Assembly: GCA_963835065.1 (NCBI GenBank)
Contig: CAWIEK010000060.1
Location: 132,293 to 196,292, forward strand
Source: an uncultured Chthonomonadaceae bacterium
GTDB taxonomy: Bacteria > Armatimonadota > Chthonomonadetes > Chthonomonadales > Chthonomonadaceae
Reading direction: 5' to 3'
DNA length: 64,000 nucleotides
Position numbers and translations under genes: made by a program. A model generated the notes under the pieces. It saw only the letters and a list, made by a program, of their open reading frames with translations, was not told the origin of the DNA and did not search any database. This document shows positions 1-64,000 of the stretch, one piece after another (the first letter of the stretch is position 1; every line of letters starts with the position of its first letter).

Positions 1-1
1 A

Positions 2-340
2 ATGGCGCAGCTTGCAGAAAAGCGGGGCGAATTCGCAGCCTACGTGGATTACCATTGGAATTGCATTGCGCGCCGACATCCCTACCTTGCACTTGGTCAA
101 GCCACAGCCAGGCTCTGGATTGCGAGGCTGCAACGTCTGCCGCAGTGGGCTTTCGCGCAAACACTGCCGGAATGGGAAATGGCGCTGCTGGAGCAGTACC
201 ATACTCGTCGCCATCTGCTGATTGAACGCCGCCGACCCGCGAACTATGCCCCCAATGGGCTTATCAAGAAATCGGGCGTACTGCCGTGCCAGCAACACAT
301 CGCTTGTACTCACGAGACACTAATTAGCGCACTGGAATAA
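2..340 (+). CDS. C-terminal part of a probable glycosyltransferase (GT2-like), truncated by the window start
   Basis: Open frame from the window edge to a stop at 340, co-directional with the GT cluster; no catalytic motif visible. Confidence 0.4.
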   Translation: MAQLAEKRGEFAAYVDYHWNCIARRHPYLALGQATARLWIARLQRLPQWAFAQTLPEWEMALLEQYHTRRHLLIERRRPANYAPNGLIKKSGVLPCQQHIACTHETLISALE

Positions 341-347
341 TCCCACG

Positions 348-1060
348 ATGAGCTTGAAGGAAATGTATGCCGGGTTTCGCCATCGGCTTCGCTTTTATCG
401 GCATCACTTCCCCCACGAGTTGATGTGGGGGCGCGTATACTTCTCACAATACGGGCAAAACGCCTTTCTGCTGGAATACTTTCAGGGAAAGCAGGACGGT
501 TTTTATGTTGACATGGGCGTATCACCCCATCATGTATTCCAATACCTATTCTCTGATGGTTAGGCTGGCGTGAAATCACCATTGAACCGAACCCGGAGAA
601 ACTGACGCTCTTTCAAAAATTTCGCCCGTCCGACCAGATGCTCTCGCTGGCGATTTCGATACCGAAGGAACGCCACCTTCGCCATTGAAGAAGGGCTTTC
701 GGGCATTGTCAATGACCACTACTTTCACCAGAGCCGTCTCAAAAACATGCGGCAGATAACCGTCAAAACCAGGCCGCTCCAGGCCGTGCTTGCGGAACAC
801 ATCACCCCGCAAGGAAAGTTCATTGATGTTCTTTCCGTAGATTGTGAGGGGCATGACGAAGTGGTACTCGCTTCCAAATGATTGGGAACTGTACCGTCCT
901 TTGCTGGTTCTCTGTGAGGCTGGATGCCGCCGGAGCGCGACGCCTGGAACAATTCCTTACATTCCAGTGGTATCGCAAATCGCTGCCTGCGGACCGACTT
1001 TGATTTTTGAGGATACGCGCAGCCGTCCGATAGGCCACGTCCGTATCACGAATAGGCGCG
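348..1060 (+). CDS. FkbM-family SAM methyltransferase (several frameshifts; end approximate)
   Basis: Fragments across frames: YFSQYGQ, GFYVDMG, SNTY, IEPN, IDVLSVDCEGHD..VL.SNDW..YRP. Confidence 0.75.
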
Positions 1061-1072
1061 TAAGGAACCATA

Positions 1073-2251
1073 ATGCGCGTTTATTGATCAGTCCTCTACA
1101 TGGCCTTGATCCGCCCTGCGGTGACATTACCTACACGGAAACTCTTGTGGCTCATCCACCTGAAGGTGTGGTGTACGAAACTTACGCCGATGCCCTCCGC
1201 AGAGGAACCTTGATTGAACATGGACGGCGGGAGAGGTTATCGAAAGAAACCCTACTGACCGCTTGCAGCAAGGCCATAAACCTGCTTCGCAAATCGAAGC
1301 AATTGTTTTGGGAGCCGTTTCGTTTCTTTTCCGTTGTGCCGGGGGAGTACGATCTTATCCATCTGCATGTCTTCAACGCTCGGTTTTTCTGGCTTCCCCT
1401 GCCCGCTCACATCATAGAGCAGTGGAGCGGCGACAAAAGATTTATACCTTAACAATCGGCAATATACGCCAGTCCGGGTCTGTCGGCTACAAATTCATAG
1501 ACAGGGTCTGGGACAGGCGTTGCGGGTGCAACTGCAATTGGTCGGTACATGCACAGGCACGTCGGGTTCTTGTCTACACGGAGTATTTGCACAACTCCTC
1601 TGAAACAAGCAGCCCTGTGTGGAAGCGGATCGCGTGTCGGTCATGCCTTCTTGAGCATTGCGCCATCCTTTGAACTTACCCGTCGCGTTCCCCGGCGAAT
1701 AGGTTTCGTCGCCAGGAATTTCGATGAGAAAGGCGGCCCCGTCGTTCTGGATGCTTTTAAGCAGGTACGGCAGCAATATCCCGACACGGAGTTATCGATA
1801 ATAAGGTCAAAGCCGCAACTCGCTAAGGACAAAGCGGCGCGAATGGGCATTACCTGGCTGGACTGCGTACCGAAAAACAACTTTTTCCGGATGATTACGC
1901 AACTAAATATATATTTTTTGGCGTATCGCCACCGCCGCGCGACTGCTTTTCTTACGTGTGCTTGAAGCGATGTCCTGCGGCGTTGCGATCGCGACCAGCG
2001 ACTATGTTTCCATGCCGGAAGCGGTGAATTACGGCAAGGCCGGGTTGATTTCTCCTGTCGGCGATGCCGATAAATTGGCCGAGAACATTTTGACGCTTAT
2101 GAATTCCGAAACCAACTGGGCATTTCGGCAGGCCGCCCGCCAACGTTTTGAAAAAGAGTATTTCTCCTGGCATGCCGTCGCGCAGAAGATATTGGAAAAG
2201 TACCAAAGCGAGGACAGACTCCGCTACCACAAAGCCATACAAACCCGATGA
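1073..2251 (+). CDS. GT4 glycosyltransferase (frameshifted)
   Basis: AAGGA RBS before ATG 1073; fragments IGFVARNFDEKGG and LEAMSCGVAIATSD..SMPE. Confidence 0.8.
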
Positions 2252-3450
2252 AATTAGTCTATCTTCCCATCTTCGATGCCCGTGATGTCCGTAACTGGTC
2301 TGGAATTCTACTCCACTCTGGCAGGCGCTGGAAACGCAGGGAATAGAAGGAATCAGATCATTGACAATCTCCATCATGGTCCGTCTCTGCGCCGAAAGAT
2401 GCGTGAGCTCTGCGGGCACTATGTAGAAAAGCGTGACATTTTGCATTTTTTGGGACATTAATACCGCTAGGGGGATACGCTGCCGATGTTGCCACGCAGG
2501 TACAGAACCTGCAGGCAGATGTTGTTTTGAGCGCCAATCCCATTCCCCTGGCGTTTCTGAATTGTCCTCAGCCAAAGGTAATGTGGACGGATGCTTCGTT
2601 TGCCGCTTTGAGTAGCGACTATCAAGAATTCAGACCCGATCGCTATGTTCGGCGGCGGTGGCGAGTGCCACGAAAATTGATTATGCGGTCGCCCAAAACT
2701 GTGATTTGCTCCTGTTCGCGTCGGGTCGGGGCCGAGCTGGGCGATTCTGAAACCGATGCGGATCCGGGTAAAGTAGCTGTGATTCCGTATGGGGCCAATT
2801 TCGAGGTCGCCACATCGAATAGCTGACATACGTCGGATCGTTGCCGATAAGCCCCACAAGAGATGGAACTGCTCTTCGTGGGGGTGGCCTGGCAGCGTAA
2901 AGGAGTGGCGAAGGCCATCAAGGTTGTGGAGGGATTACTTGTTCGCGGCGTTGATGCCTATCTCGCCATCGCTGGCTGCTCTCCACCGACTGGCGAGAAT
3001 ATGCCGCCCTTCGTTGATTTGCGGGGATTTATCAGTAAAACTACCGAGGATGGACGCAAACAAATCAATGACCTGTACCGCAGCAGCCACTTTCTCATTG
3101 TGCCGACCATTGCCGATGCCTTCGGGCTGGTGTTTGCGGAAGCCTCCGCGTTTGGCGTACCGAGTTTATCTCACTCCATCGGCGGCGTGACCACGGTTGT
3201 TCGTAATGATGTCAACGGCTGCCTGTTCACTCTGGAACAGCCTATTTCCGATTGGGTAGATTGGGCAGCAAGCGTGTTGCAAACGCCGGGGCGTTACTGC
3301 CAACTGGCAAAATCTTCATTTCGTGAGTATGAGGATCGGCTGAACTGGAAGGTTGCAGGCAAAGCGGCAGCTGCCAGGATTAGACAGTGTGCTTCGCTCA
3401 ACGACAATGACAATACATTTGCCAGGTTGCCGGGAACAGTCGTACTATGA
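2248..3450 (+). CDS. GT4 glycosyltransferase (frameshifted)
   Basis: ATGA overlap with the previous gene; N-term MKLVYLPIFDARDVRNWSG; C-term LLFVGVAWQRKG and DAFGLVFAEASAFGVP. Confidence 0.85.
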
Positions 3451-4582
3451 ACATCGCCCTTTTTGCCAGTGCGTTTTATCCGCACTTCGGCGGCGTTGAG
3501 GAACTGGTTCGGCAGCTTGCCCATCAATACCGCCGCGTCGGTCATACCGTCATCATTGTCACCAATCGCTGGCCCCGCAATCTGCCCGCGTTTGAAGAAC
3601 ACGAAGGGTTGCCTATTTACCGGCTCGCTTTTCGCGTTCCCGAAGGCAGCCTCAAAGCGCGCGTCAATTACGCGCTCACGCATGCCGGAGTAGTGAAGGA
3701 GATGCGCGACATTTTGCGTAGCCGACAAATACAGATGCTACATGTCCAGTGCATCAGTTCCAACGGGTATTATGCCTTGCTTGCCAAACGCGCGCTTTGC
3801 CTGCCACTCGTCGTCACCGCGCAGGGAGAATTGACTATGGACGCCGGGCAGATATACCAGCGCTCCCCATTTCAAAATCAGGTTTTGCGCGACCTGCTGC
3901 GCGAAGCCGATTTCATCACCGGCTGTTCTCGCAAAACCCTGAGCGACGTGGAAGCGCATGCGGGTATTCTGTCGGCGAACGTGGCAGAGCGATCTTCAAT
4001 GGAGCGCTTCTTGACGATTTTACACAGGCCGGAGTTTACGCGCACCCCCGGCCTTACATTCTGGGCATTGGCCGCATCGTGCCGCAAAAAGGCTTTGACA
4101 TTCTAATTAAGGCATACGCGCAGGCAAACATTCCCTCGCATGATCTCATCATTGCAGGGGATGGCCCGGAGCGCGCAAGCCTGGAGCAGCTTGCCACCGC
4201 CTCCGGCAAAGCGGACAGTATCCATTTTGTTGGGCGCGCTGACCGGCCACAAACGGTCGCGCTATTCAAGGGCGCTTCGTTTGTGGCCCTGCCCTCCCGC
4301 GCCGATGAAGGCTTACCCGTTGTCAGCGTCGAAGCGATGGCGGCAGGCAAAGCGATTGTCGGGACGCGCGTAGGCGGCGTTCCCGAGTCTATCGTTGACA
4401 ATGAAACCGGGCTGATCGTGCCGCGTGAAGATGTGAATGCGCTCGCGCAGGCATTAACGCGAGTCGCCACCGATGTTGCGTTGCGCGAACAATTAGGCAG
4501 GGCAGGAAGTCAACGCGCCTCTTTATTTGCCTGGCCTGTCATTGCCGATCAGTACCTTTCGATTTACCGTTCACTTGGCTGA
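3447..4582 (+). CDS. GT4 glycosyltransferase (one frameshift near 3965)
   Basis: FYPHFGGVE N-term; GRIVPQKGFD and EGLPVVSVEAMAAGK motifs. Confidence 0.9.
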
Positions 4583-4689
4583 GATGCCGGTAATCTCCTG
4601 CCATTTCTTTCCATTCGCTGTAGCCACTCAGGAACATGAACCTCCTCATATTCTTAGGCGTGGCATAACGAAAGTACCAGAGCATTGGG

Positions 4690-5610
4690 ATGACTTTCTT
4701 ATCATCGCTATCTCGTCTGTTTGTCTCACTTCCGCCAAGCCGAAGTAAAGCAAGATTGGGACGAATAATCACCAGGCTGCTGCTGCATGGTAAAATGAAC
4801 TCGGTTGTTGAAGTTCACATGCGCGATGGCAGCAGAATGCTTCTGGATGCGCGCAGTCGGTCAAGTCCGGCGCATTTTGGAACGGGGAACGGGATCGTGA
4901 CGATATAGACTTCTTCAAAGTGTGTCTTCAATTAGGCAACACTATGTTTGATGTAGGAGCCAACGTCGGTTTGATTTCCATACCGTTGGCGCGTTTTCTG
5001 CGCGATAATGGCGGCGGAACCATTCTCGCCTTCAACCGTGAAAGCAAACTTCGACCGTTTAGTAACTACCATCCGCCTCAATGAGTATACTAACATCACT
5101 GCCTTCAATATCGCGCTTGGAGATGAAGACGGCGAGATTGAGATGGCTATGGAAACGCGAGACCGGTGGCAGGGCGGAGCCGGTACAGGCAATGCAGGGA
5201 TACGGCAGGGGCCGGAGGATGCCTCGCGATTTAGTTTTTCAAAAGCGCGCATACAGCGCTTAGACACGTTTGTCCGGGAAAACAACATTAACAACGTGGA
5301 CTTTATCAAGGTTGACATCGAAGGCGCGGAATTGATGTTCCTGCGCGGCGGCGCAGACTTTCTCTGCAAATGCCGCCCCATCATCTACGGAGAATTCAAC
5401 TACCCCGCCATGCTTCAATTCAATCACACAATTCTCGACGTGGTTGACCTTGTACGCCCCTGGAACTATAAAATTTTTGCTTTTGCGGATCGCCTTCTTC
5501 CCGTCGAGGTGCTTCAACCCAAAGTGGGTATTGGAAACGTGTTTTTAGCGCCCGAAGAAAAAACAGACAAACTGCTTAGATTGGTTGAAGCCGCCCGACT
5601 GCAAAAATAG
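4690..5610 (+). CDS. FkbM-family SAM methyltransferase (frameshifted)
   Basis: FDVGANVG motif near 4950 and DFIKVDIEGAE motif. Confidence 0.85.
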
Positions 5611-5770
5611 AGATTCGATAACAAACCCGATAGAAGGCCAATGCAAGATTCGGTATGCTTTTCGCTTTGTCATACACCGACGCCGTAATCGTTTGCTCAC
5701 AACAACTTTTAGAACCAGATGGAGAACGAACTTGACAGGCAGGGCGCACACACAAATTTCATCCGACGCG

Positions 5771-7120
5771 ATGCCGTTCTCCAACGGAGTCATACCTCGT
5801 TTACCCTATGTGCTGGCGTTGCTTTCTTTCATTCTTGCTGCGCTGTATGCGTTTGTCGCGCGACCGGGAACGCCTTATGATGAACCCGCCCACTTCGGCA
5901 ACCTGTGTTTCTATGCCAACTTTAAGCACCTGCCTGTACTTGGTGAGCCAGGATCAACTTATGAGAGTTATCAAAGCCCACTCTACTACGCAGTCTATAG
6001 TATAATCTACCTTGTGGCGCGTCCTCTGGGAGAAAACTTTGCGTTTTATGCGCTGCGAGTTACAAGCGCATTGCTCATGGTTCCTGTTGTATTGCTGACC
6101 TATCTCATCCTGCGCAGGGTGTTTCCCAGGCATATCCTTGTTGCTCAGACCGTCAGCCTGTTTGCAGCTCTTAATGCCAGTTTGTGCGCAATCGCCGGCA
6201 GCATCCAAAATGATATGCTGGCAATCGCCCTGACGCTGCTCATCAGCTATTTGAGCATACTTTGGCTGACAGACAGCCAATTGAACTTTACGCGCACCGT
6301 TGCGCTTGCGACACTGGTTTCGCTCGCTGTGCTGACCAAACTTAATACAACGTTCCTGGTAATCTCCCTTCCTTTATTCATGTGGGTAGTGCACCGCCAA
6401 CGCGCGTATCGCCACATAGCCCTCTTTGGGCTTGTCGTCGCCCTCCTGACAGGGTGGCTGTTTGTGCGTAACGTGAGGCTATATGGCGACATCACAGCCG
6501 CACGGGGAGAAAAGCGCTATCTTTCCATGCACTACCCTGCCGTCGTCAATGACCTGACAAAAATCAGCCTGTCTCATCCGAGAGGCTTTGCCATGATACT
6601 GCGTTCTACTCTGACTTATTTGTGGCTGCCCGTGGAATACTATCGCAACGCGATTCATGCCTCCCTGCTTGCGCGCGGCATTGTTGCCGTTTTTACTCTT
6701 ACGGGTTTAGCAGGCGCTCTAATGGCATGGCGACAATGCAAGCAACTTGTAATACAGCAAGATGCGAATGTCAAGCAGGCAGTCCTCTATCTGGCATTGC
6801 AGTATGCCGTGCGCCTGCTCGTTTATCTCTATGGCTCCATCACGGCCTGGATGGTTCCGGCGCGTATAACCCTCACAATGAGCATCGTTCCAATGCTGGT
6901 GATTGCCGGCGGTGGGTTGCTGGCGGCGCGGCAGGCCGGGAATGGCGGCGTTAAAGTTTACCAGATCGCTCTGTGGATAGCGCTTGGCGTTATAAATGCT
7001 TCCATGCTTTGGTCCACATACCGTCTGCCGGAGATGCCGTTCTATATCAAGTTTGCAGTACGAAATGCAAAGGTACATCCACCCCGCCTATTCAAGCCGG
7101 ATCGCGCCCTGTTCGCCTGA
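5771..7120 (+). CDS. GT-C-fold polytopic membrane glycosyltransferase (ArnT/PMT/DUF2142-like)
   Basis: Many TM segments; PYDEPAH after TM1, YESYQSPLYY, IQND, LTK motifs; start uncertain. Confidence 0.75.
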   Translation: MPFSNGVIPRLPYVLALLSFILAALYAFVARPGTPYDEPAHFGNLCFYANFKHLPVLGEPGSTYESYQSPLYYAVYSIIYLVARPLGENFAFYALRVTSALLMVPVVLLTYLILRRVFPRHILVAQTVSLFAALNASLCAIAGSIQNDMLAIALTLLISYLSILWLTDSQLNFTRTVALATLVSLAVLTKLNTTFLVISLPLFMWVVHRQRAYRHIALFGLVVALLTGWLFVRNVRLYGDITAARGEKRYLSMHYPAVVNDLTKISLSHPRGFAMILRSTLTYLWLPVEYYRNAIHASLLARGIVAVFTLTGLAGALMAWRQCKQLVIQQDANVKQAVLYLALQYAVRLLVYLYGSITAWMVPARITLTMSIVPMLVIAGGGLLAARQAGNGGVKVYQIALWIALGVINASMLWSTYRLPEMPFYIKFAVRNAKVHPPRLFKPDRALFA

Positions 7121-7212
7121 TTCATAATCCATATGGCTGCTCAATCTTATACTGATTCATTATGCCTATTCAAGAGTAACCATACATTTTGGACGTATGC
7201 TACCTTATATGG

Positions 7213-7364
7213 CCCTGGAACTATAGAAATTTCGCTTTGCGGATCGTCTTCTGCCCATTGAGGTGCTTCAACCCAAAGTGGGTATTGGAAACGTGTTCTT
7301 AGTACCCGAAGAGAAAACGGACAAGCTGCTCACTCTGGTAGAAACCGCTCACTTACAAAAGTAG
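7213..7364 (+). pseudogene. Diverged copy of the last ~50 codons of the upstream FkbM gene (5458-5610)
   Basis: Aligns by eye from CCCTGGAACTATA to the TAG stop; differences mostly at third codon positions. Confidence 0.9.
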
Positions 7365-7447
7365 CGGTTGAGCAATTCGCCATTGCTTGTGGTGACTGGT
7401 GAAGAGGAAACCGCTATCAGGTATTTAAACCGTTTTACCTTTTCTTT

Positions 7448-8542
7448 GTGAAAGGCGCTCACGATGCAGGTTGGCTTCGTTATGGAGCAGATCTAGGACA
7501 CGTCACTCACTCGCAAAACCTCAAGCAGGCGGTCGCGCGATTACCAGACATATCTCCTACTTACCTTGATGTACCATTCTCCGGCGACCTGGGGATATTG
7601 GCAAAGCTGCCTGTAATCTGCTCTAAGTGGTCTTTGCGCGCTTCACTTGCCGCCTATCTCAAGCTGCGCCCACACTATAAAAGGCTAGATGCCGTACTTT
7701 TTCACACGCACATGACGTCGCTGTTTTCTACCCGCCTCATGCAGCATCTGCCCGCCGTGATTTCGTTGGACTCGCCACCGTTCAACCGGCATGAGTCCTA
7801 TTATCCAATTCTGGAAACCGAGCGGAGCATCGCTTACAAAAACCGTACGTACCGCCGTGTTTTCTCGGCATCAACGCATGTAGTGGCGTGGTCGCAGTGG
7901 GTAAAGAACGATCTTGTCGCCTACTATGACGTTCCTTCAGAAAAGATTACTGTGATTCCGCCAGGAATTGATATGGCAGACTGGATGGCGCCGATACGCC
8001 CATCACCCTGGAACCGCTGCCTTCATCTGCTGTTCGTTGGTGGAGATTTCGAGCGTAAGGGAGGCAGCGCGCTGCTCGAAGCCATGTGCTTGTTGCCTGC
8101 TTGTTTAAACGTGCATCTGCATATCGTTACCAAAGCTGATCTTCCGAAAGCTGCTCATTCAGTAGACAATATCACTATTTACACAGGTGTCGCTCCGAAC
8201 TCGCGGCAATCGCGCGCCTTGTTTCAGCAGGCAGATATATTCGTTCTTCCGACCCGAAGCGATTGCCTGCCACTCGCGGTTTTAGAAGCTTTGGCAGCCG
8301 GCTTGCCTGTGATTACAACGAATATCGGCGCGTTGACCGAAGCCATAGAGGATGGCGTCAATGGCCTGGTCATTCCTGCTAACGACGCGCCTGCTCTCGC
8401 GGATGCGATTGCTTCCCTGGCTTCAAACCCGGCGCAGTTGCAGGCGCAAAGCTGTGCCGCCCGCGAAACCGCGGTTTCTAAATTTGACGCCACAGCCAAT
8501 TACGGCAAGCTGCTTGAGGTGCTTCAAAGCATTCGCAAGTAG
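7448..8542 (+). CDS. GT4 glycosyltransferase
   Basis: LFVGGDFERKGG and DCLPLAVLEALAAGLPVI. Confidence 0.9.
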   Translation: MKGAHDAGWLRYGADLGHVTHSQNLKQAVARLPDISPTYLDVPFSGDLGILAKLPVICSKWSLRASLAAYLKLRPHYKRLDAVLFHTHMTSLFSTRLMQHLPAVISLDSPPFNRHESYYPILETERSIAYKNRTYRRVFSASTHVVAWSQWVKNDLVAYYDVPSEKITVIPPGIDMADWMAPIRPSPWNRCLHLLFVGGDFERKGGSALLEAMCLLPACLNVHLHIVTKADLPKAAHSVDNITIYTGVAPNSRQSRALFQQADIFVLPTRSDCLPLAVLEALAAGLPVITTNIGALTEAIEDGVNGLVIPANDAPALADAIASLASNPAQLQAQSCAARETAVSKFDATANYGKLLEVLQSIRK

Positions 8543-8562
8543 CCGGTTGAATGTTATAACAC

Positions 8563-9725
8563 ATGCACTCTTTAATTTTCGTCTCCCTGGAAAATTGGGA
8601 TGACATCTGGCGGCGAAACCAATTTTTGTGCGCCGCCTACGCCCGCCGCTTTCCGCACAGCAAAATTTTGTTTGTCGGCTTGCCGCGTGATATATCGCAC
8701 CATATTCGGCGAGGAACACTGTCCCGATTGCGCGAGGAAGCGACATGGACGGTTGCCGACCTGCCCAACATCACTGTCACGCGCCCGCTCAAACTATTTC
8801 CCAACACGCTTGAAAGGGGACGCAGGCTCAATGAGCAGATTGCCCGCGCGCACATTCGGCGCGCGGTTCGCCGGTTGGGATTGAACAGCCCGGTCTTGTG
8901 GCTCAACCCGCATGATGCCGTTCACACGGTCGGGCGTATGAACGAGCGCGCCGTAATTTACGACATCACCGACGATTGGACGACGTTCACGCAATCTGAA
9001 TCCCTGACCCGGCGCATCGTCGCCCAAGATGCCGCTCTGTGTCGACGCGCCGATGCCGTAATCGTGTGTTCGCAGCGCCTCTATGATTTGAAACGTCCGT
9101 TGACGGAAAACTTGCATTTGATACCCAATGGAGTTGACGCCGAGCATTATCGCGCCGTGCTGGATGGAATTGGTTCCCTGCCCCGGAAACCATCGGCTGG
9201 AAAAAACCCGTATTGGGCTATACGGGCAGCATTCACGCGGATCGGGTAGACGTAGACTTGGTGGAAAGTCTCGCCCTTGCGCTTCCGCAGGCAACTATCG
9301 CGCTTGTCGGTCCCAACATGCTCACAGCATCGGTCACAGCCCGTCTGCAAACGCTGCCGAACGTCGTGTTCACCGGTAGCATTCCGTATGCCCGCCTGCC
9401 ACAAATCATGCGCGCTTTTGACGTATGTATCGTTCCACATCGCGTGACAGCGTTTACGGAAAGTCTGAACCCTATCAAATTATGGGAGTATCTGGCGGCG
9501 GGCAAGCCCATTGTTTCTACCGATGTGGCCGGTTTTCGAGACTATCCTGAACATGTCGCCATCGCGCAGGATACGGAAATGTTCGCTCAGGGGGTTAAAG
9601 TCGCCTTGTGCGAAGCCCCTGCCAAAGCGATAACGCGTCGGTTTGAGGCCTGTTCCCACTCTTGGGATTCGCGCTTGGATTGCATTCTGGAGGTTCTTAT
9701 GCAGATTGATGCAAGGATGTGCTGA
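8563..9725 (+). CDS. GT4-type glycosyltransferase (TuaH-like; frameshift near 9185)
   Basis: WDDIWRRNQ, YDITDDW, PIKLWEYLAAGKPIVST. Confidence 0.85.
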
Positions 9726-9778
9726 ATGCTTTTTCCGTTCCTGCTTTTTAGGCAGTGACGTTTTAGCGCCAAGATAAC

Positions 9779-11020
9779 ATGTCTGCCGAGATGATTATGC
9801 CTCTGTTAGAAAGTCAAAACCAACCCCTAAAGCCTGCAGCGCCTCCACGACTTCTTCAGTTGGACACGTTGCGAGGCGTGGCTATTCTGCTCGTGCTTGG
9901 AAACCATGCACCTGTACCCCCACAGGCGGCTGGCTGTTTTGAACCGTTTGCTGCGGCCTGGCAGCGTTTTGGGTGGGTCGGGGTAGATTTATTTTTCGTG
10001 TTGAGCGGTTTTTTAATTGGCGGTCTGCTATTTAAAGAACTGCAAACGCGCGCTCATTTGGATTTACGTCGCTTTCTAATTCGACGTTGCTTCAAAATTT
10101 GGCCCTCCTATTACCTTTGTGTCTGTGCCGGGTTGCTGTTAACGCTGGTACGTACACATGGTAAAATGGGTACATCTTTGTTGATTATGTGGCCTAATTT
10201 CGTTCACATCCAAAACTATTGTATGGGCGAACGTCCGATTTTGCACACTTGGAGTTTAGCGGTCGAAGAACATTTCTATTTGGCTCTGCCTTTCTGTTTG
10301 TGGCTGCTGACGCGCAAACATTTAAAGGACAAGATGCGCCTTTCTGCATTGCCGCTCCTTGCAGGGAGCGTCATGTTGTTCAGCCTTACCTTTCGCTGCC
10401 TTGTAAACAGTCGCCATCCGTTTAACCCGTATACGCATATTTTTTACACGCACATACGTATTGATTCTTTGATGTTTGGCGTTCTGCTCGCCTATTGGCA
10501 TCATTTTGATCCGGGAAAGTTAGAGAAAGTGGCTCGTCAGCGCCTGCTTTTACTAGCAATAAGTCTGATGTTAATCAGTCCGGCATTATTTTTCGATAGG
10601 AATGTAACTCCTTTTATATGGACAGTTGGATATACATTGATTTACCTCGGCTTTGGCGGTATTTTACTTGTAATGATTTATACGCCTTTGGGAGAGGGAT
10701 GGTCAGGACGGTGTTTGAGCGGCAAATCAGCGCGCCTTCTTGCCTGGATAGGAGTATCGAGTTATACTATCTATCTCTGGCATGGCTTGTTCGCGCTTCG
10801 CCCTATAGAAAGTTTAGATAATCTCTGGCTGATTCATTTGCCCTGGCTTCGATGGAGTTTGGGAACTGGCTTGTATTTAGCTTTAGCAATAGGAGTTGGT
10901 ACTTTAGCAGGCATTCTGGTGGACAAGCGGGTGCTTCGATTGCGTGACAGGCTGTTTCCAGCGCGCGCAAACGCGTTAACCTTACATCCGCAATTATTGG
11001 AAGCAGATCGACGCATTTAG
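9779..11020 (+). CDS. Acyltransferase-3 (OafA-like) membrane O-acyltransferase
   Basis: LDTLRGVAILLV, GVDLFFVLSGFLI, RRCFKIWP, HTWSLAVEEHFY. Confidence 0.92.
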   Translation: MSAEMIMPLLESQNQPLKPAAPPRLLQLDTLRGVAILLVLGNHAPVPPQAAGCFEPFAAAWQRFGWVGVDLFFVLSGFLIGGLLFKELQTRAHLDLRRFLIRRCFKIWPSYYLCVCAGLLLTLVRTHGKMGTSLLIMWPNFVHIQNYCMGERPILHTWSLAVEEHFYLALPFCLWLLTRKHLKDKMRLSALPLLAGSVMLFSLTFRCLVNSRHPFNPYTHIFYTHIRIDSLMFGVLLAYWHHFDPGKLEKVARQRLLLLAISLMLISPALFFDRNVTPFIWTVGYTLIYLGFGGILLVMIYTPLGEGWSGRCLSGKSARLLAWIGVSSYTIYLWHGLFALRPIESLDNLWLIHLPWLRWSLGTGLYLALAIGVGTLAGILVDKRVLRLRDRLFPARANALTLHPQLLEADRRI

Positions 11021-11066
11021 CCCACGTAAAACAATCTCTTTACAAGCAAGGGCATCTCGGTTACAG

Positions 11067-12104
11067 ATGTCCTCGCGGATTCAGGCATATACTGCAACTT
11101 TCCCTATGTTATCTTCAACCCTGAGTATAACTATCGTGACCGGCAGCAGCAAAGACATGCTGCGCGCCTGTCTGATCTCCTTGCTTGTGGGTAATGTGGA
11201 AGTGCCTGCCGAAGTTATTGTTGTAGATAATGCAACGACAAACGGCTGTGTGGAAATGATACGGGCTGAGTTCCCGCAAATCACCCTAATCGTCAACGCG
11301 CATCGTGACGGATTTGCTGCCAACCAGAACCGCGCCCTTCGCGCCAGTTATGGCGATTATATTTTGCTCTTAAATGATGATACAATTGTCCGTCCTGGTA
11401 CGCTCCAAACATTGTGTGACTTCCTGAATCACCATCCCAAAATTGGAGCCGTCGGTTGTCGGCTTGAAAACCCGGATGGCAGTCTGCAAAAAAGCTGCTA
11501 CAAGTTTCCTTCTCCTGCTCGCTCGATTGCCGAAAATTTGCTTCTGGTTGCCGCTTTTCCCAACAATTCCTGGTGGGGGGATTATCGCGCCTGGCCGCAC
11601 GACCAGACACGGGAGGTTGATTTTGTTATCGGGGCCGCCATGCTGGTGCGGCGTGAAATGATTGCTGCCGTTGGCTTATTGGATGAAGGTTTTTTTGTTT
11701 ACTTCGAGGAAGTGGACTGGTGCCGGCGCATGAAACAAAATGGCTGGCAGGTCGCCTTTACACCCGATACAACGATTGTTCACTACGGCGGGCAAAGCAG
11801 CCTCGATTTTAAAAACCGGCAATTTGTTGAGTTCACGCGCAATCAAATGAGGTATATTATTAAACATCATGGCATTATGGGTGGAAGTATTCATCGCCTT
11901 GCCATGCTTGTTGGCGCTGTGCTGCGCATTATACTATGGGGTGTAGCAGCATTTACGCGCCCTGCGAAACGCGCGACGGTGAAACTCTGGTGGCGCATTC
12001 TGCGCTGGCATCTGGGGTTCGGCCCCCACCAGGGTATTCGTGAACTGGCAGCCATTCAAAATACCAATCCCGCTCCTGTCCTTAATCCGTCCGCGTTGAA
12101 TTAG
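11067..12104 (+). CDS. GT2 glycosyltransferase (rhamnosyltransferase-like)
   Basis: IVVDNA, GFAANQN, LLLNDD, DEGFFVYFEEVDWC. Confidence 0.9.
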   Translation: MSSRIQAYTATFPMLSSTLSITIVTGSSKDMLRACLISLLVGNVEVPAEVIVVDNATTNGCVEMIRAEFPQITLIVNAHRDGFAANQNRALRASYGDYILLLNDDTIVRPGTLQTLCDFLNHHPKIGAVGCRLENPDGSLQKSCYKFPSPARSIAENLLLVAAFPNNSWWGDYRAWPHDQTREVDFVIGAAMLVRREMIAAVGLLDEGFFVYFEEVDWCRRMKQNGWQVAFTPDTTIVHYGGQSSLDFKNRQFVEFTRNQMRYIIKHHGIMGGSIHRLAMLVGAVLRIILWGVAAFTRPAKRATVKLWWRILRWHLGFGPHQGIRELAAIQNTNPAPVLNPSALN

Positions 12105-12112
12105 AACAACTT

Positions 12113-13471
12113 ATGCACCCTACGCTCGACAAGAAGATTGCTTCCGCGCAGCCATTGTCGCTGATGCACCCGCAAACGGCCACTGTGCTTATGCTGATTA
12201 CCGTCAGCGCGGTTTCCAGCGCATTCTGGTATTCGCCCAACCTGGCTCTGGCGCTTGTATTCGTAGCGTTATGCGTTCTGGTGGCGCACAAACATCGTTC
12301 CTGGTTTGTCCTCGCTGCCTACGCTTGCTTTCCCTTTCAGAGTTCCCTTACAGGGGAAAATGTAGCGGGTAACTTCAGCGTTTCCGATGCCCTCTTGATC
12401 ATCGCCTTCTTGTCACTGCCCCTTTTGCTGCTACACAAACGGCGCCTGGTCGTTGGCCCGGCAGGTATTGGCCTGCTCTTGTTTCTTGGCCTTGCCTCCA
12501 TTTCTTCTGCGCTCCATTGGGAAGGAATGACCACTGCCGTATCGCTGGCGCGCATGTGGGTTGCTACTCTCCTGCCGGTTCTGCTGTTCGCCAATGGGGA
12601 TAGCCGCCTGTCTCTTGCGCACCGTTGCTTCGCTCTTTTCCTGATAGGCATTAATGTCCTGAGCATCGGCAGCATACTTGCGTTCTTTCAGGGAGGGATC
12701 AATGCCAGCATGTATGCAATGGGCAACCACAAAAATCTCCTCGGGCCAATGTACGGCTGTGGTATCGTCACTGCGCTCACCTACTTGTTTACAGGGCAGG
12801 CGCGGGGCAGGCGGCGCGTATGGCTGGCGCTCACTATTGTTGGCGCAAGTATCGGCTGCCTGTTGTCTCTGTCGCGGGGTGGATGGGTCGCAACAGCCGT
12901 CGCTTTTGCGCTGCTGCTCCTCATGCTGCGGCAGTTGAAGGTCTTAGTCATCAGCCTTTTGGTAATGGTTCCCGTGCTGTTCGTCGTTTGGCACATGCTG
13001 CCCGAAAAAGCGACTGATTATGCCTCCGATGTATCCGCCAATGCGCACACTACTCAGACTCGATTAGTAACTATCAACCAGGTCATGGATGCCTACTATG
13101 AAAGTCCTTTGATTGGAGTGGGCGTTGGACTGCGTAAGAAGCTGGAGCCGCATAACGTTCTGGTGTTGACGCTTGGGGAAGAAGGCATTTTGGGCGTGTG
13201 TTGTTTTATCGGCATGTTCGCCGGAGGCTTTTACACCTTTGCGGTTGCGTGGCGATGTTCGCGGGATGAGCCGGAAGCGCAACAAATCGTAATCATTGGC
13301 GTATGCCTGCTGTGTCTTTCCCTTGTTGCAGGCATGATGGACGTGTATTGGCGGCGGGGAGTTGGTTTTCTTGGGTGGGCGTCCGTGGGGATGGCTGTCA
13401 ATCTTATTGATCCCAAACGACGGCGCGCAAGTATTCCGCGCGCTTCCCTTCCTCAAAACGGAGCCGCATGA
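12113..13471 (+). CDS. O-antigen ligase/polymerase (Wzy_C) family membrane protein
   Basis: Polytopic; HKN, LSLSRGGW, PLIGVGVG, PHN motifs. Confidence 0.85.
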   Translation: MHPTLDKKIASAQPLSLMHPQTATVLMLITVSAVSSAFWYSPNLALALVFVALCVLVAHKHRSWFVLAAYACFPFQSSLTGENVAGNFSVSDALLIIAFLSLPLLLLHKRRLVVGPAGIGLLLFLGLASISSALHWEGMTTAVSLARMWVATLLPVLLFANGDSRLSLAHRCFALFLIGINVLSIGSILAFFQGGINASMYAMGNHKNLLGPMYGCGIVTALTYLFTGQARGRRRVWLALTIVGASIGCLLSLSRGGWVATAVAFALLLLMLRQLKVLVISLLVMVPVLFVVWHMLPEKATDYASDVSANAHTTQTRLVTINQVMDAYYESPLIGVGVGLRKKLEPHNVLVLTLGEEGILGVCCFIGMFAGGFYTFAVAWRCSRDEPEAQQIVIIGVCLLCLSLVAGMMDVYWRRGVGFLGWASVGMAVNLIDPKRRRASIPRASLPQNGAA

Positions 13472-14674
13472 TGTCCGTTCCGAACCCTGGCAGCCTCCGA
13501 ACGGATTCAACTCCGCACATTCTCGTAGATGCCCGCTTTCGGGCACAGCAGCGTGGCGGAGACCGCTGCCGTTTCGAGCTTGCCGCGCATCTGGCGGAAC
13601 AAGCGCAGGCGCGCTACACCTTTCTTGCATACGAGCAAACCCGCGAAACGCTGACGGGCCGATTGGCCGGCGACGCGCGCATTGTCGCCAGCCCTTACCT
13701 GCCCAATCAGCATCCGCAATTTGATTGGTTTGAAAACCTCGGCTTGCCCCGCCTGGCGCATCGCGTCCATGCCGATATATATCATGGCACGTTTCAGGTG
13801 TTGCCCCTCCTGCCCGGCGCGTGCCCGGCTGTGGTCACACTGCATGATATGGCCCTATGGGCGATGCCGGAGGGTTATGGAAAACGGTTTGGACCTTATA
13901 TGCGCTATCTTGTTACGGGCAGCCTGAAATCGAGCGTCTCACATTATAACGGTGACTGACGCCACGCGGCGCGAACTGCTGCATTACCTGCCGGATGTGA
14001 AAGCGCCCATCAGCGTTATCTGGAACGGCGTGGGCGCTGAGTTCCTGCGCGCGGCGCGCTTATCGGAGGAAGTCACGCAGGAAACCTGCCGCAGGCTCAA
14101 CATTCCCATGCCCTACATCCTGTTCGTGGGCAATCTGGAACCCAAGAAAAATCTCGTCCGGCTGGTAGAAGCGTTTCGACGCATGCATGCCGCTTCCAAT
14201 CTGCCGCATACCCTTGTGATCGTAGGCAAGAAGCTGGAGGAGGGACCAGAGAGTGGCCTCACCGATGCTGACATTCGCGGCCCAATTCACTTTACGGGAT
14301 ACGTGGAGGATGCCGACCTGCCAAACCTGTATCGGGGCGCGGAACTCGTTGCGGTGCCTTCTTTATACGAAGGCTTCGGCATGCAAATACTGGAAGGCAT
14401 GGCGGCAGGCGTACCCGTGCTGACTTCCTCCGTTTCCTGCCTGCCGGAAGTGGCTGGCGGCGCGGCGTGGCTGGTCAACCCGCTTGATGTGGAAGACATG
14501 GCAACGGGATTGTATCGCGCTTTGACGGATCAGGATTGGCGACGCCAGGCAATCCAAGCCGGCAGCGCCCGCGCGCAGGAACTTTCGTGGGATGCCAACG
14601 CCCGCAAAACGGCTGCGGTCTATCAGGAAGTTTATGAGCGTTGCTGCCGCAAAAATACAGCGGCGAACACATAA
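13468..14674 (+). CDS. GT4 glycosyltransferase (mannosyltransferase-like; frameshift near 13935)
   Basis: VVTLHD, VGNLEPKKN, PSLYEGFGMQILEGMAAGVPV. Confidence 0.9.
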
Positions 14675-14712
14675 AACCTCGTCTGTAAAGTAACAAGGGG
14701 CCATTGGCGACC

Positions 14713-15882
14713 ATGCGCGTTTTGCTGATCTCTCATACCTGCCAGTCGCCTACGGAGGGGCAGCCGAAAGCGGAATGGCTGGCGCGCATGCCGGATGTTG
14801 AATTGCGCGTCCTGATTCCTGACCGCTGGAAACACTACGGACGCTGGCGGCAGGCAAGCGTTGCCAAAGATTCCTGCGCGACGTACCATGTCGGGCGGGT
14901 TGCCTGTCCCTGGATCGGGCGGGCGCAATTTTACCTGCATTGGTATCCCGAACTGGCGCGGCTTTTGCGCGAGTTTCAGCCGGATATGATTGATTTGTGG
15001 GAAGAACCCTGGGGACTGGTCAGCGCGCATACGTGCCGCCTGCGCAGCAGACTCTTGCCAAACGCCAAAATCGTTTCGGAAACCGAGCAGAACATTCACA
15101 AGAACCTGCCCGCGCCCTTTGAAGCGTTCCGCGCGTATACGCTGCGCCATGCGGATTTTGTCGTGGGACGCAATGCGGAAGCGCTCGATGTGGTACGCCG
15201 CAAGGGGTATCGAGGCGCGGCGCAGGTGGTTCCTAATGCCGTAGACACGGGCTTGTTTCGGCCTTTGGACAAATCAGCCTGTCGGCAGTCGCTGGAATTG
15301 TCCGGGTTTGTGGCCGGGTATGTGGGACGCCTGGTGGAAGAAAAAGGCTTGCGGGACATGATAGACGCTTTGGCCTTTTGCCCGGAACATATTCACCTGC
15401 TGTTTGTGGGCGAAGGCCCGTATCAATCCGTTTTGGAACAGCGCGCGAGAGAAATTGGTAAAACCGCGCAAGCGCGTTTCCTGCCCAAGCGCCCACTGGA
15501 AGAACTGCCCGTCGTGATGAACGCCCTGGACGCGCTGGTTCTCGTTTCGCGCACCACGCCGCGCTGGAAAGAACAGTTCGGGCGCGTGTTAATCGAAGCG
15601 CATGCCTGCCGAACGCCCGTGATCGGTTCCACATCCGGCGCGATCCCCGAAGTGGTTGGCAAGGGAGGACTGATCGTGCCTGAACACAATCCCCGCGCCC
15701 TCGCCGAAGCGCTGCTGAAATTGGACAGCGATCCCGATTTGCGCCTTCAATTGGGAGAAGCGGGACGCTGCCAGGTGGAACAGCAGTATACCTGGCAGCA
15801 GGTCGCGCAGCGGATGCATGCTATTTATCAACGTGTGTCAGCCCCTTTGCCGACGCGCCCGCCGGGAGAACTGATCTCGTGA
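14713..15882 (+). CDS. GT4 glycosyltransferase
   Basis: GYVGRLVEEKG and WKEQFGRVLIEAHAC. Confidence 0.92.
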   Translation: MRVLLISHTCQSPTEGQPKAEWLARMPDVELRVLIPDRWKHYGRWRQASVAKDSCATYHVGRVACPWIGRAQFYLHWYPELARLLREFQPDMIDLWEEPWGLVSAHTCRLRSRLLPNAKIVSETEQNIHKNLPAPFEAFRAYTLRHADFVVGRNAEALDVVRRKGYRGAAQVVPNAVDTGLFRPLDKSACRQSLELSGFVAGYVGRLVEEKGLRDMIDALAFCPEHIHLLFVGEGPYQSVLEQRAREIGKTAQARFLPKRPLEELPVVMNALDALVLVSRTTPRWKEQFGRVLIEAHACRTPVIGSTSGAIPEVVGKGGLIVPEHNPRALAEALLKLDSDPDLRLQLGEAGRCQVEQQYTWQQVAQRMHAIYQRVSAPLPTRPPGELIS

Positions 15883-17187
15883 ACGCCTCGCCCTTGCCTG
15901 CTTCCACTGCGGCGGCTCCCAAAAACAACATCAAAACCATTCTGTTCTTCGACCATACCGCCAGTTTGGGCGGGGGCGAAGTCGCCCTGCTCAATCTGGT
16001 GCAGGGGCTGGATCGGACTCGCTATCGCCCGCTCGTGATTTTGGGTTCTGAAGGAAGGCTGCAAGCCAAACTGACGGAAGCGGGCGTGGAAACTCAGATT
16101 TTGCCGATTTCCGCCGAAGTGGTGGAAACGCGCAAGGACACGCTGGGGGCGGGCAGCCTGCTGCGCCTGCGGGCTATAACACAGTCCGCCACGTATGCCG
16201 CGAAACTGGCGCGGCTTATTCGGCGCGAAAACGCCGCGCTGGTACACACCAATTCCCTCAAAGCCGACATTATCGGGGGCATGGCGGCACGAATGGCGCG
16301 CGTTCCCGTAATATGGCATGTGCGCGACCGCATCGAAACAGATTACCTGCCCCGCCCCGTCGTGATGCTGTTTCGCAGATTGTGCCGATTCGTGCCGAAC
16401 TATATCATCGCCAATTCCACCGCCACGCTCCAAACGCTGCATTTGCCGTCCAACCGTTCCGCTTCGACTGTGTACAGCGGCGTGGCTGCCGAGCGCGGGC
16501 GCGTGGTGCATGACGGCGTGGCTCCCGAAGCCTTTTCCCACGAAGCGGCAGCGACTTCCGACAGCCCGGTTATCGGCTTGATCGGGCGTATCAGTCCGTG
16601 GAAAGGGCAGCATATCTTTGTGGAAATGGCCGCGCAGGTGCATGCCCGCTTTCCCAATGCCCGCTTCCAGGTTTGCGGTTCGCCCCTGTTCGGCGAGGAA
16701 GCGTATGAAGCCCAGGTGCGCGCGCAGGTGCGGCAATTGGGACTGGAAACCTGCGTGGAGTTTTTGGGCTTCCGCTCGGATGTGTACCAGCGTGATTCAG
16801 AACATGGATATTGTCGTGCATGCGTCCACAACGGGGGAACCGTTCGGGCAGGTGATTGTGGAAGGCATGGCGGCGGGAAAGCCCGTCGTGGCGACCCGGG
16901 GCGGCGGCGTCCCGGAAATCGTGGAAGACGGCGTGACCGGGCGACTGGTTCCCATGAACGACGTTCCCCAAATGGCCGCCGCCGTTCTTGATTTGCTTTC
17001 CAATCCGCAGGCTGCGCGAGCAATGGGGCAGGCCGGCTACCGGCGCGTTCAGGAGCAGTTCACCATCGAACACAGCATCCGGCGCGTGGAAAGCATTTAT
17101 GACAGCATCCTGGGAAGGGATCGGGGTCAGGGTTCAGGGGTCAGGATTAGTTGCGCCTCCTTCCGCATCTTCCTTACAAGGGCGTGA
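15879..17187 (+). CDS. GT4 glycosyltransferase (frameshift near 16785)
   Basis: LGGGE, GRISPWKGQ, EPFGQVIVEGMAAGKPVV; the 3' end runs through a repeat cassette. Confidence 0.9.
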
Positions 17188-17233
17188 TGAAGAAGACGTT
17201 TTTCCTGATCCCTGACCCCTGAATCCTGACCCC
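17117..17233. repeat. Palindromic cassette of GGGTCAG-type heptamer repeats
   Basis: Left arm 17117-17146 GGGATCGGGGTCAGGGTTCAGGGGTCAGGA; reverse-complement arm 17203-17233. Confidence 0.85.
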
Positions 17234-17247
17234 TTCTTGAAAAGACT

Positions 17248-18156
17248 ATGCCGCAAATAACCGTTGGTTTCAAAACCGATGTCGGGCGCGTTCGCACTCA
17301 AAATCAAGACAGTCTCGCGGTTGTGTCCGCTGAAGAATTGGGCGGGCGGGCGCAGGGGTTGTTTATCGTTGCCGATGGCGTCGGCGGCAATCGCAAGGGT
17401 GGCGAGGTAGCCAGCCGCATTGCCGTAGACACCATCACAGATGCTGTGCGCTCGTCCCTGACAGCCGCCGATACGCTCCCCGTCGCCGAACTGGAAGCGC
17501 TTCTTCATGCAAGCCTGAAAGCCGCTAATGCTGCCGTATGGCAGCAGGCGCACCGCGTGTACGAACAGCATGGCATGGGAACGACGTGCGTACTGGCGCT
17601 GCTGCGGGATGCGGATTTGATTGTCGGCAATGTCGGCGACAGCCGCTGCTACCTGCTGCGCAAGGGACGGCTGGATCAATTAACGCACGACCACGCCTTT
17701 TTAGACTTGGGGCGGGGTTCGCGCCGTTCCGAAGGCGAAGCCGGAAATCATATGCAGTTTCGTCACATCATGACGCGCGCTATCGGGTATGCCAGCGTTG
17801 TGGAGCCGGAAGTGGAACCGTTTTGCCTGCGGGAAGGGGATGCTATCCTGCTGTGCAGCGATGGCTTGACGCGGATGCTTGACCATGCCGAAATTACAAA
17901 CCTGATGACAGCCGGCGCCATGCCGCAGGAAATCTGCAAGCGCCTGGTGGCGGCGGCCAACGCCAAAGGCGGCGACGACAATATTACCGCCATTGTAATC
18001 CATTATGGAGCCGTTACTCCACCCGCGCCCACTCCGGTCAGCCCCGGCAGCGCCACACCCCAAAGTGAAAGCAACGCCGACAACAGCGTTTCTGCGGAAA
18101 CGCCGACACGTTCGTGGCGGCGGAAACTGCATCGCCTGCTGAAACGCCAACACTAA
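17248..18156 (+). CDS. PP2C/PPM-family Ser/Thr protein phosphatase (PrpC/Stp-like)
   Basis: TDVGRVR.QNQD, VADGVGG, GMGTT, VGDSR, LCSDGL, GGDDNIT. Confidence 0.95.
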   Translation: MPQITVGFKTDVGRVRTQNQDSLAVVSAEELGGRAQGLFIVADGVGGNRKGGEVASRIAVDTITDAVRSSLTAADTLPVAELEALLHASLKAANAAVWQQAHRVYEQHGMGTTCVLALLRDADLIVGNVGDSRCYLLRKGRLDQLTHDHAFLDLGRGSRRSEGEAGNHMQFRHIMTRAIGYASVVEPEVEPFCLREGDAILLCSDGLTRMLDHAEITNLMTAGAMPQEICKRLVAAANAKGGDDNITAIVIHYGAVTPPAPTPVSPGSATPQSESNADNSVSAETPTRSWRRKLHRLLKRQH

Positions 18157-18257
18157 AACCTTAAAACGTCTCTCCTACCGGTATAACTGCCAGCATAATT
18201 TAGCCACGCATATTTTTTTATGAAAAAGTTGGCGAATAGCGTGATTTTGCGGGCACT

Positions 18258-18273
18258 TGGCACAAATTATGCA
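18258..18273 (+). promoter_or_regulatory. Putative sigma-54 (-24/-12) promoter
   Basis: TGGCACAAATTATGCA has exact GG-N10-GC spacing, about 95 bp upstream of a PEP-CTERM gene. Confidence 0.65.
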
Positions 18274-18367
18274 ATACTTAAGTATGTCAGGCAAACCAAG
18301 TGTTTCGTTCAGCATTTTGTTCCAAGCCCGCGCGCTTTTCTCTCGCTACCTTAAAGGAGACCTTTTT

Positions 18368-19258
18368 ATGATCCGTCACGTTCGACATTTGTTCACCGGC
18401 CTTGCTTTAGCTGCCGGGCTTTCTTGTTCCGTATTCGCGTCCGCACAAACCATTTATGTCGCGGGCGGCCCCATCAGCGCAGCCGCAACGCCAGGCGTTC
18501 TCGGAACCATCAATCCCATTACAGGCGTATTCTCCCTGATTGGCACCACCAGCACCGAGCTGACCGGCATTGCCTTCTCCCCTATCACCGGCGTTCTGTA
18601 CGGGGTGAGCGCGGATGCAACCACGCTTTACACAGTGAACGCCGCGACAGGCGCGCTGACTACTGTTGGCGCGACAGGGTTGGGAACGGGCACCTTCGAT
18701 ATCGCCGATGGGCTTGCTTTCCGTTCCGATGGCACACTGTTCCTGGCGGACGCTACCGGCGCGGGGGGATCGGCGAGCAACCTGTATACGGTGAGTACAA
18801 CGACGGGCGCGGCCTCTGTCGTTGGCGCTATCGGCAACCAGTCTTCGGCCACCATCGGCTTCGACGGCAGCGGCAACCTGTTTGAGATCAACAACCAGGT
18901 TACGCCTAATACCCTTGTGTCCCTGAACCAGTCCACCGGCGCGGGAACCACTGTCGGCAGCGTTCCCTTCCGGGACATCAGCGGCCTGGCCTTCTCGAAC
19001 GGAATCCTTTTTGGTTTCACCGACACCAACCAATCCGGCGCGAACACTACAAACTCGGTTGTCGCAGTGAACACAACGACAGCCGGGGCCACGTTCATCA
19101 GTTCGTATAATCTGGGCAACGGCAACGTTATCACTGCGGCCACGCCGTTTCAGGGCGCGGCGGTTCCCGAACCCTCCACGCTTGCCCTGCTGATGGGCAT
19201 GGGCGTGACCGGCACGGGCGTGTTCCTGCGCCGCAAGCGCGCCACTGCGTCCGCGTAA
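18368..19258 (+). CDS. PEP-CTERM surface protein, Thr/Gly/Ser-rich with beta-propeller-like repeats
   Basis: AAAGGAGA RBS; signal peptide ending ASA-Q; G[IL]AF..G.L[YF] repeats; C-term VPEPSTLALL-TM-RRKR. Confidence 0.93.
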   Translation: MIRHVRHLFTGLALAAGLSCSVFASAQTIYVAGGPISAAATPGVLGTINPITGVFSLIGTTSTELTGIAFSPITGVLYGVSADATTLYTVNAATGALTTVGATGLGTGTFDIADGLAFRSDGTLFLADATGAGGSASNLYTVSTTTGAASVVGAIGNQSSATIGFDGSGNLFEINNQVTPNTLVSLNQSTGAGTTVGSVPFRDISGLAFSNGILFGFTDTNQSGANTTNSVVAVNTTTAGATFISSYNLGNGNVITAATPFQGAAVPEPSTLALLMGMGVTGTGVFLRRKRATASA

Positions 19259-19299
19259 GCGGTAACGCGATGTCTCGCGCGGCGTTACGCCACTTCGAC

Positions 19300-19341
19300 A
19301 GTCACAGGCCGATAGCACCTCGCGGCCTGTGACTATTTCTT
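19300..19341 (+). terminator. Hairpin / probable partial intrinsic terminator after the PEP-CTERM gene
   Basis: 12-bp stem AGTCACAGGCCG/CGGCCTGTGACT followed by ATTTCTT. Confidence 0.6.
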
Positions 19342-19377
19342 GCCGCGCCGTAATCTATCCATAAACTGATAAGTATC

Positions 19378-20274
19378 ATGGCTGTTGCTGAGAAGGAAAC
19401 TGCAAATACGTCGGCGCGGCCCGGCAATTGGCGCGCTGCGCAGGCATGGCGCGGCGATCCTTCCTGCTGGCTGCTGGCAGGCGCGCTGATTGCGCTGTAC
19501 GCGCCCGTATTTGTGGAAACGGCGCATATCTGGCTCGTAGACGCCTACTCCGCGCACGGCTTTTTGATCCCCTTCCTAACCGGCTTGCTCATCTGGTGGC
19601 GCAGGCAGGAACTTGCCGATGCGCCGCGAAGTTGCAATCGTTGGGGGTTCGCGCTGCTGGCAGGCGGGTTGCTGCTGGAAACGGCAGCCTGGTACGCCCG
19701 TATTCGCGTGTTCGCCATGCTGTCGCTGGTTCCCGTTCTGCTGGGCGCGTCGCTGCTGTTGGGCGGTTCGCGCATCACGCGCATACTGCTGTTTCCCCTG
19801 CTGTTTTTGGGGTTTGCGGCTCCCCTGCCTACCTGGCTGGTGCAGCCGGTCAGTTTTCCCATTCAAAACATCTCCTGCCGCGCCGCAAGCTGGAGTGTGC
19901 AGCAGACGGGCGTTCCCATCTCGCAGGAGGGGTTCACCATCGGCCTGTCCAATGGAAGTTCGCTGGAAGTGGCCGAGGAGTGCAGCGGCTTCAAGAAAAC
20001 GCTGACGATAACCGTGTTCGCCTGCTTTTACGCTTCGCTGTTTGCCATTCCGCTGTGGAAGCAGGGCGCGCTCGTGCTGCTGGCGATGCCGCTTGCGATT
20101 GTGGCAAATATCGCGCGGGTGTCGGGCTTGATTTTAACCGCGAACGCCTGGGGCATACGCGGCGTTCACTGGCTGCATGATATTGCCGATCCCTTTGTGG
20201 TCGTGCTGTGTTTCGGATTGCTGCTGTGGGCCGGGAGAGTGCTGGGATGCCGAAAATTGCGTTACTCCGTATAG
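19378..20274 (+). CDS. Exosortase (EpsH family)
   Basis: YSAHGFLIP; catalytic-type Cys (VAEECSG), Arg (NIARV) and His (LHD); polytopic. Confidence 0.93.
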   Translation: MAVAEKETANTSARPGNWRAAQAWRGDPSCWLLAGALIALYAPVFVETAHIWLVDAYSAHGFLIPFLTGLLIWWRRQELADAPRSCNRWGFALLAGGLLLETAAWYARIRVFAMLSLVPVLLGASLLLGGSRITRILLFPLLFLGFAAPLPTWLVQPVSFPIQNISCRAASWSVQQTGVPISQEGFTIGLSNGSSLEVAEECSGFKKTLTITVFACFYASLFAIPLWKQGALVLLAMPLAIVANIARVSGLILTANAWGIRGVHWLHDIADPFVVVLCFGLLLWAGRVLGCRKLRYSV

Positions 20275-20909
20275 CCATTTCCGGCCTGCTGCTGCTGGCC
20301 TGCCTGGTCAATCACGCGACTTCCCGGCTGCCCATCCCTCAATTGCGCCTGGTTCCGATTGACCGCCTGCCGCGCCAGATAGGCAATTGGACGTGTACGC
20401 AGGACTTGCCGATTGAGGCCAAAGTGCGCGCGGTGCTGCCGGACGCCGCCTTTTTGTCCCGCGCGTACCGCGACCCGCAGGGACGAACGGCGCAATTGTT
20501 TCTGGAAACTTCGCAGGACGCGCAGATGTTTCATTCGCCGACGCAGTGCATGCCCGCGCAAAACTGGAACATTCTGGACACGCGCCGGGTAGACATACAG
20601 CCTGCCGCTTTGGGCGAAAGCGGACAAAAGATCGCTTCTGCCCAAAACGAACCGAGCGCCGGGGCAACCGAAATGGATATGCAGAGCGCGGGGCAAAATA
20701 TGCTTTTGCTCTACTGGTACACCAGTGAGCGCCAACTGGACAAGTGGCAGGCGTTAAAAACAAAATTGCTGTCCGGGCGCCCTCCCACCCGTCTGTTTGT
20801 CCGCATTCTGGTTCCCGCGTCCGCAGACTTCGGGCCATCCGCGCAAACCGCGCGAGATTTCGCCCAGGCGCTGCTGCCGACTATCACCGAACTGGCAAAT
20901 GCAGGGTGA
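20247..20909 (+). CDS. Exosortase-associated EpsI-family protein
   Basis: Overlaps the exosortase 3' end; LPRQIGNW, RAYRD, FHSPTQCMPAQNW, LYWY. Confidence 0.85.
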   Translation: MPKIALLRIAISGLLLLACLVNHATSRLPIPQLRLVPIDRLPRQIGNWTCTQDLPIEAKVRAVLPDAAFLSRAYRDPQGRTAQLFLETSQDAQMFHSPTQCMPAQNWNILDTRRVDIQPAALGESGQKIASAQNEPSAGATEMDMQSAGQNMLLLYWYTSERQLDKWQALKTKLLSGRPPTRLFVRILVPASADFGPSAQTARDFAQALLPTITELANAG

Positions 20910-21116
20910 GGTTAAAAGTAAACATGACAGGATTACCGGAAATCAGGGAAAACCGGTAGTTCTGGCGTGGGCAAACAGGAAAATCCCGACGGGAATCCCT
21001 ACCGATTTTAAGCAGATTGTGATATTATGTAACTGTTGTCAGTCGGCGGCTTACGCGCCAGGCTGCCGGCTTTGAGAATGGCGCTTACGCAGCCTTGCGA
21101 AAGATAAAACCGAAGT

Positions 21117-22187
21117 ATGGAATCGTCTGAAATCCCCGCTTCCTCGCCGTCCAAACCGGGCGCGCTTCCCCCAATGGGCGGATGGCTTGCGCCGGTTGAT
21201 GAGGGAGACTATTACGAAGAGGAAATCGTTGTTGCGCCCCCCGCGTCCCCCAAAGCCAGGCGAAAACTGGCGCTGATGCTGATTGTGACCCTGCTTGCGG
21301 GGGCGGCGATTGGCGCGCTGGTGACGCGGCAAAGATACAAGGGCAAGCAGGTGGTTGCGTCCGTCAACGGCGTGGTCATTGCGGAGCCGTACTTCTTCCA
21401 TCGCATGGAAATGGAAATCGGCAACGGCACCCTGCGCAAAATCGTCGCGGATGAATTGCAGCTTCAGTATGCGCGTAAACTGGGCGTGTACCCCTCCGAC
21501 CAAGAGGTGCTTGCCCGCTACAAGCAGATGAGCGAGCAGCCGAATTTCGGGCAGTACCTTGCGTCCACGCACCAGGTTCCTGATGATATTTTGCACACGA
21601 TTCGGGTCACGCTTGCCGCCGATGGCCTCGTCACCAAAGGCGCGGCGGTCAGCGATGAGGAAGTTCGGGCGTACTACAATCGCGAGTCCGACAAAAACAA
21701 TCCGCAGGCGCGTTACTACACGCCCAAAACAGTGATCATTGCAGTCATCAAAACACGTTCGCAGGCGCAGATAAATCTGGCGGCGGCGGAACTGGCGAAG
21801 AATGTGGAGTTTGCCAAAGTCGCCGCCAAATACAGCGAGGATGGCAGCCGGCAGTCGGGCGGAACGCTTCCTCCCGTTCCCTATGGCCGCACTCCCGCCA
21901 CGCGGGTTACGGGCGCGCAGGACGCGGTTTTCGGACTGCAAATCGGCGAACAATTGGGGCCGAAGCAAATAGCCGGTTACTGGTGGATCATTCGCTGCCT
22001 GGACAAAAAGCCCGAAGTTCTCCGGCCTTTTGAGGAAGTCAAGGACGAGTGCCGCCACAACCTCTTGATTGCCAAAGGGCTGCCCGCCAACGGCGATAAA
22101 GTGCGCGACGGCTATCGCCAGTTCACGCAGGACGCCACCATCCGCGCCTTCTGGCCGGAATACAAACACGTCATCGGGGCGAAGTAG
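21117..22187 (+). CDS. Membrane-anchored parvulin/PrsA-type peptidyl-prolyl isomerase (EpsD-like)
   Basis: Single TM; VASVNG; FAKVAAKYSEDGSRQSGG. Confidence 0.85.
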   Translation: MESSEIPASSPSKPGALPPMGGWLAPVDEGDYYEEEIVVAPPASPKARRKLALMLIVTLLAGAAIGALVTRQRYKGKQVVASVNGVVIAEPYFFHRMEMEIGNGTLRKIVADELQLQYARKLGVYPSDQEVLARYKQMSEQPNFGQYLASTHQVPDDILHTIRVTLAADGLVTKGAAVSDEEVRAYYNRESDKNNPQARYYTPKTVIIAVIKTRSQAQINLAAAELAKNVEFAKVAAKYSEDGSRQSGGTLPPVPYGRTPATRVTGAQDAVFGLQIGEQLGPKQIAGYWWIIRCLDKKPEVLRPFEEVKDECRHNLLIAKGLPANGDKVRDGYRQFTQDATIRAFWPEYKHVIGAK

Positions 22188-22192
22188 TTTGT

Positions 22193-22277
22193 CGGTGTTC
22201 AGGTGTTCGGTATTCAGGTATTCAGGACAAATGCAAGTCTTTCCAGAACACCCGAATACCTGAACACCTGAACACCG
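22193..22277. repeat. Palindromic cassette of GGT[GA]TTC[AG] repeats
   Basis: Left arm 22193-22226; reverse-complement arm 22243-22277 (GAACACC/GAATACC). Confidence 0.85.
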
Positions 22278-22302
22278 TTCCCTACAAGGTTTAAGCAACA
22301 TA

Positions 22303-24537
22303 ATGTCGGAAGACTTTTCCACGCAATCTTCAGAAATATCGCTGCGCGATTACGCGGATTTGCTGCGGCGGCGCAAGTACATCGTTCTGCAAACGTTTGT
22401 GCTGGTCATCATGGTGGGAACCATTGTGACGTACCTGACCAAGCCCACGTACCGCACCATCGCGCGCATTCTGGTGGAAGGCCGCGAGTTCACCCTCGCG
22501 CAGTACAACACCTCAGATCCCCTGAGTACCCTCTTCATGCCGGATGCGGGGCACGATATTTCCACGCAGATCGAAGTGCTGCAAAGCGCGCGGGTGATGA
22601 GCGATGCGTTTCAATCCGCCGGGGTGTCGCCTGCCGATGTGCATGTGGACATCAAGCAAGTCGGCAATACGGACGTGATCGAGATCGTCACCGAGTCCAA
22701 CAAGGCCGAGTACGCCGAGCGCATGGCCCGCGTCCTGCCCACCGTGTATAAAAACTACATGGCGGGCAATCGCAAAACCGAAGTGGTCACGGCTCTTTCC
22801 TCGTCGCGGGACCGATTAAACGAAGAAAAGCAGAAACTGAGCCAGGCGGAATACGCCATACAAAAGTTCAAGCAGAAAACCCATCTGCCGGACGTAGCCC
22901 TGGATAAAACGTCGCGTATCGGCGAAGCGAACTCGACGGAAAGCGAAGCCAAGCGCGCGCAGGCAGACGTTGCTTCAGCCGCCGCCCGTTTGAATACCCT
23001 GCAGGCTGACCGCAAGCGCCAGCCGGACTTTATAGACACGCCGACGACGGTTTCCAACAACGCCGCCCTGCAAACCGCCAAAGACCAGCTTTCTCAATTG
23101 CGTAATGAGCGCGTTCGCCTGCTTGCCGGTTACAAGCCGGGAACCTTTGAAATCAATCAGGTAGACACGCAGATCGCGCAGGCCGAGCAGCGTCTCAATG
23201 ATACGCCGCCAACCGTCACCAGCGTTTCCCACGCGCCCAACCCGATTTTGAGCAGCTACGACCAGAAGGTTTCCGAAGCGCAGGCGACCCTCAACGCGGC
23301 GCAGGCGCAATTGGACAAAGCGCAGAGCCATGCGACCGAAGCCACCGCCAAGCTTGGCAAGTTCAGTACGCTGGATCGGCAGCAGGCGGAATTGCAGCGC
23401 AATCTGGAAGAGCATCAGGCCAATGTCAAGACCCTGACGACAACCGTGCAGATGCTGGATTTGCGCGACAAAGCCACGCACGATCCGCTCATGACCATCA
23501 CGCCCGCCGGTCCCGCGTTTCAAGTCGCGCCCCGCCCGGTTATCAACATGATCTATTCCGCTGTCGTGGGATTGATTCTGGCGTTGGGACTGGCGCTGCT
23601 GCAGGAATTCATGGATGACCGCGTGAATTCGCCCGACGATGCGCGGCGGATGCTGGATACGCCGGTTCTGGGCTATGTGCCGTTAATTGAAAAAGAGGAA
23701 GGGCGGCTGCTCAGTCAAACGCGCAGTAACGGCGCGATTCTGGAAAGCTACCGCGTGGTGCGCTCCAACGTGCAGTTCGCCACGCTTGGCTCGCAGGTCT
23801 GTTCGCTCCTTGTCACCAGCACGGTTCCCGGCGAAGGCAAGTCCGTGACGGCCACCAACCTGGCGATTGCGATGGCATTGGACGGCAAAAAGGTGATTCT
23901 TGTGGACGCCGATCTGCGCCGCTCTACCGTGCATCAAAAGTTCGACATTCCGCAATCCCCCGGCCTGACCAATGTGCTTATCGGGCGCACGTCCCTGGAA
24001 GCCGCCCTGCGCGATACGGAATTTCCCGGCCTGCGGCTACTGACTGCCGGCCCACAGCCGCCCAACCCGGCGGAACTGCTCAACTCGGAGCCGATGCAGC
24101 GTCTGCACGAGCGGCTTAAAGAATACGCCGACGTGGTGATTTACGACAGCCCGCCGTGTCTGGCGACTGCCGATGCGCAGGTCTTGTCGGCTTCGGTAGA
24201 CGGCGTGATGTACGTGATCCAACTGGGCGAAACCAAAAAATCCGGCGTCCGCCACGCGATGGAACTGCTGAACCAGGCACACGCCAATGTGCTGGGCGTG
24301 ATCTTCAACAAGGTTCGCGCTAATGGCAAGCAATCCGGCTACTATGATTACTACGGCTATTACGGGTATTATGGAAGCGTGTATGGCGAGGACGGTTCGC
24401 GCAAGCGCGTGAGTTCCGAATTTGAAGCCCTGCTTGCCGACAGCGACGAAGAACCCCGCGAACCGGCAGCAGCCATTTTGCCCCCGGCGGAAACGCGCCC
24501 GACCCAGAGCCGAAGCGGAAAGCGAAAGGAAGACTGA
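22303..24537 (+). CDS. wzc: Wzc-type polysaccharide co-polymerase / tyrosine autokinase
   Basis: Two TMs around a coiled coil; ESYRVVRSN; Walker A PGEGKS; VDADLR; YDSPP; Tyr cluster GYYDYYGYYGYY. Confidence 0.95.
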   Translation: MSEDFSTQSSEISLRDYADLLRRRKYIVLQTFVLVIMVGTIVTYLTKPTYRTIARILVEGREFTLAQYNTSDPLSTLFMPDAGHDISTQIEVLQSARVMSDAFQSAGVSPADVHVDIKQVGNTDVIEIVTESNKAEYAERMARVLPTVYKNYMAGNRKTEVVTALSSSRDRLNEEKQKLSQAEYAIQKFKQKTHLPDVALDKTSRIGEANSTESEAKRAQADVASAAARLNTLQADRKRQPDFIDTPTTVSNNAALQTAKDQLSQLRNERVRLLAGYKPGTFEINQVDTQIAQAEQRLNDTPPTVTSVSHAPNPILSSYDQKVSEAQATLNAAQAQLDKAQSHATEATAKLGKFSTLDRQQAELQRNLEEHQANVKTLTTTVQMLDLRDKATHDPLMTITPAGPAFQVAPRPVINMIYSAVVGLILALGLALLQEFMDDRVNSPDDARRMLDTPVLGYVPLIEKEEGRLLSQTRSNGAILESYRVVRSNVQFATLGSQVCSLLVTSTVPGEGKSVTATNLAIAMALDGKKVILVDADLRRSTVHQKFDIPQSPGLTNVLIGRTSLEAALRDTEFPGLRLLTAGPQPPNPAELLNSEPMQRLHERLKEYADVVIYDSPPCLATADAQVLSASVDGVMYVIQLGETKKSGVRHAMELLNQAHANVLGVIFNKVRANGKQSGYYDYYGYYGYYGSVYGEDGSRKRVSSEFEALLADSDEEPREPAAAILPPAETRPTQSRSGKRKED

Positions 24538-24538
24538 C

Positions 24539-25921
24539 ATGCCTGCTTGCCATCGCGCAGGGACGCTTGCCCTGCTTGTAACCGGTCTCTCGCTTTCGCT
24601 GCTGCCGCGCCCGTCGGTTGCGCAGACAGCCCCTACGCAAAAAACAGAACCAAAAACCGCGCAGGCGGACGCGCCCAAACAAACCCAGGCCGGAACGCCG
24701 CAAACAGCGTCAAAGGCGACGGACAAACAAACTCCATCTGCCAACAATGCGAATAATACAGGCGCGAAGGATGCGGGAGCAACTGTAAAAGATACAGCAA
24801 CCGCCGCGAAGAACAACAGCGCCACGCCTACCGACCCTGCGGAATACGTTTTGGGAGCGGACGACGTAATTGAATTGAACGTCAGCCACCATCCCGACTT
24901 GAACCGGCAAATGACCATTCTGCCGGACGGCAAAATCACCCTGCCCGATCAGGGCGATTTTCAGGCGTCCGGCAAAACGCGGCGCGAACTGGCGGCGGAA
25001 ATTCAAACCGCCTACGAGAAAACGCTTAATAACGCCAGCGTGACCATTATCGTGCGGGAAGTGCGCTCGCGCAAAGTGGGCGTGACCGGGGCCGTGCATG
25101 CGTCCGGCAATTTTGACCTGAAACAAAACTGGCGCTTGATGGACTTGATCGCGTCTGCGGGCGGATTGACCGCCAAGCCCAACCGCATCAAAGGCCGCCT
25201 GCTGCGCAATTTGAAGACTATAACGCTCGATGTGGAGCGGGCTAACGCCAAGCCGGACGATGACAGCGCGAATGTGGTATTGCAGGCGGGCGATATTGTG
25301 CTGCTCGACGACCTGCCGCCCCTGCGCGATGAAGTGTCCGTTTTGGGGCAAATCGCGCATATCGGCACGTTTCCCCTGGACGACCAGACCACGCTGATTA
25401 CCTTGATTACGCAGGCGGGCGGACCGACGGAACGCGCCGCGCTGACCAAAGCCTATGTGCGCCGGGGCAACGCGCAAATTCCGCTCAACCTGCGTCCCTC
25501 CTTAGCGCTGAATCAACAGGACGAAACCATCACCAATTTCAAGCTGAAAGCCGGCGACGTACTGGTGATTCCCGAAATCGAAAAGCGCTACGCTGTAATG
25601 GGCCAGGTCGCGCATCCAAGCTATTATCCCATTCCCGAAAAGGGTCCGGTGAACGTTTTTGAAGCGTTCAACTTCGCGGGCGGGCAGTTGCCGTCCGGCG
25701 ACCTGTCCAAAGCGGGCATCATCCGCATGGTGGACGGCAAGCCGACCGTAATCCCGGTCAACATGAACAACATCCTGAAAAAGCCGGAAACGGCCATGAA
25801 TTTGACCTTGCAGCCCGAAGACGTCTTAGTGGTTCCACTGCGCGGTCAGCGCGGATTAACGATTCAGGACGCGCTTTCGCCGCTCTCAATTTTAAGTCTA
25901 TTCGGCCTTCGATTTTTCTAA
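24539..25921 (+). CDS. wza: Wza-like polysaccharide export protein with multiple SLBB domains
   Basis: YVLGADDVI..PDGKITLP Poly_export motif; three SLBB-like repeats; low-complexity N-term linker. Confidence 0.9.
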   Translation: MPACHRAGTLALLVTGLSLSLLPRPSVAQTAPTQKTEPKTAQADAPKQTQAGTPQTASKATDKQTPSANNANNTGAKDAGATVKDTATAAKNNSATPTDPAEYVLGADDVIELNVSHHPDLNRQMTILPDGKITLPDQGDFQASGKTRRELAAEIQTAYEKTLNNASVTIIVREVRSRKVGVTGAVHASGNFDLKQNWRLMDLIASAGGLTAKPNRIKGRLLRNLKTITLDVERANAKPDDDSANVVLQAGDIVLLDDLPPLRDEVSVLGQIAHIGTFPLDDQTTLITLITQAGGPTERAALTKAYVRRGNAQIPLNLRPSLALNQQDETITNFKLKAGDVLVIPEIEKRYAVMGQVAHPSYYPIPEKGPVNVFEAFNFAGGQLPSGDLSKAGIIRMVDGKPTVIPVNMNNILKKPETAMNLTLQPEDVLVVPLRGQRGLTIQDALSPLSILSLFGLRFF

Positions 25922-25946
25922 AATTTTAAGGGACGCAGGTATCGGA

Positions 25947-25976
25947 CTTATCCCTTACCACTTATCCCTTATCCCT
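25947..25976. repeat. CTTATCC heptamer tandem repeat (single arm)
   Basis: CTTATCCCTTACCACTTATCCCTTATCCCT; the reverse-complement motif occurs at 32881-32903. Confidence 0.7.
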
Positions 25977-26042
25977 CTTCGGGATTGTCTCCGGCGCAAC
26001 ACCCCGAAGGATGTAACAAGCCGGAACACTGTTCTGTGTAGG

Positions 26043-26115
26043 TTGGCGGATGCGCGAGGCACCGCTGACATCGTTCCTATTTGCAGGAAGATTCGGATGC
26101 GCGAGGCACCGGATC
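26043..26115 (+). promoter_or_regulatory. Candidate structured leader with two identical hairpin tops
   Basis: 18-bp CGGATGCGCGAGGCACCG at 26047 and 26094, each closing a different but fully pairing lower stem. Confidence 0.55.
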
Positions 26116-26139
26116 GGACGCAACGGAAAGGACACGGTT

Positions 26140-27954
26140 ATGACCACGAAATCCTGGTGGGCACAGACGGTACACAACAAACTCATTGCTTTAATTCTGG
26201 CAATGGTCGTTCTTGTGCCGTTGGTTGCCACTCCTGCCGGCAATGCCACGCGCGGCCTGGCCGCTCTCACCTTCGAGGGCCTGGGCGTCGCGCTGCTGGC
26301 AACGCTGCTGTGGCGCACCGATTGGAATATCAATCGCGCCAAAATCAAAGAGTTTTTCACAACGGGCGCAAACCTGCCCATTGTGCTGTTCCTGGGACTG
26401 GCAATCGCGTCATGCGTGATGTCCACCCACAAACAGTACAGCGAACAGGAACTGCTGCGCGTTGGAACCGGCATCCTGCTGTATTTCGCCGTCGCGTATG
26501 AGTTTCGCCGCTCGGAACAGCTTGCCCGCCTGGTAGACGCGCTGGTGGCTGTTACCATCGTCGTGTCGGTGATTGGCTTCGCGCAGTACGCAAGCAGCCA
26601 TTCGTTTCACAACATGGGCGTGTTCGGCGACCATCAGTTGTTCGGCTCGTTTCTGATGATTTTGCTGCCCATCGTGGGCATCATGGCGGTGAGCGAAAAG
26701 AATCCCAACCGCCAGCTTGTGGCGCAGATCGCGACGGTTATGGCCGCGACCTGCCTGCTGCTGTCGCAGGCGCGCAGCGCGTGGATCGGCGCGGCGGCGG
26801 GCATGCTGCTGCTTGGCATTGTCGCCAGCGTCATGGCATGGAAAGATAAAAGTTCGCGGCACAACAGGCATCTGGTGGTTCTGCCTGCCCTGCTGCTCGT
26901 GATCGCGGTCGGCTTTTTCCTGCTGATCTTCCCGCAAACCAGCGCCCTTGTCGGACGCGCTACTACGCTGCAAAGCGCCAGCGCGGTGGATACGTGGAAA
27001 ATCCGCCAGCATACGTGGGCCGGCGTGGATAAAATGATTCGGGAACGCCCGCTTACGGGCTTCGGGCTGGGCCTGTATCCCTACTACCAGAAAGAATATA
27101 CCCACGATGGCATGCCCCTAGCGCGCATGGGCGGCGCTCCTTCGCTTGGCGAACAGGCGCATAACACCTATCTGCAAACCGCCGCCGAATTGGGTCTGCC
27201 CGGCCTGCTGCTGATGGTGGCGACGCTGGCAGTGTTTTTAGTCACGGGCTTTCGGCGGATCGGGCAATTGGAGCCGGGTACGCGCCGCAGCCTGCTGATG
27301 GGGTCGCTGGCCGCTGTAGTGGCGTTTGCCGTAGATGCGTTTGCCAGTCCCTCGTGGCAATGCGGGCAGATATCCATGTTCTTCTGGCTGACGATGGGCA
27401 TTGGCGTTGCCAGTATGCGCCCGCAGGCCCGTCCGCGCAAGGAACTGACAGCGGGAGTCAACATCGCCGCCCTCAAAACGCGCTCCGTGCAGTCGGAACC
27501 TGAAGCCGCGCCTCCCGTGTGGCTGCCGCGCTTCGCCCGCCCCGCCGGCGTACTGGCCGCGCTGACGCTGATTTTGCTGCTGCCGACGTTTGCGTTCGCG
27601 GTCGGCGATCTGTACGCCACGCCCGTCAGCATCGAGATACTGCCTGCCAACAGCTCGATTCGCGGCGGCGGTACGCAGATTTTCACGGTCTTCGTCACCT
27701 ACAGCGACGGCAACCGGGTGGATGTTACTCTGGACAACGCATCGGGACCGGGCACGGATCGCACCGTGATTACCGAACGGAATGGGCAGGGCTTTATGAC
27801 CGGCCCGAACAACCGCGTGTACCAAAGCAAAACCCGCGAAGTGGACCAGGTGACGATCCAGGCGGCGTACTCGCAGACGGCGAATCCCGCATTTCCAGGG
27901 CAGGTGTCCGGCACGATCATCGGTACGACAACTCTGACGGTTCGCTATCCGTAA
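26140..27954 (+). CDS. O-antigen ligase-family protein with a C-terminal Ig-like (Big_2-type) domain
   Basis: SQARSAW, RPLTGFGLG, QAHNTYLQTAAELG; C-term SIEILP..TQIFTVFVTYSDG..DVT. Confidence 0.85.
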   Translation: MTTKSWWAQTVHNKLIALILAMVVLVPLVATPAGNATRGLAALTFEGLGVALLATLLWRTDWNINRAKIKEFFTTGANLPIVLFLGLAIASCVMSTHKQYSEQELLRVGTGILLYFAVAYEFRRSEQLARLVDALVAVTIVVSVIGFAQYASSHSFHNMGVFGDHQLFGSFLMILLPIVGIMAVSEKNPNRQLVAQIATVMAATCLLLSQARSAWIGAAAGMLLLGIVASVMAWKDKSSRHNRHLVVLPALLLVIAVGFFLLIFPQTSALVGRATTLQSASAVDTWKIRQHTWAGVDKMIRERPLTGFGLGLYPYYQKEYTHDGMPLARMGGAPSLGEQAHNTYLQTAAELGLPGLLLMVATLAVFLVTGFRRIGQLEPGTRRSLLMGSLAAVVAFAVDAFASPSWQCGQISMFFWLTMGIGVASMRPQARPRKELTAGVNIAALKTRSVQSEPEAAPPVWLPRFARPAGVLAALTLILLLPTFAFAVGDLYATPVSIEILPANSSIRGGGTQIFTVFVTYSDGNRVDVTLDNASGPGTDRTVITERNGQGFMTGPNNRVYQSKTREVDQVTIQAAYSQTANPAFPGQVSGTIIGTTTLTVRYP

Positions 27955-28142
27955 GCCGTGCTTCCCAACAGGCTTTCGCAGGAAGAGAACCCCGGTTCCG
28001 GGAACCTGTGAAGGCCGCGCGGCGGCAAATGCTGCCGCCGCGTTCCCGCTAAAACGGCGTCCACCGGCAGTATCAAGGGACGCATACTGTCTACTCATGC
28101 AGACGTGGGTTCAACTCCGCGCTGCTGAGGAAGGATAAACGC

Positions 28143-28880
28143 ATGAAACGATTTTTACTGCTCGCCGCTGCGGGCAGCCTGATCGCGCTGCTGTCTACAG
28201 GCGCGCGCGCTCAAGATACGTTCGATTTTGAGAATCAGGCGGCCTTAATCGGACAGTCCATCACAGCATCGCCGACAGTATCCGCTGTAGCGCCTTCAAT
28301 TCGTACGCTTACGCTCAGTCAATCGGGCCTGACAGCCCCGCCTTCGGGTACATCAGGCTTCACCTACCTTGACAACAATGCCGGCGGCGTTGTCGCCTTC
28401 GGCAACAACCTGGACAATATCTCCATCGGCGATGCGGGGGATGGCACGGCGCTGGAAACGCTCACGCTCACGTTCGCGCAGGCGGTATCCGGCTTGACGT
28501 TTCAATTTGTCACGTTCCCAGCCGCGATCAACGCGCCTATCGAATTGAACGCTACTACCAATTCGGGATTGTCCTTCAGCAGCGCAGGGGTTCTAAACGG
28601 CACAACCGGCAACGGCGAAGGCAGCATCGTGTTGGCGGGCGGGCTGTTCACCGTCGTCAACCTGTCGCTCAACGCCGTTCCGCAAGTGGGTGGCGTAGCC
28701 GCTACGGTCGGCGATACGTTTATCGTGGATACCTTTGTCGTTACGCCGTCCGTCATTGCGGTTCCCGAACCGGGCAGTATCGCCCTGCTTCTGGGAAGCG
28801 CCCTGCCCCTCGCCTGGGGATTGCGGCGGAAAATGCAGGCGCGTCGAACAGGCTTGAAGTTGGTGAATAATCGGGCATGA
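28143..28880 (+). CDS. PEP-CTERM surface protein
   Basis: Signal peptide ending ARA-Q; Thr/Ser/Gly-rich; VPEPGSIALL-TM-RRK; stop overlaps the wzx start (ATGA). Confidence 0.92.
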   Translation: MKRFLLLAAAGSLIALLSTGARAQDTFDFENQAALIGQSITASPTVSAVAPSIRTLTLSQSGLTAPPSGTSGFTYLDNNAGGVVAFGNNLDNISIGDAGDGTALETLTLTFAQAVSGLTFQFVTFPAAINAPIELNATTNSGLSFSSAGVLNGTTGNGEGSIVLAGGLFTVVNLSLNAVPQVGGVAATVGDTFIVDTFVVTPSVIAVPEPGSIALLLGSALPLAWGLRRKMQARRTGLKLVNNRA

Positions 28881-30391
28881 GCCATGACGATGCTTCCCAT
28901 TCAAATGACGCTCATCATAATGCTTCCAATCTGAATAAGCGGGCGTTTCAGGGCATCAAACTGCTGTTTGGGCGGCAGGCGGCAACGCAGTTGGCAGGGT
29001 TGGCGGGCGGCGTTTTGCTGGCGCGGCGGCTCAATCCTGCCGACTTCGGCGTTTACGCCATCATCACGTTTTTGGTGAGCGTCTTTACGCTTGTCGGCGA
29101 CCTGGGCGTGACCGCTTCGTACATTCAGCGCGAAGCCGAAATCGAAACGCATCAGTTGCAGCTTTCGTTTACGCTGCAATTCGCCCTGGCGAGTGTGATT
29201 GCCCTACTAGCCTGGATCGTATCACCCTGGATTTTGCGCTTCTACCCGCTGCTGCGCCACGACGCGGTTTGGATGGTGCGCCTGTTTGCGCTGACGCTGT
29301 ATTTCCCCGTATTTCGCTCCGTCAGCGCGGTGCAGTTGGAGCGCCACCTGCTTTACGCGCCCATTGCGCGGGCGGAAGTGGCGGAAATGGTCGTGTATCA
29401 AACGGTCGCCGTGCTGCTGGCGTTCAGCGGCTTTGGCGTGTGGAGTTTTGTAATCGCAACCCTGCTGCGCGGCCTGACCGGAACGCTCCTGCTGTATCGC
29501 GCCGCGCCCTGGCCGGTCCGCTTTTATTGGGAGAGGGCGGAAATGCGGCGGATCATCGGCTACGGCGTTTCTTTTCAGATGGGCAACATTCTGAACGGGT
29601 TCGGGAATTGGGCGACGCCAACGCTGGTAGGCATGCTCATCGGCCCGCAGGCTGTCGGCTATCTTGGCAACGCGACGGCAAACGCCAACCGCCCGCTTAT
29701 GATCGTGGAAGCCGTGATGCGCGTCAGCTTCCCGCACTTCAGCCGGATGCAGACGGATGCGGCGCAACTGCGGAACACGGCGAAAGCGTACATTTGCGGC
29801 TTCGTCTGGATGGCAAGCCTGTGGATGACCCTGTTGTGGGCCATCGGCGGGCCGCTGATTACCCTGGTTTATTCGCTCAAATGGCTTCCGTCCGTCGCCG
29901 CTTTGAAAATTCTGGTGGCAACGCTGCCGTTTGAAGTGACCAACTGGACGGTGGGATTTTGTTACGCTGCGGTCAATCGGAACTGGGTCGCCGTCCGCAT
30001 CATCGGCCTTCGCTCCATTTTGATGCTGGCTTTATCTGCCGCGCTGGTTCCCTGGTGCGGATTCACGGGCATTGCGTGGGCCACCCTGCTGTCGGCAAGC
30101 ATAGCGACGTGGCTGTACCTGGCGCAATTTGAAGCCGGTTTTCTGTGGGATACCCTGCGCCATGTCGCGTGGATCGGCGTCTGCGCTTTCGGAGGCACGC
30201 TGTTGGGGTTGCTCGGAGCGCGATTGATCGGCGGCAATGACGGGACGCATTGGGCGCTGCAATGCGCGCTTGGGGGCGTGGCGGCTTTGGGAGCGTACCT
30301 CGGATTATCCTTCCTGCTGGCTCCTCCGAACTATCGCAATCGCGCCCTTACCGCATTGCGCGTTCGCTTAGGGCAGGGACCATCCGCGTAA
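28877..30391 (+). CDS. wzx: Wzx oligosaccharide flippase
   Basis: LARRLNPADFG, DLGV...IQ, FGVWS; many TM segments. Confidence 0.9.
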   Translation: MSHDDASHSNDAHHNASNLNKRAFQGIKLLFGRQAATQLAGLAGGVLLARRLNPADFGVYAIITFLVSVFTLVGDLGVTASYIQREAEIETHQLQLSFTLQFALASVIALLAWIVSPWILRFYPLLRHDAVWMVRLFALTLYFPVFRSVSAVQLERHLLYAPIARAEVAEMVVYQTVAVLLAFSGFGVWSFVIATLLRGLTGTLLLYRAAPWPVRFYWERAEMRRIIGYGVSFQMGNILNGFGNWATPTLVGMLIGPQAVGYLGNATANANRPLMIVEAVMRVSFPHFSRMQTDAAQLRNTAKAYICGFVWMASLWMTLLWAIGGPLITLVYSLKWLPSVAALKILVATLPFEVTNWTVGFCYAAVNRNWVAVRIIGLRSILMLALSAALVPWCGFTGIAWATLLSASIATWLYLAQFEAGFLWDTLRHVAWIGVCAFGGTLLGLLGARLIGGNDGTHWALQCALGGVAALGAYLGLSFLLAPPNYRNRALTALRVRLGQGPSA

Positions 30392-30392
30392 T

Positions 30393-31322
30393 ATGAATCA
30401 GCCGCTGGTCAGTATTCTTATTCCCACCTACAACCGCGCCTGGCATATCGAACAAACCATTCGCAGCGCGCTGGCGCAAAGTTACGCCCCTCTGGAAGTA
30501 ATCGTTGTGGACGACGCGGGCGTGGACGATACGGCGCATGTAGTGCAGGCCATTGTGGATTCCCGCCTGACGTATCATCGGCAGCCGCAAAATGTCGGCA
30601 TGGTCGCCAATTGGGGCGCGTGTTTGGAGCAGGCGCGCGGAAAGTTCGTCGCGTTTTTGTCCGACGATGATCTATTGCGCCCGGAGTTCGTCGCCAATCG
30701 CCTGCGCTATCTTAGCGAAGACGACGGGGTTCATGTCGTGTTTTCCCGTTACGACGTGCAGGACAGGGACGGCAACCTGCTTTTTACCTGCAATGCAAAT
30801 TTGCGCGAACCGCGTCATTTGACAGGCGTGGAGTTGCTGAACGCGGCCCTGTCGCGGCAGTGGTTTGTGGGCGCGGCCCTGTACCGCCGTGATATAATGC
30901 AAAGCGTATGGCCTCGGCTTGCCGAGGATAACCTGGTTCTGGATTTTGGCTTGAACATTCGGTTGGCGATGCAGGGTGGCGAGGGCGTTTATCTCCCGAA
31001 CAACGATTTTGTTATGATGGCGCATCCGGGGCAAAACAGCCAGTCCATGCGCGAGCGCGTGATGCAGGAGGGCGAGGACGCGCTGCGGCGAATCCTGAAG
31101 GAAAACCCGCCTCTGCCCTGCGCGATGCTCCTGCGCCGCGAACTGGCGAACTGGAACGTGGTTTGGGGGCGACTGCTGTTTACGCAGGGACAGGCGCGGG
31201 CAGGCCGCGCCCGCTTTGTGCGCGCCCTGCGCTGTGACCCGCGCTTGCGGTGGGCGTGGCAGCAACTTGCGCTCTCCTGGGTTGCGCCGCAGCGATTGAA
31301 AACATCTTTGTCGGAGCGATAA
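30393..31322 (+). CDS. GT2 glycosyltransferase
   Basis: VSILIPTYNR, IVVDD, NVGMVANW, FLSDDD. Confidence 0.93.
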   Translation: MNQPLVSILIPTYNRAWHIEQTIRSALAQSYAPLEVIVVDDAGVDDTAHVVQAIVDSRLTYHRQPQNVGMVANWGACLEQARGKFVAFLSDDDLLRPEFVANRLRYLSEDDGVHVVFSRYDVQDRDGNLLFTCNANLREPRHLTGVELLNAALSRQWFVGAALYRRDIMQSVWPRLAEDNLVLDFGLNIRLAMQGGEGVYLPNNDFVMMAHPGQNSQSMRERVMQEGEDALRRILKENPPLPCAMLLRRELANWNVVWGRLLFTQGQARAGRARFVRALRCDPRLRWAWQQLALSWVAPQRLKTSLSER

Positions 31323-32170
31323 TGGCAGACATCGGCGTGGTTCATCTTGCCTGGGTTCCGCTCGGAATCGCGCCCTTTGAACGCTTTATTGCCTCGTACC
31401 GGCAGCATGACGCGCAGCAGGCGCATCATTTTACGGTTGTATTCAACGGGCATCAAACGCGCGACGAATTGACGCCGTACCTGCAATTGCTGGATGCCAC
31501 GCCGCATCAGCAACTTATTATTGATACTCCGCAGCAGGATATTGCCAGTTATTTCGACGCGGCGCGTTGTTTGCAGCACGATTATCTGTGCTTTCTCAAT
31601 TCGCACAGCGAAATTTTAGTTGACGGCTGGCTGCGCTTCCTGACGAAGCATGCTTTGCGCCCGGATGTTGGACTTGTCGGCGCAACCGGTTCGTGGGAAA
31701 GCGGGCGGTATCCTGCCCCGGAGCGACAGCATTATCGCACCGCAAAAGGCTACTTACTCGCGGTTCTGAATTGCAGGCTGCTGAACCGGCATTTCGGCGG
31801 TTTCCCTAACCCGCATCTGCGCACCAACGCCTTCCTGCTGTCGCGCCAAAGGATGCTGAAACTGCGCGGACAACCCATACGCGCCCGGCTGGACGCGCTG
31901 AAAGTTGAAAACGGACGGCATAGCCTCGCGCGGCAGACGCAGCAGCAAAACTTGAAGGTTCTGGTAGTCGGGCGGGATGGCAAAGGCTATGAACCCGAAG
32001 ATTGGCCGCGCAGCCTGACCTTCCGGCAGGGCGAGCAAGAGAACTTATTAATCGCGGATAACCGGACGCGGGATTATGCCACAGGTGATGCGCTAATGCG
32101 CCGCCTGCTTGCCGGTAAAGCCTGGGGCACTGCTTTCTCTTCGATAACCCTGGCCGACAGCGTATTGTAA
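31322..32170 (+). CDS. Conserved-looking hypothetical protein, possibly GT-A fold
   Basis: Coupled to the GT2 gene; YLCFLNSHS..L..GWL, VGLVGATGSWES, FPNPHLRTNAF. Confidence 0.6.
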   Translation: MADIGVVHLAWVPLGIAPFERFIASYRQHDAQQAHHFTVVFNGHQTRDELTPYLQLLDATPHQQLIIDTPQQDIASYFDAARCLQHDYLCFLNSHSEILVDGWLRFLTKHALRPDVGLVGATGSWESGRYPAPERQHYRTAKGYLLAVLNCRLLNRHFGGFPNPHLRTNAFLLSRQRMLKLRGQPIRARLDALKVENGRHSLARQTQQQNLKVLVVGRDGKGYEPEDWPRSLTFRQGEQENLLIADNRTRDYATGDALMRRLLAGKAWGTAFSSITLADSVL

Positions 32171-32199
32171 CCGGCAATCTGCTTCAATCAGGCAACGGG

Positions 32200-32889
32200 A
32201 TGGACATGATGAAAGCGCCGATAAAACCTTTGACAGCCTGGCTTCAAAAATTGGGAACGCGCCCCTCGGATGCTGAGGAGGTGGATCGAGAGCAGGTCTT
32301 TACGTCTATTTATGCGCGGCATGCCTGGCAGGGAGAGTCTATTTCCGGGCAGGGTTCGGACCTGAATCAGACAGCGAGTTTACAAACGGAGTTGCCTGTA
32401 TTACTGTCGCGGTTGGGCGTTCGCCGCCTGCTCGACGCGCCGTGTGGCGACTTCAACTGGATGCAGCATGTCGCGCTCGATCTGGAAGAGTATATCGGCG
32501 CGGACATTGTAGCCGAATTGACGGCAAGCAATCAGGCAAAGTATGGCGGTTCCACGCGGCGTTTTATACAATGCGACCTGGTGACGGATGCCCTGCCAAC
32601 CGTAGATTTGATCTTGTGCCGAGATTGTCTGGTACATCTGTGTTACCGGGACATTCGCGCCATGCTGCAAAACTTCCAGCGCAGCCAATCCACGTACCTG
32701 CTGACCACGACGTTTCCGCAGCAGCCCAAAAATTGGGATATAGCGACAGGCGAATGGCGCGGCCTGAACTTGCAGCGCGCGCCCTTCCACTTTCCCGAAC
32801 CATTGCTCCTGTTAAACGAACGCTGCCCCGAAAGCGCGGACAAATCCCTGGGATTGTGGAAACTGGCGGAACTGCCCGACAAGGGATAA
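32200..32889 (+). CDS. Class I SAM-dependent methyltransferase
   Basis: ESISGQGS, LLDAPCGDFNW, YIGADIV, DLILCRDCLVH. Confidence 0.9.
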   Translation: MDMMKAPIKPLTAWLQKLGTRPSDAEEVDREQVFTSIYARHAWQGESISGQGSDLNQTASLQTELPVLLSRLGVRRLLDAPCGDFNWMQHVALDLEEYIGADIVAELTASNQAKYGGSTRRFIQCDLVTDALPTVDLILCRDCLVHLCYRDIRAMLQNFQRSQSTYLLTTTFPQQPKNWDIATGEWRGLNLQRAPFHFPEPLLLLNERCPESADKSLGLWKLAELPDKG

Positions 32890-32987
32890 GGGTAAGGGAT
32901 AAGAGCAGCCCCACCCCGGCCCCTACTCCCAATGAATGTAGGAATGTCCGAACACCTGAACACCGAACACCTGAATACCGAGTATCT
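32881..32987. repeat. Hybrid repeat cassette: GGGATAA arm plus GAACACC arm
   Basis: AAGGGATAAGGGTAAGGGATAAG (32881-32903) and CCGAACACCTGAACACCGAACACCTGAATACCG (from 32948). Confidence 0.8.
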
Positions 32988-34083
32988 GCAAACGCTTGCC
33001 TGCGCCGCGCCTTATGGCAGGGGCGGTATGGGACAGCATCTGGCGCAGCTTGTGGAAGAAGCGCGGGACGCGGGGCGATTGGAACGGTATTTTGCGGACG
33101 CGATTTGCCCCGGCGACGCGGCAGGGCAGGTGACGCAGGCCGCGTGGCTTCCCCGGCTGGCGCGTTACACGCCCGCGCGGTTCAGTCCCGGCTGGCTGGC
33201 GTATTTTGGCGGCGACTTATTCGACCGGGAAGCCGCCCAACAATTGAGCCGGACGGAAAACATACGCGGTTCCACGCCGCGCCGAACATTTATCGGCTTT
33301 TCGGGGCAGGCCGAACACTGTATGCGACGAGCGCGGCGGCTTGGTTACAATTGGCTGGAATTGGCGTCTGCGACCAGCCATGCCGATCATATACTGCGGC
33401 AGCATGCCCGCGTCAGGCAAACGCACGGGATTGAAACCGCCTGGATGAATCAGGCGCAGGCGCGTAAAAGCCGCGCAGAATACGCGCTTGCGGACACGAT
33501 TCAGGTCAGTTCGGAGTATGCGCGGCAATCGTTTTTGGAAGCGGGAATTGCGGAAACAAAACTGCGGCGCGTCCATTTGCAAACGTCGCCGCGCTTTACG
33601 CCCCCGGCTGCAAAACCGGACGATGGCGTGTTTCGCGTGGTGTATGTCGGCAGCCTGACAACGGTGAAAGGCATACCCCTGCTGCTGGAAGCGTTTTCGC
33701 GCCTGACGGTGCAGCGCGCGGAACTGACGCTTGTGGGCGGATGGGCGACGCGGGGAATGCGAACCTATCTGCAAGCGTGGCTGGCGCGGGACGCGCGTAT
33801 TCGGATAGCGCCCGGCGATCCCTTACCTGCCTTGCAGCGCGCCGATGTTTGCGCCCACCCTTCTTATGATGATGGATGGGGCTATGCGCCGATGGAAGCG
33901 CTGGCCTGTGGCGTTCCCGTAATCGTCACAGCAAATACGGGCATGAAAGAGCGCGTTCAGGAAGGCGTAAACGGCTATGTAGTTCCTGTGGGAGATTGGC
34001 AGGCGCTGCTGGAACGGCTGGAGCAAATTCACAAACACCCGCTTTCCATGCCTGTGTCGCCCCTCTCTTTAAAAGATTCTTGA
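32932..34083 (+). CDS. GT4 glycosyltransferase
   Basis: VYVGSLTTVKG and DGWGYAPMEALACGVPV; start uncertain. Confidence 0.9.
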   Translation: MNVGMSEHLNTEHLNTEYLQTLACAAPYGRGGMGQHLAQLVEEARDAGRLERYFADAICPGDAAGQVTQAAWLPRLARYTPARFSPGWLAYFGGDLFDREAAQQLSRTENIRGSTPRRTFIGFSGQAEHCMRRARRLGYNWLELASATSHADHILRQHARVRQTHGIETAWMNQAQARKSRAEYALADTIQVSSEYARQSFLEAGIAETKLRRVHLQTSPRFTPPAAKPDDGVFRVVYVGSLTTVKGIPLLLEAFSRLTVQRAELTLVGGWATRGMRTYLQAWLARDARIRIAPGDPLPALQRADVCAHPSYDDGWGYAPMEALACGVPVIVTANTGMKERVQEGVNGYVVPVGDWQALLERLEQIHKHPLSMPVSPLSLKDS

Positions 34084-34110
34084 AGCATACAACTGTGTCG
34101 GCAAAATATT

Positions 34111-35310
34111 ATGCGTATCGGACATTATATGCGGGGCATTTTCGATCCCGGCGGCATTGCGACGTACATCCGCGACATCAGCGCGGCGCAACTGGCGCGC
34201 GGCCATGAAGTCGTGTGGTACGATGTTCGGCCACAACCGCCTGCGCCCCAAAATGGAAACAGCGCGGCGCAAAACGCCGCGCAGCCTTCCATGCACCGCC
34301 TTGCAAACGAAGAGGAGTTGTTTGATACGGCAAGGCGGCAGGGCGTAGACATTGTGCATCTGCATTGTACGCTGGCAAGCGCGGCGAAACCGTCCCTGCC
34401 TGCCATTCGCACCGTGCATAACCACCACCCGTATTGTCCAAGCAGTACGCGCTATCTGGAGCGCATCCAAACAACCTGTGATTGCCGCCCGGGCCTTGCC
34501 TCCTGCCTGCGCGGTCATTTATTGTATCACTGCGGCAGCGTCCGTCCGTTCAAAATTCTGGAGTCGTTTCAGAATACGCGGCAGGACAAGCGCTTTTTGC
34601 GCCACGTTCCCGCCGTGTGCATCAGCAATTACGTGAAACAGCAGATGCTGCAAGTGGGCTACGCGGAAGAGCATCTTCACCTGCTGCACTACGCGGCTCC
34701 CGCGCCCACTTCGGCGGAACCGACGCTGCCGCCGCGCGAAAACCCGCCCCGCTTTGTGTTTTTGGGACGCCTGACCCCGCATAAGGGTGTGGCTCCCCTG
34801 CTGCAGGCATTGCAGCGCGCCAAAACGCCCGCGCATCTGGACATTGCCGGCACGGGACCTCTGGAAGCCGATTTAGCCCGGCAGGTGGAAGCGCTTGGGC
34901 TGAAGGATCGCGTCCGCTTTCACGGCTGGCTTGGGCCGCAACAAACCGAAAATCTGCTGCGCGGGGCGCGCGCACTGGTATTCCCGTCCGTGTGGCACGA
35001 GCCGGCGGGACTGGTCACATTGGAAGCGTCCCTGCTGGGCCGCGCCGTCATCGGTACGCAGGTTGGCGGCCTGCCGGAATACGCGATTGAGGGACAAAAC
35101 GCGCTCATCGTACCTCCCGGCGATATTGCCGCCCTCAGCGTGGCTCTGGATCGGCTGTCCGACGATTGGGAGTTTGCGCGGCGGCTTGGCGAACAGGGAC
35201 GGCAATTGGTGGCGGAACGCTTCACGATGGAGCGGCATTATACGCGCCTGCACCAACTCTACGCGCAGTACGGCGCGCAAAACCTTGCCGGGAGTGAACG
35301 GGCTGCCTGA
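34111..35310 (+). CDS. GT4 glycosyltransferase
   Basis: TVHNHHPYC, FLGRLTPHKG, PSVWHEPAGLVTLEA. Confidence 0.92.
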   Translation: MRIGHYMRGIFDPGGIATYIRDISAAQLARGHEVVWYDVRPQPPAPQNGNSAAQNAAQPSMHRLANEEELFDTARRQGVDIVHLHCTLASAAKPSLPAIRTVHNHHPYCPSSTRYLERIQTTCDCRPGLASCLRGHLLYHCGSVRPFKILESFQNTRQDKRFLRHVPAVCISNYVKQQMLQVGYAEEHLHLLHYAAPAPTSAEPTLPPRENPPRFVFLGRLTPHKGVAPLLQALQRAKTPAHLDIAGTGPLEADLARQVEALGLKDRVRFHGWLGPQQTENLLRGARALVFPSVWHEPAGLVTLEASLLGRAVIGTQVGGLPEYAIEGQNALIVPPGDIAALSVALDRLSDDWEFARRLGEQGRQLVAERFTMERHYTRLHQLYAQYGAQNLAGSERAA

Positions 35311-35344
35311 TGGTTTGAAACTCAATATCTGAAAACTACAAAGG

Positions 35345-36148
35345 ATGCGCGATACCCTATTGAAAAACGAAGCAGCACATCTAGTGGAAGTGGAGCGGCG
35401 GGAAGCCGCTTTTTGGGACAAACAGGCACACGCGGACAGAGACTTGCGCGTAGATGAGTCCGCTCTGGACGCGGAAGGCATACGCCGCCTGGAATTGCTT
35501 GGCAATGTGCGGGGCAAGCGCGTCCTGGATGTGGGCTGCGGAACCGGCCTGTGGGCGGTTTTGCTGGCGCAGCGCGGGGCGCAGGTGGTCGCTGTTGACA
35601 TCTCTCCCGAAAGCGTTGCCGCCACCCGCAAGCGGGCGGAACTCCATCAGGTTGGGGAAGCGATACAGGCGCAGACCGGATCGGCGTATCAGCTTCCCTT
35701 TGCGGACGGCTTTTTCGACGCGATTCACGGGCAGGACATTGTGCATCATCTTGAAGCCGATTTGTTCGGCAGGGAAATGGCGCGGGTTCTGAATGCGCAG
35801 GGAACCGCCGTTTTTGCCGAAAATTCCGCCAACAATCCCCTGCTGATGTTTGCGCGTAACCGGGTGTGCGGGCATTTCGGCATTCCGCGCTGGAGTTCCG
35901 ACGACGAATACCCTCTGACGCGGAAAAAGATCGCGCTTTTTGGCCGGTGCTTTCAGTCCGTTCGGGCGGAGTATCCTGAGTTCCGGTTCATGCTGTATCT
36001 GGACGCCAAGCTGTTCGGCTACCGCAACCGCGCGGTAAGCTGGCTGTGCGGCAACGTGGATCGCGCCGCGCACAAACTGCCCTTCCTGCGCCCCTATTCC
36101 TACCGTCAGATACTCTGCTGCACCGGGCCAATTAAGAATACAGGTTAA
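35345..36148 (+). CDS. Class I SAM-dependent methyltransferase (Methyltransf_11-like)
   Basis: VLDVGCGTG, AVDIS, LPFADGFFD, VHHL. Confidence 0.92.
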   Translation: MRDTLLKNEAAHLVEVERREAAFWDKQAHADRDLRVDESALDAEGIRRLELLGNVRGKRVLDVGCGTGLWAVLLAQRGAQVVAVDISPESVAATRKRAELHQVGEAIQAQTGSAYQLPFADGFFDAIHGQDIVHHLEADLFGREMARVLNAQGTAVFAENSANNPLLMFARNRVCGHFGIPRWSSDDEYPLTRKKIALFGRCFQSVRAEYPEFRFMLYLDAKLFGYRNRAVSWLCGNVDRAAHKLPFLRPYSYRQILCCTGPIKNTG

Positions 36149-36154
36149 ATTAGT

Positions 36155-37285
36155 TTGAAAATTATGATGATCGCGGCGGCGCTGCCGCCGCAGTTGGATG
36201 GCATCGGCGATTATACCGCCGCGCTGGCCGCGCAGGTTGTCTCCCAATCGAAATGCGCTGTCACCATCCTGACGGGAACGGAGTTTACGCCTGCGCCGAT
36301 TGCCGGGGCGCGAATCGTGCCGACGTTTTGTTTTGCGCAGCCGGCAAGCGTGGCGGGTATTCGGGAACAGGCGCTTGTGGAACGCCCGGATTGGCTGCTG
36401 CTGCAATACAACCCGTTCGCGTATGGCAGGCGGGGCCGGAACCTGCATCTGCCCCGCGTCCTGCGCGATGTAAAGCGGGAACTGCCCGAAACGCGGCTGG
36501 CGGTGATGTTCCATGAAGCGTTTGTGCCCATCGTAAGCTGGAAGTTTGCCGTGATGACGACGTGGCAGCGATGGCAGTTATGGCGGTTGGGACAAACGGC
36601 GGACGCGCTGTTTTTCTCCGTGCAGCCCTGGACGCGGCAGTTTCAGCGCTGGTTTCCCAACAAACCTATTTACCACCTGCCTGTCGGCTCCAACATTGCG
36701 CGCGTTCCCATGTCCCGCGCCCACGCCCGCGAACGGCTTGGATTTACCGAAGCGGATTTCGTCGTAGGCTTGTTCGGCACGGCGCATATTTCACGGATGC
36801 TGCCTCTGATTGGCGACTCGCTGAAGGCGCTCGGACAGGCGGGGCATAAAGTGACGCTGCTGTACATCGGCCCGGATGGTGATACAATCAAGGCGCACAT
36901 GGGCAATACGCCGGTTTGTTCGGAAGGCGCGCTGCCGGGTGACGAGGTTTCGCGGCGGTTCGCGGCAATGGATATGTACCTGGCGGCGTTTCTGGACGGT
37001 GTTTCCACCCGGCGCGGTTCGCTAATGACAGCAATGCAGCATGGCATTGGGGTTGTCGGCAATCGAGGCGTTTGGACAGATGAACTGCTGCTTGCCGAAG
37101 ACGGAAAGGCGTTTCTACTGGCCGACACGCGCAAACCGGGCGCGTTTCAGGCACAGGCGTTACGCATGGCCGGGGATGCGCAACTTCGCGCCCGCTTGGG
37201 CAACGGCGCGGCGGAATTGTTTGCGCGCGAGTTCACCTGGGAACGCATTGCCACCCGCCTTCTCACGGCATTGCAGCAACCCTGA
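36155..37285 (+). CDS. GT4 glycosyltransferase
   Basis: DGIGDYT, VMFHE, DGVSTRRGSL. Confidence 0.88.
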   Translation: MKIMMIAAALPPQLDGIGDYTAALAAQVVSQSKCAVTILTGTEFTPAPIAGARIVPTFCFAQPASVAGIREQALVERPDWLLLQYNPFAYGRRGRNLHLPRVLRDVKRELPETRLAVMFHEAFVPIVSWKFAVMTTWQRWQLWRLGQTADALFFSVQPWTRQFQRWFPNKPIYHLPVGSNIARVPMSRAHARERLGFTEADFVVGLFGTAHISRMLPLIGDSLKALGQAGHKVTLLYIGPDGDTIKAHMGNTPVCSEGALPGDEVSRRFAAMDMYLAAFLDGVSTRRGSLMTAMQHGIGVVGNRGVWTDELLLAEDGKAFLLADTRKPGAFQAQALRMAGDAQLRARLGNGAAELFAREFTWERIATRLLTALQQP

Positions 37286-37298
37286 CAAGTATTTTGCC

Positions 37299-37529
37299 GT
37301 GAGTTCACAACCGGCCACATTTTGCCAGGCGTAACCTATTCTAATTACCCGCCTGTCTCGGTGGTGTTCCGCCAAGCGTCCTACGGACGCTAACCTTTGT
37401 ATAAAAAGCGTATTGCGTCCGCAGGACGCTTGCACTTTCCTGCCGGGTATTTTCAATGCCCGGCACACCGCAGGTCATTCAGACGGTGGTTTTTAACCAA
37501 TGGCTAAAGGTGTCCGGTAGTGAATTCAT
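37299..37529. mobile_element. MITE-like palindromic element containing REP-like cores
   Basis: 29-bp imperfect terminal inverted repeats (37299-37327 / 37501-37529, 6 mismatches); internal 50-bp core shared with 47992-48041. Confidence 0.65.
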
Positions 37530-37538
37530 GAGGAATTT

Positions 37539-38719
37539 TTGATCGCAGAGAAGAACCCTAACCGCGTGACTTCAAGTAACGTCGAAACCCCGTGTCCATT
37601 GCGCGTGTTGCTGGTATCGGCGGTGGGCGAGCATGGCGGCGCGGAGCAAGTCTTGCTCAGTCTCATCAAGCATCTTCCGTCCCACAATGTCACTCCGATT
37701 CTGGCCTGCCTGCGTCCCGGCCCTCTTGTCGAAATGGCGCGGAAGCAGGGCGCAGTCGCGTATGAATTCCGCGAACATCGGATGCGGGAGTGGAACCAGG
37801 TCGCGCAGGGTATCGGATGGCTGAAAAACTATCATCCGACACGAACGCGTAGACATCGTACACAGTAATTTGACGGCTCACCTGTACGGCAGCATCGCCG
37901 CGCGCATGGCCCGGACGCCGGAGTTGTGGCACATCTACGACTATCCGCACGAGCGCGACAGCATCACCCGTATTCAGGAAAAACTGCCGACGGATTTCGT
38001 GATATTCGCCACCCATTACGCGCAAAGCGGCTATCCGCGCCTGTCTGCCCGCGCTTGCGCCATCGTTCCTCCTGTCTGTACGGAGCCGGGCGAACTGCGG
38101 GCATGGCCTTCGCAGCCCGATATACGCGCCCGTTACGGTTTGGGAACCGGGACCGCTGTTTTTGACCGTCGCCCGCTTTCAGGAACATAAGGGACATACT
38201 TATTTGCTGCAAGCCATTCCCCTTGTACTGCGGCAATACCCCGACGCGATCTTCGCGCTGGTTGGCAAGGCCGGGGGTGAGGCGCAAATCCACTATCAGG
38301 AGCAATTGCGGCGGCAATGCGAGGAACTCGGCATTGCCGACAGCGTGGCTTTTACCGGCTACGTTCCCGAAGCCGACCTTGTCGCCCTGTACCGGGAAGC
38401 GACCGCGCTGGCGCATCCCGCCGTCAGCGAAGGCTTCGGCCTGACGCTGCTGGACGCCCTGGCCTTAGACGCGCCCGTGATTGCCGCTCGCGCTTCCGGC
38501 CCCGAAGAGTTGCTGCGACATGAGGAAACGGGACTGCTGGTTCCAATTCGGGATGCAAATGCGCTTGGCGAGGCGATCCTGCGCCTGCTGCAAAACCCGG
38601 AACTGGCGCAAAATTTACGCGGTGGCGGACGCAATTTGGCAAACAGCCTGAGCGCAAATCAGATGGCAGGCCAAATCACGCGAATCTATCAGCGCATGGC
38701 ACAACGGGAAACGGCCTGA
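37539..38719 (+). CDS. GT4 glycosyltransferase (frameshifts near 37825 and 38150)
   Basis: HGGAEQV, VARFQEHKG, EGFGLTLLDA. Confidence 0.88.
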
Positions 38720-38755
38720 ATCGGATATAATAGAGGCTAAAGAAATTTATCGCCC

Positions 38756-40567
38756 GTGGATAGTTCAATACGCACAACCAAAATAGTCCGGCGCAAGCGT
38801 CGCCCTCTTCCGAAGCCGCCATCGCTGCGCGCGATTTAAGCGCGGGCGTGGGGGCTGCGCCTGCTGATTATTGTCTTTGCGTTTGCCTGCGGGCCGCTGG
38901 TGTTGTGGAGCGCGCCGGGACAGCGCGCCCTGCCCGCGCTGGGCATCGGCTGCATCCTGTTCCTGCTGCTGCGCCGTTCGCCGAGTTGGGGCGTGGGCCT
39001 GACGCTGGTGTACCTGGCTGTGCTGGGCGGCGTCCGGCGCTGGCTTGTACCCGCATTAGGCTGGACTTCCACCGATCCCCTGCTGCTGGTCGGGCCGGGG
39101 TTGGTGGCGGCGTGGTTTCTGAACCTGCTGCTGATTCGGCGTATGCCCACCGATACGCGCCTGTCGCGCGCCCTGCTATGGCTGCTCGCCATTATGTTCG
39201 CGCAGATTTTCAATCCGTTTCAGGGCGGCATCGGCGTGGGATTGGCGGGCGTACTGTTTACGGTCGTGCCCCTGCTCTGGTACTATTATGGACGCGCCAT
39301 CGGCACCGAAGCCGCGCAAAAACGCCTGCTGTCTACAGTTGTCGTCCTTGCCCTGCTCGGAGCCGCGTATGGCCTGTATCAAACCTACTTCGGGCTGCTG
39401 CCGGTCGAGCAGGAGTGGGTGGAACTCAACAAGGCCAATTACAACGCGCTTTTCGTTTCCGAAAAAGTGATACGCGCGTTTTCCTTTTTCACCTCCTCGC
39501 AAGAGTACGTGCAGTTTATCAGCATCGGCGTGGTCGTGCTGTGGGCGGCGTTCCTGCGCGGCAAACGCTTCGCCCTGCTGCCCATTCCCCTGCTGGCCTG
39601 GGCCATCTTTCTTTCCAGTGTGCGCGGCGCGGTGGTTATAACCCTGGTCGCCTGCATGGTGTTGTGGGCGGTGCAGGCGCGAACCATTGTGGCCTGGGGG
39701 CCGCGCCTCGCCCTCGCGCTCGTCATGGCGGCGGGCGGGCTGTTCTGGAGCCTGCAGCAAGTGCAGGTAGGCGGGCCGACAAACCATGCCGCCGATGACC
39801 GCACAACAGCGCTGGTATCGCATCAGGTCAAGGGGCTGCTCAATTCCGGCGATACCACCCACCATGAATCAACGGCGATTCAGCATGTAAACATGTTCGC
39901 GTATGGCGTGGCGGAAGGATTTCGGATGCCCATTGGCCGCGGCCTGGGGTCTACCACGCTGGCGGCGAGTAAATTTACCGAAAACAACCGGCAAAGCAGC
40001 ACGGAATGGGATTTGAGCGATTGTTTCGCCGCGCTAGGGTTTGCCGGCGGCCTGGTGTATTTGAGCGTGATGGGCTTCGTGCTGTCCGGCGTGGTTCAGT
40101 TGTGGCGGGCCACGCGCAGCCTGACCGCCCTGACGACCCTGGGCATCCTGATTGTGCATATCGGGCACTGGCTACACGGCGGTTCTTATGCCGCCACAAT
40201 GGTCATCTGGTTTCTCATCGGCGGCATGGAGAATTCGCTGCTTGCCATGCGCCGCGCGCAGGCAAAAGCCGCGCAAGCGCGACAGCAGGCCGAAGCCACT
40301 GCGCGGGAGCGGCAGGAAGTGACCGGCCTGGAAGCGACGGAATTGGGAGCCAGTGAGTCGAAAGTAAATGGTTTGAAACCGCATGGCTTAAAGGTCAATG
40401 GCTTGAAAGCGCATGGCTTGAAAGTGGCCGTCTCGGAGGCAGATGCGGCACAGGAAACCACAACAGCGGCGGCCCCCGACGACATGCGGCTGCAGAACAC
40501 GCCCAAAGGACGCTGGCTGGCCCGCCAAAAACTGGTCTTGAAATCCGGCGGAAAGGCCGGGCAATGA
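38756..40567 (+). CDS. Wzy/O-antigen-ligase-like polytopic membrane protein (start uncertain)
   Basis: Many TMs; RAFSFF, LSSVRG, PIGRGLG; long hydrophilic tail; the 5' end is disrupted by an indel or stop. Confidence 0.75.
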
Positions 40568-41838
40568 ACCTGGCGCTGATTACCCATAAGGTCGTTAAGG
40601 GCGAGGGGCAGGCGCGCGTCAATTACGAAATCGCGCGGCGGGCGATGCAGGCGGGCTGGCGCGTTACGATTGTGGCGGGACAAGTGGCCCCGGAATTGCA
40701 AGCCTGCCCGGAACTGACGTGGGTAAACATTCCCTGGTCGGATCGCTTCACCGAACTGGCGGGCGTGTGGGACTTTGCGCGTAAAAGCGGAAGTTGGCTG
40801 CGGACAGAGGGCGCAAGGTTCGATATAACGCATGTAAACGGCTTCGTCGCGCAGGGGCGCAGCGATGTCAACGCCGTTCACTTTGTCCACGCGGCCTGGA
40901 AGCAGTCGCCCTGGCATCCCTGCCGAGCGCATATGCAGGAGGGCGCAGACAAGACGGGCGGGCTGCGCAGGCTTACCGACGTACATGGCGCGTATCAGGG
41001 ACTGTTTTCAGCTTTGAACGCCCGTTGGGAGCAGCAGGCGTTTCGGCAGGCGCGGCAGATTGTGGCGGTTTCAAACCGGGTACGGCAGGAACTCCTGGAC
41101 TCAGGCGTTGCGCCCGCCAAAATTCAGGTCATCGGCAACGGGGTTGACCTGGAAGAGTTTCATCCGGGCAGTGCAGACAGACGCGCTCTCGGCCTGCCTG
41201 CCGATGTGCCGCTCGGCCTGTTTGTAGGCAATCTGCGCTTGATGCGGAAAAATTTGGATACCGCGCTTCGCGCTATGACGCGCCTGCCTCGCCTGCATCT
41301 GGCGGTGGCGGGAACCGTAGAAGGCAGTCCCTACCCAAGCCTGGCTGCGCATTTGAATGTAAGTGAGCGCGTTCATTTTCTGGGCTTTCGCGCCGATATG
41401 CCCGACATAATGCGGGCATGTGATTTTCTGGCCTTTCCGTCCCGTTACGAGCCGTTCGGCCTGGCGCTGCTGGAAGCCCTGGCGTCAGGACTGCCCGTGC
41501 TGACCGCCAAGTCTGTTGGCGGCGCGGAAATTGTCACCCCGGCCTGCGGGCGCGTCCTTGCCGACGCCGAAGATTGGGAGGGGCTGGCCGCCGTCGCTAA
41601 AATCTGGATGGAACAGCCCGAACAGATGCCGAAAATGCGTTTGGCTGCGAGCGCAGTGGCGCAGGAGCATAGTTGGCTGGCAATGGCGGACGCTTACCTG
41701 CGCCTGTATGCCCACCTGACCGGCGAAAAAGCGCAGGAACACCCGGACAGAGAAAACGCCGATGCTGCCGAACCATTTGCGCAAAGCGCGGGCCGGCCTT
41801 TCGCCTGCTCCGTATCGGTCAAGGCGGATAGGCCGTGA
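40564..41838 (+). CDS. GT4 glycosyltransferase
   Basis: GEGQARVN, LFVGNL..RKNL, PSRYEPFGLALLEALASGLP. Confidence 0.92.
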   Translation: MNLALITHKVVKGEGQARVNYEIARRAMQAGWRVTIVAGQVAPELQACPELTWVNIPWSDRFTELAGVWDFARKSGSWLRTEGARFDITHVNGFVAQGRSDVNAVHFVHAAWKQSPWHPCRAHMQEGADKTGGLRRLTDVHGAYQGLFSALNARWEQQAFRQARQIVAVSNRVRQELLDSGVAPAKIQVIGNGVDLEEFHPGSADRRALGLPADVPLGLFVGNLRLMRKNLDTALRAMTRLPRLHLAVAGTVEGSPYPSLAAHLNVSERVHFLGFRADMPDIMRACDFLAFPSRYEPFGLALLEALASGLPVLTAKSVGGAEIVTPACGRVLADAEDWEGLAAVAKIWMEQPEQMPKMRLAASAVAQEHSWLAMADAYLRLYAHLTGEKAQEHPDRENADAAEPFAQSAGRPFACSVSVKADRP

Positions 41839-42929
41839 CGCGGATATTGTGCCTGAACACAGGCGGCAAGGGCGGGCAGGACGAACTCAGGGCACGGTAT
41901 TTGTGCGCACAATTACAAGCCGACATTACCCATTTTGATGTGGATCGCGCCCTTTCCCGGCGCGAAACCGGGCGGCAAATACAGCAGTTGTTGCGTTCCC
42001 AAAGGTGGGATTTGGTGTATCAGGAGGGCACGGGACTTGCGGGCGGCGCGAACCTGATACGGGCGGCATGGCAGCGGAAGCAGCGTTTTTTGGTATCGTC
42101 AGGCGATCCAATCGGCGGTTTCTTTCATGTCACGGCGGGGCCTATTGCCGGAATGGCGTTTACCTGCTACGAGAAACTGCTGTATCGCGCCTGCGCGGGC
42201 TACGTCGGCTGGACGCCTTATCTCACCGGCATGGCGCTGGCAATGGGCGCGAAACGCGGCGTCACCGTGGAAGGCGGGGTTGACTTAGAGCGATTTAGGC
42301 CCTATTCCCCTTCAGAACGACTGGCATGGCGGCAACAATGGAACATACCTGCCCGTAACCTTGTATGCGGGGTTGTGGGCAGCCTGAAGTGGACGCCGCG
42401 CCAATCCTATTGTTATGGACTGGAATTGGTTGAAACGCTGAAATATCTTCGCCGAACCGATGTGACCATGCTGATTGTCGGGGATGGAGACGGCAAGCGG
42501 CATCTGGAGCAGGCATTGCCGGACAGCCTGCGCCCTCGCGTCGTGTTTACGGGCAGGCTGCCGACCGGGGAAGTCGCCGACGCCATCAACGGCATGGACA
42601 TTGGCTTCATCACGCAGACATTGGACAGGCTTGGCAATTTTCGCCTGACAACCAAATTGCCGGAGTACCTGGCGTGTGGCGTTCCCGTTGCAATGAGTCC
42701 GATCCCCGGCTTTTATGATTACGCCGCGCCTGCGGGCTGGGCGCTGCCCCCGTATCATCCGGCGCAAAGCGAGTTTCATCAGGCTTGCGCGCATTGGCTT
42801 GACGCGCTGGAAACCGATGAAATCCACGCGAAAGCGTGTCAGGCGCGGCCCTTAGCGTCACAGCGTTTCGATTATGAAGTTCTCGGACGGCGTTTTCAGC
42901 GTTTTGCAGAGGAAATTCTCTCTGCCTGA
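41835..42929 (+). CDS. GT4-type glycosyltransferase
   Basis: GVVGSL, LIVGDG, TTKLPEYLACGVP. Confidence 0.85.
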   Translation: MTRILCLNTGGKGGQDELRARYLCAQLQADITHFDVDRALSRRETGRQIQQLLRSQRWDLVYQEGTGLAGGANLIRAAWQRKQRFLVSSGDPIGGFFHVTAGPIAGMAFTCYEKLLYRACAGYVGWTPYLTGMALAMGAKRGVTVEGGVDLERFRPYSPSERLAWRQQWNIPARNLVCGVVGSLKWTPRQSYCYGLELVETLKYLRRTDVTMLIVGDGDGKRHLEQALPDSLRPRVVFTGRLPTGEVADAINGMDIGFITQTLDRLGNFRLTTKLPEYLACGVPVAMSPIPGFYDYAAPAGWALPPYHPAQSEFHQACAHWLDALETDEIHAKACQARPLASQRFDYEVLGRRFQRFAEEILSA

Positions 42930-42955
42930 CTTTAATATCATTCAAACAACCGTTT

Positions 42956-42979
42956 GTAGGGGCGCAATTTATTGCGCCC
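42956..42979. repeat. GTAG-type REP palindrome
   Basis: GTAG followed by GGGCGCAAT-TT-ATTGCGCCC. Confidence 0.7.
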
Positions 42980-42997
42980 GCTCCGAATAATGTAACA

Positions 42998-44212
42998 ATG
43001 TCCATTCTTTTGAAGCAAAGCAGCATCACGCAACCGGTGGAAGTGGAAACAAACGGCATGAAGGTGCTAATGGTGGGAATGGACTGGCTTCCCAACGGGG
43101 AAGGCGGGCTGAACCGTTACTTTTATGATGCCGTCAACGCGCTGCCTGGCGTGGGCGTGACCGGAACCGCTTTGGTCACATCGCTATATCCGGGGCAGTG
43201 CGCGTCCCTGCGCCTGCAATCTATGGCGGCTCCCAACGCTTCCCTGCCGCAGGTATGGCGCGGGGTACGGCGGGAAGTGCGGCGCGAATTGAAGACGATG
43301 CCTGACTTGGTAAACGCGCATTACGCGCTGTACGCCTGGCCCTGGCTGCGCGACCTGCCTGCCGACATGCCCTTTGTGGTGAACTTTCAAGGCCCGTGGG
43401 CGGAAGAGATTGCAGTCGAGGCTTCCAAGCGCCTGCGCAAAATGCGGGTGCTGCTGGCGCGGCATATCGAGCGCCGGGTATATCAGCGCGCCAACGGCAT
43501 CATCACGCTGTCGGAAGCGTTCGGGCGCGAGGTGCAGCAGCGGTACGGGGTTTCGCCCGACAAAGTGCGCGTGGTTCCGGGGGGCGTGGATACCCGCCCG
43601 TTTCTGGCCGCGCCGGATCGCAAGGCGGCGCGTAACCTGCTGAATTGGCCGCAAAACCGGCCCATCTTCCTGAGTGTGCGCCGCCTTACGCGCCGTATGG
43701 GGCTTGAGAACTTAATCACGGCGTTTGCTTCCGTCCGCGCCGCGCATCCCGACGCGCTGCTGTACATCGGCGGCAAGGGGCATCTAGCGGAAGATTTACA
43801 GCATCAGATTGACCGACTCGGCCTGGGCGAGTGGGTGAAATTGCTCGGCTTTATCCCGGACGCCGACCTGCCCCTCGCGTATGCCGCCGCCGATGTGATG
43901 GTCGTGCCGACGCTGGCTTTGGAAGGGTTCGGCCTGGTCACGCTGGAAGCGCTGGCGGCGGGAACGCCCGTGATGGGTACGCCCATCGGCGGCACACCCG
44001 AAATTTTAAGCCGTCTGGACAAACATCTCATCTTCGACTCGGCCACTCCCACTGCCATGTCCGCCCACCTCAACGCCGTTCTGGACAACAAAATCGCCCT
44101 GCCCGACCGCGCCGCCTGCCGTCACTTCGCCCAACAATATGACTGGTCCGAAATCGCCCCCCGGTTAAGGAATGTGTTTGCGGAGTTTGTGGGGGGAAGA
44201 TATAAGATATAA
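42998..44212 (+). CDS. GT4 glycosyltransferase
   Basis: GGLNRY, VRRLTRRMGL, EGFGLVTLEALAAGTPV. Confidence 0.92.
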   Translation: MSILLKQSSITQPVEVETNGMKVLMVGMDWLPNGEGGLNRYFYDAVNALPGVGVTGTALVTSLYPGQCASLRLQSMAAPNASLPQVWRGVRREVRRELKTMPDLVNAHYALYAWPWLRDLPADMPFVVNFQGPWAEEIAVEASKRLRKMRVLLARHIERRVYQRANGIITLSEAFGREVQQRYGVSPDKVRVVPGGVDTRPFLAAPDRKAARNLLNWPQNRPIFLSVRRLTRRMGLENLITAFASVRAAHPDALLYIGGKGHLAEDLQHQIDRLGLGEWVKLLGFIPDADLPLAYAAADVMVVPTLALEGFGLVTLEALAAGTPVMGTPIGGTPEILSRLDKHLIFDSATPTAMSAHLNAVLDNKIALPDRAACRHFAQQYDWSEIAPRLRNVFAEFVGGRYKI

Positions 44213-44290
44213 GATATAAGTGGGGATGAACAAAGAACTACTTGGTGTCTCCACTCTTCTCCTAATATCTTATATCTAATATCTCCCCCC
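44191..44290. repeat. Palindromic cassette of AGATATA heptamers between convergent genes (possible bidirectional terminator)
   Basis: GGGGGGAAGATATAAGATATAAGATATAAG versus CTAATATCTTATATCTAATATCTCCCCCC. Confidence 0.8.
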
Positions 44291-44294
44291 TTCC

Positions 44295-46325
44295 TCACCT
44301 CACCTCCACGCTCGCCTGCTCCGTCGTCGTTGCCAGCGGCAGGATGTTTTCGGGGTCGAGGGTCAGGCGGGTGGGGCGGGACACGCTTGCGATTTGGAAA
44401 TGCGTTTGTGAACCCCCAACGTCAACATTTTGGCGCTGTGGTTTGTCGTCGCCGCTCTGGACGCTCAAGGGCAGGCGTAAACGGTAGGGTTCGCCTTCCT
44501 GCACGATGTCGCCTTCCACCATGTAGCCGTTTCCACTCTCCCTGCTGACGACATTTGCCAGCCGGACACGGGGCAAACCCTTGCGCTGTGTCCACTGGTC
44601 GAAGAACCAACCGTAATCCTGCCCGGTGGCTTTGTTCACAGCGCGGGCAAATTCCGGCCATTCCGCTGGTTCGCCTTTGGGATGGTCGGCAAGAAACGTT
44701 TTGATGCTTGCCCGCATCCTTTCCAGCCCGATCTGCTCCTCCAACACGCGCAGCACAAACGCGCCCTTGCTATAGCCGATGGCGTTCTGGCGATTGTCGC
44801 TGGTATCGTGGGCGTCTTGCAGGGTTGCCGCGTCGAACGCATTGCCGAATTGACGGCGTTTGCCCACAGACGTGTGCGACTCATCCATGCTTGCCTGTTT
44901 CGCCATCTGTGGGTTCATCCGCGCGAACAATCCCGATGAATACTCCGCAAATGACTCATTCCACATAGAGCGCGTGTAGGGACACGGCACAAGCCCGCCC
45001 CACCACGTATGCGACAATTCGTGCGGAATGGTGGACGGCATCGTTCCCGCTCCGAATGTTGCGAACGAGTACGCTTCCAGCGCGCCGCCGAACGGCCCGC
45101 GCGTTTCCACCACTTCATAGTGCGTGTAAGGAAAGGGAGCGAACTGCGTATCATAAAACGCGAGGGATTTTTCCAGCACATCCAAACTGTTTTTCGCAAG
45201 GCGAGTGTTTGGCGTGAGCAGATAAACGGAAAGCGTTCGTCCCTCCGCCGTTTTGCGCGGCGTAATCGTGTACGGCCCCATATCCAGCGTAAAAAAGCAG
45301 TTGGGCAAGTCGTTGCGGTACGTGACGGTCAGGGAGCCATCCGCATGGCGCTTTTCCCGCGTTTTCTCGCCCTGCGCAATGGGAGTCCAATCGGGCGGGG
45401 CTGTCGCGGTCACGGTGGACGTGGCGGGCAGGCGGGCGATATGCGGATACCAGTAGGAGTCGAGCGTGGCTTCCTGCGTGTTGATGTAGTCCGATTCCTG
45501 ATGCAGGACGCGCCCTTTGTACGCCAATGTCAGCGAAAACGAATGGTTTCCATCGGCGACAGGTGGTACAACCGCAATCACGCCGCCCGCCTGCGCATAA
45601 GAGACCGGCGCGTTTTTGCCTGTCAGGGCGCTGACCTTGAAATCATCAGACAGGCGCAGCAGGCAGGCAGGCAGCAGTGGCGTTCCCGTTGCCTCGACGC
45701 GAATCGTATCTTTAATGGTAGCCGTATGCTGCGCGGGGTCAATGGAAACGGTTAAATCGTGGTCACGAACGCGATAGCCCCCAGTTTCCGCTTCGGGTAT
45801 TTCCGCGCCAAGTTTCCAGCCCGTGCCGTCCGCGCCCGGTTCCAGCCGGTGTATATGGTCGCCGTCGCTTTCACAGGTATGCCAAGCATGAAACACGGCA
45901 AGGTATAATAGAGTGGGAGTCGGCGCGACGTTCGCGGAAGCATCCTGCGAATGGGAAGACGGCAAACGCAAGGCAAGCACTTCCCCCGTCCAGTTCTTTG
46001 TCGTGCGTTCCTGCATCCAGCCGAAAGATGGCAAGGCTTCCGGCGTCACCAGAGGTTTGAGCGCGTCTGTATCCCTGGCATTAACAGCCTGTGTCGCCTG
46101 CCGCAGCAGCCCGGTCAATGTGCCCGGAGCCTCCGCCTGTCCATGCGCGTTGTGACGCGGCGCAGCCTTACGAGTGTGATGTGAAGGCGTTGTTGATCTT
46201 GTCGTATCGGCATGAAGCCAAACACTTGTGCCGCCAAGCAGCGCAAGTACGCCCGCTCCAAGCCAACAGGAGGCGACCTTTCTTGTGCGTACCCGGTTCA
46301 ACCCGTTTCTATATGTGTGATTCAC
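44295..46325 (-). CDS. Secreted M1-family zinc aminopeptidase
   Basis: GGALEAY exopeptidase-type motif, HELSHTWWG, WNESFAEY, YSKGA; N-term hydrophobic segment. Confidence 0.9.
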   Translation of the reverse strand: MNHTYRNGLNRVRTRKVASCWLGAGVLALLGGTSVWLHADTTRSTTPSHHTRKAAPRHNAHGQAEAPGTLTGLLRQATQAVNARDTDALKPLVTPEALPSFGWMQERTTKNWTGEVLALRLPSSHSQDASANVAPTPTLLYLAVFHAWHTCESDGDHIHRLEPGADGTGWKLGAEIPEAETGGYRVRDHDLTVSIDPAQHTATIKDTIRVEATGTPLLPACLLRLSDDFKVSALTGKNAPVSYAQAGGVIAVVPPVADGNHSFSLTLAYKGRVLHQESDYINTQEATLDSYWYPHIARLPATSTVTATAPPDWTPIAQGEKTREKRHADGSLTVTYRNDLPNCFFTLDMGPYTITPRKTAEGRTLSVYLLTPNTRLAKNSLDVLEKSLAFYDTQFAPFPYTHYEVVETRGPFGGALEAYSFATFGAGTMPSTIPHELSHTWWGGLVPCPYTRSMWNESFAEYSSGLFARMNPQMAKQASMDESHTSVGKRRQFGNAFDAATLQDAHDTSDNRQNAIGYSKGAFVLRVLEEQIGLERMRASIKTFLADHPKGEPAEWPEFARAVNKATGQDYGWFFDQWTQRKGLPRVRLANVVSRESGNGYMVEGDIVQEGEPYRLRLPLSVQSGDDKPQRQNVDVGGSQTHFQIASVSRPTRLTLDPENILPLATTTEQASVEVR

Positions 46326-46338
46326 TCTTAATCCTTTA

Positions 46339-46474
46339 GGTGTTCAGGTATTCAGGTATCGGGTGTTCAGATGTTCGGGTGTTCAGGAAATACAAAAGTA
46401 CCATAGTTTACTTTAGCATGACAAGGGCATCATCCTGAATACCTAAATACCCGAACACCGAACACCGAACACCG
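46339..46474. repeat. Palindromic cassette of GGT[GA]TTC[AG] repeats between divergent genes
   Basis: Left arm 46339-46388; reverse-complement arm 46433-46474. Confidence 0.85.
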
Positions 46475-46544
46475 ACATGGCGCGTTCTTTCCTCGTTATT
46501 TACGCGGCGAAGGGCGTTCCCGTTGCCGTTCAGGAGTCTTCCCG

Positions 46545-47879
46545 ATGAACGTACCTCATGCCTGGCCGCGCTGTCCCGAAACGTCCGCGTTCTTTGAACG
46601 GCAGTTTTCGCGAGTTTGCCGCTTCCAATCCATTTGTGGAACACTTGGCCGCGCAGTTTCAGCAGGCCGGCGTCCACATTCTCACCCTTGTAGATCACTG
46701 GCGGCTTCCGGCTTCTGAGGAACTCGCCAGTGAACTCCCGCCTGCGGCCTTGTGGAAACTAATCTTGACGGCGAATCCGTATGGGAACATCCATACGCCC
46801 GGTTTCCCCGCGTCCGTTTGTCTAAAAGCCAGAACATTACCCGCCTCGCTCTTCTGGTTGAGCGTGTAGATCAATTCCTTGATTTCTCATTTGTTGCTGA
46901 CCACCCGGTCCAAGGTGATCTATACGGTATCTATCGAGAGAGCATCCTCCCACAGCCTTTTGGGGGATTGGCTGTTGTTGAGCGATGCGGCTACTGCAGG
47001 GTTTAACCTACAGCAGGTAAGCGAAAATAACAAGATTTCTTTGGCGGGTAAAACTATGCGGGAGCGGAAGCGTTCCGGCACGGAAGCATCGGTACTCGCC
47101 CAAACACAATATATGGTTGAAACTTTTGTTGCCGATCTCGGCTGCGCTATAACAACCGATATTTCTTTCATGTGGAACGCCTCGTTTACATGAGCCGTAA
47201 TGCCGCCGCCTACTGGCAGTACCAAGAGCAGCAGAAAAAACTCGGCATCGGATGGGCCAATCACGACCACCACACGTACCGCAGCTCCCGCGATCGTTTC
47301 CGCGCCCTGATGCAGTTGTTTTTGACGCTTGGTTTTGAAATGCGCGAACGTTTTTATGCGGGCGCGGAAGCCGGATGGGGCGCACAGATTTTGGAGCATC
47401 CCGTCAGCCGCGTGGTGATTTTCGCCGACGTGGATATGTCGCCGGAAGAATTGGACATTGATTTTGCCAATCAAGACTTGCCGCCGCGCAAAGAGTTGGG
47501 AACCATTGGCCTATGGTGTGAGTTGCACGGCAGCAGCATCGCGCAGGCCGGGATGCATCACCTGGAAGCCGAGTTCGACTACAAGCAGGTACAGGCGAAC
47601 CTTGAAAACGCCGGCTTTAGCGTAATGCCGCCGTTTACCGACCTGCCTATGCTGAAGCAAGCGTTTACCCAACCCGAACTCTGGCCCGTCGCCCCCGAAC
47701 GCCTGCAAAAATTGCTCGCTGCCGGCAGTATCACGCCCGAACAGGCCGCTAAATTTCAGACTCAGGGCGCAGCCGGCAGCCATCTGGAAATCCTCCAGCG
47801 CTGGGAAGGCTTCAAAGGCTTCAACAAAACCGGCGTCAGCGACATCATCCGCGCTACCGACGCGAGAAATGAGAATTAA
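46545..47879 (+). CDS. Uncharacterised VOC-superfamily Fe(II)/2-oxoacid dioxygenase-like protein (HPPD/HglS-like motifs; N-half frameshifted)
   Basis: AGGAG RBS before ATG 46545; C-half has NHDHHTYRS, GMHHLE, LKQAFT, HLEILQRWEGFKGF. Confidence 0.6.
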
Positions 47880-48316
47880 CCACCCGCTGCGCTAGAGACA
47901 CAGAGGCACAGAGGGGGAGACAAGGAGAAGAGGAGACAAGGAGATAGGGAAGCGCGAAAGACACGAAACAAACTAAGAGCCTATCCCAATTGGCCGGGTA
48001 TTGGAAATACCCGGCAGGAAAGTGCAAGCGTCCTGCGGACGCGAATTCTCGCCTATTGGGATAGGCTCTAAAAGAAAACGAAAAAATAGACAGGATTAAA
48101 AGGATTTTTAGGATTAAACAGGATTACACAAGAGAAGGACTAATTCTCTGCTATTCCTATCCGTGTCTATCCGCTTTATCCGTTTCATCCGTGGTTTGGC
48201 CTTTTGTATTTTCCTTTTTTCGTCTTGGTTCGTGTATTTCGCGGTTCCCCTCTCCTCTCCTCCTCGCATTGGCCTTTCCTCTGTGCCTCTGTGTCTCTAG
48301 CCGTAGGCGGGTGGTT
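47878..48316. repeat. Multi-layer nested palindromic repeat cassette
   Basis: Outer CACAGAG arms (47878-47914 / 48278-48316), purine/pyrimidine arms, CGCGAAA.ACACGAA arms, inner AGGATT and ATCCG repeats. Confidence 0.85.
47977..48068. mobile_element. 92-bp MITE inside the cassette
   Basis: Perfect 14-bp TIR GAGCCTATCCCAAT, flanked on both sides by TAA. Confidence 0.75.
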
Positions 48317-48337
48317 CGTTTATATGGAGGCAGTATT

Positions 48338-49842
48338 ATGCACGAGGGCAGCAGTAATTACATCGGCGGCAAGTGGCAGGGCGCGGGGGCGGGGCAGACG
48401 TTTGAGTCGCGCAATCCGGCCAATGTTGCGGAAGTGATTGGCGTATACGCGAGGTCGCAGGCGGAAGATGTTGACGCGGCGGTACGAGCGGCGCGGGCTG
48501 CGTATCCGCAGTGGAAGCGGACCCCGGCTCCCATGCGGGGGGCGATATTAACGCGCATGGGGCGGCTGATGGAAGCGCGGAAGGAAGAACTGGCCGCGCA
48601 GATGGTACGGGAAATGGGCAAAGTGCTGATCGAAGCGCGGGGGGATGTGCAGGAAGCCATTGATATGGCGTTTTACATGGCCGCGTTCGGACGGTTGCCC
48701 AATGGCAGCCTGGTTCCGAGCGAGCGCGAAGATGTGTACTGCGCGGCGCAGCGCGTTCCCGTCGGCGTGGTCGGCCTGATTACGCCCTGGAATTTTCCGA
48801 TTGCTATCCCAAGCTGGAAAATGTTTCCCGCGCTGATGGCGGGCAATACGATTGTATTCAAGCCTGCCGAGGATACGCCCGGACTGGCGGTTACGTTTGT
48901 GGAACTGCTGATTGAAGCCGGATTGCCGCCCGGATCGTCAATCTGGTAACAGGTTATGGCAACGAGGCCGGGGCCGCATTAGTGGAGCATACCGACGTTT
49001 CCACCATTTCGTTCACGGGTTCTACCCCGGTGGGCAGGCAGATCGCGGGACGGTGCGGGCATTTGATGAAGCGCGTCAGCTGCGAGTTGGGCGGCAAAAA
49101 CGCGATTGTTGTTTTGGACGACGCGAACTTAGAACTGGCGCTGAAAGGCGCGTTGTGGAGCGCGTTCGGCACGGCGGGGCAGCGCTGCACGGCGGCAAGC
49201 CGTTTAATTGTCCATAAAGATGTAATGCGAAAGTTCCGACAGGAACTTGTAGACCGTACCAACGCGCTGCGCATGGGCGCGGGCCTTGACCCGCAGGCCG
49301 AAATCGGCCCGGTAGTAAATCGGCAGCAGCTTACCCGCATCCATAGTTATGTAGAAATCGGCAGGGCGGAAGGGGCGCAAGTCTTAACGGGCGGACGCAT
49401 ACTGGATGAGGGAGAATTTGCGCAGGGCTGTTTTTACGCGCCGACGGTGTTGGACGACGTGACCTTGAACATGCGCGTGGCGCAGGAAGAGATTTTCGGG
49501 CCGGTGACGGCTCTGATCGAAGTGGGCAGCCTGGACGAAGCCTTGCGGGCGGCGAACGCCACGCAGTATGGCCTCTCCTTATCGCTGTACACGCGCGACG
49601 TAAACCGCGCGTTTCGCGCCATGAACGAACTGGACGCGGGCATTGTTTACATCAATCTGCCGACTAGCGGAGCCGAAATTCAGCTTCCGTTCGGCGGCAT
49701 CAAACAGACCGGCAACGGCCACAGGGAAGCGGGGTGGATGGCGATGGATTACTGCACCGAGTGGAAGTCTATGTACGTGAACTACAGCGAAAGCGCCGAG
49801 TTGGTGCGCGCGCAAATTGACGTTCAGCAATGGGACGGATAA
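48338..49842 (+). CDS. NAD(P)-dependent aldehyde dehydrogenase (frameshift near 48933)
   Basis: ITPWNFP, FTGS, ELGGKN, FGTAGQRCTA, EEIFGP, PFGG. Confidence 0.95.
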
Positions 49843-49867
49843 GTCCGCAGAAAGGGATGGAGCAGAA

Positions 49868-51469
49868 ATGCAGCGCGAGGAACACGTTTGGCAGGAACAG
49901 TTTGGACAAGAACAGGTTGAGCAGGAACGCGCGGAAGCAGGCAACAAACCGGCTGCGCAAGAAAACGAACAGGCTGCGCAAAGCAGCGAAGCCGCGTTAA
50001 AGCGGAAGGAACGCGCGGAAACGGTGAGCGAGTACACCGAAACGGGAAACGGACACGATCCGGCGTGGAACGAGCAGGTGTTGGCGTGGAACGACGCAGG
50101 CTTGCTGGCTGAAGTGGTCGGCTATGAAACGGACAGGGTTGCGCTGGAAACGCGGGGCGCGACGGTAACAACCTATCAGGGCGAGCAGTACATAGATTTT
50201 ACGGGCGGCATCGCGGTTCACGCCTGCGGGCACAATCACCCCGAAGTGGTACGCGCCATTCAGGAGCAGGCGGCGCAAACCCTGCACACGTCCGACATTT
50301 TCCGCCACACGCCCCAATTGGAATTGGCGGCATGGATGCGCGATCTGTTCCAAACCGTCTTACCCGGTTCCTCCGATGGTTCCGGTTCCTCCCACGCGGC
50401 GAATTCTTCCGCGTTACCCGATTCTGCCGCACTTTCCGGCTCACCTGAATCCTCCGATTCCAAGTGGTCGTTTTTGTTCATGAACAGCGGCAGCGAGTCC
50501 ATTGATTCCGCCGCGAAATTGGCGATGAAAGCAACGGGACGCCACAAGTTTGTTGCTTTGGAAGGCGCGTTTCATGGCCGGACGCTGTTCGCAAGCGCCC
50601 TTTCGCGCTCCAAAACCCTGCACTGGAACGCCTACGAAGATTTTCTGGCCCCGCTTCGCGCCAATATCTTCCACGCCCCCGCCCCCAATTGCCAATCCTG
50701 CCAACTGCGCAAGCCTGCCGAGCAATGCTGCGCGAACGGGCTGGAACAGATTCTACAGCAGCATGGACATGAAATCGCCGCCGTCTTTCTGGAAGCGCAG
50801 CAGGGCGAGGGAGGCTACCGTCCCATGTCGGCCATCGCCGCGCAGAAAATCCGCGCCCTGACCCGCGAATATGGCATATTGCTGATTGTGGACGAGATTC
50901 AATCCGGGTGGGGCAGAACGGGCAAGTGGTTCGGCTTCGAGCATTTGGGAATTGAGCCGGATGTGGTTGTCTTCGGCAAAGCGGTTGGCGGCGGACTGCC
51001 ACTTGCCGGCATTGCCGCCCGTCAGGAACTCATGGCAACATGGCAGCCGGGAGAACACGGCACAACCTTCGGCGGCAATCCCCTTGCCTGCGCCGCAGGG
51101 CTGGCCGCGTTAAAGATAATCGCGCGGGAAAAACTCGTGGAACGCGCGGCCTGTTTGGGCGGGGAAATCACCGCCCGATTGCGCCCTCTCATCGGACACT
51201 GCGGCGTGGTAGATGTGCGTGGCAACGGCCTGATGATCGCCATCGAATTGCGCGACAGCAGCGGCAACCCGGATTACGCCCGCTGCGAAGCCGTAAAAGC
51301 ACATGCCCGCGCCAATGGCCTGTTGCTGCTGACGTGCGGCGCCAAAATCGGCAATCCCCACACCGACAACGCCGCTCTCCGCCTCATCCCGCCGCTCAAC
51401 ACGCCGGAAGATATCGCGCATCAAGCCGTTGACATCCTGCTCAACGCCCTGCAAAAAACTGGTCTGTAA
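49868..51469 (+). CDS. Class-III PLP aminotransferase
   Basis: NSGSE, FHGRT, DEIQSGWGRTG, FGKAVGGG, HGTTFGGNP; start uncertain. Confidence 0.93.
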   Translation: MQREEHVWQEQFGQEQVEQERAEAGNKPAAQENEQAAQSSEAALKRKERAETVSEYTETGNGHDPAWNEQVLAWNDAGLLAEVVGYETDRVALETRGATVTTYQGEQYIDFTGGIAVHACGHNHPEVVRAIQEQAAQTLHTSDIFRHTPQLELAAWMRDLFQTVLPGSSDGSGSSHAANSSALPDSAALSGSPESSDSKWSFLFMNSGSESIDSAAKLAMKATGRHKFVALEGAFHGRTLFASALSRSKTLHWNAYEDFLAPLRANIFHAPAPNCQSCQLRKPAEQCCANGLEQILQQHGHEIAAVFLEAQQGEGGYRPMSAIAAQKIRALTREYGILLIVDEIQSGWGRTGKWFGFEHLGIEPDVVVFGKAVGGGLPLAGIAARQELMATWQPGEHGTTFGGNPLACAAGLAALKIIAREKLVERAACLGGEITARLRPLIGHCGVVDVRGNGLMIAIELRDSSGNPDYARCEAVKAHARANGLLLLTCGAKIGNPHTDNAALRLIPPLNTPEDIAHQAVDILLNALQKTGL

Positions 51470-51476
51470 AAAGCAA

Positions 51477-51677
51477 TTTGCACCACAGAGGCACAGATAC
51501 ACAGAGGTTTCACAGAGAGGAGGAGAAGAGGAGAAATTGACAGGATTAACAGGATTTTAAGGATTAAACAGGATTACTCAAGGAGAGAACAGGTATGTGG
51601 TTACTCCCTCTTCTTCTTTTCTCCTTCTCTTCTTTTCTCTGTGAAACCTCTGTGTCTCTGTAGCTCTGTGGTGCAAA
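51477..51677. repeat. Nested palindromic repeat cassette between convergent genes
   Basis: TTTGCACCACAGAG..CACAGAG (51477-51519) pairs with 51636-51677; inner GACAGGATTAA block nearly identical to 48089-48127. Confidence 0.85.
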
Positions 51678-51678
51678 C

Positions 51679-52263
51679 TTATTTGTCTTTATTTCCGGTG
51701 GCGCTGTGGCTAAGGACTTCGGCGCGTTGGGAAGCGGGGAAGTCTTCAAGGTGGCCGTCCGCGAAGCCGAACAGGAGCGGGCCGGGATCGTCGACGGGAA
51801 CAAGGGATTGCAGATTGTCGCAGGCTCCGGGCGTGGGAGCGGTGGACTCGAAGAACAAAATGGCGCGTTCGGGGTGCGGCAGCGTGTTCAGGGAGGCATT
51901 GGCAAGGGCGCGGTTCATGGCGATGCTGCGGCCTGCGCCGCCGGGCGTCGGCGGCAGGGTCAGGGGCAGCGCGCCCGTTTCGGTTTGTAAATCCTGCACC
52001 CAATGCTCGGCAGTCGGCAGCTTGCCCTCGTGGGCGGCAGCGTACAGCATGGCGGCATGAGTCAGGGAGCCGATACGCTCTTTCAGCGCGTCGTCATGGG
52101 CGTCCACCCGGCGCGTCCGGTCATGCGTGAACGCGGAACCCAGCAGCAGCAGCGAAGCGGGCAAGGTGACAAACAGCCCGAACAGGCGAATCCAGCGTTT
52201 TCGTTTCGATATGGTCATAACTTCAAAATACGTGTTCGGAATAACCGTTTCATTCCACTTCAT
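51679..52263 (-). CDS. Membrane-anchored hypothetical protein with DUF1559 / H-X9-DG-like motifs
   Basis: One TM; AMLYAAAHEGKLP, IAMN..L, ILFFES, FGFADGH. Confidence 0.6.
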   Translation of the reverse strand: MKWNETVIPNTYFEVMTISKRKRWIRLFGLFVTLPASLLLLGSAFTHDRTRRVDAHDDALKERIGSLTHAAMLYAAAHEGKLPTAEHWVQDLQTETGALPLTLPPTPGGAGRSIAMNRALANASLNTLPHPERAILFFESTAPTPGACDNLQSLVPVDDPGPLLFGFADGHLEDFPASQRAEVLSHSATGNKDK

Positions 52264-52286
52264 TGAATGAGACGAAATTTGTTGTT

Positions 52287-54632
52287 TCAGCGTTTCGGGC
52301 GCATATTGACTTTCAGGGTGGCGTAGCCGTCAATCTGGAAATGCTCGACGTGCAGGGCGTGCTTGCCGCTTAATTTTACGTTTATGGTGTATGTTGTCGG
52401 GCCTTGATAATGCCACTCGTTGAGGATGGTTTTGCCGTCCAGTTGAACGCGGCAGCCATCATCCGTTGTCACTTCCAGCGTGTAATCGCCGGGCGGCACT
52501 TCCAGTTTGCCGTCCGCAATGGTGGCAAAATAGTTGGCGGGAACACCTTTGGCAAACGCGCCATACCCGGCGAAATCCAGTTGATCCATTTTCAGGGCGG
52601 TGATGGGCTTGCCGTTGGCAATCATTTGAGCGAAGGCTTCGGTTTTGGTACGCGGCTCCTGCGTGGTTGGATCGTAAGCGAAGAAGCGGACGTTCCAGTC
52701 AATGGGCGCGAAGAATTTGGAGTAGGCGAACGTGACGGGCGTATTGGCGGGCGTGGGGATGCCCCGGTAATCGGTTGTGGCCGCGCCCGTATATTCCAGT
52801 TCGATTCGCATGTCAACGGCTTTGCCCGGTTCCAATTGCACGTCCAGCGTTCCCGGCACACTCCCCGATTGCGCCGACCATGCAGATACGCCACGCGACG
52901 ATTTCACGCGCCATGTTCCCGCCGGACCGAGAACGTCAAACGCATAGGTTGTTTTCCCGCTTGCCGTATCTGCCACCGGTGTTTTGCCACGCGGCCACAA
53001 ACGCGGCGATTGAAAGTCGTATGGCCCCCACTCATCTACGAGAATGTACTGGCGTCCGCGCTTTTGATCGGGTTTGAGAAAAGCGTCCTGCCCGCCCTTC
53101 ATCGGCTTCGGCTCGTGGAGTAGAGCAATCAGATTCTCTGCCAGCGTCGTTCGATTTGGGTGTGGGCTTTGCGAAAAAGAGGGCGTCCATTCCTTCGGCT
53201 GATACCCGTTGGGGTCCCTGTCCGTCAGAAGAAAATTAGGCGGGATCGGCAACGCTTTGAAATTGTCGGCATTGCCTATCAACCGGTTCGACTCGATGTG
53301 CAGGCCCATTGTGTCGCCTGTTAATGCCAATGCGGGAGTAAGCACAGCGAACGTGTTGCCTCCCATCGTTACGTCGCGGGTGTCGCGCAGGGAAACGGCA
53401 TCGCGCAAAGGCCGTAAAATATTGTTGTCGTTAATGTGGTAGTTGTGACTGACGGTATCGTGGTGTTTGGGATAGCCCCAGGTCGGGTCCTGCGTTTTGT
53501 TCTGCCACAGCGCAATCGCTTCGCCGTCTTCGGTGAAGGTGTTATGCCTGATTTCGTTGTGCTGACCGTGTTCAATGGCAATAGCGCGATTGTTGCGGGC
53601 AAAGTAGTTGTTCAGAATTTGCGTGTCGTAGGAGTAGCCGCCCCAAATGCCGTTGTCGCACTCCTCGACGCGGTTGTTGACGATGGTGTTGCGGCTGAAC
53701 GTCACTTCGATGCCGTTCGTGGGCGCGTGGCTGAAATCGTTGCCGTAAATCAGGTTGTCGTTGCAGCCGTCCGCGCCCGTGTCCATAGTTCGCTGTCCCG
53801 CCCACAGGAAAAAGCCGTCTCCGCCGTGCGTAACCGAGTTGTAGGCAAAAGTGTTCTTTTTGCACTGGTCAAAGACAAGAATGCCCGCCGAGTCCTGGCC
53901 CCGGTTGTACACGCCATGCGAATAGCCCCTTACACACCAGTCCACTTTGTTGTGGAACACGCGGTTGTCGCTGGACTGGTACATGCCGATGCCAAGCCCG
54001 CTCAGGAACGAAAAGTTGTTGTTCCAGACCAGTCCTTTGTTGCAGCGCGTCAGCATCAGGCCGCACTGCCCGCCCTGTATGGTGTTTCCCCGCGCCTCGA
54101 AATTATCGCAGTCCTGCAAATACGCGCCCGCCCCGTACCGCAGCCACTCCTCTTTCTCGTTGTGGTGGTACGACATCCAATCTTCGAGGTCTTCGCGTTC
54201 CAGCGTACTGCGCAGATGCTGCTTCCAGTTGTAGGAAAAATCGCTGTCCAGAATTTTCAGGCCGGGGCAGTGACGGGCAATCAGGCCGATTTTGTAACCC
54301 CGGACGCGCAGATGTTTCAGCGTGACATTACGCCCTTCCACGACAATGCCCGTTCCCTTGCGCTCGTCCGGCTGTGCGGTCAAGGGTGTGCCGCGCAATT
54401 CCGCCCCGGCAAAATCAACGGTCAAATTGTCGCCCCGCACCGTAATCGCGCCCGCTTTGCCGCCCTCATCCTCGGAAGACAGTTCATACACGCCCGGCGC
54501 AATCTTCCCCGAACGCGCAATAACAGCATCCTTACGCAGAGTCATATCTTGCGGCTGACGTGACGCTTCCGCCCCCACAGCGCACAACACGCTCAACCCT
54601 ATTCCCAACATCAGCAGGCAAGCAAAACGCAT
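52287..54632 (-). CDS. Secreted right-handed parallel beta-helix protein with C-terminal PA14 domain
   Basis: Signal peptide; Asn-ladder repeats; C-term YTLEVTTDDGCRVQLDG..NEW..Q. Confidence 0.85.
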   Translation of the reverse strand: MRFACLLMLGIGLSVLCAVGAEASRQPQDMTLRKDAVIARSGKIAPGVYELSSEDEGGKAGAITVRGDNLTVDFAGAELRGTPLTAQPDERKGTGIVVEGRNVTLKHLRVRGYKIGLIARHCPGLKILDSDFSYNWKQHLRSTLEREDLEDWMSYHHNEKEEWLRYGAGAYLQDCDNFEARGNTIQGGQCGLMLTRCNKGLVWNNNFSFLSGLGIGMYQSSDNRVFHNKVDWCVRGYSHGVYNRGQDSAGILVFDQCKKNTFAYNSVTHGGDGFFLWAGQRTMDTGADGCNDNLIYGNDFSHAPTNGIEVTFSRNTIVNNRVEECDNGIWGGYSYDTQILNNYFARNNRAIAIEHGQHNEIRHNTFTEDGEAIALWQNKTQDPTWGYPKHHDTVSHNYHINDNNILRPLRDAVSLRDTRDVTMGGNTFAVLTPALALTGDTMGLHIESNRLIGNADNFKALPIPPNFLLTDRDPNGYQPKEWTPSFSQSPHPNRTTLAENLIALLHEPKPMKGGQDAFLKPDQKRGRQYILVDEWGPYDFQSPRLWPRGKTPVADTASGKTTYAFDVLGPAGTWRVKSSRGVSAWSAQSGSVPGTLDVQLEPGKAVDMRIELEYTGAATTDYRGIPTPANTPVTFAYSKFFAPIDWNVRFFAYDPTTQEPRTKTEAFAQMIANGKPITALKMDQLDFAGYGAFAKGVPANYFATIADGKLEVPPGDYTLEVTTDDGCRVQLDGKTILNEWHYQGPTTYTINVKLSGKHALHVEHFQIDGYATLKVNMRPKR

Positions 54633-54667
54633 TTTCAACAGCCCTTCCCAATGATCTTCGTAAACGG

Positions 54668-54976
54668 TCATACGGAGGCAGCCGCGACTTCCTGAATCGG
54701 CGGCGTTGCCGAAGTTTGCGCCACGCTTTCGGCTAACATGCGCTCGAACGTTTCCCGATCCGCAATGCCCCAATTATCTACAGTGACTTCCGCCATCAGC
54801 AAATCAATGGGCGGAACCACTTCATCGGCCTTGAACAATGGCAGCAAAATCACGCCGCCCTGCTGTTCATGCGGCTCAAAGCGTAGGTGCGAATTGGCAA
54901 CAACACACCTCACGTAACCAAGTTTGAGCAGGACGCGCTCTAGCGTTGCCATTGTTATTGTGTTAAGACTCATCAT
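54668..54976 (-). CDS. Small HicA-like protein
   Basis: 102 aa; LERVLLKLGY..NSHLRF resembles the HicA GSH motif; overlaps the DUF4365 stop. Confidence 0.5.
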   Translation of the reverse strand: MMSLNTITMATLERVLLKLGYVRCVVANSHLRFEPHEQQGGVILLPLFKADEVVPPIDLLMAEVTVDNWGIADRETFERMLAESVAQTSATPPIQEVAAASV

Positions 54977-55469
54977 GCACCACCTGTTGAGTTTGCTGAA
55001 ACACGCGATTTTGGAAGCGAGCAAACGACTGCATCGCGTTTTGATTGACAATATTGTTCACAGGAATTCGCACAGTGACAGTTCGCCCTACCTGTGACAG
55101 ATCAAAACCGGGCTGACGCTGAAAATAGGCTTGAATGTACAGCCAGTAGGCAACGTCCGCCTGAGCATCATAGATGATTAACATCAGGGGCGGCACTTGC
55201 AGAATCCAGAACTCTAAATCCGATGAACTAACCGTAAACAAAATACTGGAGCCGTCAGCAGTCAAGCGTAGACTGTCAGTTGCCTTCAACTGAAACAACA
55301 CCGCGCCATCCTCAATCTCACCTTGATTATTGTACGTTGTCAGTACCAGATCAATGCCATAATCATCCAGTTTGCGAGCAACCGTGTAACCTGCCAACAG
55401 CGCGTGACGTTCTACATGGTTGACGCTTAAATCCGCGATAATGTGTTCACGAGTTCGACGTTTACGCAT
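54963..55469 (-). CDS. DUF4365 PD-(D/E)xK nuclease-fold protein
   Basis: DDYGIDL..FQLKAT..P.MLIIYD..AYW. Confidence 0.8.
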   Translation of the reverse strand: MRKRRTREHIIADLSVNHVERHALLAGYTVARKLDDYGIDLVLTTYNNQGEIEDGAVLFQLKATDSLRLTADGSSILFTVSSSDLEFWILQVPPLMLIIYDAQADVAYWLYIQAYFQRQPGFDLSQVGRTVTVRIPVNNIVNQNAMQSFARFQNRVFQQTQQVVHDES

Positions 55470-55470
55470 T

Positions 55471-56790
55471 TTACCTGTCTTGTTCTCCAAAAGCAAATTG
55501 CCGCGCTAGAGCGGTTCGGACACGTTGCGCCTGTGCGCCCGTTGTTTGCAGGGTCGCTTGTTCCAATAGGGTCAGCAAGACAGGACGCAGGATCACTTGC
55601 GACTGCCGCGTACCGGCAAGCGGGGCGCGAATATCTATGCGCTGTTCCGAGGCTTCGGCATTGGCAGTCGGGTAAAGAATCACGGCTCCCTGTGCGCAGC
55701 CGCCGAGCAAAGCGTACATTGTCAGTTGGTACAGCATCGCGGGCGGCAGGGACTTTTCCCACAGGTCACGATACTTCGCGTCCAGAATAGCGACGGTCTT
55801 GCCCTGTTCGAGAACGATGTAATCCGGGCGCAAGGTGGGCGGTGGATGATTTTGCGGATTGTATGCCTTGTTGTACGCAAGAACATTGGAAAGTCGCGTT
55901 TGGTCGCGCACAACATAACCGGGCAGATTTTCACGCAGAAACTTCGACAGCAGAGCCTCAAAAAAGTGGTTCATGTCGAACAGAAAACCTCGCAACGGCA
56001 GCGCAGGTTCGTCACTATCCAGATGAACGCCCGCGCCTGCCAGCAGCAGTTCGATAAGCGTAAAAGTAGGTTGGTACGCCCTTGTCAGGCGCGTGGTTTG
56101 GGCGCGGAGGCGGGCAAACGTTTCGCGGTTCAGGCGAACGGGCGTCACGTCCTCGCGCAGCAATCCGGCAAGGCGATGCAGGCGCGTTTTCAAGTGCGCA
56201 GACAACGCGGCATTTGCGCCCCACATCAGGCCACTGAGCAGCACTTGATTGGGCAGCGTATTTTGCGAACGGGGATAATGGATGCAGGGAAGCGTGGCGC
56301 GTCCCGTACTCCCGGCAAGCGCCAGTTTGCGCATATCAAGGCTGCCGCGCAGGGTTGCCAACTCTTCCTCGGAACGGCGGTACTGACGCTGCAAGCCCCG
56401 CGCCAGCAGTTCCGCCGCTTCGAGTGCCAATTGATGCAGCAGCAGGTCTTGAAACGCTTCGGGTTCGCTGTCAAAAGTGGTATCCGCAAACAAATCGAGA
56501 TTGCGCAAATCGTAAGCGTAGCGCAGCAGGCGCAGCAGCGAAGGGGCGGGTATCTTGGGGCGAATGGTGACGGTGACATTGCCGATCTGAATTCTGCCAA
56601 CGTGGGCATACGCCTGCAGTCTCAAGCCTTCGCGCAGTTCCGTTACGGTTAAAATCTCGGAATGTGCCAGTCGCTCCACAAGGGCGCGTGTGCCGGCATC
56701 CGTCACAAGCCGCGCATCGCGCAGAGTTGGTTCCGTTTGCGGCGTTCGGATTTCCCACTCCGCAAGCCGAATGTGGATCGGGAAATTCAT
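55471..56790 (-). CDS. mcrC: McrC-family restriction nuclease subunit
   Basis: HVGRIQ, RPKI, FLFDMNHFFE, LRPD, LDAKY, LYQL. Confidence 0.9.
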   Translation of the reverse strand: MNFPIHIRLAEWEIRTPQTEPTLRDARLVTDAGTRALVERLAHSEILTVTELREGLRLQAYAHVGRIQIGNVTVTIRPKIPAPSLLRLLRYAYDLRNLDLFADTTFDSEPEAFQDLLLHQLALEAAELLARGLQRQYRRSEEELATLRGSLDMRKLALAGSTGRATLPCIHYPRSQNTLPNQVLLSGLMWGANAALSAHLKTRLHRLAGLLREDVTPVRLNRETFARLRAQTTRLTRAYQPTFTLIELLLAGAGVHLDSDEPALPLRGFLFDMNHFFEALLSKFLRENLPGYVVRDQTRLSNVLAYNKAYNPQNHPPPTLRPDYIVLEQGKTVAILDAKYRDLWEKSLPPAMLYQLTMYALLGGCAQGAVILYPTANAEASEQRIDIRAPLAGTRQSQVILRPVLLTLLEQATLQTTGAQAQRVRTALARQFAFGEQDR

Positions 56791-59295
56791 TCGCTGTTGT
56801 CCGTCGCCTCCGTATCGTCCTCGGCGTCATTATCCAGTTCCTGCGCCTCGTTTTGCGCTTCCGCTTCCAGCATTACGGCCTGTGAGGTAGCGGTAATTTC
56901 GGGACACGGGGCCAGCAGCGCGGTAATCAACTCATCCTGTCGCGCCGGTTCAAACAACTCGTCGCGGACTTGCTGTTTCTGTCCATCCACAAGACTGCTT
57001 CCCAATATCTTTTCCAGCGCGGCGTAATCCTCGTAGCAGTATTCTTCCAGCAGGGGAACAATGTCTTCGCGCAACACGCGGCTTAAATGCGCAAAGTCGC
57101 GTATGGGACGCCCATTTTCCAGAAAGTAGGAATGTCCGATTTGCAGGTTGCGGGCATCGCGCCCTACGTGTTCGCAAATGCGGGCGTTCAGCGCGTCCAG
57201 CCATGCGGCAAGGGGAATACCCTCAATCAGCGTTCGTGCCAGCGTGGAACTGTCGGGCATAAGTTCGATGAAGCCGAAGCGTCGGCGCAGGGCGGCGTCC
57301 AGCAGCGCGATAGAGCGATCCGCCGTATTCATGGTTCCGATCACGTACACGTTTGTCGGCACGGCAAATGACGTTTTGCTCAACGGCAGCACAACCGTTT
57401 TGCCTCGCTTGTTGCTTTCCAGCAGGGTGAGCAGTTCCCCGAAAATACGCGGAATGTCGCCCCGGTTGATTTCATCCACAAGCAGGTAATAGTTGCGGTT
57501 CGGGTTCGCGCTTGCGTCTTCACACAAGCGTTTTGAAAATGCCGTTTCGCAGTTCAAACAGCATTTGCCCATCCTGCGCATGAGGCCGATAGCCTTCCAG
57601 AAAATCCTCATACCCATACGCCGGATGAAAACAGCACCAGCGCACAAGTCCCCCATTAGCACTATCACCATTGACAACGGTACGTTCCTCTGCCGTAAGC
57701 GCCTCATACGCTTTGCCAAACGCAGAACGCGCCGCCAACTCACGAGCCGCAATTTCCGCCCAATACGTTTTGCCCGTTCCCGGCGGCCCATACAAAATCA
57801 CCTGCCCCTTGCGTTCCAACACGGCTTCAATTCGTGCAGGAATCCCACTCAACGGCGACACAAAAACCGGGATTGCTATTTTAGGTGTATTGGGAGGTGT
57901 CAGAGGCGGAGGCGTTCTACCGAAAATATGCTCTTCCAATTCAAGTTGATTGTCGTACTTGCGCAAGTTGTAAACGGTTGTCCGCAGACCTTCATGGGCA
58001 ACTCAATTCGTGCAGGTACGCCGCTTAATGCTTGTAAAGGTGCCAGTTGTGGTTCAGTCTGTAATGAAGGATTCATCTGTACTGGAGAAGCAATTGGAAG
58101 TAAAGCCGAGTCTTTTCTATAAATTACCTCCTCGGTCGCCAATCTGTTTTCGTAACGACGCAGTTCAGTTAGAAAGCCTGTTGAATTGTCCTTCCGAACA
58201 GGCAAAACCCACTCTTCAAGAGAAAGCCACTCAACAAGCCGTTGCTGTGAATAGTTAATATCGTCAACGAATTGGTAGTCGCTGACAATCCGCCCAACTC
58301 CTAATACATAATGTTCAGAACACGCGACGATGAATCTTGGCTCTGTATAGCAGCCACAAAATTATATAATTGGTTTGCATCAGCGTGGAATACTTCATTC
58401 ATGTCATGATAAAGTTCATCAAAATACTCTTTTATGATGCTTTTGAGGTAGTTAGAACTCCGGTGGTTGGTTAAATCGCCTATTTTATGTAATTGGAGCG
58501 CAATAAAGCCACTACTGCGCATCTTTTGCCATCTCTGATCATCATAGCCAATGAAAACACGCCAGTAGCGATATGGACGCCCATTGCGCTGGTTCAGCAC
58601 TTCCTTAAACATATAGAGGGGCATTACCAACTCATCTGCTAACCTAACATAATGTCCAGTTGCAAGATAGCGTCCTTTTTCTGATGGAGGTAATTGAAGT
58701 ATTCGCAGCAAATGATGATGTTGGTAGTAGGTATTGTGGAAGCCGTCTATTTTGTCCGGGTAGATCAGGCTGAAGTATTTATGCGCCCAAGCAAAATCCT
58801 GTACATTAGGCGCGATGTGTGCTAACTCTTGCTGTAGATACTCGTAATCTATTTGCCGCGCATATGAGGAAAACTTTCCAGTAGTTCACATGCGGACAGA
58901 AGTTGATTACGGCGTTCACGCGCCATCTGAACGGCTTGCTGTTCTGCAAGCGTTTCTTGTTTTGCAGGGCTACCGGTAATCCATTCGCCCGTCGCGCTAC
59001 GGCGGTATAGACCAAATTTCAAAGCGCTACCGCCAGCAATGCTGCCGAAGCGCGTACTCGGAAATTCGGCATCGTTCTTAAACTCTAGCCAGTACACCAT
59101 GCTGTCATGGTTGGAACTGTCGAACATGGTATTCAGCAGTTCCGTACCGTCAAGGTTGCTCAACCGTTCTGGCCCGAACCGTTGCCGAAAAGCCTTGTAA
59201 TACGTGTCCAGTTTGGACTGAGACAGCAGTTTGCCCTCCGCCTCCATTTTGTCGCGCAGTTCACGAAGTTCTTCGGCAATTTTCGGATGCAGCAT
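56787..59295 (-). CDS. mcrB: McrB-family AAA+ GTPase with a large N-terminal recognition region (several frameshifts)
   Basis: AGGAG RBS; ILYGPPGTGKT, FHPAYGYEDF, DEINRG, GTMNTADRS, ALRRRF. Confidence 0.9.
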
Positions 59296-59626
59296 CAGAC
59301 AGGTTTCTCCTTCGGCGATGCCCGTGCAAAACCTATTTTAATTTTTGCGCGGCTGTGTTAACGAAGTCCGCCTACGCGGTCTCAAGGCGTTCATCATCCA
59401 CGCTGTAAGCGCATCTTTGACAATATATTCGCGCCTATGCTGCGTGTCCTCGCCGTGTCCGCGCAGGCGGACACTTGGCGGAACGCCCTACAGCAAAGAA
59501 ATTCATTGTTCCTGTCCAATTCTCGTTGCTGAGGTATTATACACGTATCTTCTCCTGTAGCGATCTCGAAGTTCCTATTTTGGAGAGAGAACGCTTCCCG
59601 CGCCTCTCTTCGCAAGGAGTATTCCT

Positions 59627-59831
59627 ATGGCGCGTATTCGCATTTGCCTTGAAGATGATCAGGGGCAGCCCCTGTTGCCGGGAACGGAACAGGTGTATGC
59701 GCTCGCCGGAGCCTGTAATACGCTCGACACCATTGAGCAGGCGGTCGAAGACTGGCGCAAGAAAGCCCTTCCCGACATCGAAAAGACGCTCCTGCTCAGC
59801 GCCCAGCAGGAAGCCATTGCTAAAAAAAAAG
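59627..59831 (+). mobile_element. Probable N-terminal ORF of an IS, interrupted at an A9 run
   Basis: Short ORF with RBS whose sequence reaches AAAAAAAAAG just where the ISL3 end begins; family not securely recognised. Confidence 0.35.
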
Positions 59832-60455
59832 GGCACTACCGTAAAGAGTGTGGAGAGGTAGCATTTTGGGCTATACTCTTGCATCATGCAAGATACACAA
59901 TTATATCATCAACTCCTGGGCGTGGAAGCGCCGTGGTTTGTTCAAGATGTGCAACTCGACATGGAAGCGCAAGCCGTGCGCGTGTACCTTAACTTCGACG
60001 GCAGCAAGGCCGCGTTCTGCTGTCCTGAGTGCGGACAGTACGCCAACCTCTATGACCGCCGCGAAGTCCGGGCGTGGCGGCATCTGGACAGTTGCCAGTT
60101 CTTGACCTACCTTGTCGCCTCCTTGCCACGTGTCTCGTGCAAGCAACATGGCATCTTGACGCCCGCCGTGTTCTGGTGCGAACCCAACAGCCGCTACACG
60201 GCCCTCTTCGAGCGCTTTGCCCTAGACGTGTTGTTGGCAACGCAAGTGCAAGGCCGCGCCGCCAAGTTGCTGCGTCTGTCCGGCGAACAAACGGCTTACC
60301 TCATGCGCAAAGCGGTGGCACGTGGTCTGCAACGTCGCGAGGCGTCTGAGGCGGTGGCGCATCTCGGCTTGGATGAGAAAGCCTTCCAGCAAGGGCATAC
60401 CTATGCCACCATCTTGACCGACTTAGACGGCGGGCGCGTGATTGACCTCGTAATA
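59832..60455 (+). mobile_element. ISL3-family element: left end and truncated transposase (ATG 59886)
   Basis: End GGCACTACCGTAAAGAGTGTGG; protein CPECG..WRHLD..PRVSC..HG zinc finger, GLDEKAF, YATILTD. Confidence 0.88.
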
Positions 60456-60464
60456 GAGAGTGTT

Positions 60465-62515
<2,051 letters not shown>

Positions 62516-62538
62516 GGCGCCTCGCTCGGACATAACCG

Positions 62539-62556
62539 CATAAATATATCTTTATG
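62539..62556. promoter_or_regulatory. Palindromic operator upstream of metH (SahR-like)
   Basis: CATAAATATATCTTTATG, an AT-rich palindrome in GC-rich DNA about 25 bp before the metH start; resembles the alphaproteobacterial SahR box as recalled. Confidence 0.6.
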
Positions 62557-62630
62557 TCGCTAGAGGCAAGCGCGGGCGTCGGAGTCTCGCTTGCAACGCG
62601 CGGGAGCTTGGTGCAAAAGGGCCGGGCTTT

Positions 62631-62706
62631 AGGAGTGTAGCTCAACTGGCAGAGCACCGGTCTCCAAAACCGGGGGTTGGGGGTTCGAGTCCCTCCACTC
62701 CTGCCA
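62631..62706 (+). tRNA. tRNA-Trp (CCA)
   Basis: 76-nt cloverleaf; anticodon arm CCGGT-CTCCAAA-ACCGG; GTTCGAG T-loop; encoded CCA end. Confidence 0.97.
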
Positions 62707-62995
62707 GAAATCAAAGACATACGAAAATCTTGCCCTACGTGGCGGAATTCTGGGTAACGCCTGGGGAACAGCTGCGGTTTTTCGCCGCTGGCGGCTTCGT
62801 GCGGAAATCGCGTTCCGAACGACAACGCCGCCGGTGAGGGCGGGCGCGACGGTACGCGGGTGCGCAGGTCAGGCCGTTGTGGGGCAGCTTCCCCGACCCA
62901 TACAATGCGCTGAGTTACGCTAGGCGTGGTCCAATTAATTACGAACCGCGCATCGCGCGGCACATTAGTCTTTTCATTTCTGGGCCGCAATTCTT

Positions 62996-63618
62996 ATGTT
63001 AAATCCTCGCCTGTCGACACTTGCAGCGCTCTTGAGTTTGGCCATTGCGCCAGCCAACGCCGACGACCCCGGCAAATCCTTTCTCGATAAAGCAAAAAGT
63101 AAGGCCGCGGAAATTGGCGCGGCGGCGTCCGAGACGCTCCCCAATCTGCCTTCGCTCACCATGCCTTCGCTGTCTGTCCCGTCCGTGTCGCAAATGCAAG
63201 ACGAGGCTCTTAAGCGCTTTTCCGAATTTACCGACGATATCGGAGTAACGCTGCCTGCACTCGACCGGATGGGATATGAAGTGGCGAGCTTTCGAGTAAG
63301 TTGGGCGCTGCCGCCGAAAGCCAAATTGCGCTTACGTCGAAGCCGGTGCTGGACGAAACGCAAGTTGACAGAGCAGTTGAATCATCAACTGCCAAGGGGT
63401 GCGTGGCTTCAGCCGTCTTGGTGGCCGCCGCGGAAGCAAAGCGCATCCAGCGTTCACTCCGCATGGGCACCGCGATTGTAGATATCGAATTCGCCGTACC
63501 GCCTAGAGTTAGGATGTCCTTCCTACCCTTGAAGTCAGCTGGTCCGGGTAGCAGCAGTAGCGAACGCTCCCTTGATGACGTGGATTTCCTGTGCTCGGGA
63601 TCGCTGGGTGATAGATAG
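62996..63618 (+). CDS. Hypothetical secreted protein (frameshift near 63335)
   Basis: Signal peptide ending ANA-D; two overlapping ORFs join into one plausible protein. Confidence 0.55.
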
Positions 63619-63784
63619 AGCTTCGAGAAACGGTCTATTTCCTTGTCCGTGATCTTCAGCGAGGGCTTTGCCGCGCGCGGCGGCGCGCCGGACGGCGCCG
63701 GCAACCCCAACGAGACTGCCCCGGAACGCCCGTCGTAGCTCATCCCGAACTGCGACATAAAATTCCGGAGCAACCCCCTTCAGA

Positions 63785-64000
63785 TCACGCCAGGAAACTG
63801 CGCCCCGAGGGCTTGGCGTAGGGCGAGAGGTCGCGCTTGAGGAACTGGCCGTCGGCCTTTTCGCCCAGGATGCGCCCTTCCTCCGCCACCACCTTGCCGC
63901 GCAGGATCGTCACGACCGGCCAGCCGGTCACCGTCATGCCTTCGTAGGGGGTGTAGTCGGCGCCGTGGTGCATGATCTCCTGCCGGATCGTTTCGCGCCG
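63785..64000 (-). CDS. hydA: Dihydropyrimidinase / D-hydantoinase, C-terminal part
   Basis: HHGADYTPYEG..VTGWPV.TILRG.VV. Confidence 0.85.
   Translation of the reverse strand, partial: RRETIRQEIMHHGADYTPYEGMTVTGWPVVTILRGKVVAEEGRILGEKADGQFLKRDLSPYAKPSGRSFLA

Follow-up and report, generated by a model that had tools for sequence, protein, structure and literature searches.

The window analysed here, a stretch of 64,000 nucleotides, carries three consecutive genes on the + strand. The first one (gene 1, positions 46545 to 47879) encodes a protein of about 444 aa belonging to an unannotated two-domain VOC-fold family, and is predicted to be an HglS-type Fe(II) 2-oxoadipate dioxygenase/decarboxylase. 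As the preliminary description had it, gene 1 is followed on the same strand by an aldehyde dehydrogenase gene (ALDH, 48338 to 49842, about 501 aa, PF00171) and then by a gene for a class III PLP aminotransferase (49868 to 51469; PF00202, E 3e-102), whose start, from its context, is probably the ATG at 49868. Dispersed repeats occupy the intergenic stretch from 47880 to 48320, with about 20 to 166 matches per position by blastn against the genome; this stretch is outside the enzyme system. No riboswitch or RNA family scored above threshold between 46200 and 51800.

The preliminary description had called for the frameshifts to be repaired. Frameshift-aware alignment of gene 1 to intact orthologues led to the reading of about 444 aa, from the ATG at 46545 to the TAA at 47879, across four frameshifts that all lie in the 5' half (near 46605, 46738, 46995 and 47161). 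The ALDH gene contains a single one, near 48934. If these shifts were real the cluster would be dead in this strain, independently of the function of the family, and four shifts in 560 bp are indeed far above the rough background (a frame change in 11 of 79 genes, by a method that undercounts). Such a pseudogene is nevertheless quite unlikely: the T absent at 47161 is present in a public contig that is otherwise the same as the window gene, with 0 mismatches over 176 bases, the shifts at 46605, 46738 and 48934 are absent from contigs of relatives, the aligned reading of gene 1 contains no in-frame stop, and its 5' part is still 72% identical to an intact orthologue. The contig comparison had no run over 46817 to 47108, and the 46995 shift, which falls in this stretch, still counts in favour of a pseudogene. 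The frameshifts of both genes are probably assembly errors. An additional indel pair that we had guessed near 47180 was rejected, since the identical contig shows none.

The C-terminal domain of gene 1 (47187 to 47879), predicted to be the catalytic one from its conservation and its structural match to rice HGLS, contains YxxRNxA (47187-47207), DHHTYR (47265-47282; predicted metal His and the Arg at His+4), GMHHL (47550-47564), LKQAFT (47652-47669), HLEILQR (47781-47801) and EGFKGF (47805-47822). The motifs that had been claimed to follow the order of HPPD are thus all present, in the right order and in a single open frame. When the six frames of the genome were searched with the motif pattern, gene 1 was the only match among 11,726 open segments of at least 180 aa; as the pattern was derived from gene 1 itself, this demonstrates the specificity of the pattern only. 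The N-terminal half (46545 to 47140) carries DHW (46693-46701), EHP and VERxG (46977-46994). Its first His is kept in 63 of 86 members, the Arg at His+4 is not conserved there (column counts), and profile comparison relates this half both to the C half of the family (probability 24%, E 8e-4) and to plant-type HGLS (probability 84%, E 7e-6). Judged from its sequence, this half represents a second, degenerate copy of an HglS-like VOC unit and is likely non-catalytic.

Intact orthologues of gene 1 are about 445 aa long and the family exceeds 5,000 proteins, without any Pfam, NCBIfam or PDB-sequence match. PF07063 matched none of three intact members at E<=10 and is absent from 41/41 genomes of the order; the NCBIfam HglS models (NF049974 and NF050083) matched none of eight members at E<=1. 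No significant match came from PDB sequence searches with the C half and with two profiles of the family, and the ESM Atlas returned unnamed clusters only. Comparison of the C-terminal domain with the HGLS profile was not significant (probability 3%, E 0.013); the plant-type HGLS profile aligned to the family over its whole length, every motif falling in register.

We then turned to predicted structures, made for the orthologue P0001 and not for the frameshifted window gene (full model pTM 0.91; C-domain model pLDDT 93). The VOC fold proposed for gene 1 was borne out in the predicted C-terminal domain of P0001. In the VIA comparison, which covered folds within Foldseek's top 1,000, the best match of this domain was rice HGLS 6W1K, with a Z of 16.8 and an rmsd of 3.3 across 210 aligned residues, followed by 3LHO (Z 15.4) and 3IUZ (Z 15.1), then HMS (13.3) and HPPD (12.4). 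The full model gave the same top three, all DUF1338 structures, and HGLS structures aligned to its residues ~200-446 only. By E-value, Foldseek placed HPPD/HMS on top for the full model (E 2.5e-9 to HPPD); for the C-domain, HMS, methylmalonyl-CoA epimerase and HPPD led the list. The comparison with HglS and HPPD that had been suggested therefore agrees on the fold and differs in order, HMS/HPPD leading by E-value and HGLS by VIA; of the proposed HPPD/HglS-like enzyme, the dioxygenase reading is supported, with a C-domain that resembles plant-type HglS more than it does HPPD.

These rankings bear on two other functions. An enzyme of HPPD/HMS type with an aromatic 2-oxoacid as substrate would share with gene 1 a similar length, a build of two VOC-like halves of which the C-terminal one bears the triad, a common 2-His-1-Glu motif order and the top Foldseek E-values. 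We find this extremely improbable: the halves are arranged differently (full-length superposition on HPPD/HMS gave rmsd 18-22 and TM 0.2-0.4, values that depend on the predicted domain arrangement), the domain Z scores are lower than with HGLS, and gene 1 has the HglS arginine. Moreover, the genome has its own, separate HPPD on contig C46, the only gene matched by TIGR01263, to which the family profile compares with a probability of 1%, and no tyrosine-pathway gene was found among the selected neighbours annotated. Very unlikely as well is a VOC metalloenzyme other than an oxygenase (an epimerase, isomerase or lyase) with an intermediate of the lysine pathway as substrate. VOC folds host many chemistries and methylmalonyl-CoA epimerases rank high in the C-domain Foldseek search, but epimerases and glyoxalases reach VIA Z scores of 9-10 over ~130 residues, against 15-17 over ~200 for HGLS, and the FxGF..I...T tail at the C-terminus aligns in register with that of HGLS.

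The His-His-Glu triad (H244, H341 and E417 in P0001 numbering) is kept in 80 of 86 diverse members, in agreement with its predicted conservation; R248, at His+4, is also found in 80/86, and all four residues together in 76/86. Each triad residue lies at or on a predicted strand of the P0001 model, and fold and motif register would place them around one metal site. In HglS the metal ligands are His70, His226 and Glu294, Arg74 (His+4) sets 2-oxoadipate specificity, the R74A variant is inactive, and the enzyme is inactive on six other 2-oxoacids (10.1101/2020.01.30.927905). Gene 1 has in common with the plant/Shewanella-type hydroxyglutarate synthases (rice FLO7 6W1K; 3LHO; DUF1338/PF07063) the predicted fold of the C-domain, the order of the triad with its His+4 Arg, and the YxxRN helix (26 residues ahead of the metal His in P0001 and 6W1K alike), LxQxxT, ExxxR and FxGF in register. 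It differs by its 17-19% identity in structural alignment, the lack of an HMM match, and its length of ~445 aa with the extra degenerate N-terminal copy, against ~265 aa in bacterial plant-type HGLS and a single central VOC domain in HglS/DUF1338 proteins. P. putida HglS (PP_5260, 6W1G/6W1H) and E. coli YdcJ share the VOC core (Z 12-13) and the H70/R74-type motif, with 13-14% identity; the length of gene 1 comes from the duplicated unit, not from insertions, and the entry genes of the window differ from the pipecolate route. From the models, gene 1 is likely a remote, two-domain HglS type, with putative metal binding and substrate.

The ALDH contains GTAGQRCT (49168-49191), as described earlier; this motif is not diagnostic of an aminoadipate-semialdehyde dehydrogenase. 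The protein is GucD-like, yet under every cut-off among the NCBIfam models listed: its two pieces scored 133 and 211 bits with NF050084 (piperideine-6-carboxylate dehydrogenase, P6CDH; cut-off 730), and an intact orthologue scored best with GucD (530 of 770 bits); the closest model is alpha-ketoglutarate-semialdehyde dehydrogenase. The aminotransferase matched PRK08117 best (353 of 574 bits) and reached 262 bits with the 2-aminoadipate transaminase model NF049976 (cut-off 650); the L-lysine 6-transaminase (LAT) model TIGR03251 (cut-off 520.8) was not among its best 25 families, the 25th of which scored 206 bits. By motifs and tree it forms its own clade, apart from LAT. The two enzymes are thus not members of the P6C dehydrogenase and lysine 6-transaminase families. 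They belong to the same enzyme classes as the TIGR03251/NF050084 pair, which holds the gene-1 neighbour slots in Verrucomicrobiota and Planctomycetota, at 23-39% identity, and any equivalence comes from position only. From the slots they occupy, they are likely non-orthologous stand-ins for aminoadipate-semialdehyde dehydrogenase and lysine epsilon-aminotransferase.

Gene 1 could also act on 2-oxoadipate with the other two genes entering differently, the aminotransferase being a 2-aminoadipate transaminase, or the pair taking 6-amino-2-oxohexanoate via 2-oxoadipate semialdehyde to 2-oxoadipate. The models with which the ALDH scores best are for enzymes that use a 2-oxo-acid semialdehyde, which would fit, and neither a separate nor a clear 2-aminoadipate transaminase was identified in the genome. 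P. putida PP_4108 is reported to be a 2-aminoadipate transaminase (10.1101/450254), and it is the corresponding NCBIfam model that the window aminotransferase matches. That score is only 262 of 650, however, LAT and P6CDH hold the same slots in other phyla, and at one locus (L064) an ALDH of this type stands with a PRK05769 aminotransferase whose nearest match is 7VNO, making this arrangement unlikely. We take 7VNO to be PH1423, for which Orn and Lys are listed as substrates.

Somewhat more doubtful is HglS-type chemistry on another aliphatic 2-oxo-diacid, in a cluster degrading a different omega-amino compound (ornithine, GABA or 5-aminovalerate). In the PDB the aminotransferase matches GABA transaminases best, many homologues lack lysine neighbours, and DUF1338 contexts beyond lysine are reported. 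The Arg is replaced in 9 of 242 matched family members, by Asp in 4, so that substrate drift exists in the family. Against this, the window gene and its clade retain the Arg, HglS rejects the six other 2-oxoacids, the aminotransferase loop PGEHGT resembles PGDHGS of ArgD and not PGGLGG of GABA-AT, and, among the selection of neighbours annotated, no pathway-specific genes other than those for lysine enzymes scored above curated cut-offs.

The survey of neighbourhoods, likewise suggested earlier, showed that curated lysine-catabolic genes adjoin some homologues in other phyla, a further likeness to plant/Shewanella-type HGLS. In Verrucomicrobiota 5 of 201 genomes carry the family, one of them the chosen centre, and all five have an above-cut-off P6CDH at most 1.5 kb away; LAT is also present in one and a saccharopine-dehydrogenase-like gene in two. 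In Planctomycetota, 5 of 16 carriers have P6CDH (one cut by a contig end) and a saccharopine-dehydrogenase-like gene adjacent, and a Parachlamydiales copy adjoins a YdiJ-like dehydrogenase gene (425 bits, under cut-off), recalling YdcJ with YdiJ of E. coli. These contexts sit in separate clades of a quick tree, built from 75 of 99 rows after 24 close ones on the Armatimonadota side had been dropped. None of the tested lysine neighbours was found at 17 of 25 non-Armatimonadota loci, and P6CDH does not track the family at genome level in Planctomycetota (4/16 carriers vs 85/201 overall). The PRK06836 class I aminotransferase beside 5 of the 16 Planctomycetota copies represents one clade. Within the taxonomic family of the window, 20 of 24 relatives have gene 1, and every one of the 18 aminotransferase and 17 ALDH orthologues comes from a genome with gene 1. 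One ALDH orthologue (G038) is found without gene 1. The family and PF07063 never occur together (16 vs 15/201 genomes in Planctomycetota, 5 vs 3/201 in Verrucomicrobiota, 21 vs 0/41 in the own order); we did not count this as evidence, since chance overlap would be only ~1.2 and 0.07 genomes. PF02913, found in 5/5 carrier genomes, is uninformative because it is also in 10/14 controls. The window's genome makes lysine by the LysA route, and no close LAT, P6CDH or saccharopine-dehydrogenase-like match, nor a YdiJ above cut-off, was found in it.

As the predicted fold and key residues match plant hydroxyglutarate synthase, gene 1 and its homologues in several little-studied bacterial phyla probably catalyse a late step in the breakdown of lysine. 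We favour an HglS-like Fe(II)/O2-dependent 2-oxoadipate dioxygenase/decarboxylase, which the cluster would probably feed from L-lysine. The class III aminotransferase would take off the epsilon-amino group of lysine, the ALDH would convert the semialdehyde into 2-aminoadipate, and an unlinked aminotransferase would produce 2-oxoadipate. The 2-oxo-acid end would then sit on the iron of His244/His341/Glu417 (P0001 numbering), the distal carboxylate being held by Arg248, and gene 1 would yield CO2 and D-2-hydroxyglutarate, which a GlcD-like FAD oxidase encoded elsewhere would oxidize to 2-oxoglutarate. If so, more than 5,000 "hypothetical proteins" would gain a function, D-2-hydroxyglutarate lysine catabolism would reach Armatimonadota and also some members of Verrucomicrobiota, Planctomycetota and Chlamydiota, the family carriers searched in these groups lacking PF07063, and a lysine epsilon-aminotransferase as well as a semialdehyde dehydrogenase, both non-orthologous, would become testable. 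The chemistry being already known, this would fill an annotation and evolutionary gap and is not a new kind of biology.

Only three two-substrate 2-oxoacid oxygenases, HPPD, HMS and HglS, have been described (10.1101/2020.01.30.927905). A wider and speculative reading, to which we give a small chance, is that gene 1, as a tandem-duplicated HglS, represents a further structural class of these enzymes linking single-domain hydroxyglutarate synthases to two-domain HPPD/HMS, within a lysine route for which curated models miss all three enzymes, and that the branch with Asp in place of the Arg, in one case joined to an FAD-linked 2-hydroxyacid dehydrogenase, carries out the oxidative decarboxylation of a new 2-oxoacid that is probably basic. 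Longer forms of the family are three singletons (P0390, P0391 and P0392), which adjoin two PRK05769 aminotransferases and one GlcD-like oxidase. P0392 is frameshifted into its neighbour gene, P0390 may be a read-through and P0391 is without the Arg; these forms count as adjacency and not as proven fusions. Upstream of gene 1, a divergent M1-family peptidase gene lies on the − strand (44295 to 46325, PF01433); of 80 loci with gene-1 homologues, 14 have a member of its cluster nearby, and a role in amino-acid supply is possible.

Re-reading the sequence confirmed the cluster coordinates and the gene 1 motifs that the preliminary description had given, as well as the gene order: gene 1 (ATG at 46545 to TAA at 47879, from open reading and alignment), then an aldehyde dehydrogenase (ALDH) gene (48338–49842, PF00171) and a class III aminotransferase gene (probably 49868–51469, PF00202), all on the + strand. 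The five motifs follow one another in order within the uninterrupted 3' portion of gene 1. Alignment to intact orthologues placed four frameshifts in gene 1 (near 46605, 46738, 46995 and 47161) and one in the ALDH gene (near 48934). Against a rough background of frame changes in 11 of 79 genes (a method that counts too few, and in which some shifts could come from the queries themselves), the local density in gene 1 is therefore unusually high, as it could be if the frameshifts were genuine and the cluster a pseudogene in this strain. However, a public contig that shows no mismatch across 176 bases has the T missing at 47161, and the shifts at 46605, 46738 and 48934 are absent from contigs of 90–95% relatives; we consider assembly error likelier and a pseudogene improbable. 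All structural work was done with P0001, an intact same-genus orthologue that is 86% identical to gene 1 across the 3' 235 residues.

A search with P0001 retained 5,144 family proteins out of 7,998 candidates scored, and a profile search gave 787 representatives at 50% clustering. Among the 120 matches listed, the name was 'hypothetical protein' wherever there was one. Intact members had no match in Pfam (3 of 3) and no family match in NCBIfam (8 of 8), and a PDB sequence search found none. We found no paper on the family in the open-access library searched; the bioRxiv DUF1338 sequence tables, outside this search, could include members. Of 24 relatives in the same family, 20 have gene 1; of the four that lack it, three are 67–75% complete. 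None of 16 further genomes from the order has it. The family was found in 16 of the 201 Planctomycetota genomes sampled and in 5 of the 201 Verrucomicrobiota; it also occurs in chlamydial and acidobacterial records and, as P0396, in a record labelled Thermoplasmatota archaeon. No genome in the own-order, Planctomycetota and Verrucomicrobiota samples had both the family and PF07063 (DUF1338, the hydroxyglutarate synthase domain), a non-overlap not counted as evidence because chance would give about one such genome. The Planctomycetota PF07063 proteins (loci L127–L136) fall into three dissimilar groups: a long HglS-like one, a plant-like one and a DHGALRT type.

The preliminary description had likened gene 1 to both hydroxyglutarate synthase (HglS or HGLS) and HPPD, an aromatic 2-oxoacid dioxygenase, and the two structural comparisons divided on this point. 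For the full P0001 model (pLDDT 92.5), Foldseek ranked HPPD and hydroxymandelate synthase (HMS) first by E-value, yet at an rmsd of about 20, and the best TM-score among the matches listed was that of 3LHO (0.59). An aromatic substrate, which this E-value order would suit, is the least probable reading of all, given that rmsd and a separate HPPD above cut-off elsewhere in the genome. For the predicted catalytic half, the C-domain (pLDDT 93.3), HMS, methylmalonyl-CoA epimerase and HPPD led by E-value, which weakens a clean HGLS assignment; the high rank of the epimerase might point to a non-oxygenase VOC enzyme, a reading that we hold to be very unlikely. When Foldseek's top 1,000 chains were re-scored with VIA-align (full model and C-domain, two runs), HGLS was favoured instead, with three DUF1338-type structures on top in both runs. 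With the C-domain, 6W1K, the rice hydroxyglutarate synthase with 2-oxoadipate, reached a Z of 16.8 (rmsd 3.3 over 210 residues); the others were 3LHO (15.4), 3IUZ (15.1), HMS (13.3), HPPD (12.4) and P. putida HglS (12.4). A passage of 10.1101/2020.01.30.927905 gives 3LHO, 3IUZ and 2RJB as DUF1338 proteins.

The same source, in its passages on HglS, places the triad at His70/His226/Glu294 and has Arg74 bind the distal carboxylate of 2-oxoadipate and set specificity (10.1101/2020.01.30.927905). The residues of the His-His-Glu triad proposed earlier for gene 1 are conserved in sequence: His244, His341 and Glu417 (P0001 numbering) are kept in 80 of 86 diverse family members (mean column identity 33%), and together with Arg248 (His+4) in 76. 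The spacing from YxxRN to the metal His is 26 residues in P0001 and in 6W1K alike. Profile alignment of the C-half with plant-type HGLS (120 proteins) spanned 204 columns and was not significant (prob 3%, E 0.013); in this non-significant alignment the pairs DHHTYR/DHIAFR, HHL/NHF, LKQAFT/LEQSST, HLEILQR/YYEFARR and FKGF/FTGF are in register. The N-half matched the HGLS profile better (prob 84%, E 7e-6) and also, weakly, the C-half, so that, judged by sequence, the protein seems to have arisen by tandem duplication, the first of the two copies being degenerate. In one branch (P0161, P0197, P0211 and P0391; 4 of 242 matched proteins) Asp replaces the specificity Arg (DHHTYD), and these proteins may accept another 2-oxoacid, of basic character. 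An FAD-linked GlcD-like oxidase adjoins P0391.

On present evidence, from sequence and predicted structure, gene 1 would work like HglS, with which its family shares the DUF1338-like predicted fold, the triad residues and the His+4 Arg. In contrast to HglS, the family fails the HglS family HMMs and is not single-domain, and we therefore regard it as a variant and not as a member. By analogy, gene 1 would convert 2-oxoadipate to D-2-hydroxyglutarate and CO2 by Fe(II)/O2 decarboxylation and hydroxylation. That it uses 2-oxoadipate, whatever the entry route, is quite probable; that the aminotransferase and ALDH would moreover supply it from lysine, by way of aminoadipate semialdehyde and 2-aminoadipate, is a reading we favour with some caution. 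Another 2-oxo-diacid or an omega-amino substrate is rather unlikely.

If gene 1 does use 2-oxoadipate, the pair is the obvious entry route, because the genome has LysA, no LysX above cut-off and no close match to lysine 6-transaminase (LAT), piperideine-6-carboxylate dehydrogenase (P6CDH) or a saccharopine-dehydrogenase-like protein. Both window enzymes fall below the curated cut-offs for LAT, P6CDH and 2-aminoadipate transaminase. The ALDH comes nearest to alpha-ketoglutarate-semialdehyde dehydrogenase, which would fit a different entry order for the two enzymes, an option we think unlikely; a CDD subfamily with its GTAGQRCT motif is presumably grouped near ALDH7. The aminotransferase forms its own clade in the tree and has an acidic N-terminal extension (49868–50060) and a Ser-rich insertion (50365–50460), both longer than in relatives. 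A PRK05769 aminotransferase takes the partner position at locus L064 and in two long singletons; the L064 enzyme is closest to 7VNO, which we take to be PH1423. PH1423 and TK2101 are listed as active on ornithine and lysine in a portion of PMC9986279. Two GlcD-like oxidases on contig C12 of the window's genome are candidates for the last step; no YdiJ scored above cut-off in this genome.

Of 227 loci, the best 80 were compared: 31 of them have a window-type ALDH downstream of the homologue, and 20 of these also have the aminotransferase. The 31 are related and amount to roughly one event. Within the window's own family, 18 aminotransferase and 17 ALDH orthologues all occur in gene-1 genomes, also where unlinked, and one ALDH orthologue, in another family, sits in a genome without gene 1. 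Identifiable lysine genes were found beside homologues in some Verrucomicrobiota and Planctomycetota; the tested lysine neighbours were absent at 17 of the 25 non-Armatimonadota loci among the best 80 of 227. LAT and P6CDH above cut-off lie directly upstream in two Chthoniobacterales loci, P6CDH above cut-off is at most 1.5 kb away in 5 of 5 Verrucomicrobiota carriers (one being the chosen centre genome), and P6CDH and a saccharopine-dehydrogenase-like gene adjoin the homologue in 5 of 16 Planctomycetota carriers. Two results weigh against the lysine link: the 17 loci without the tested neighbours, and P6CDH at E≤1e-150 in only 4 of 16 Planctomycetota carriers versus 85 of 201 overall. Outside Armatimonadota, the lysine-gene contexts differ in order and orientation and belong to separate clades in a quick tree. 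A Parachlamydiales copy adjoins a YdiJ-like gene (below cut-off). DUF1338 genes, too, adjoin lysine aminotransferases and ALDHs, according to part of 10.1101/450254. In a Planctomycetota clade (L151, L154–L157) a class I aminotransferase (PRK06836), a candidate 2-aminoadipate transaminase, stands beside the homologue.

The window also has a divergent M1 peptidase gene (44295–46325, − strand); 14 of the 80 loci compared carry a counterpart of it close to the gene-1 homologue. Three intergenic stretches consist of dispersed repeats: 46341–46470 (up to about 65 genome matches), 47880–48320 (up to about 166) and 51485–51678 (up to about 130), the last with sub-threshold Rfam matches to miRNA hairpins, which suggests a palindromic element. 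At 54963–57966 (− strand), ORFs with GPPGTGKT and MNTAD motifs and an upstream small ORF presumably resemble a McrBC-type restriction pair, its McrB-like part split over two ORFs. A membrane protein and three glycosyltransferase-like ORFs (the last PF00534) at 38900–44212 (+ strand) probably form a polysaccharide locus with no relation to the gene-1 cluster.
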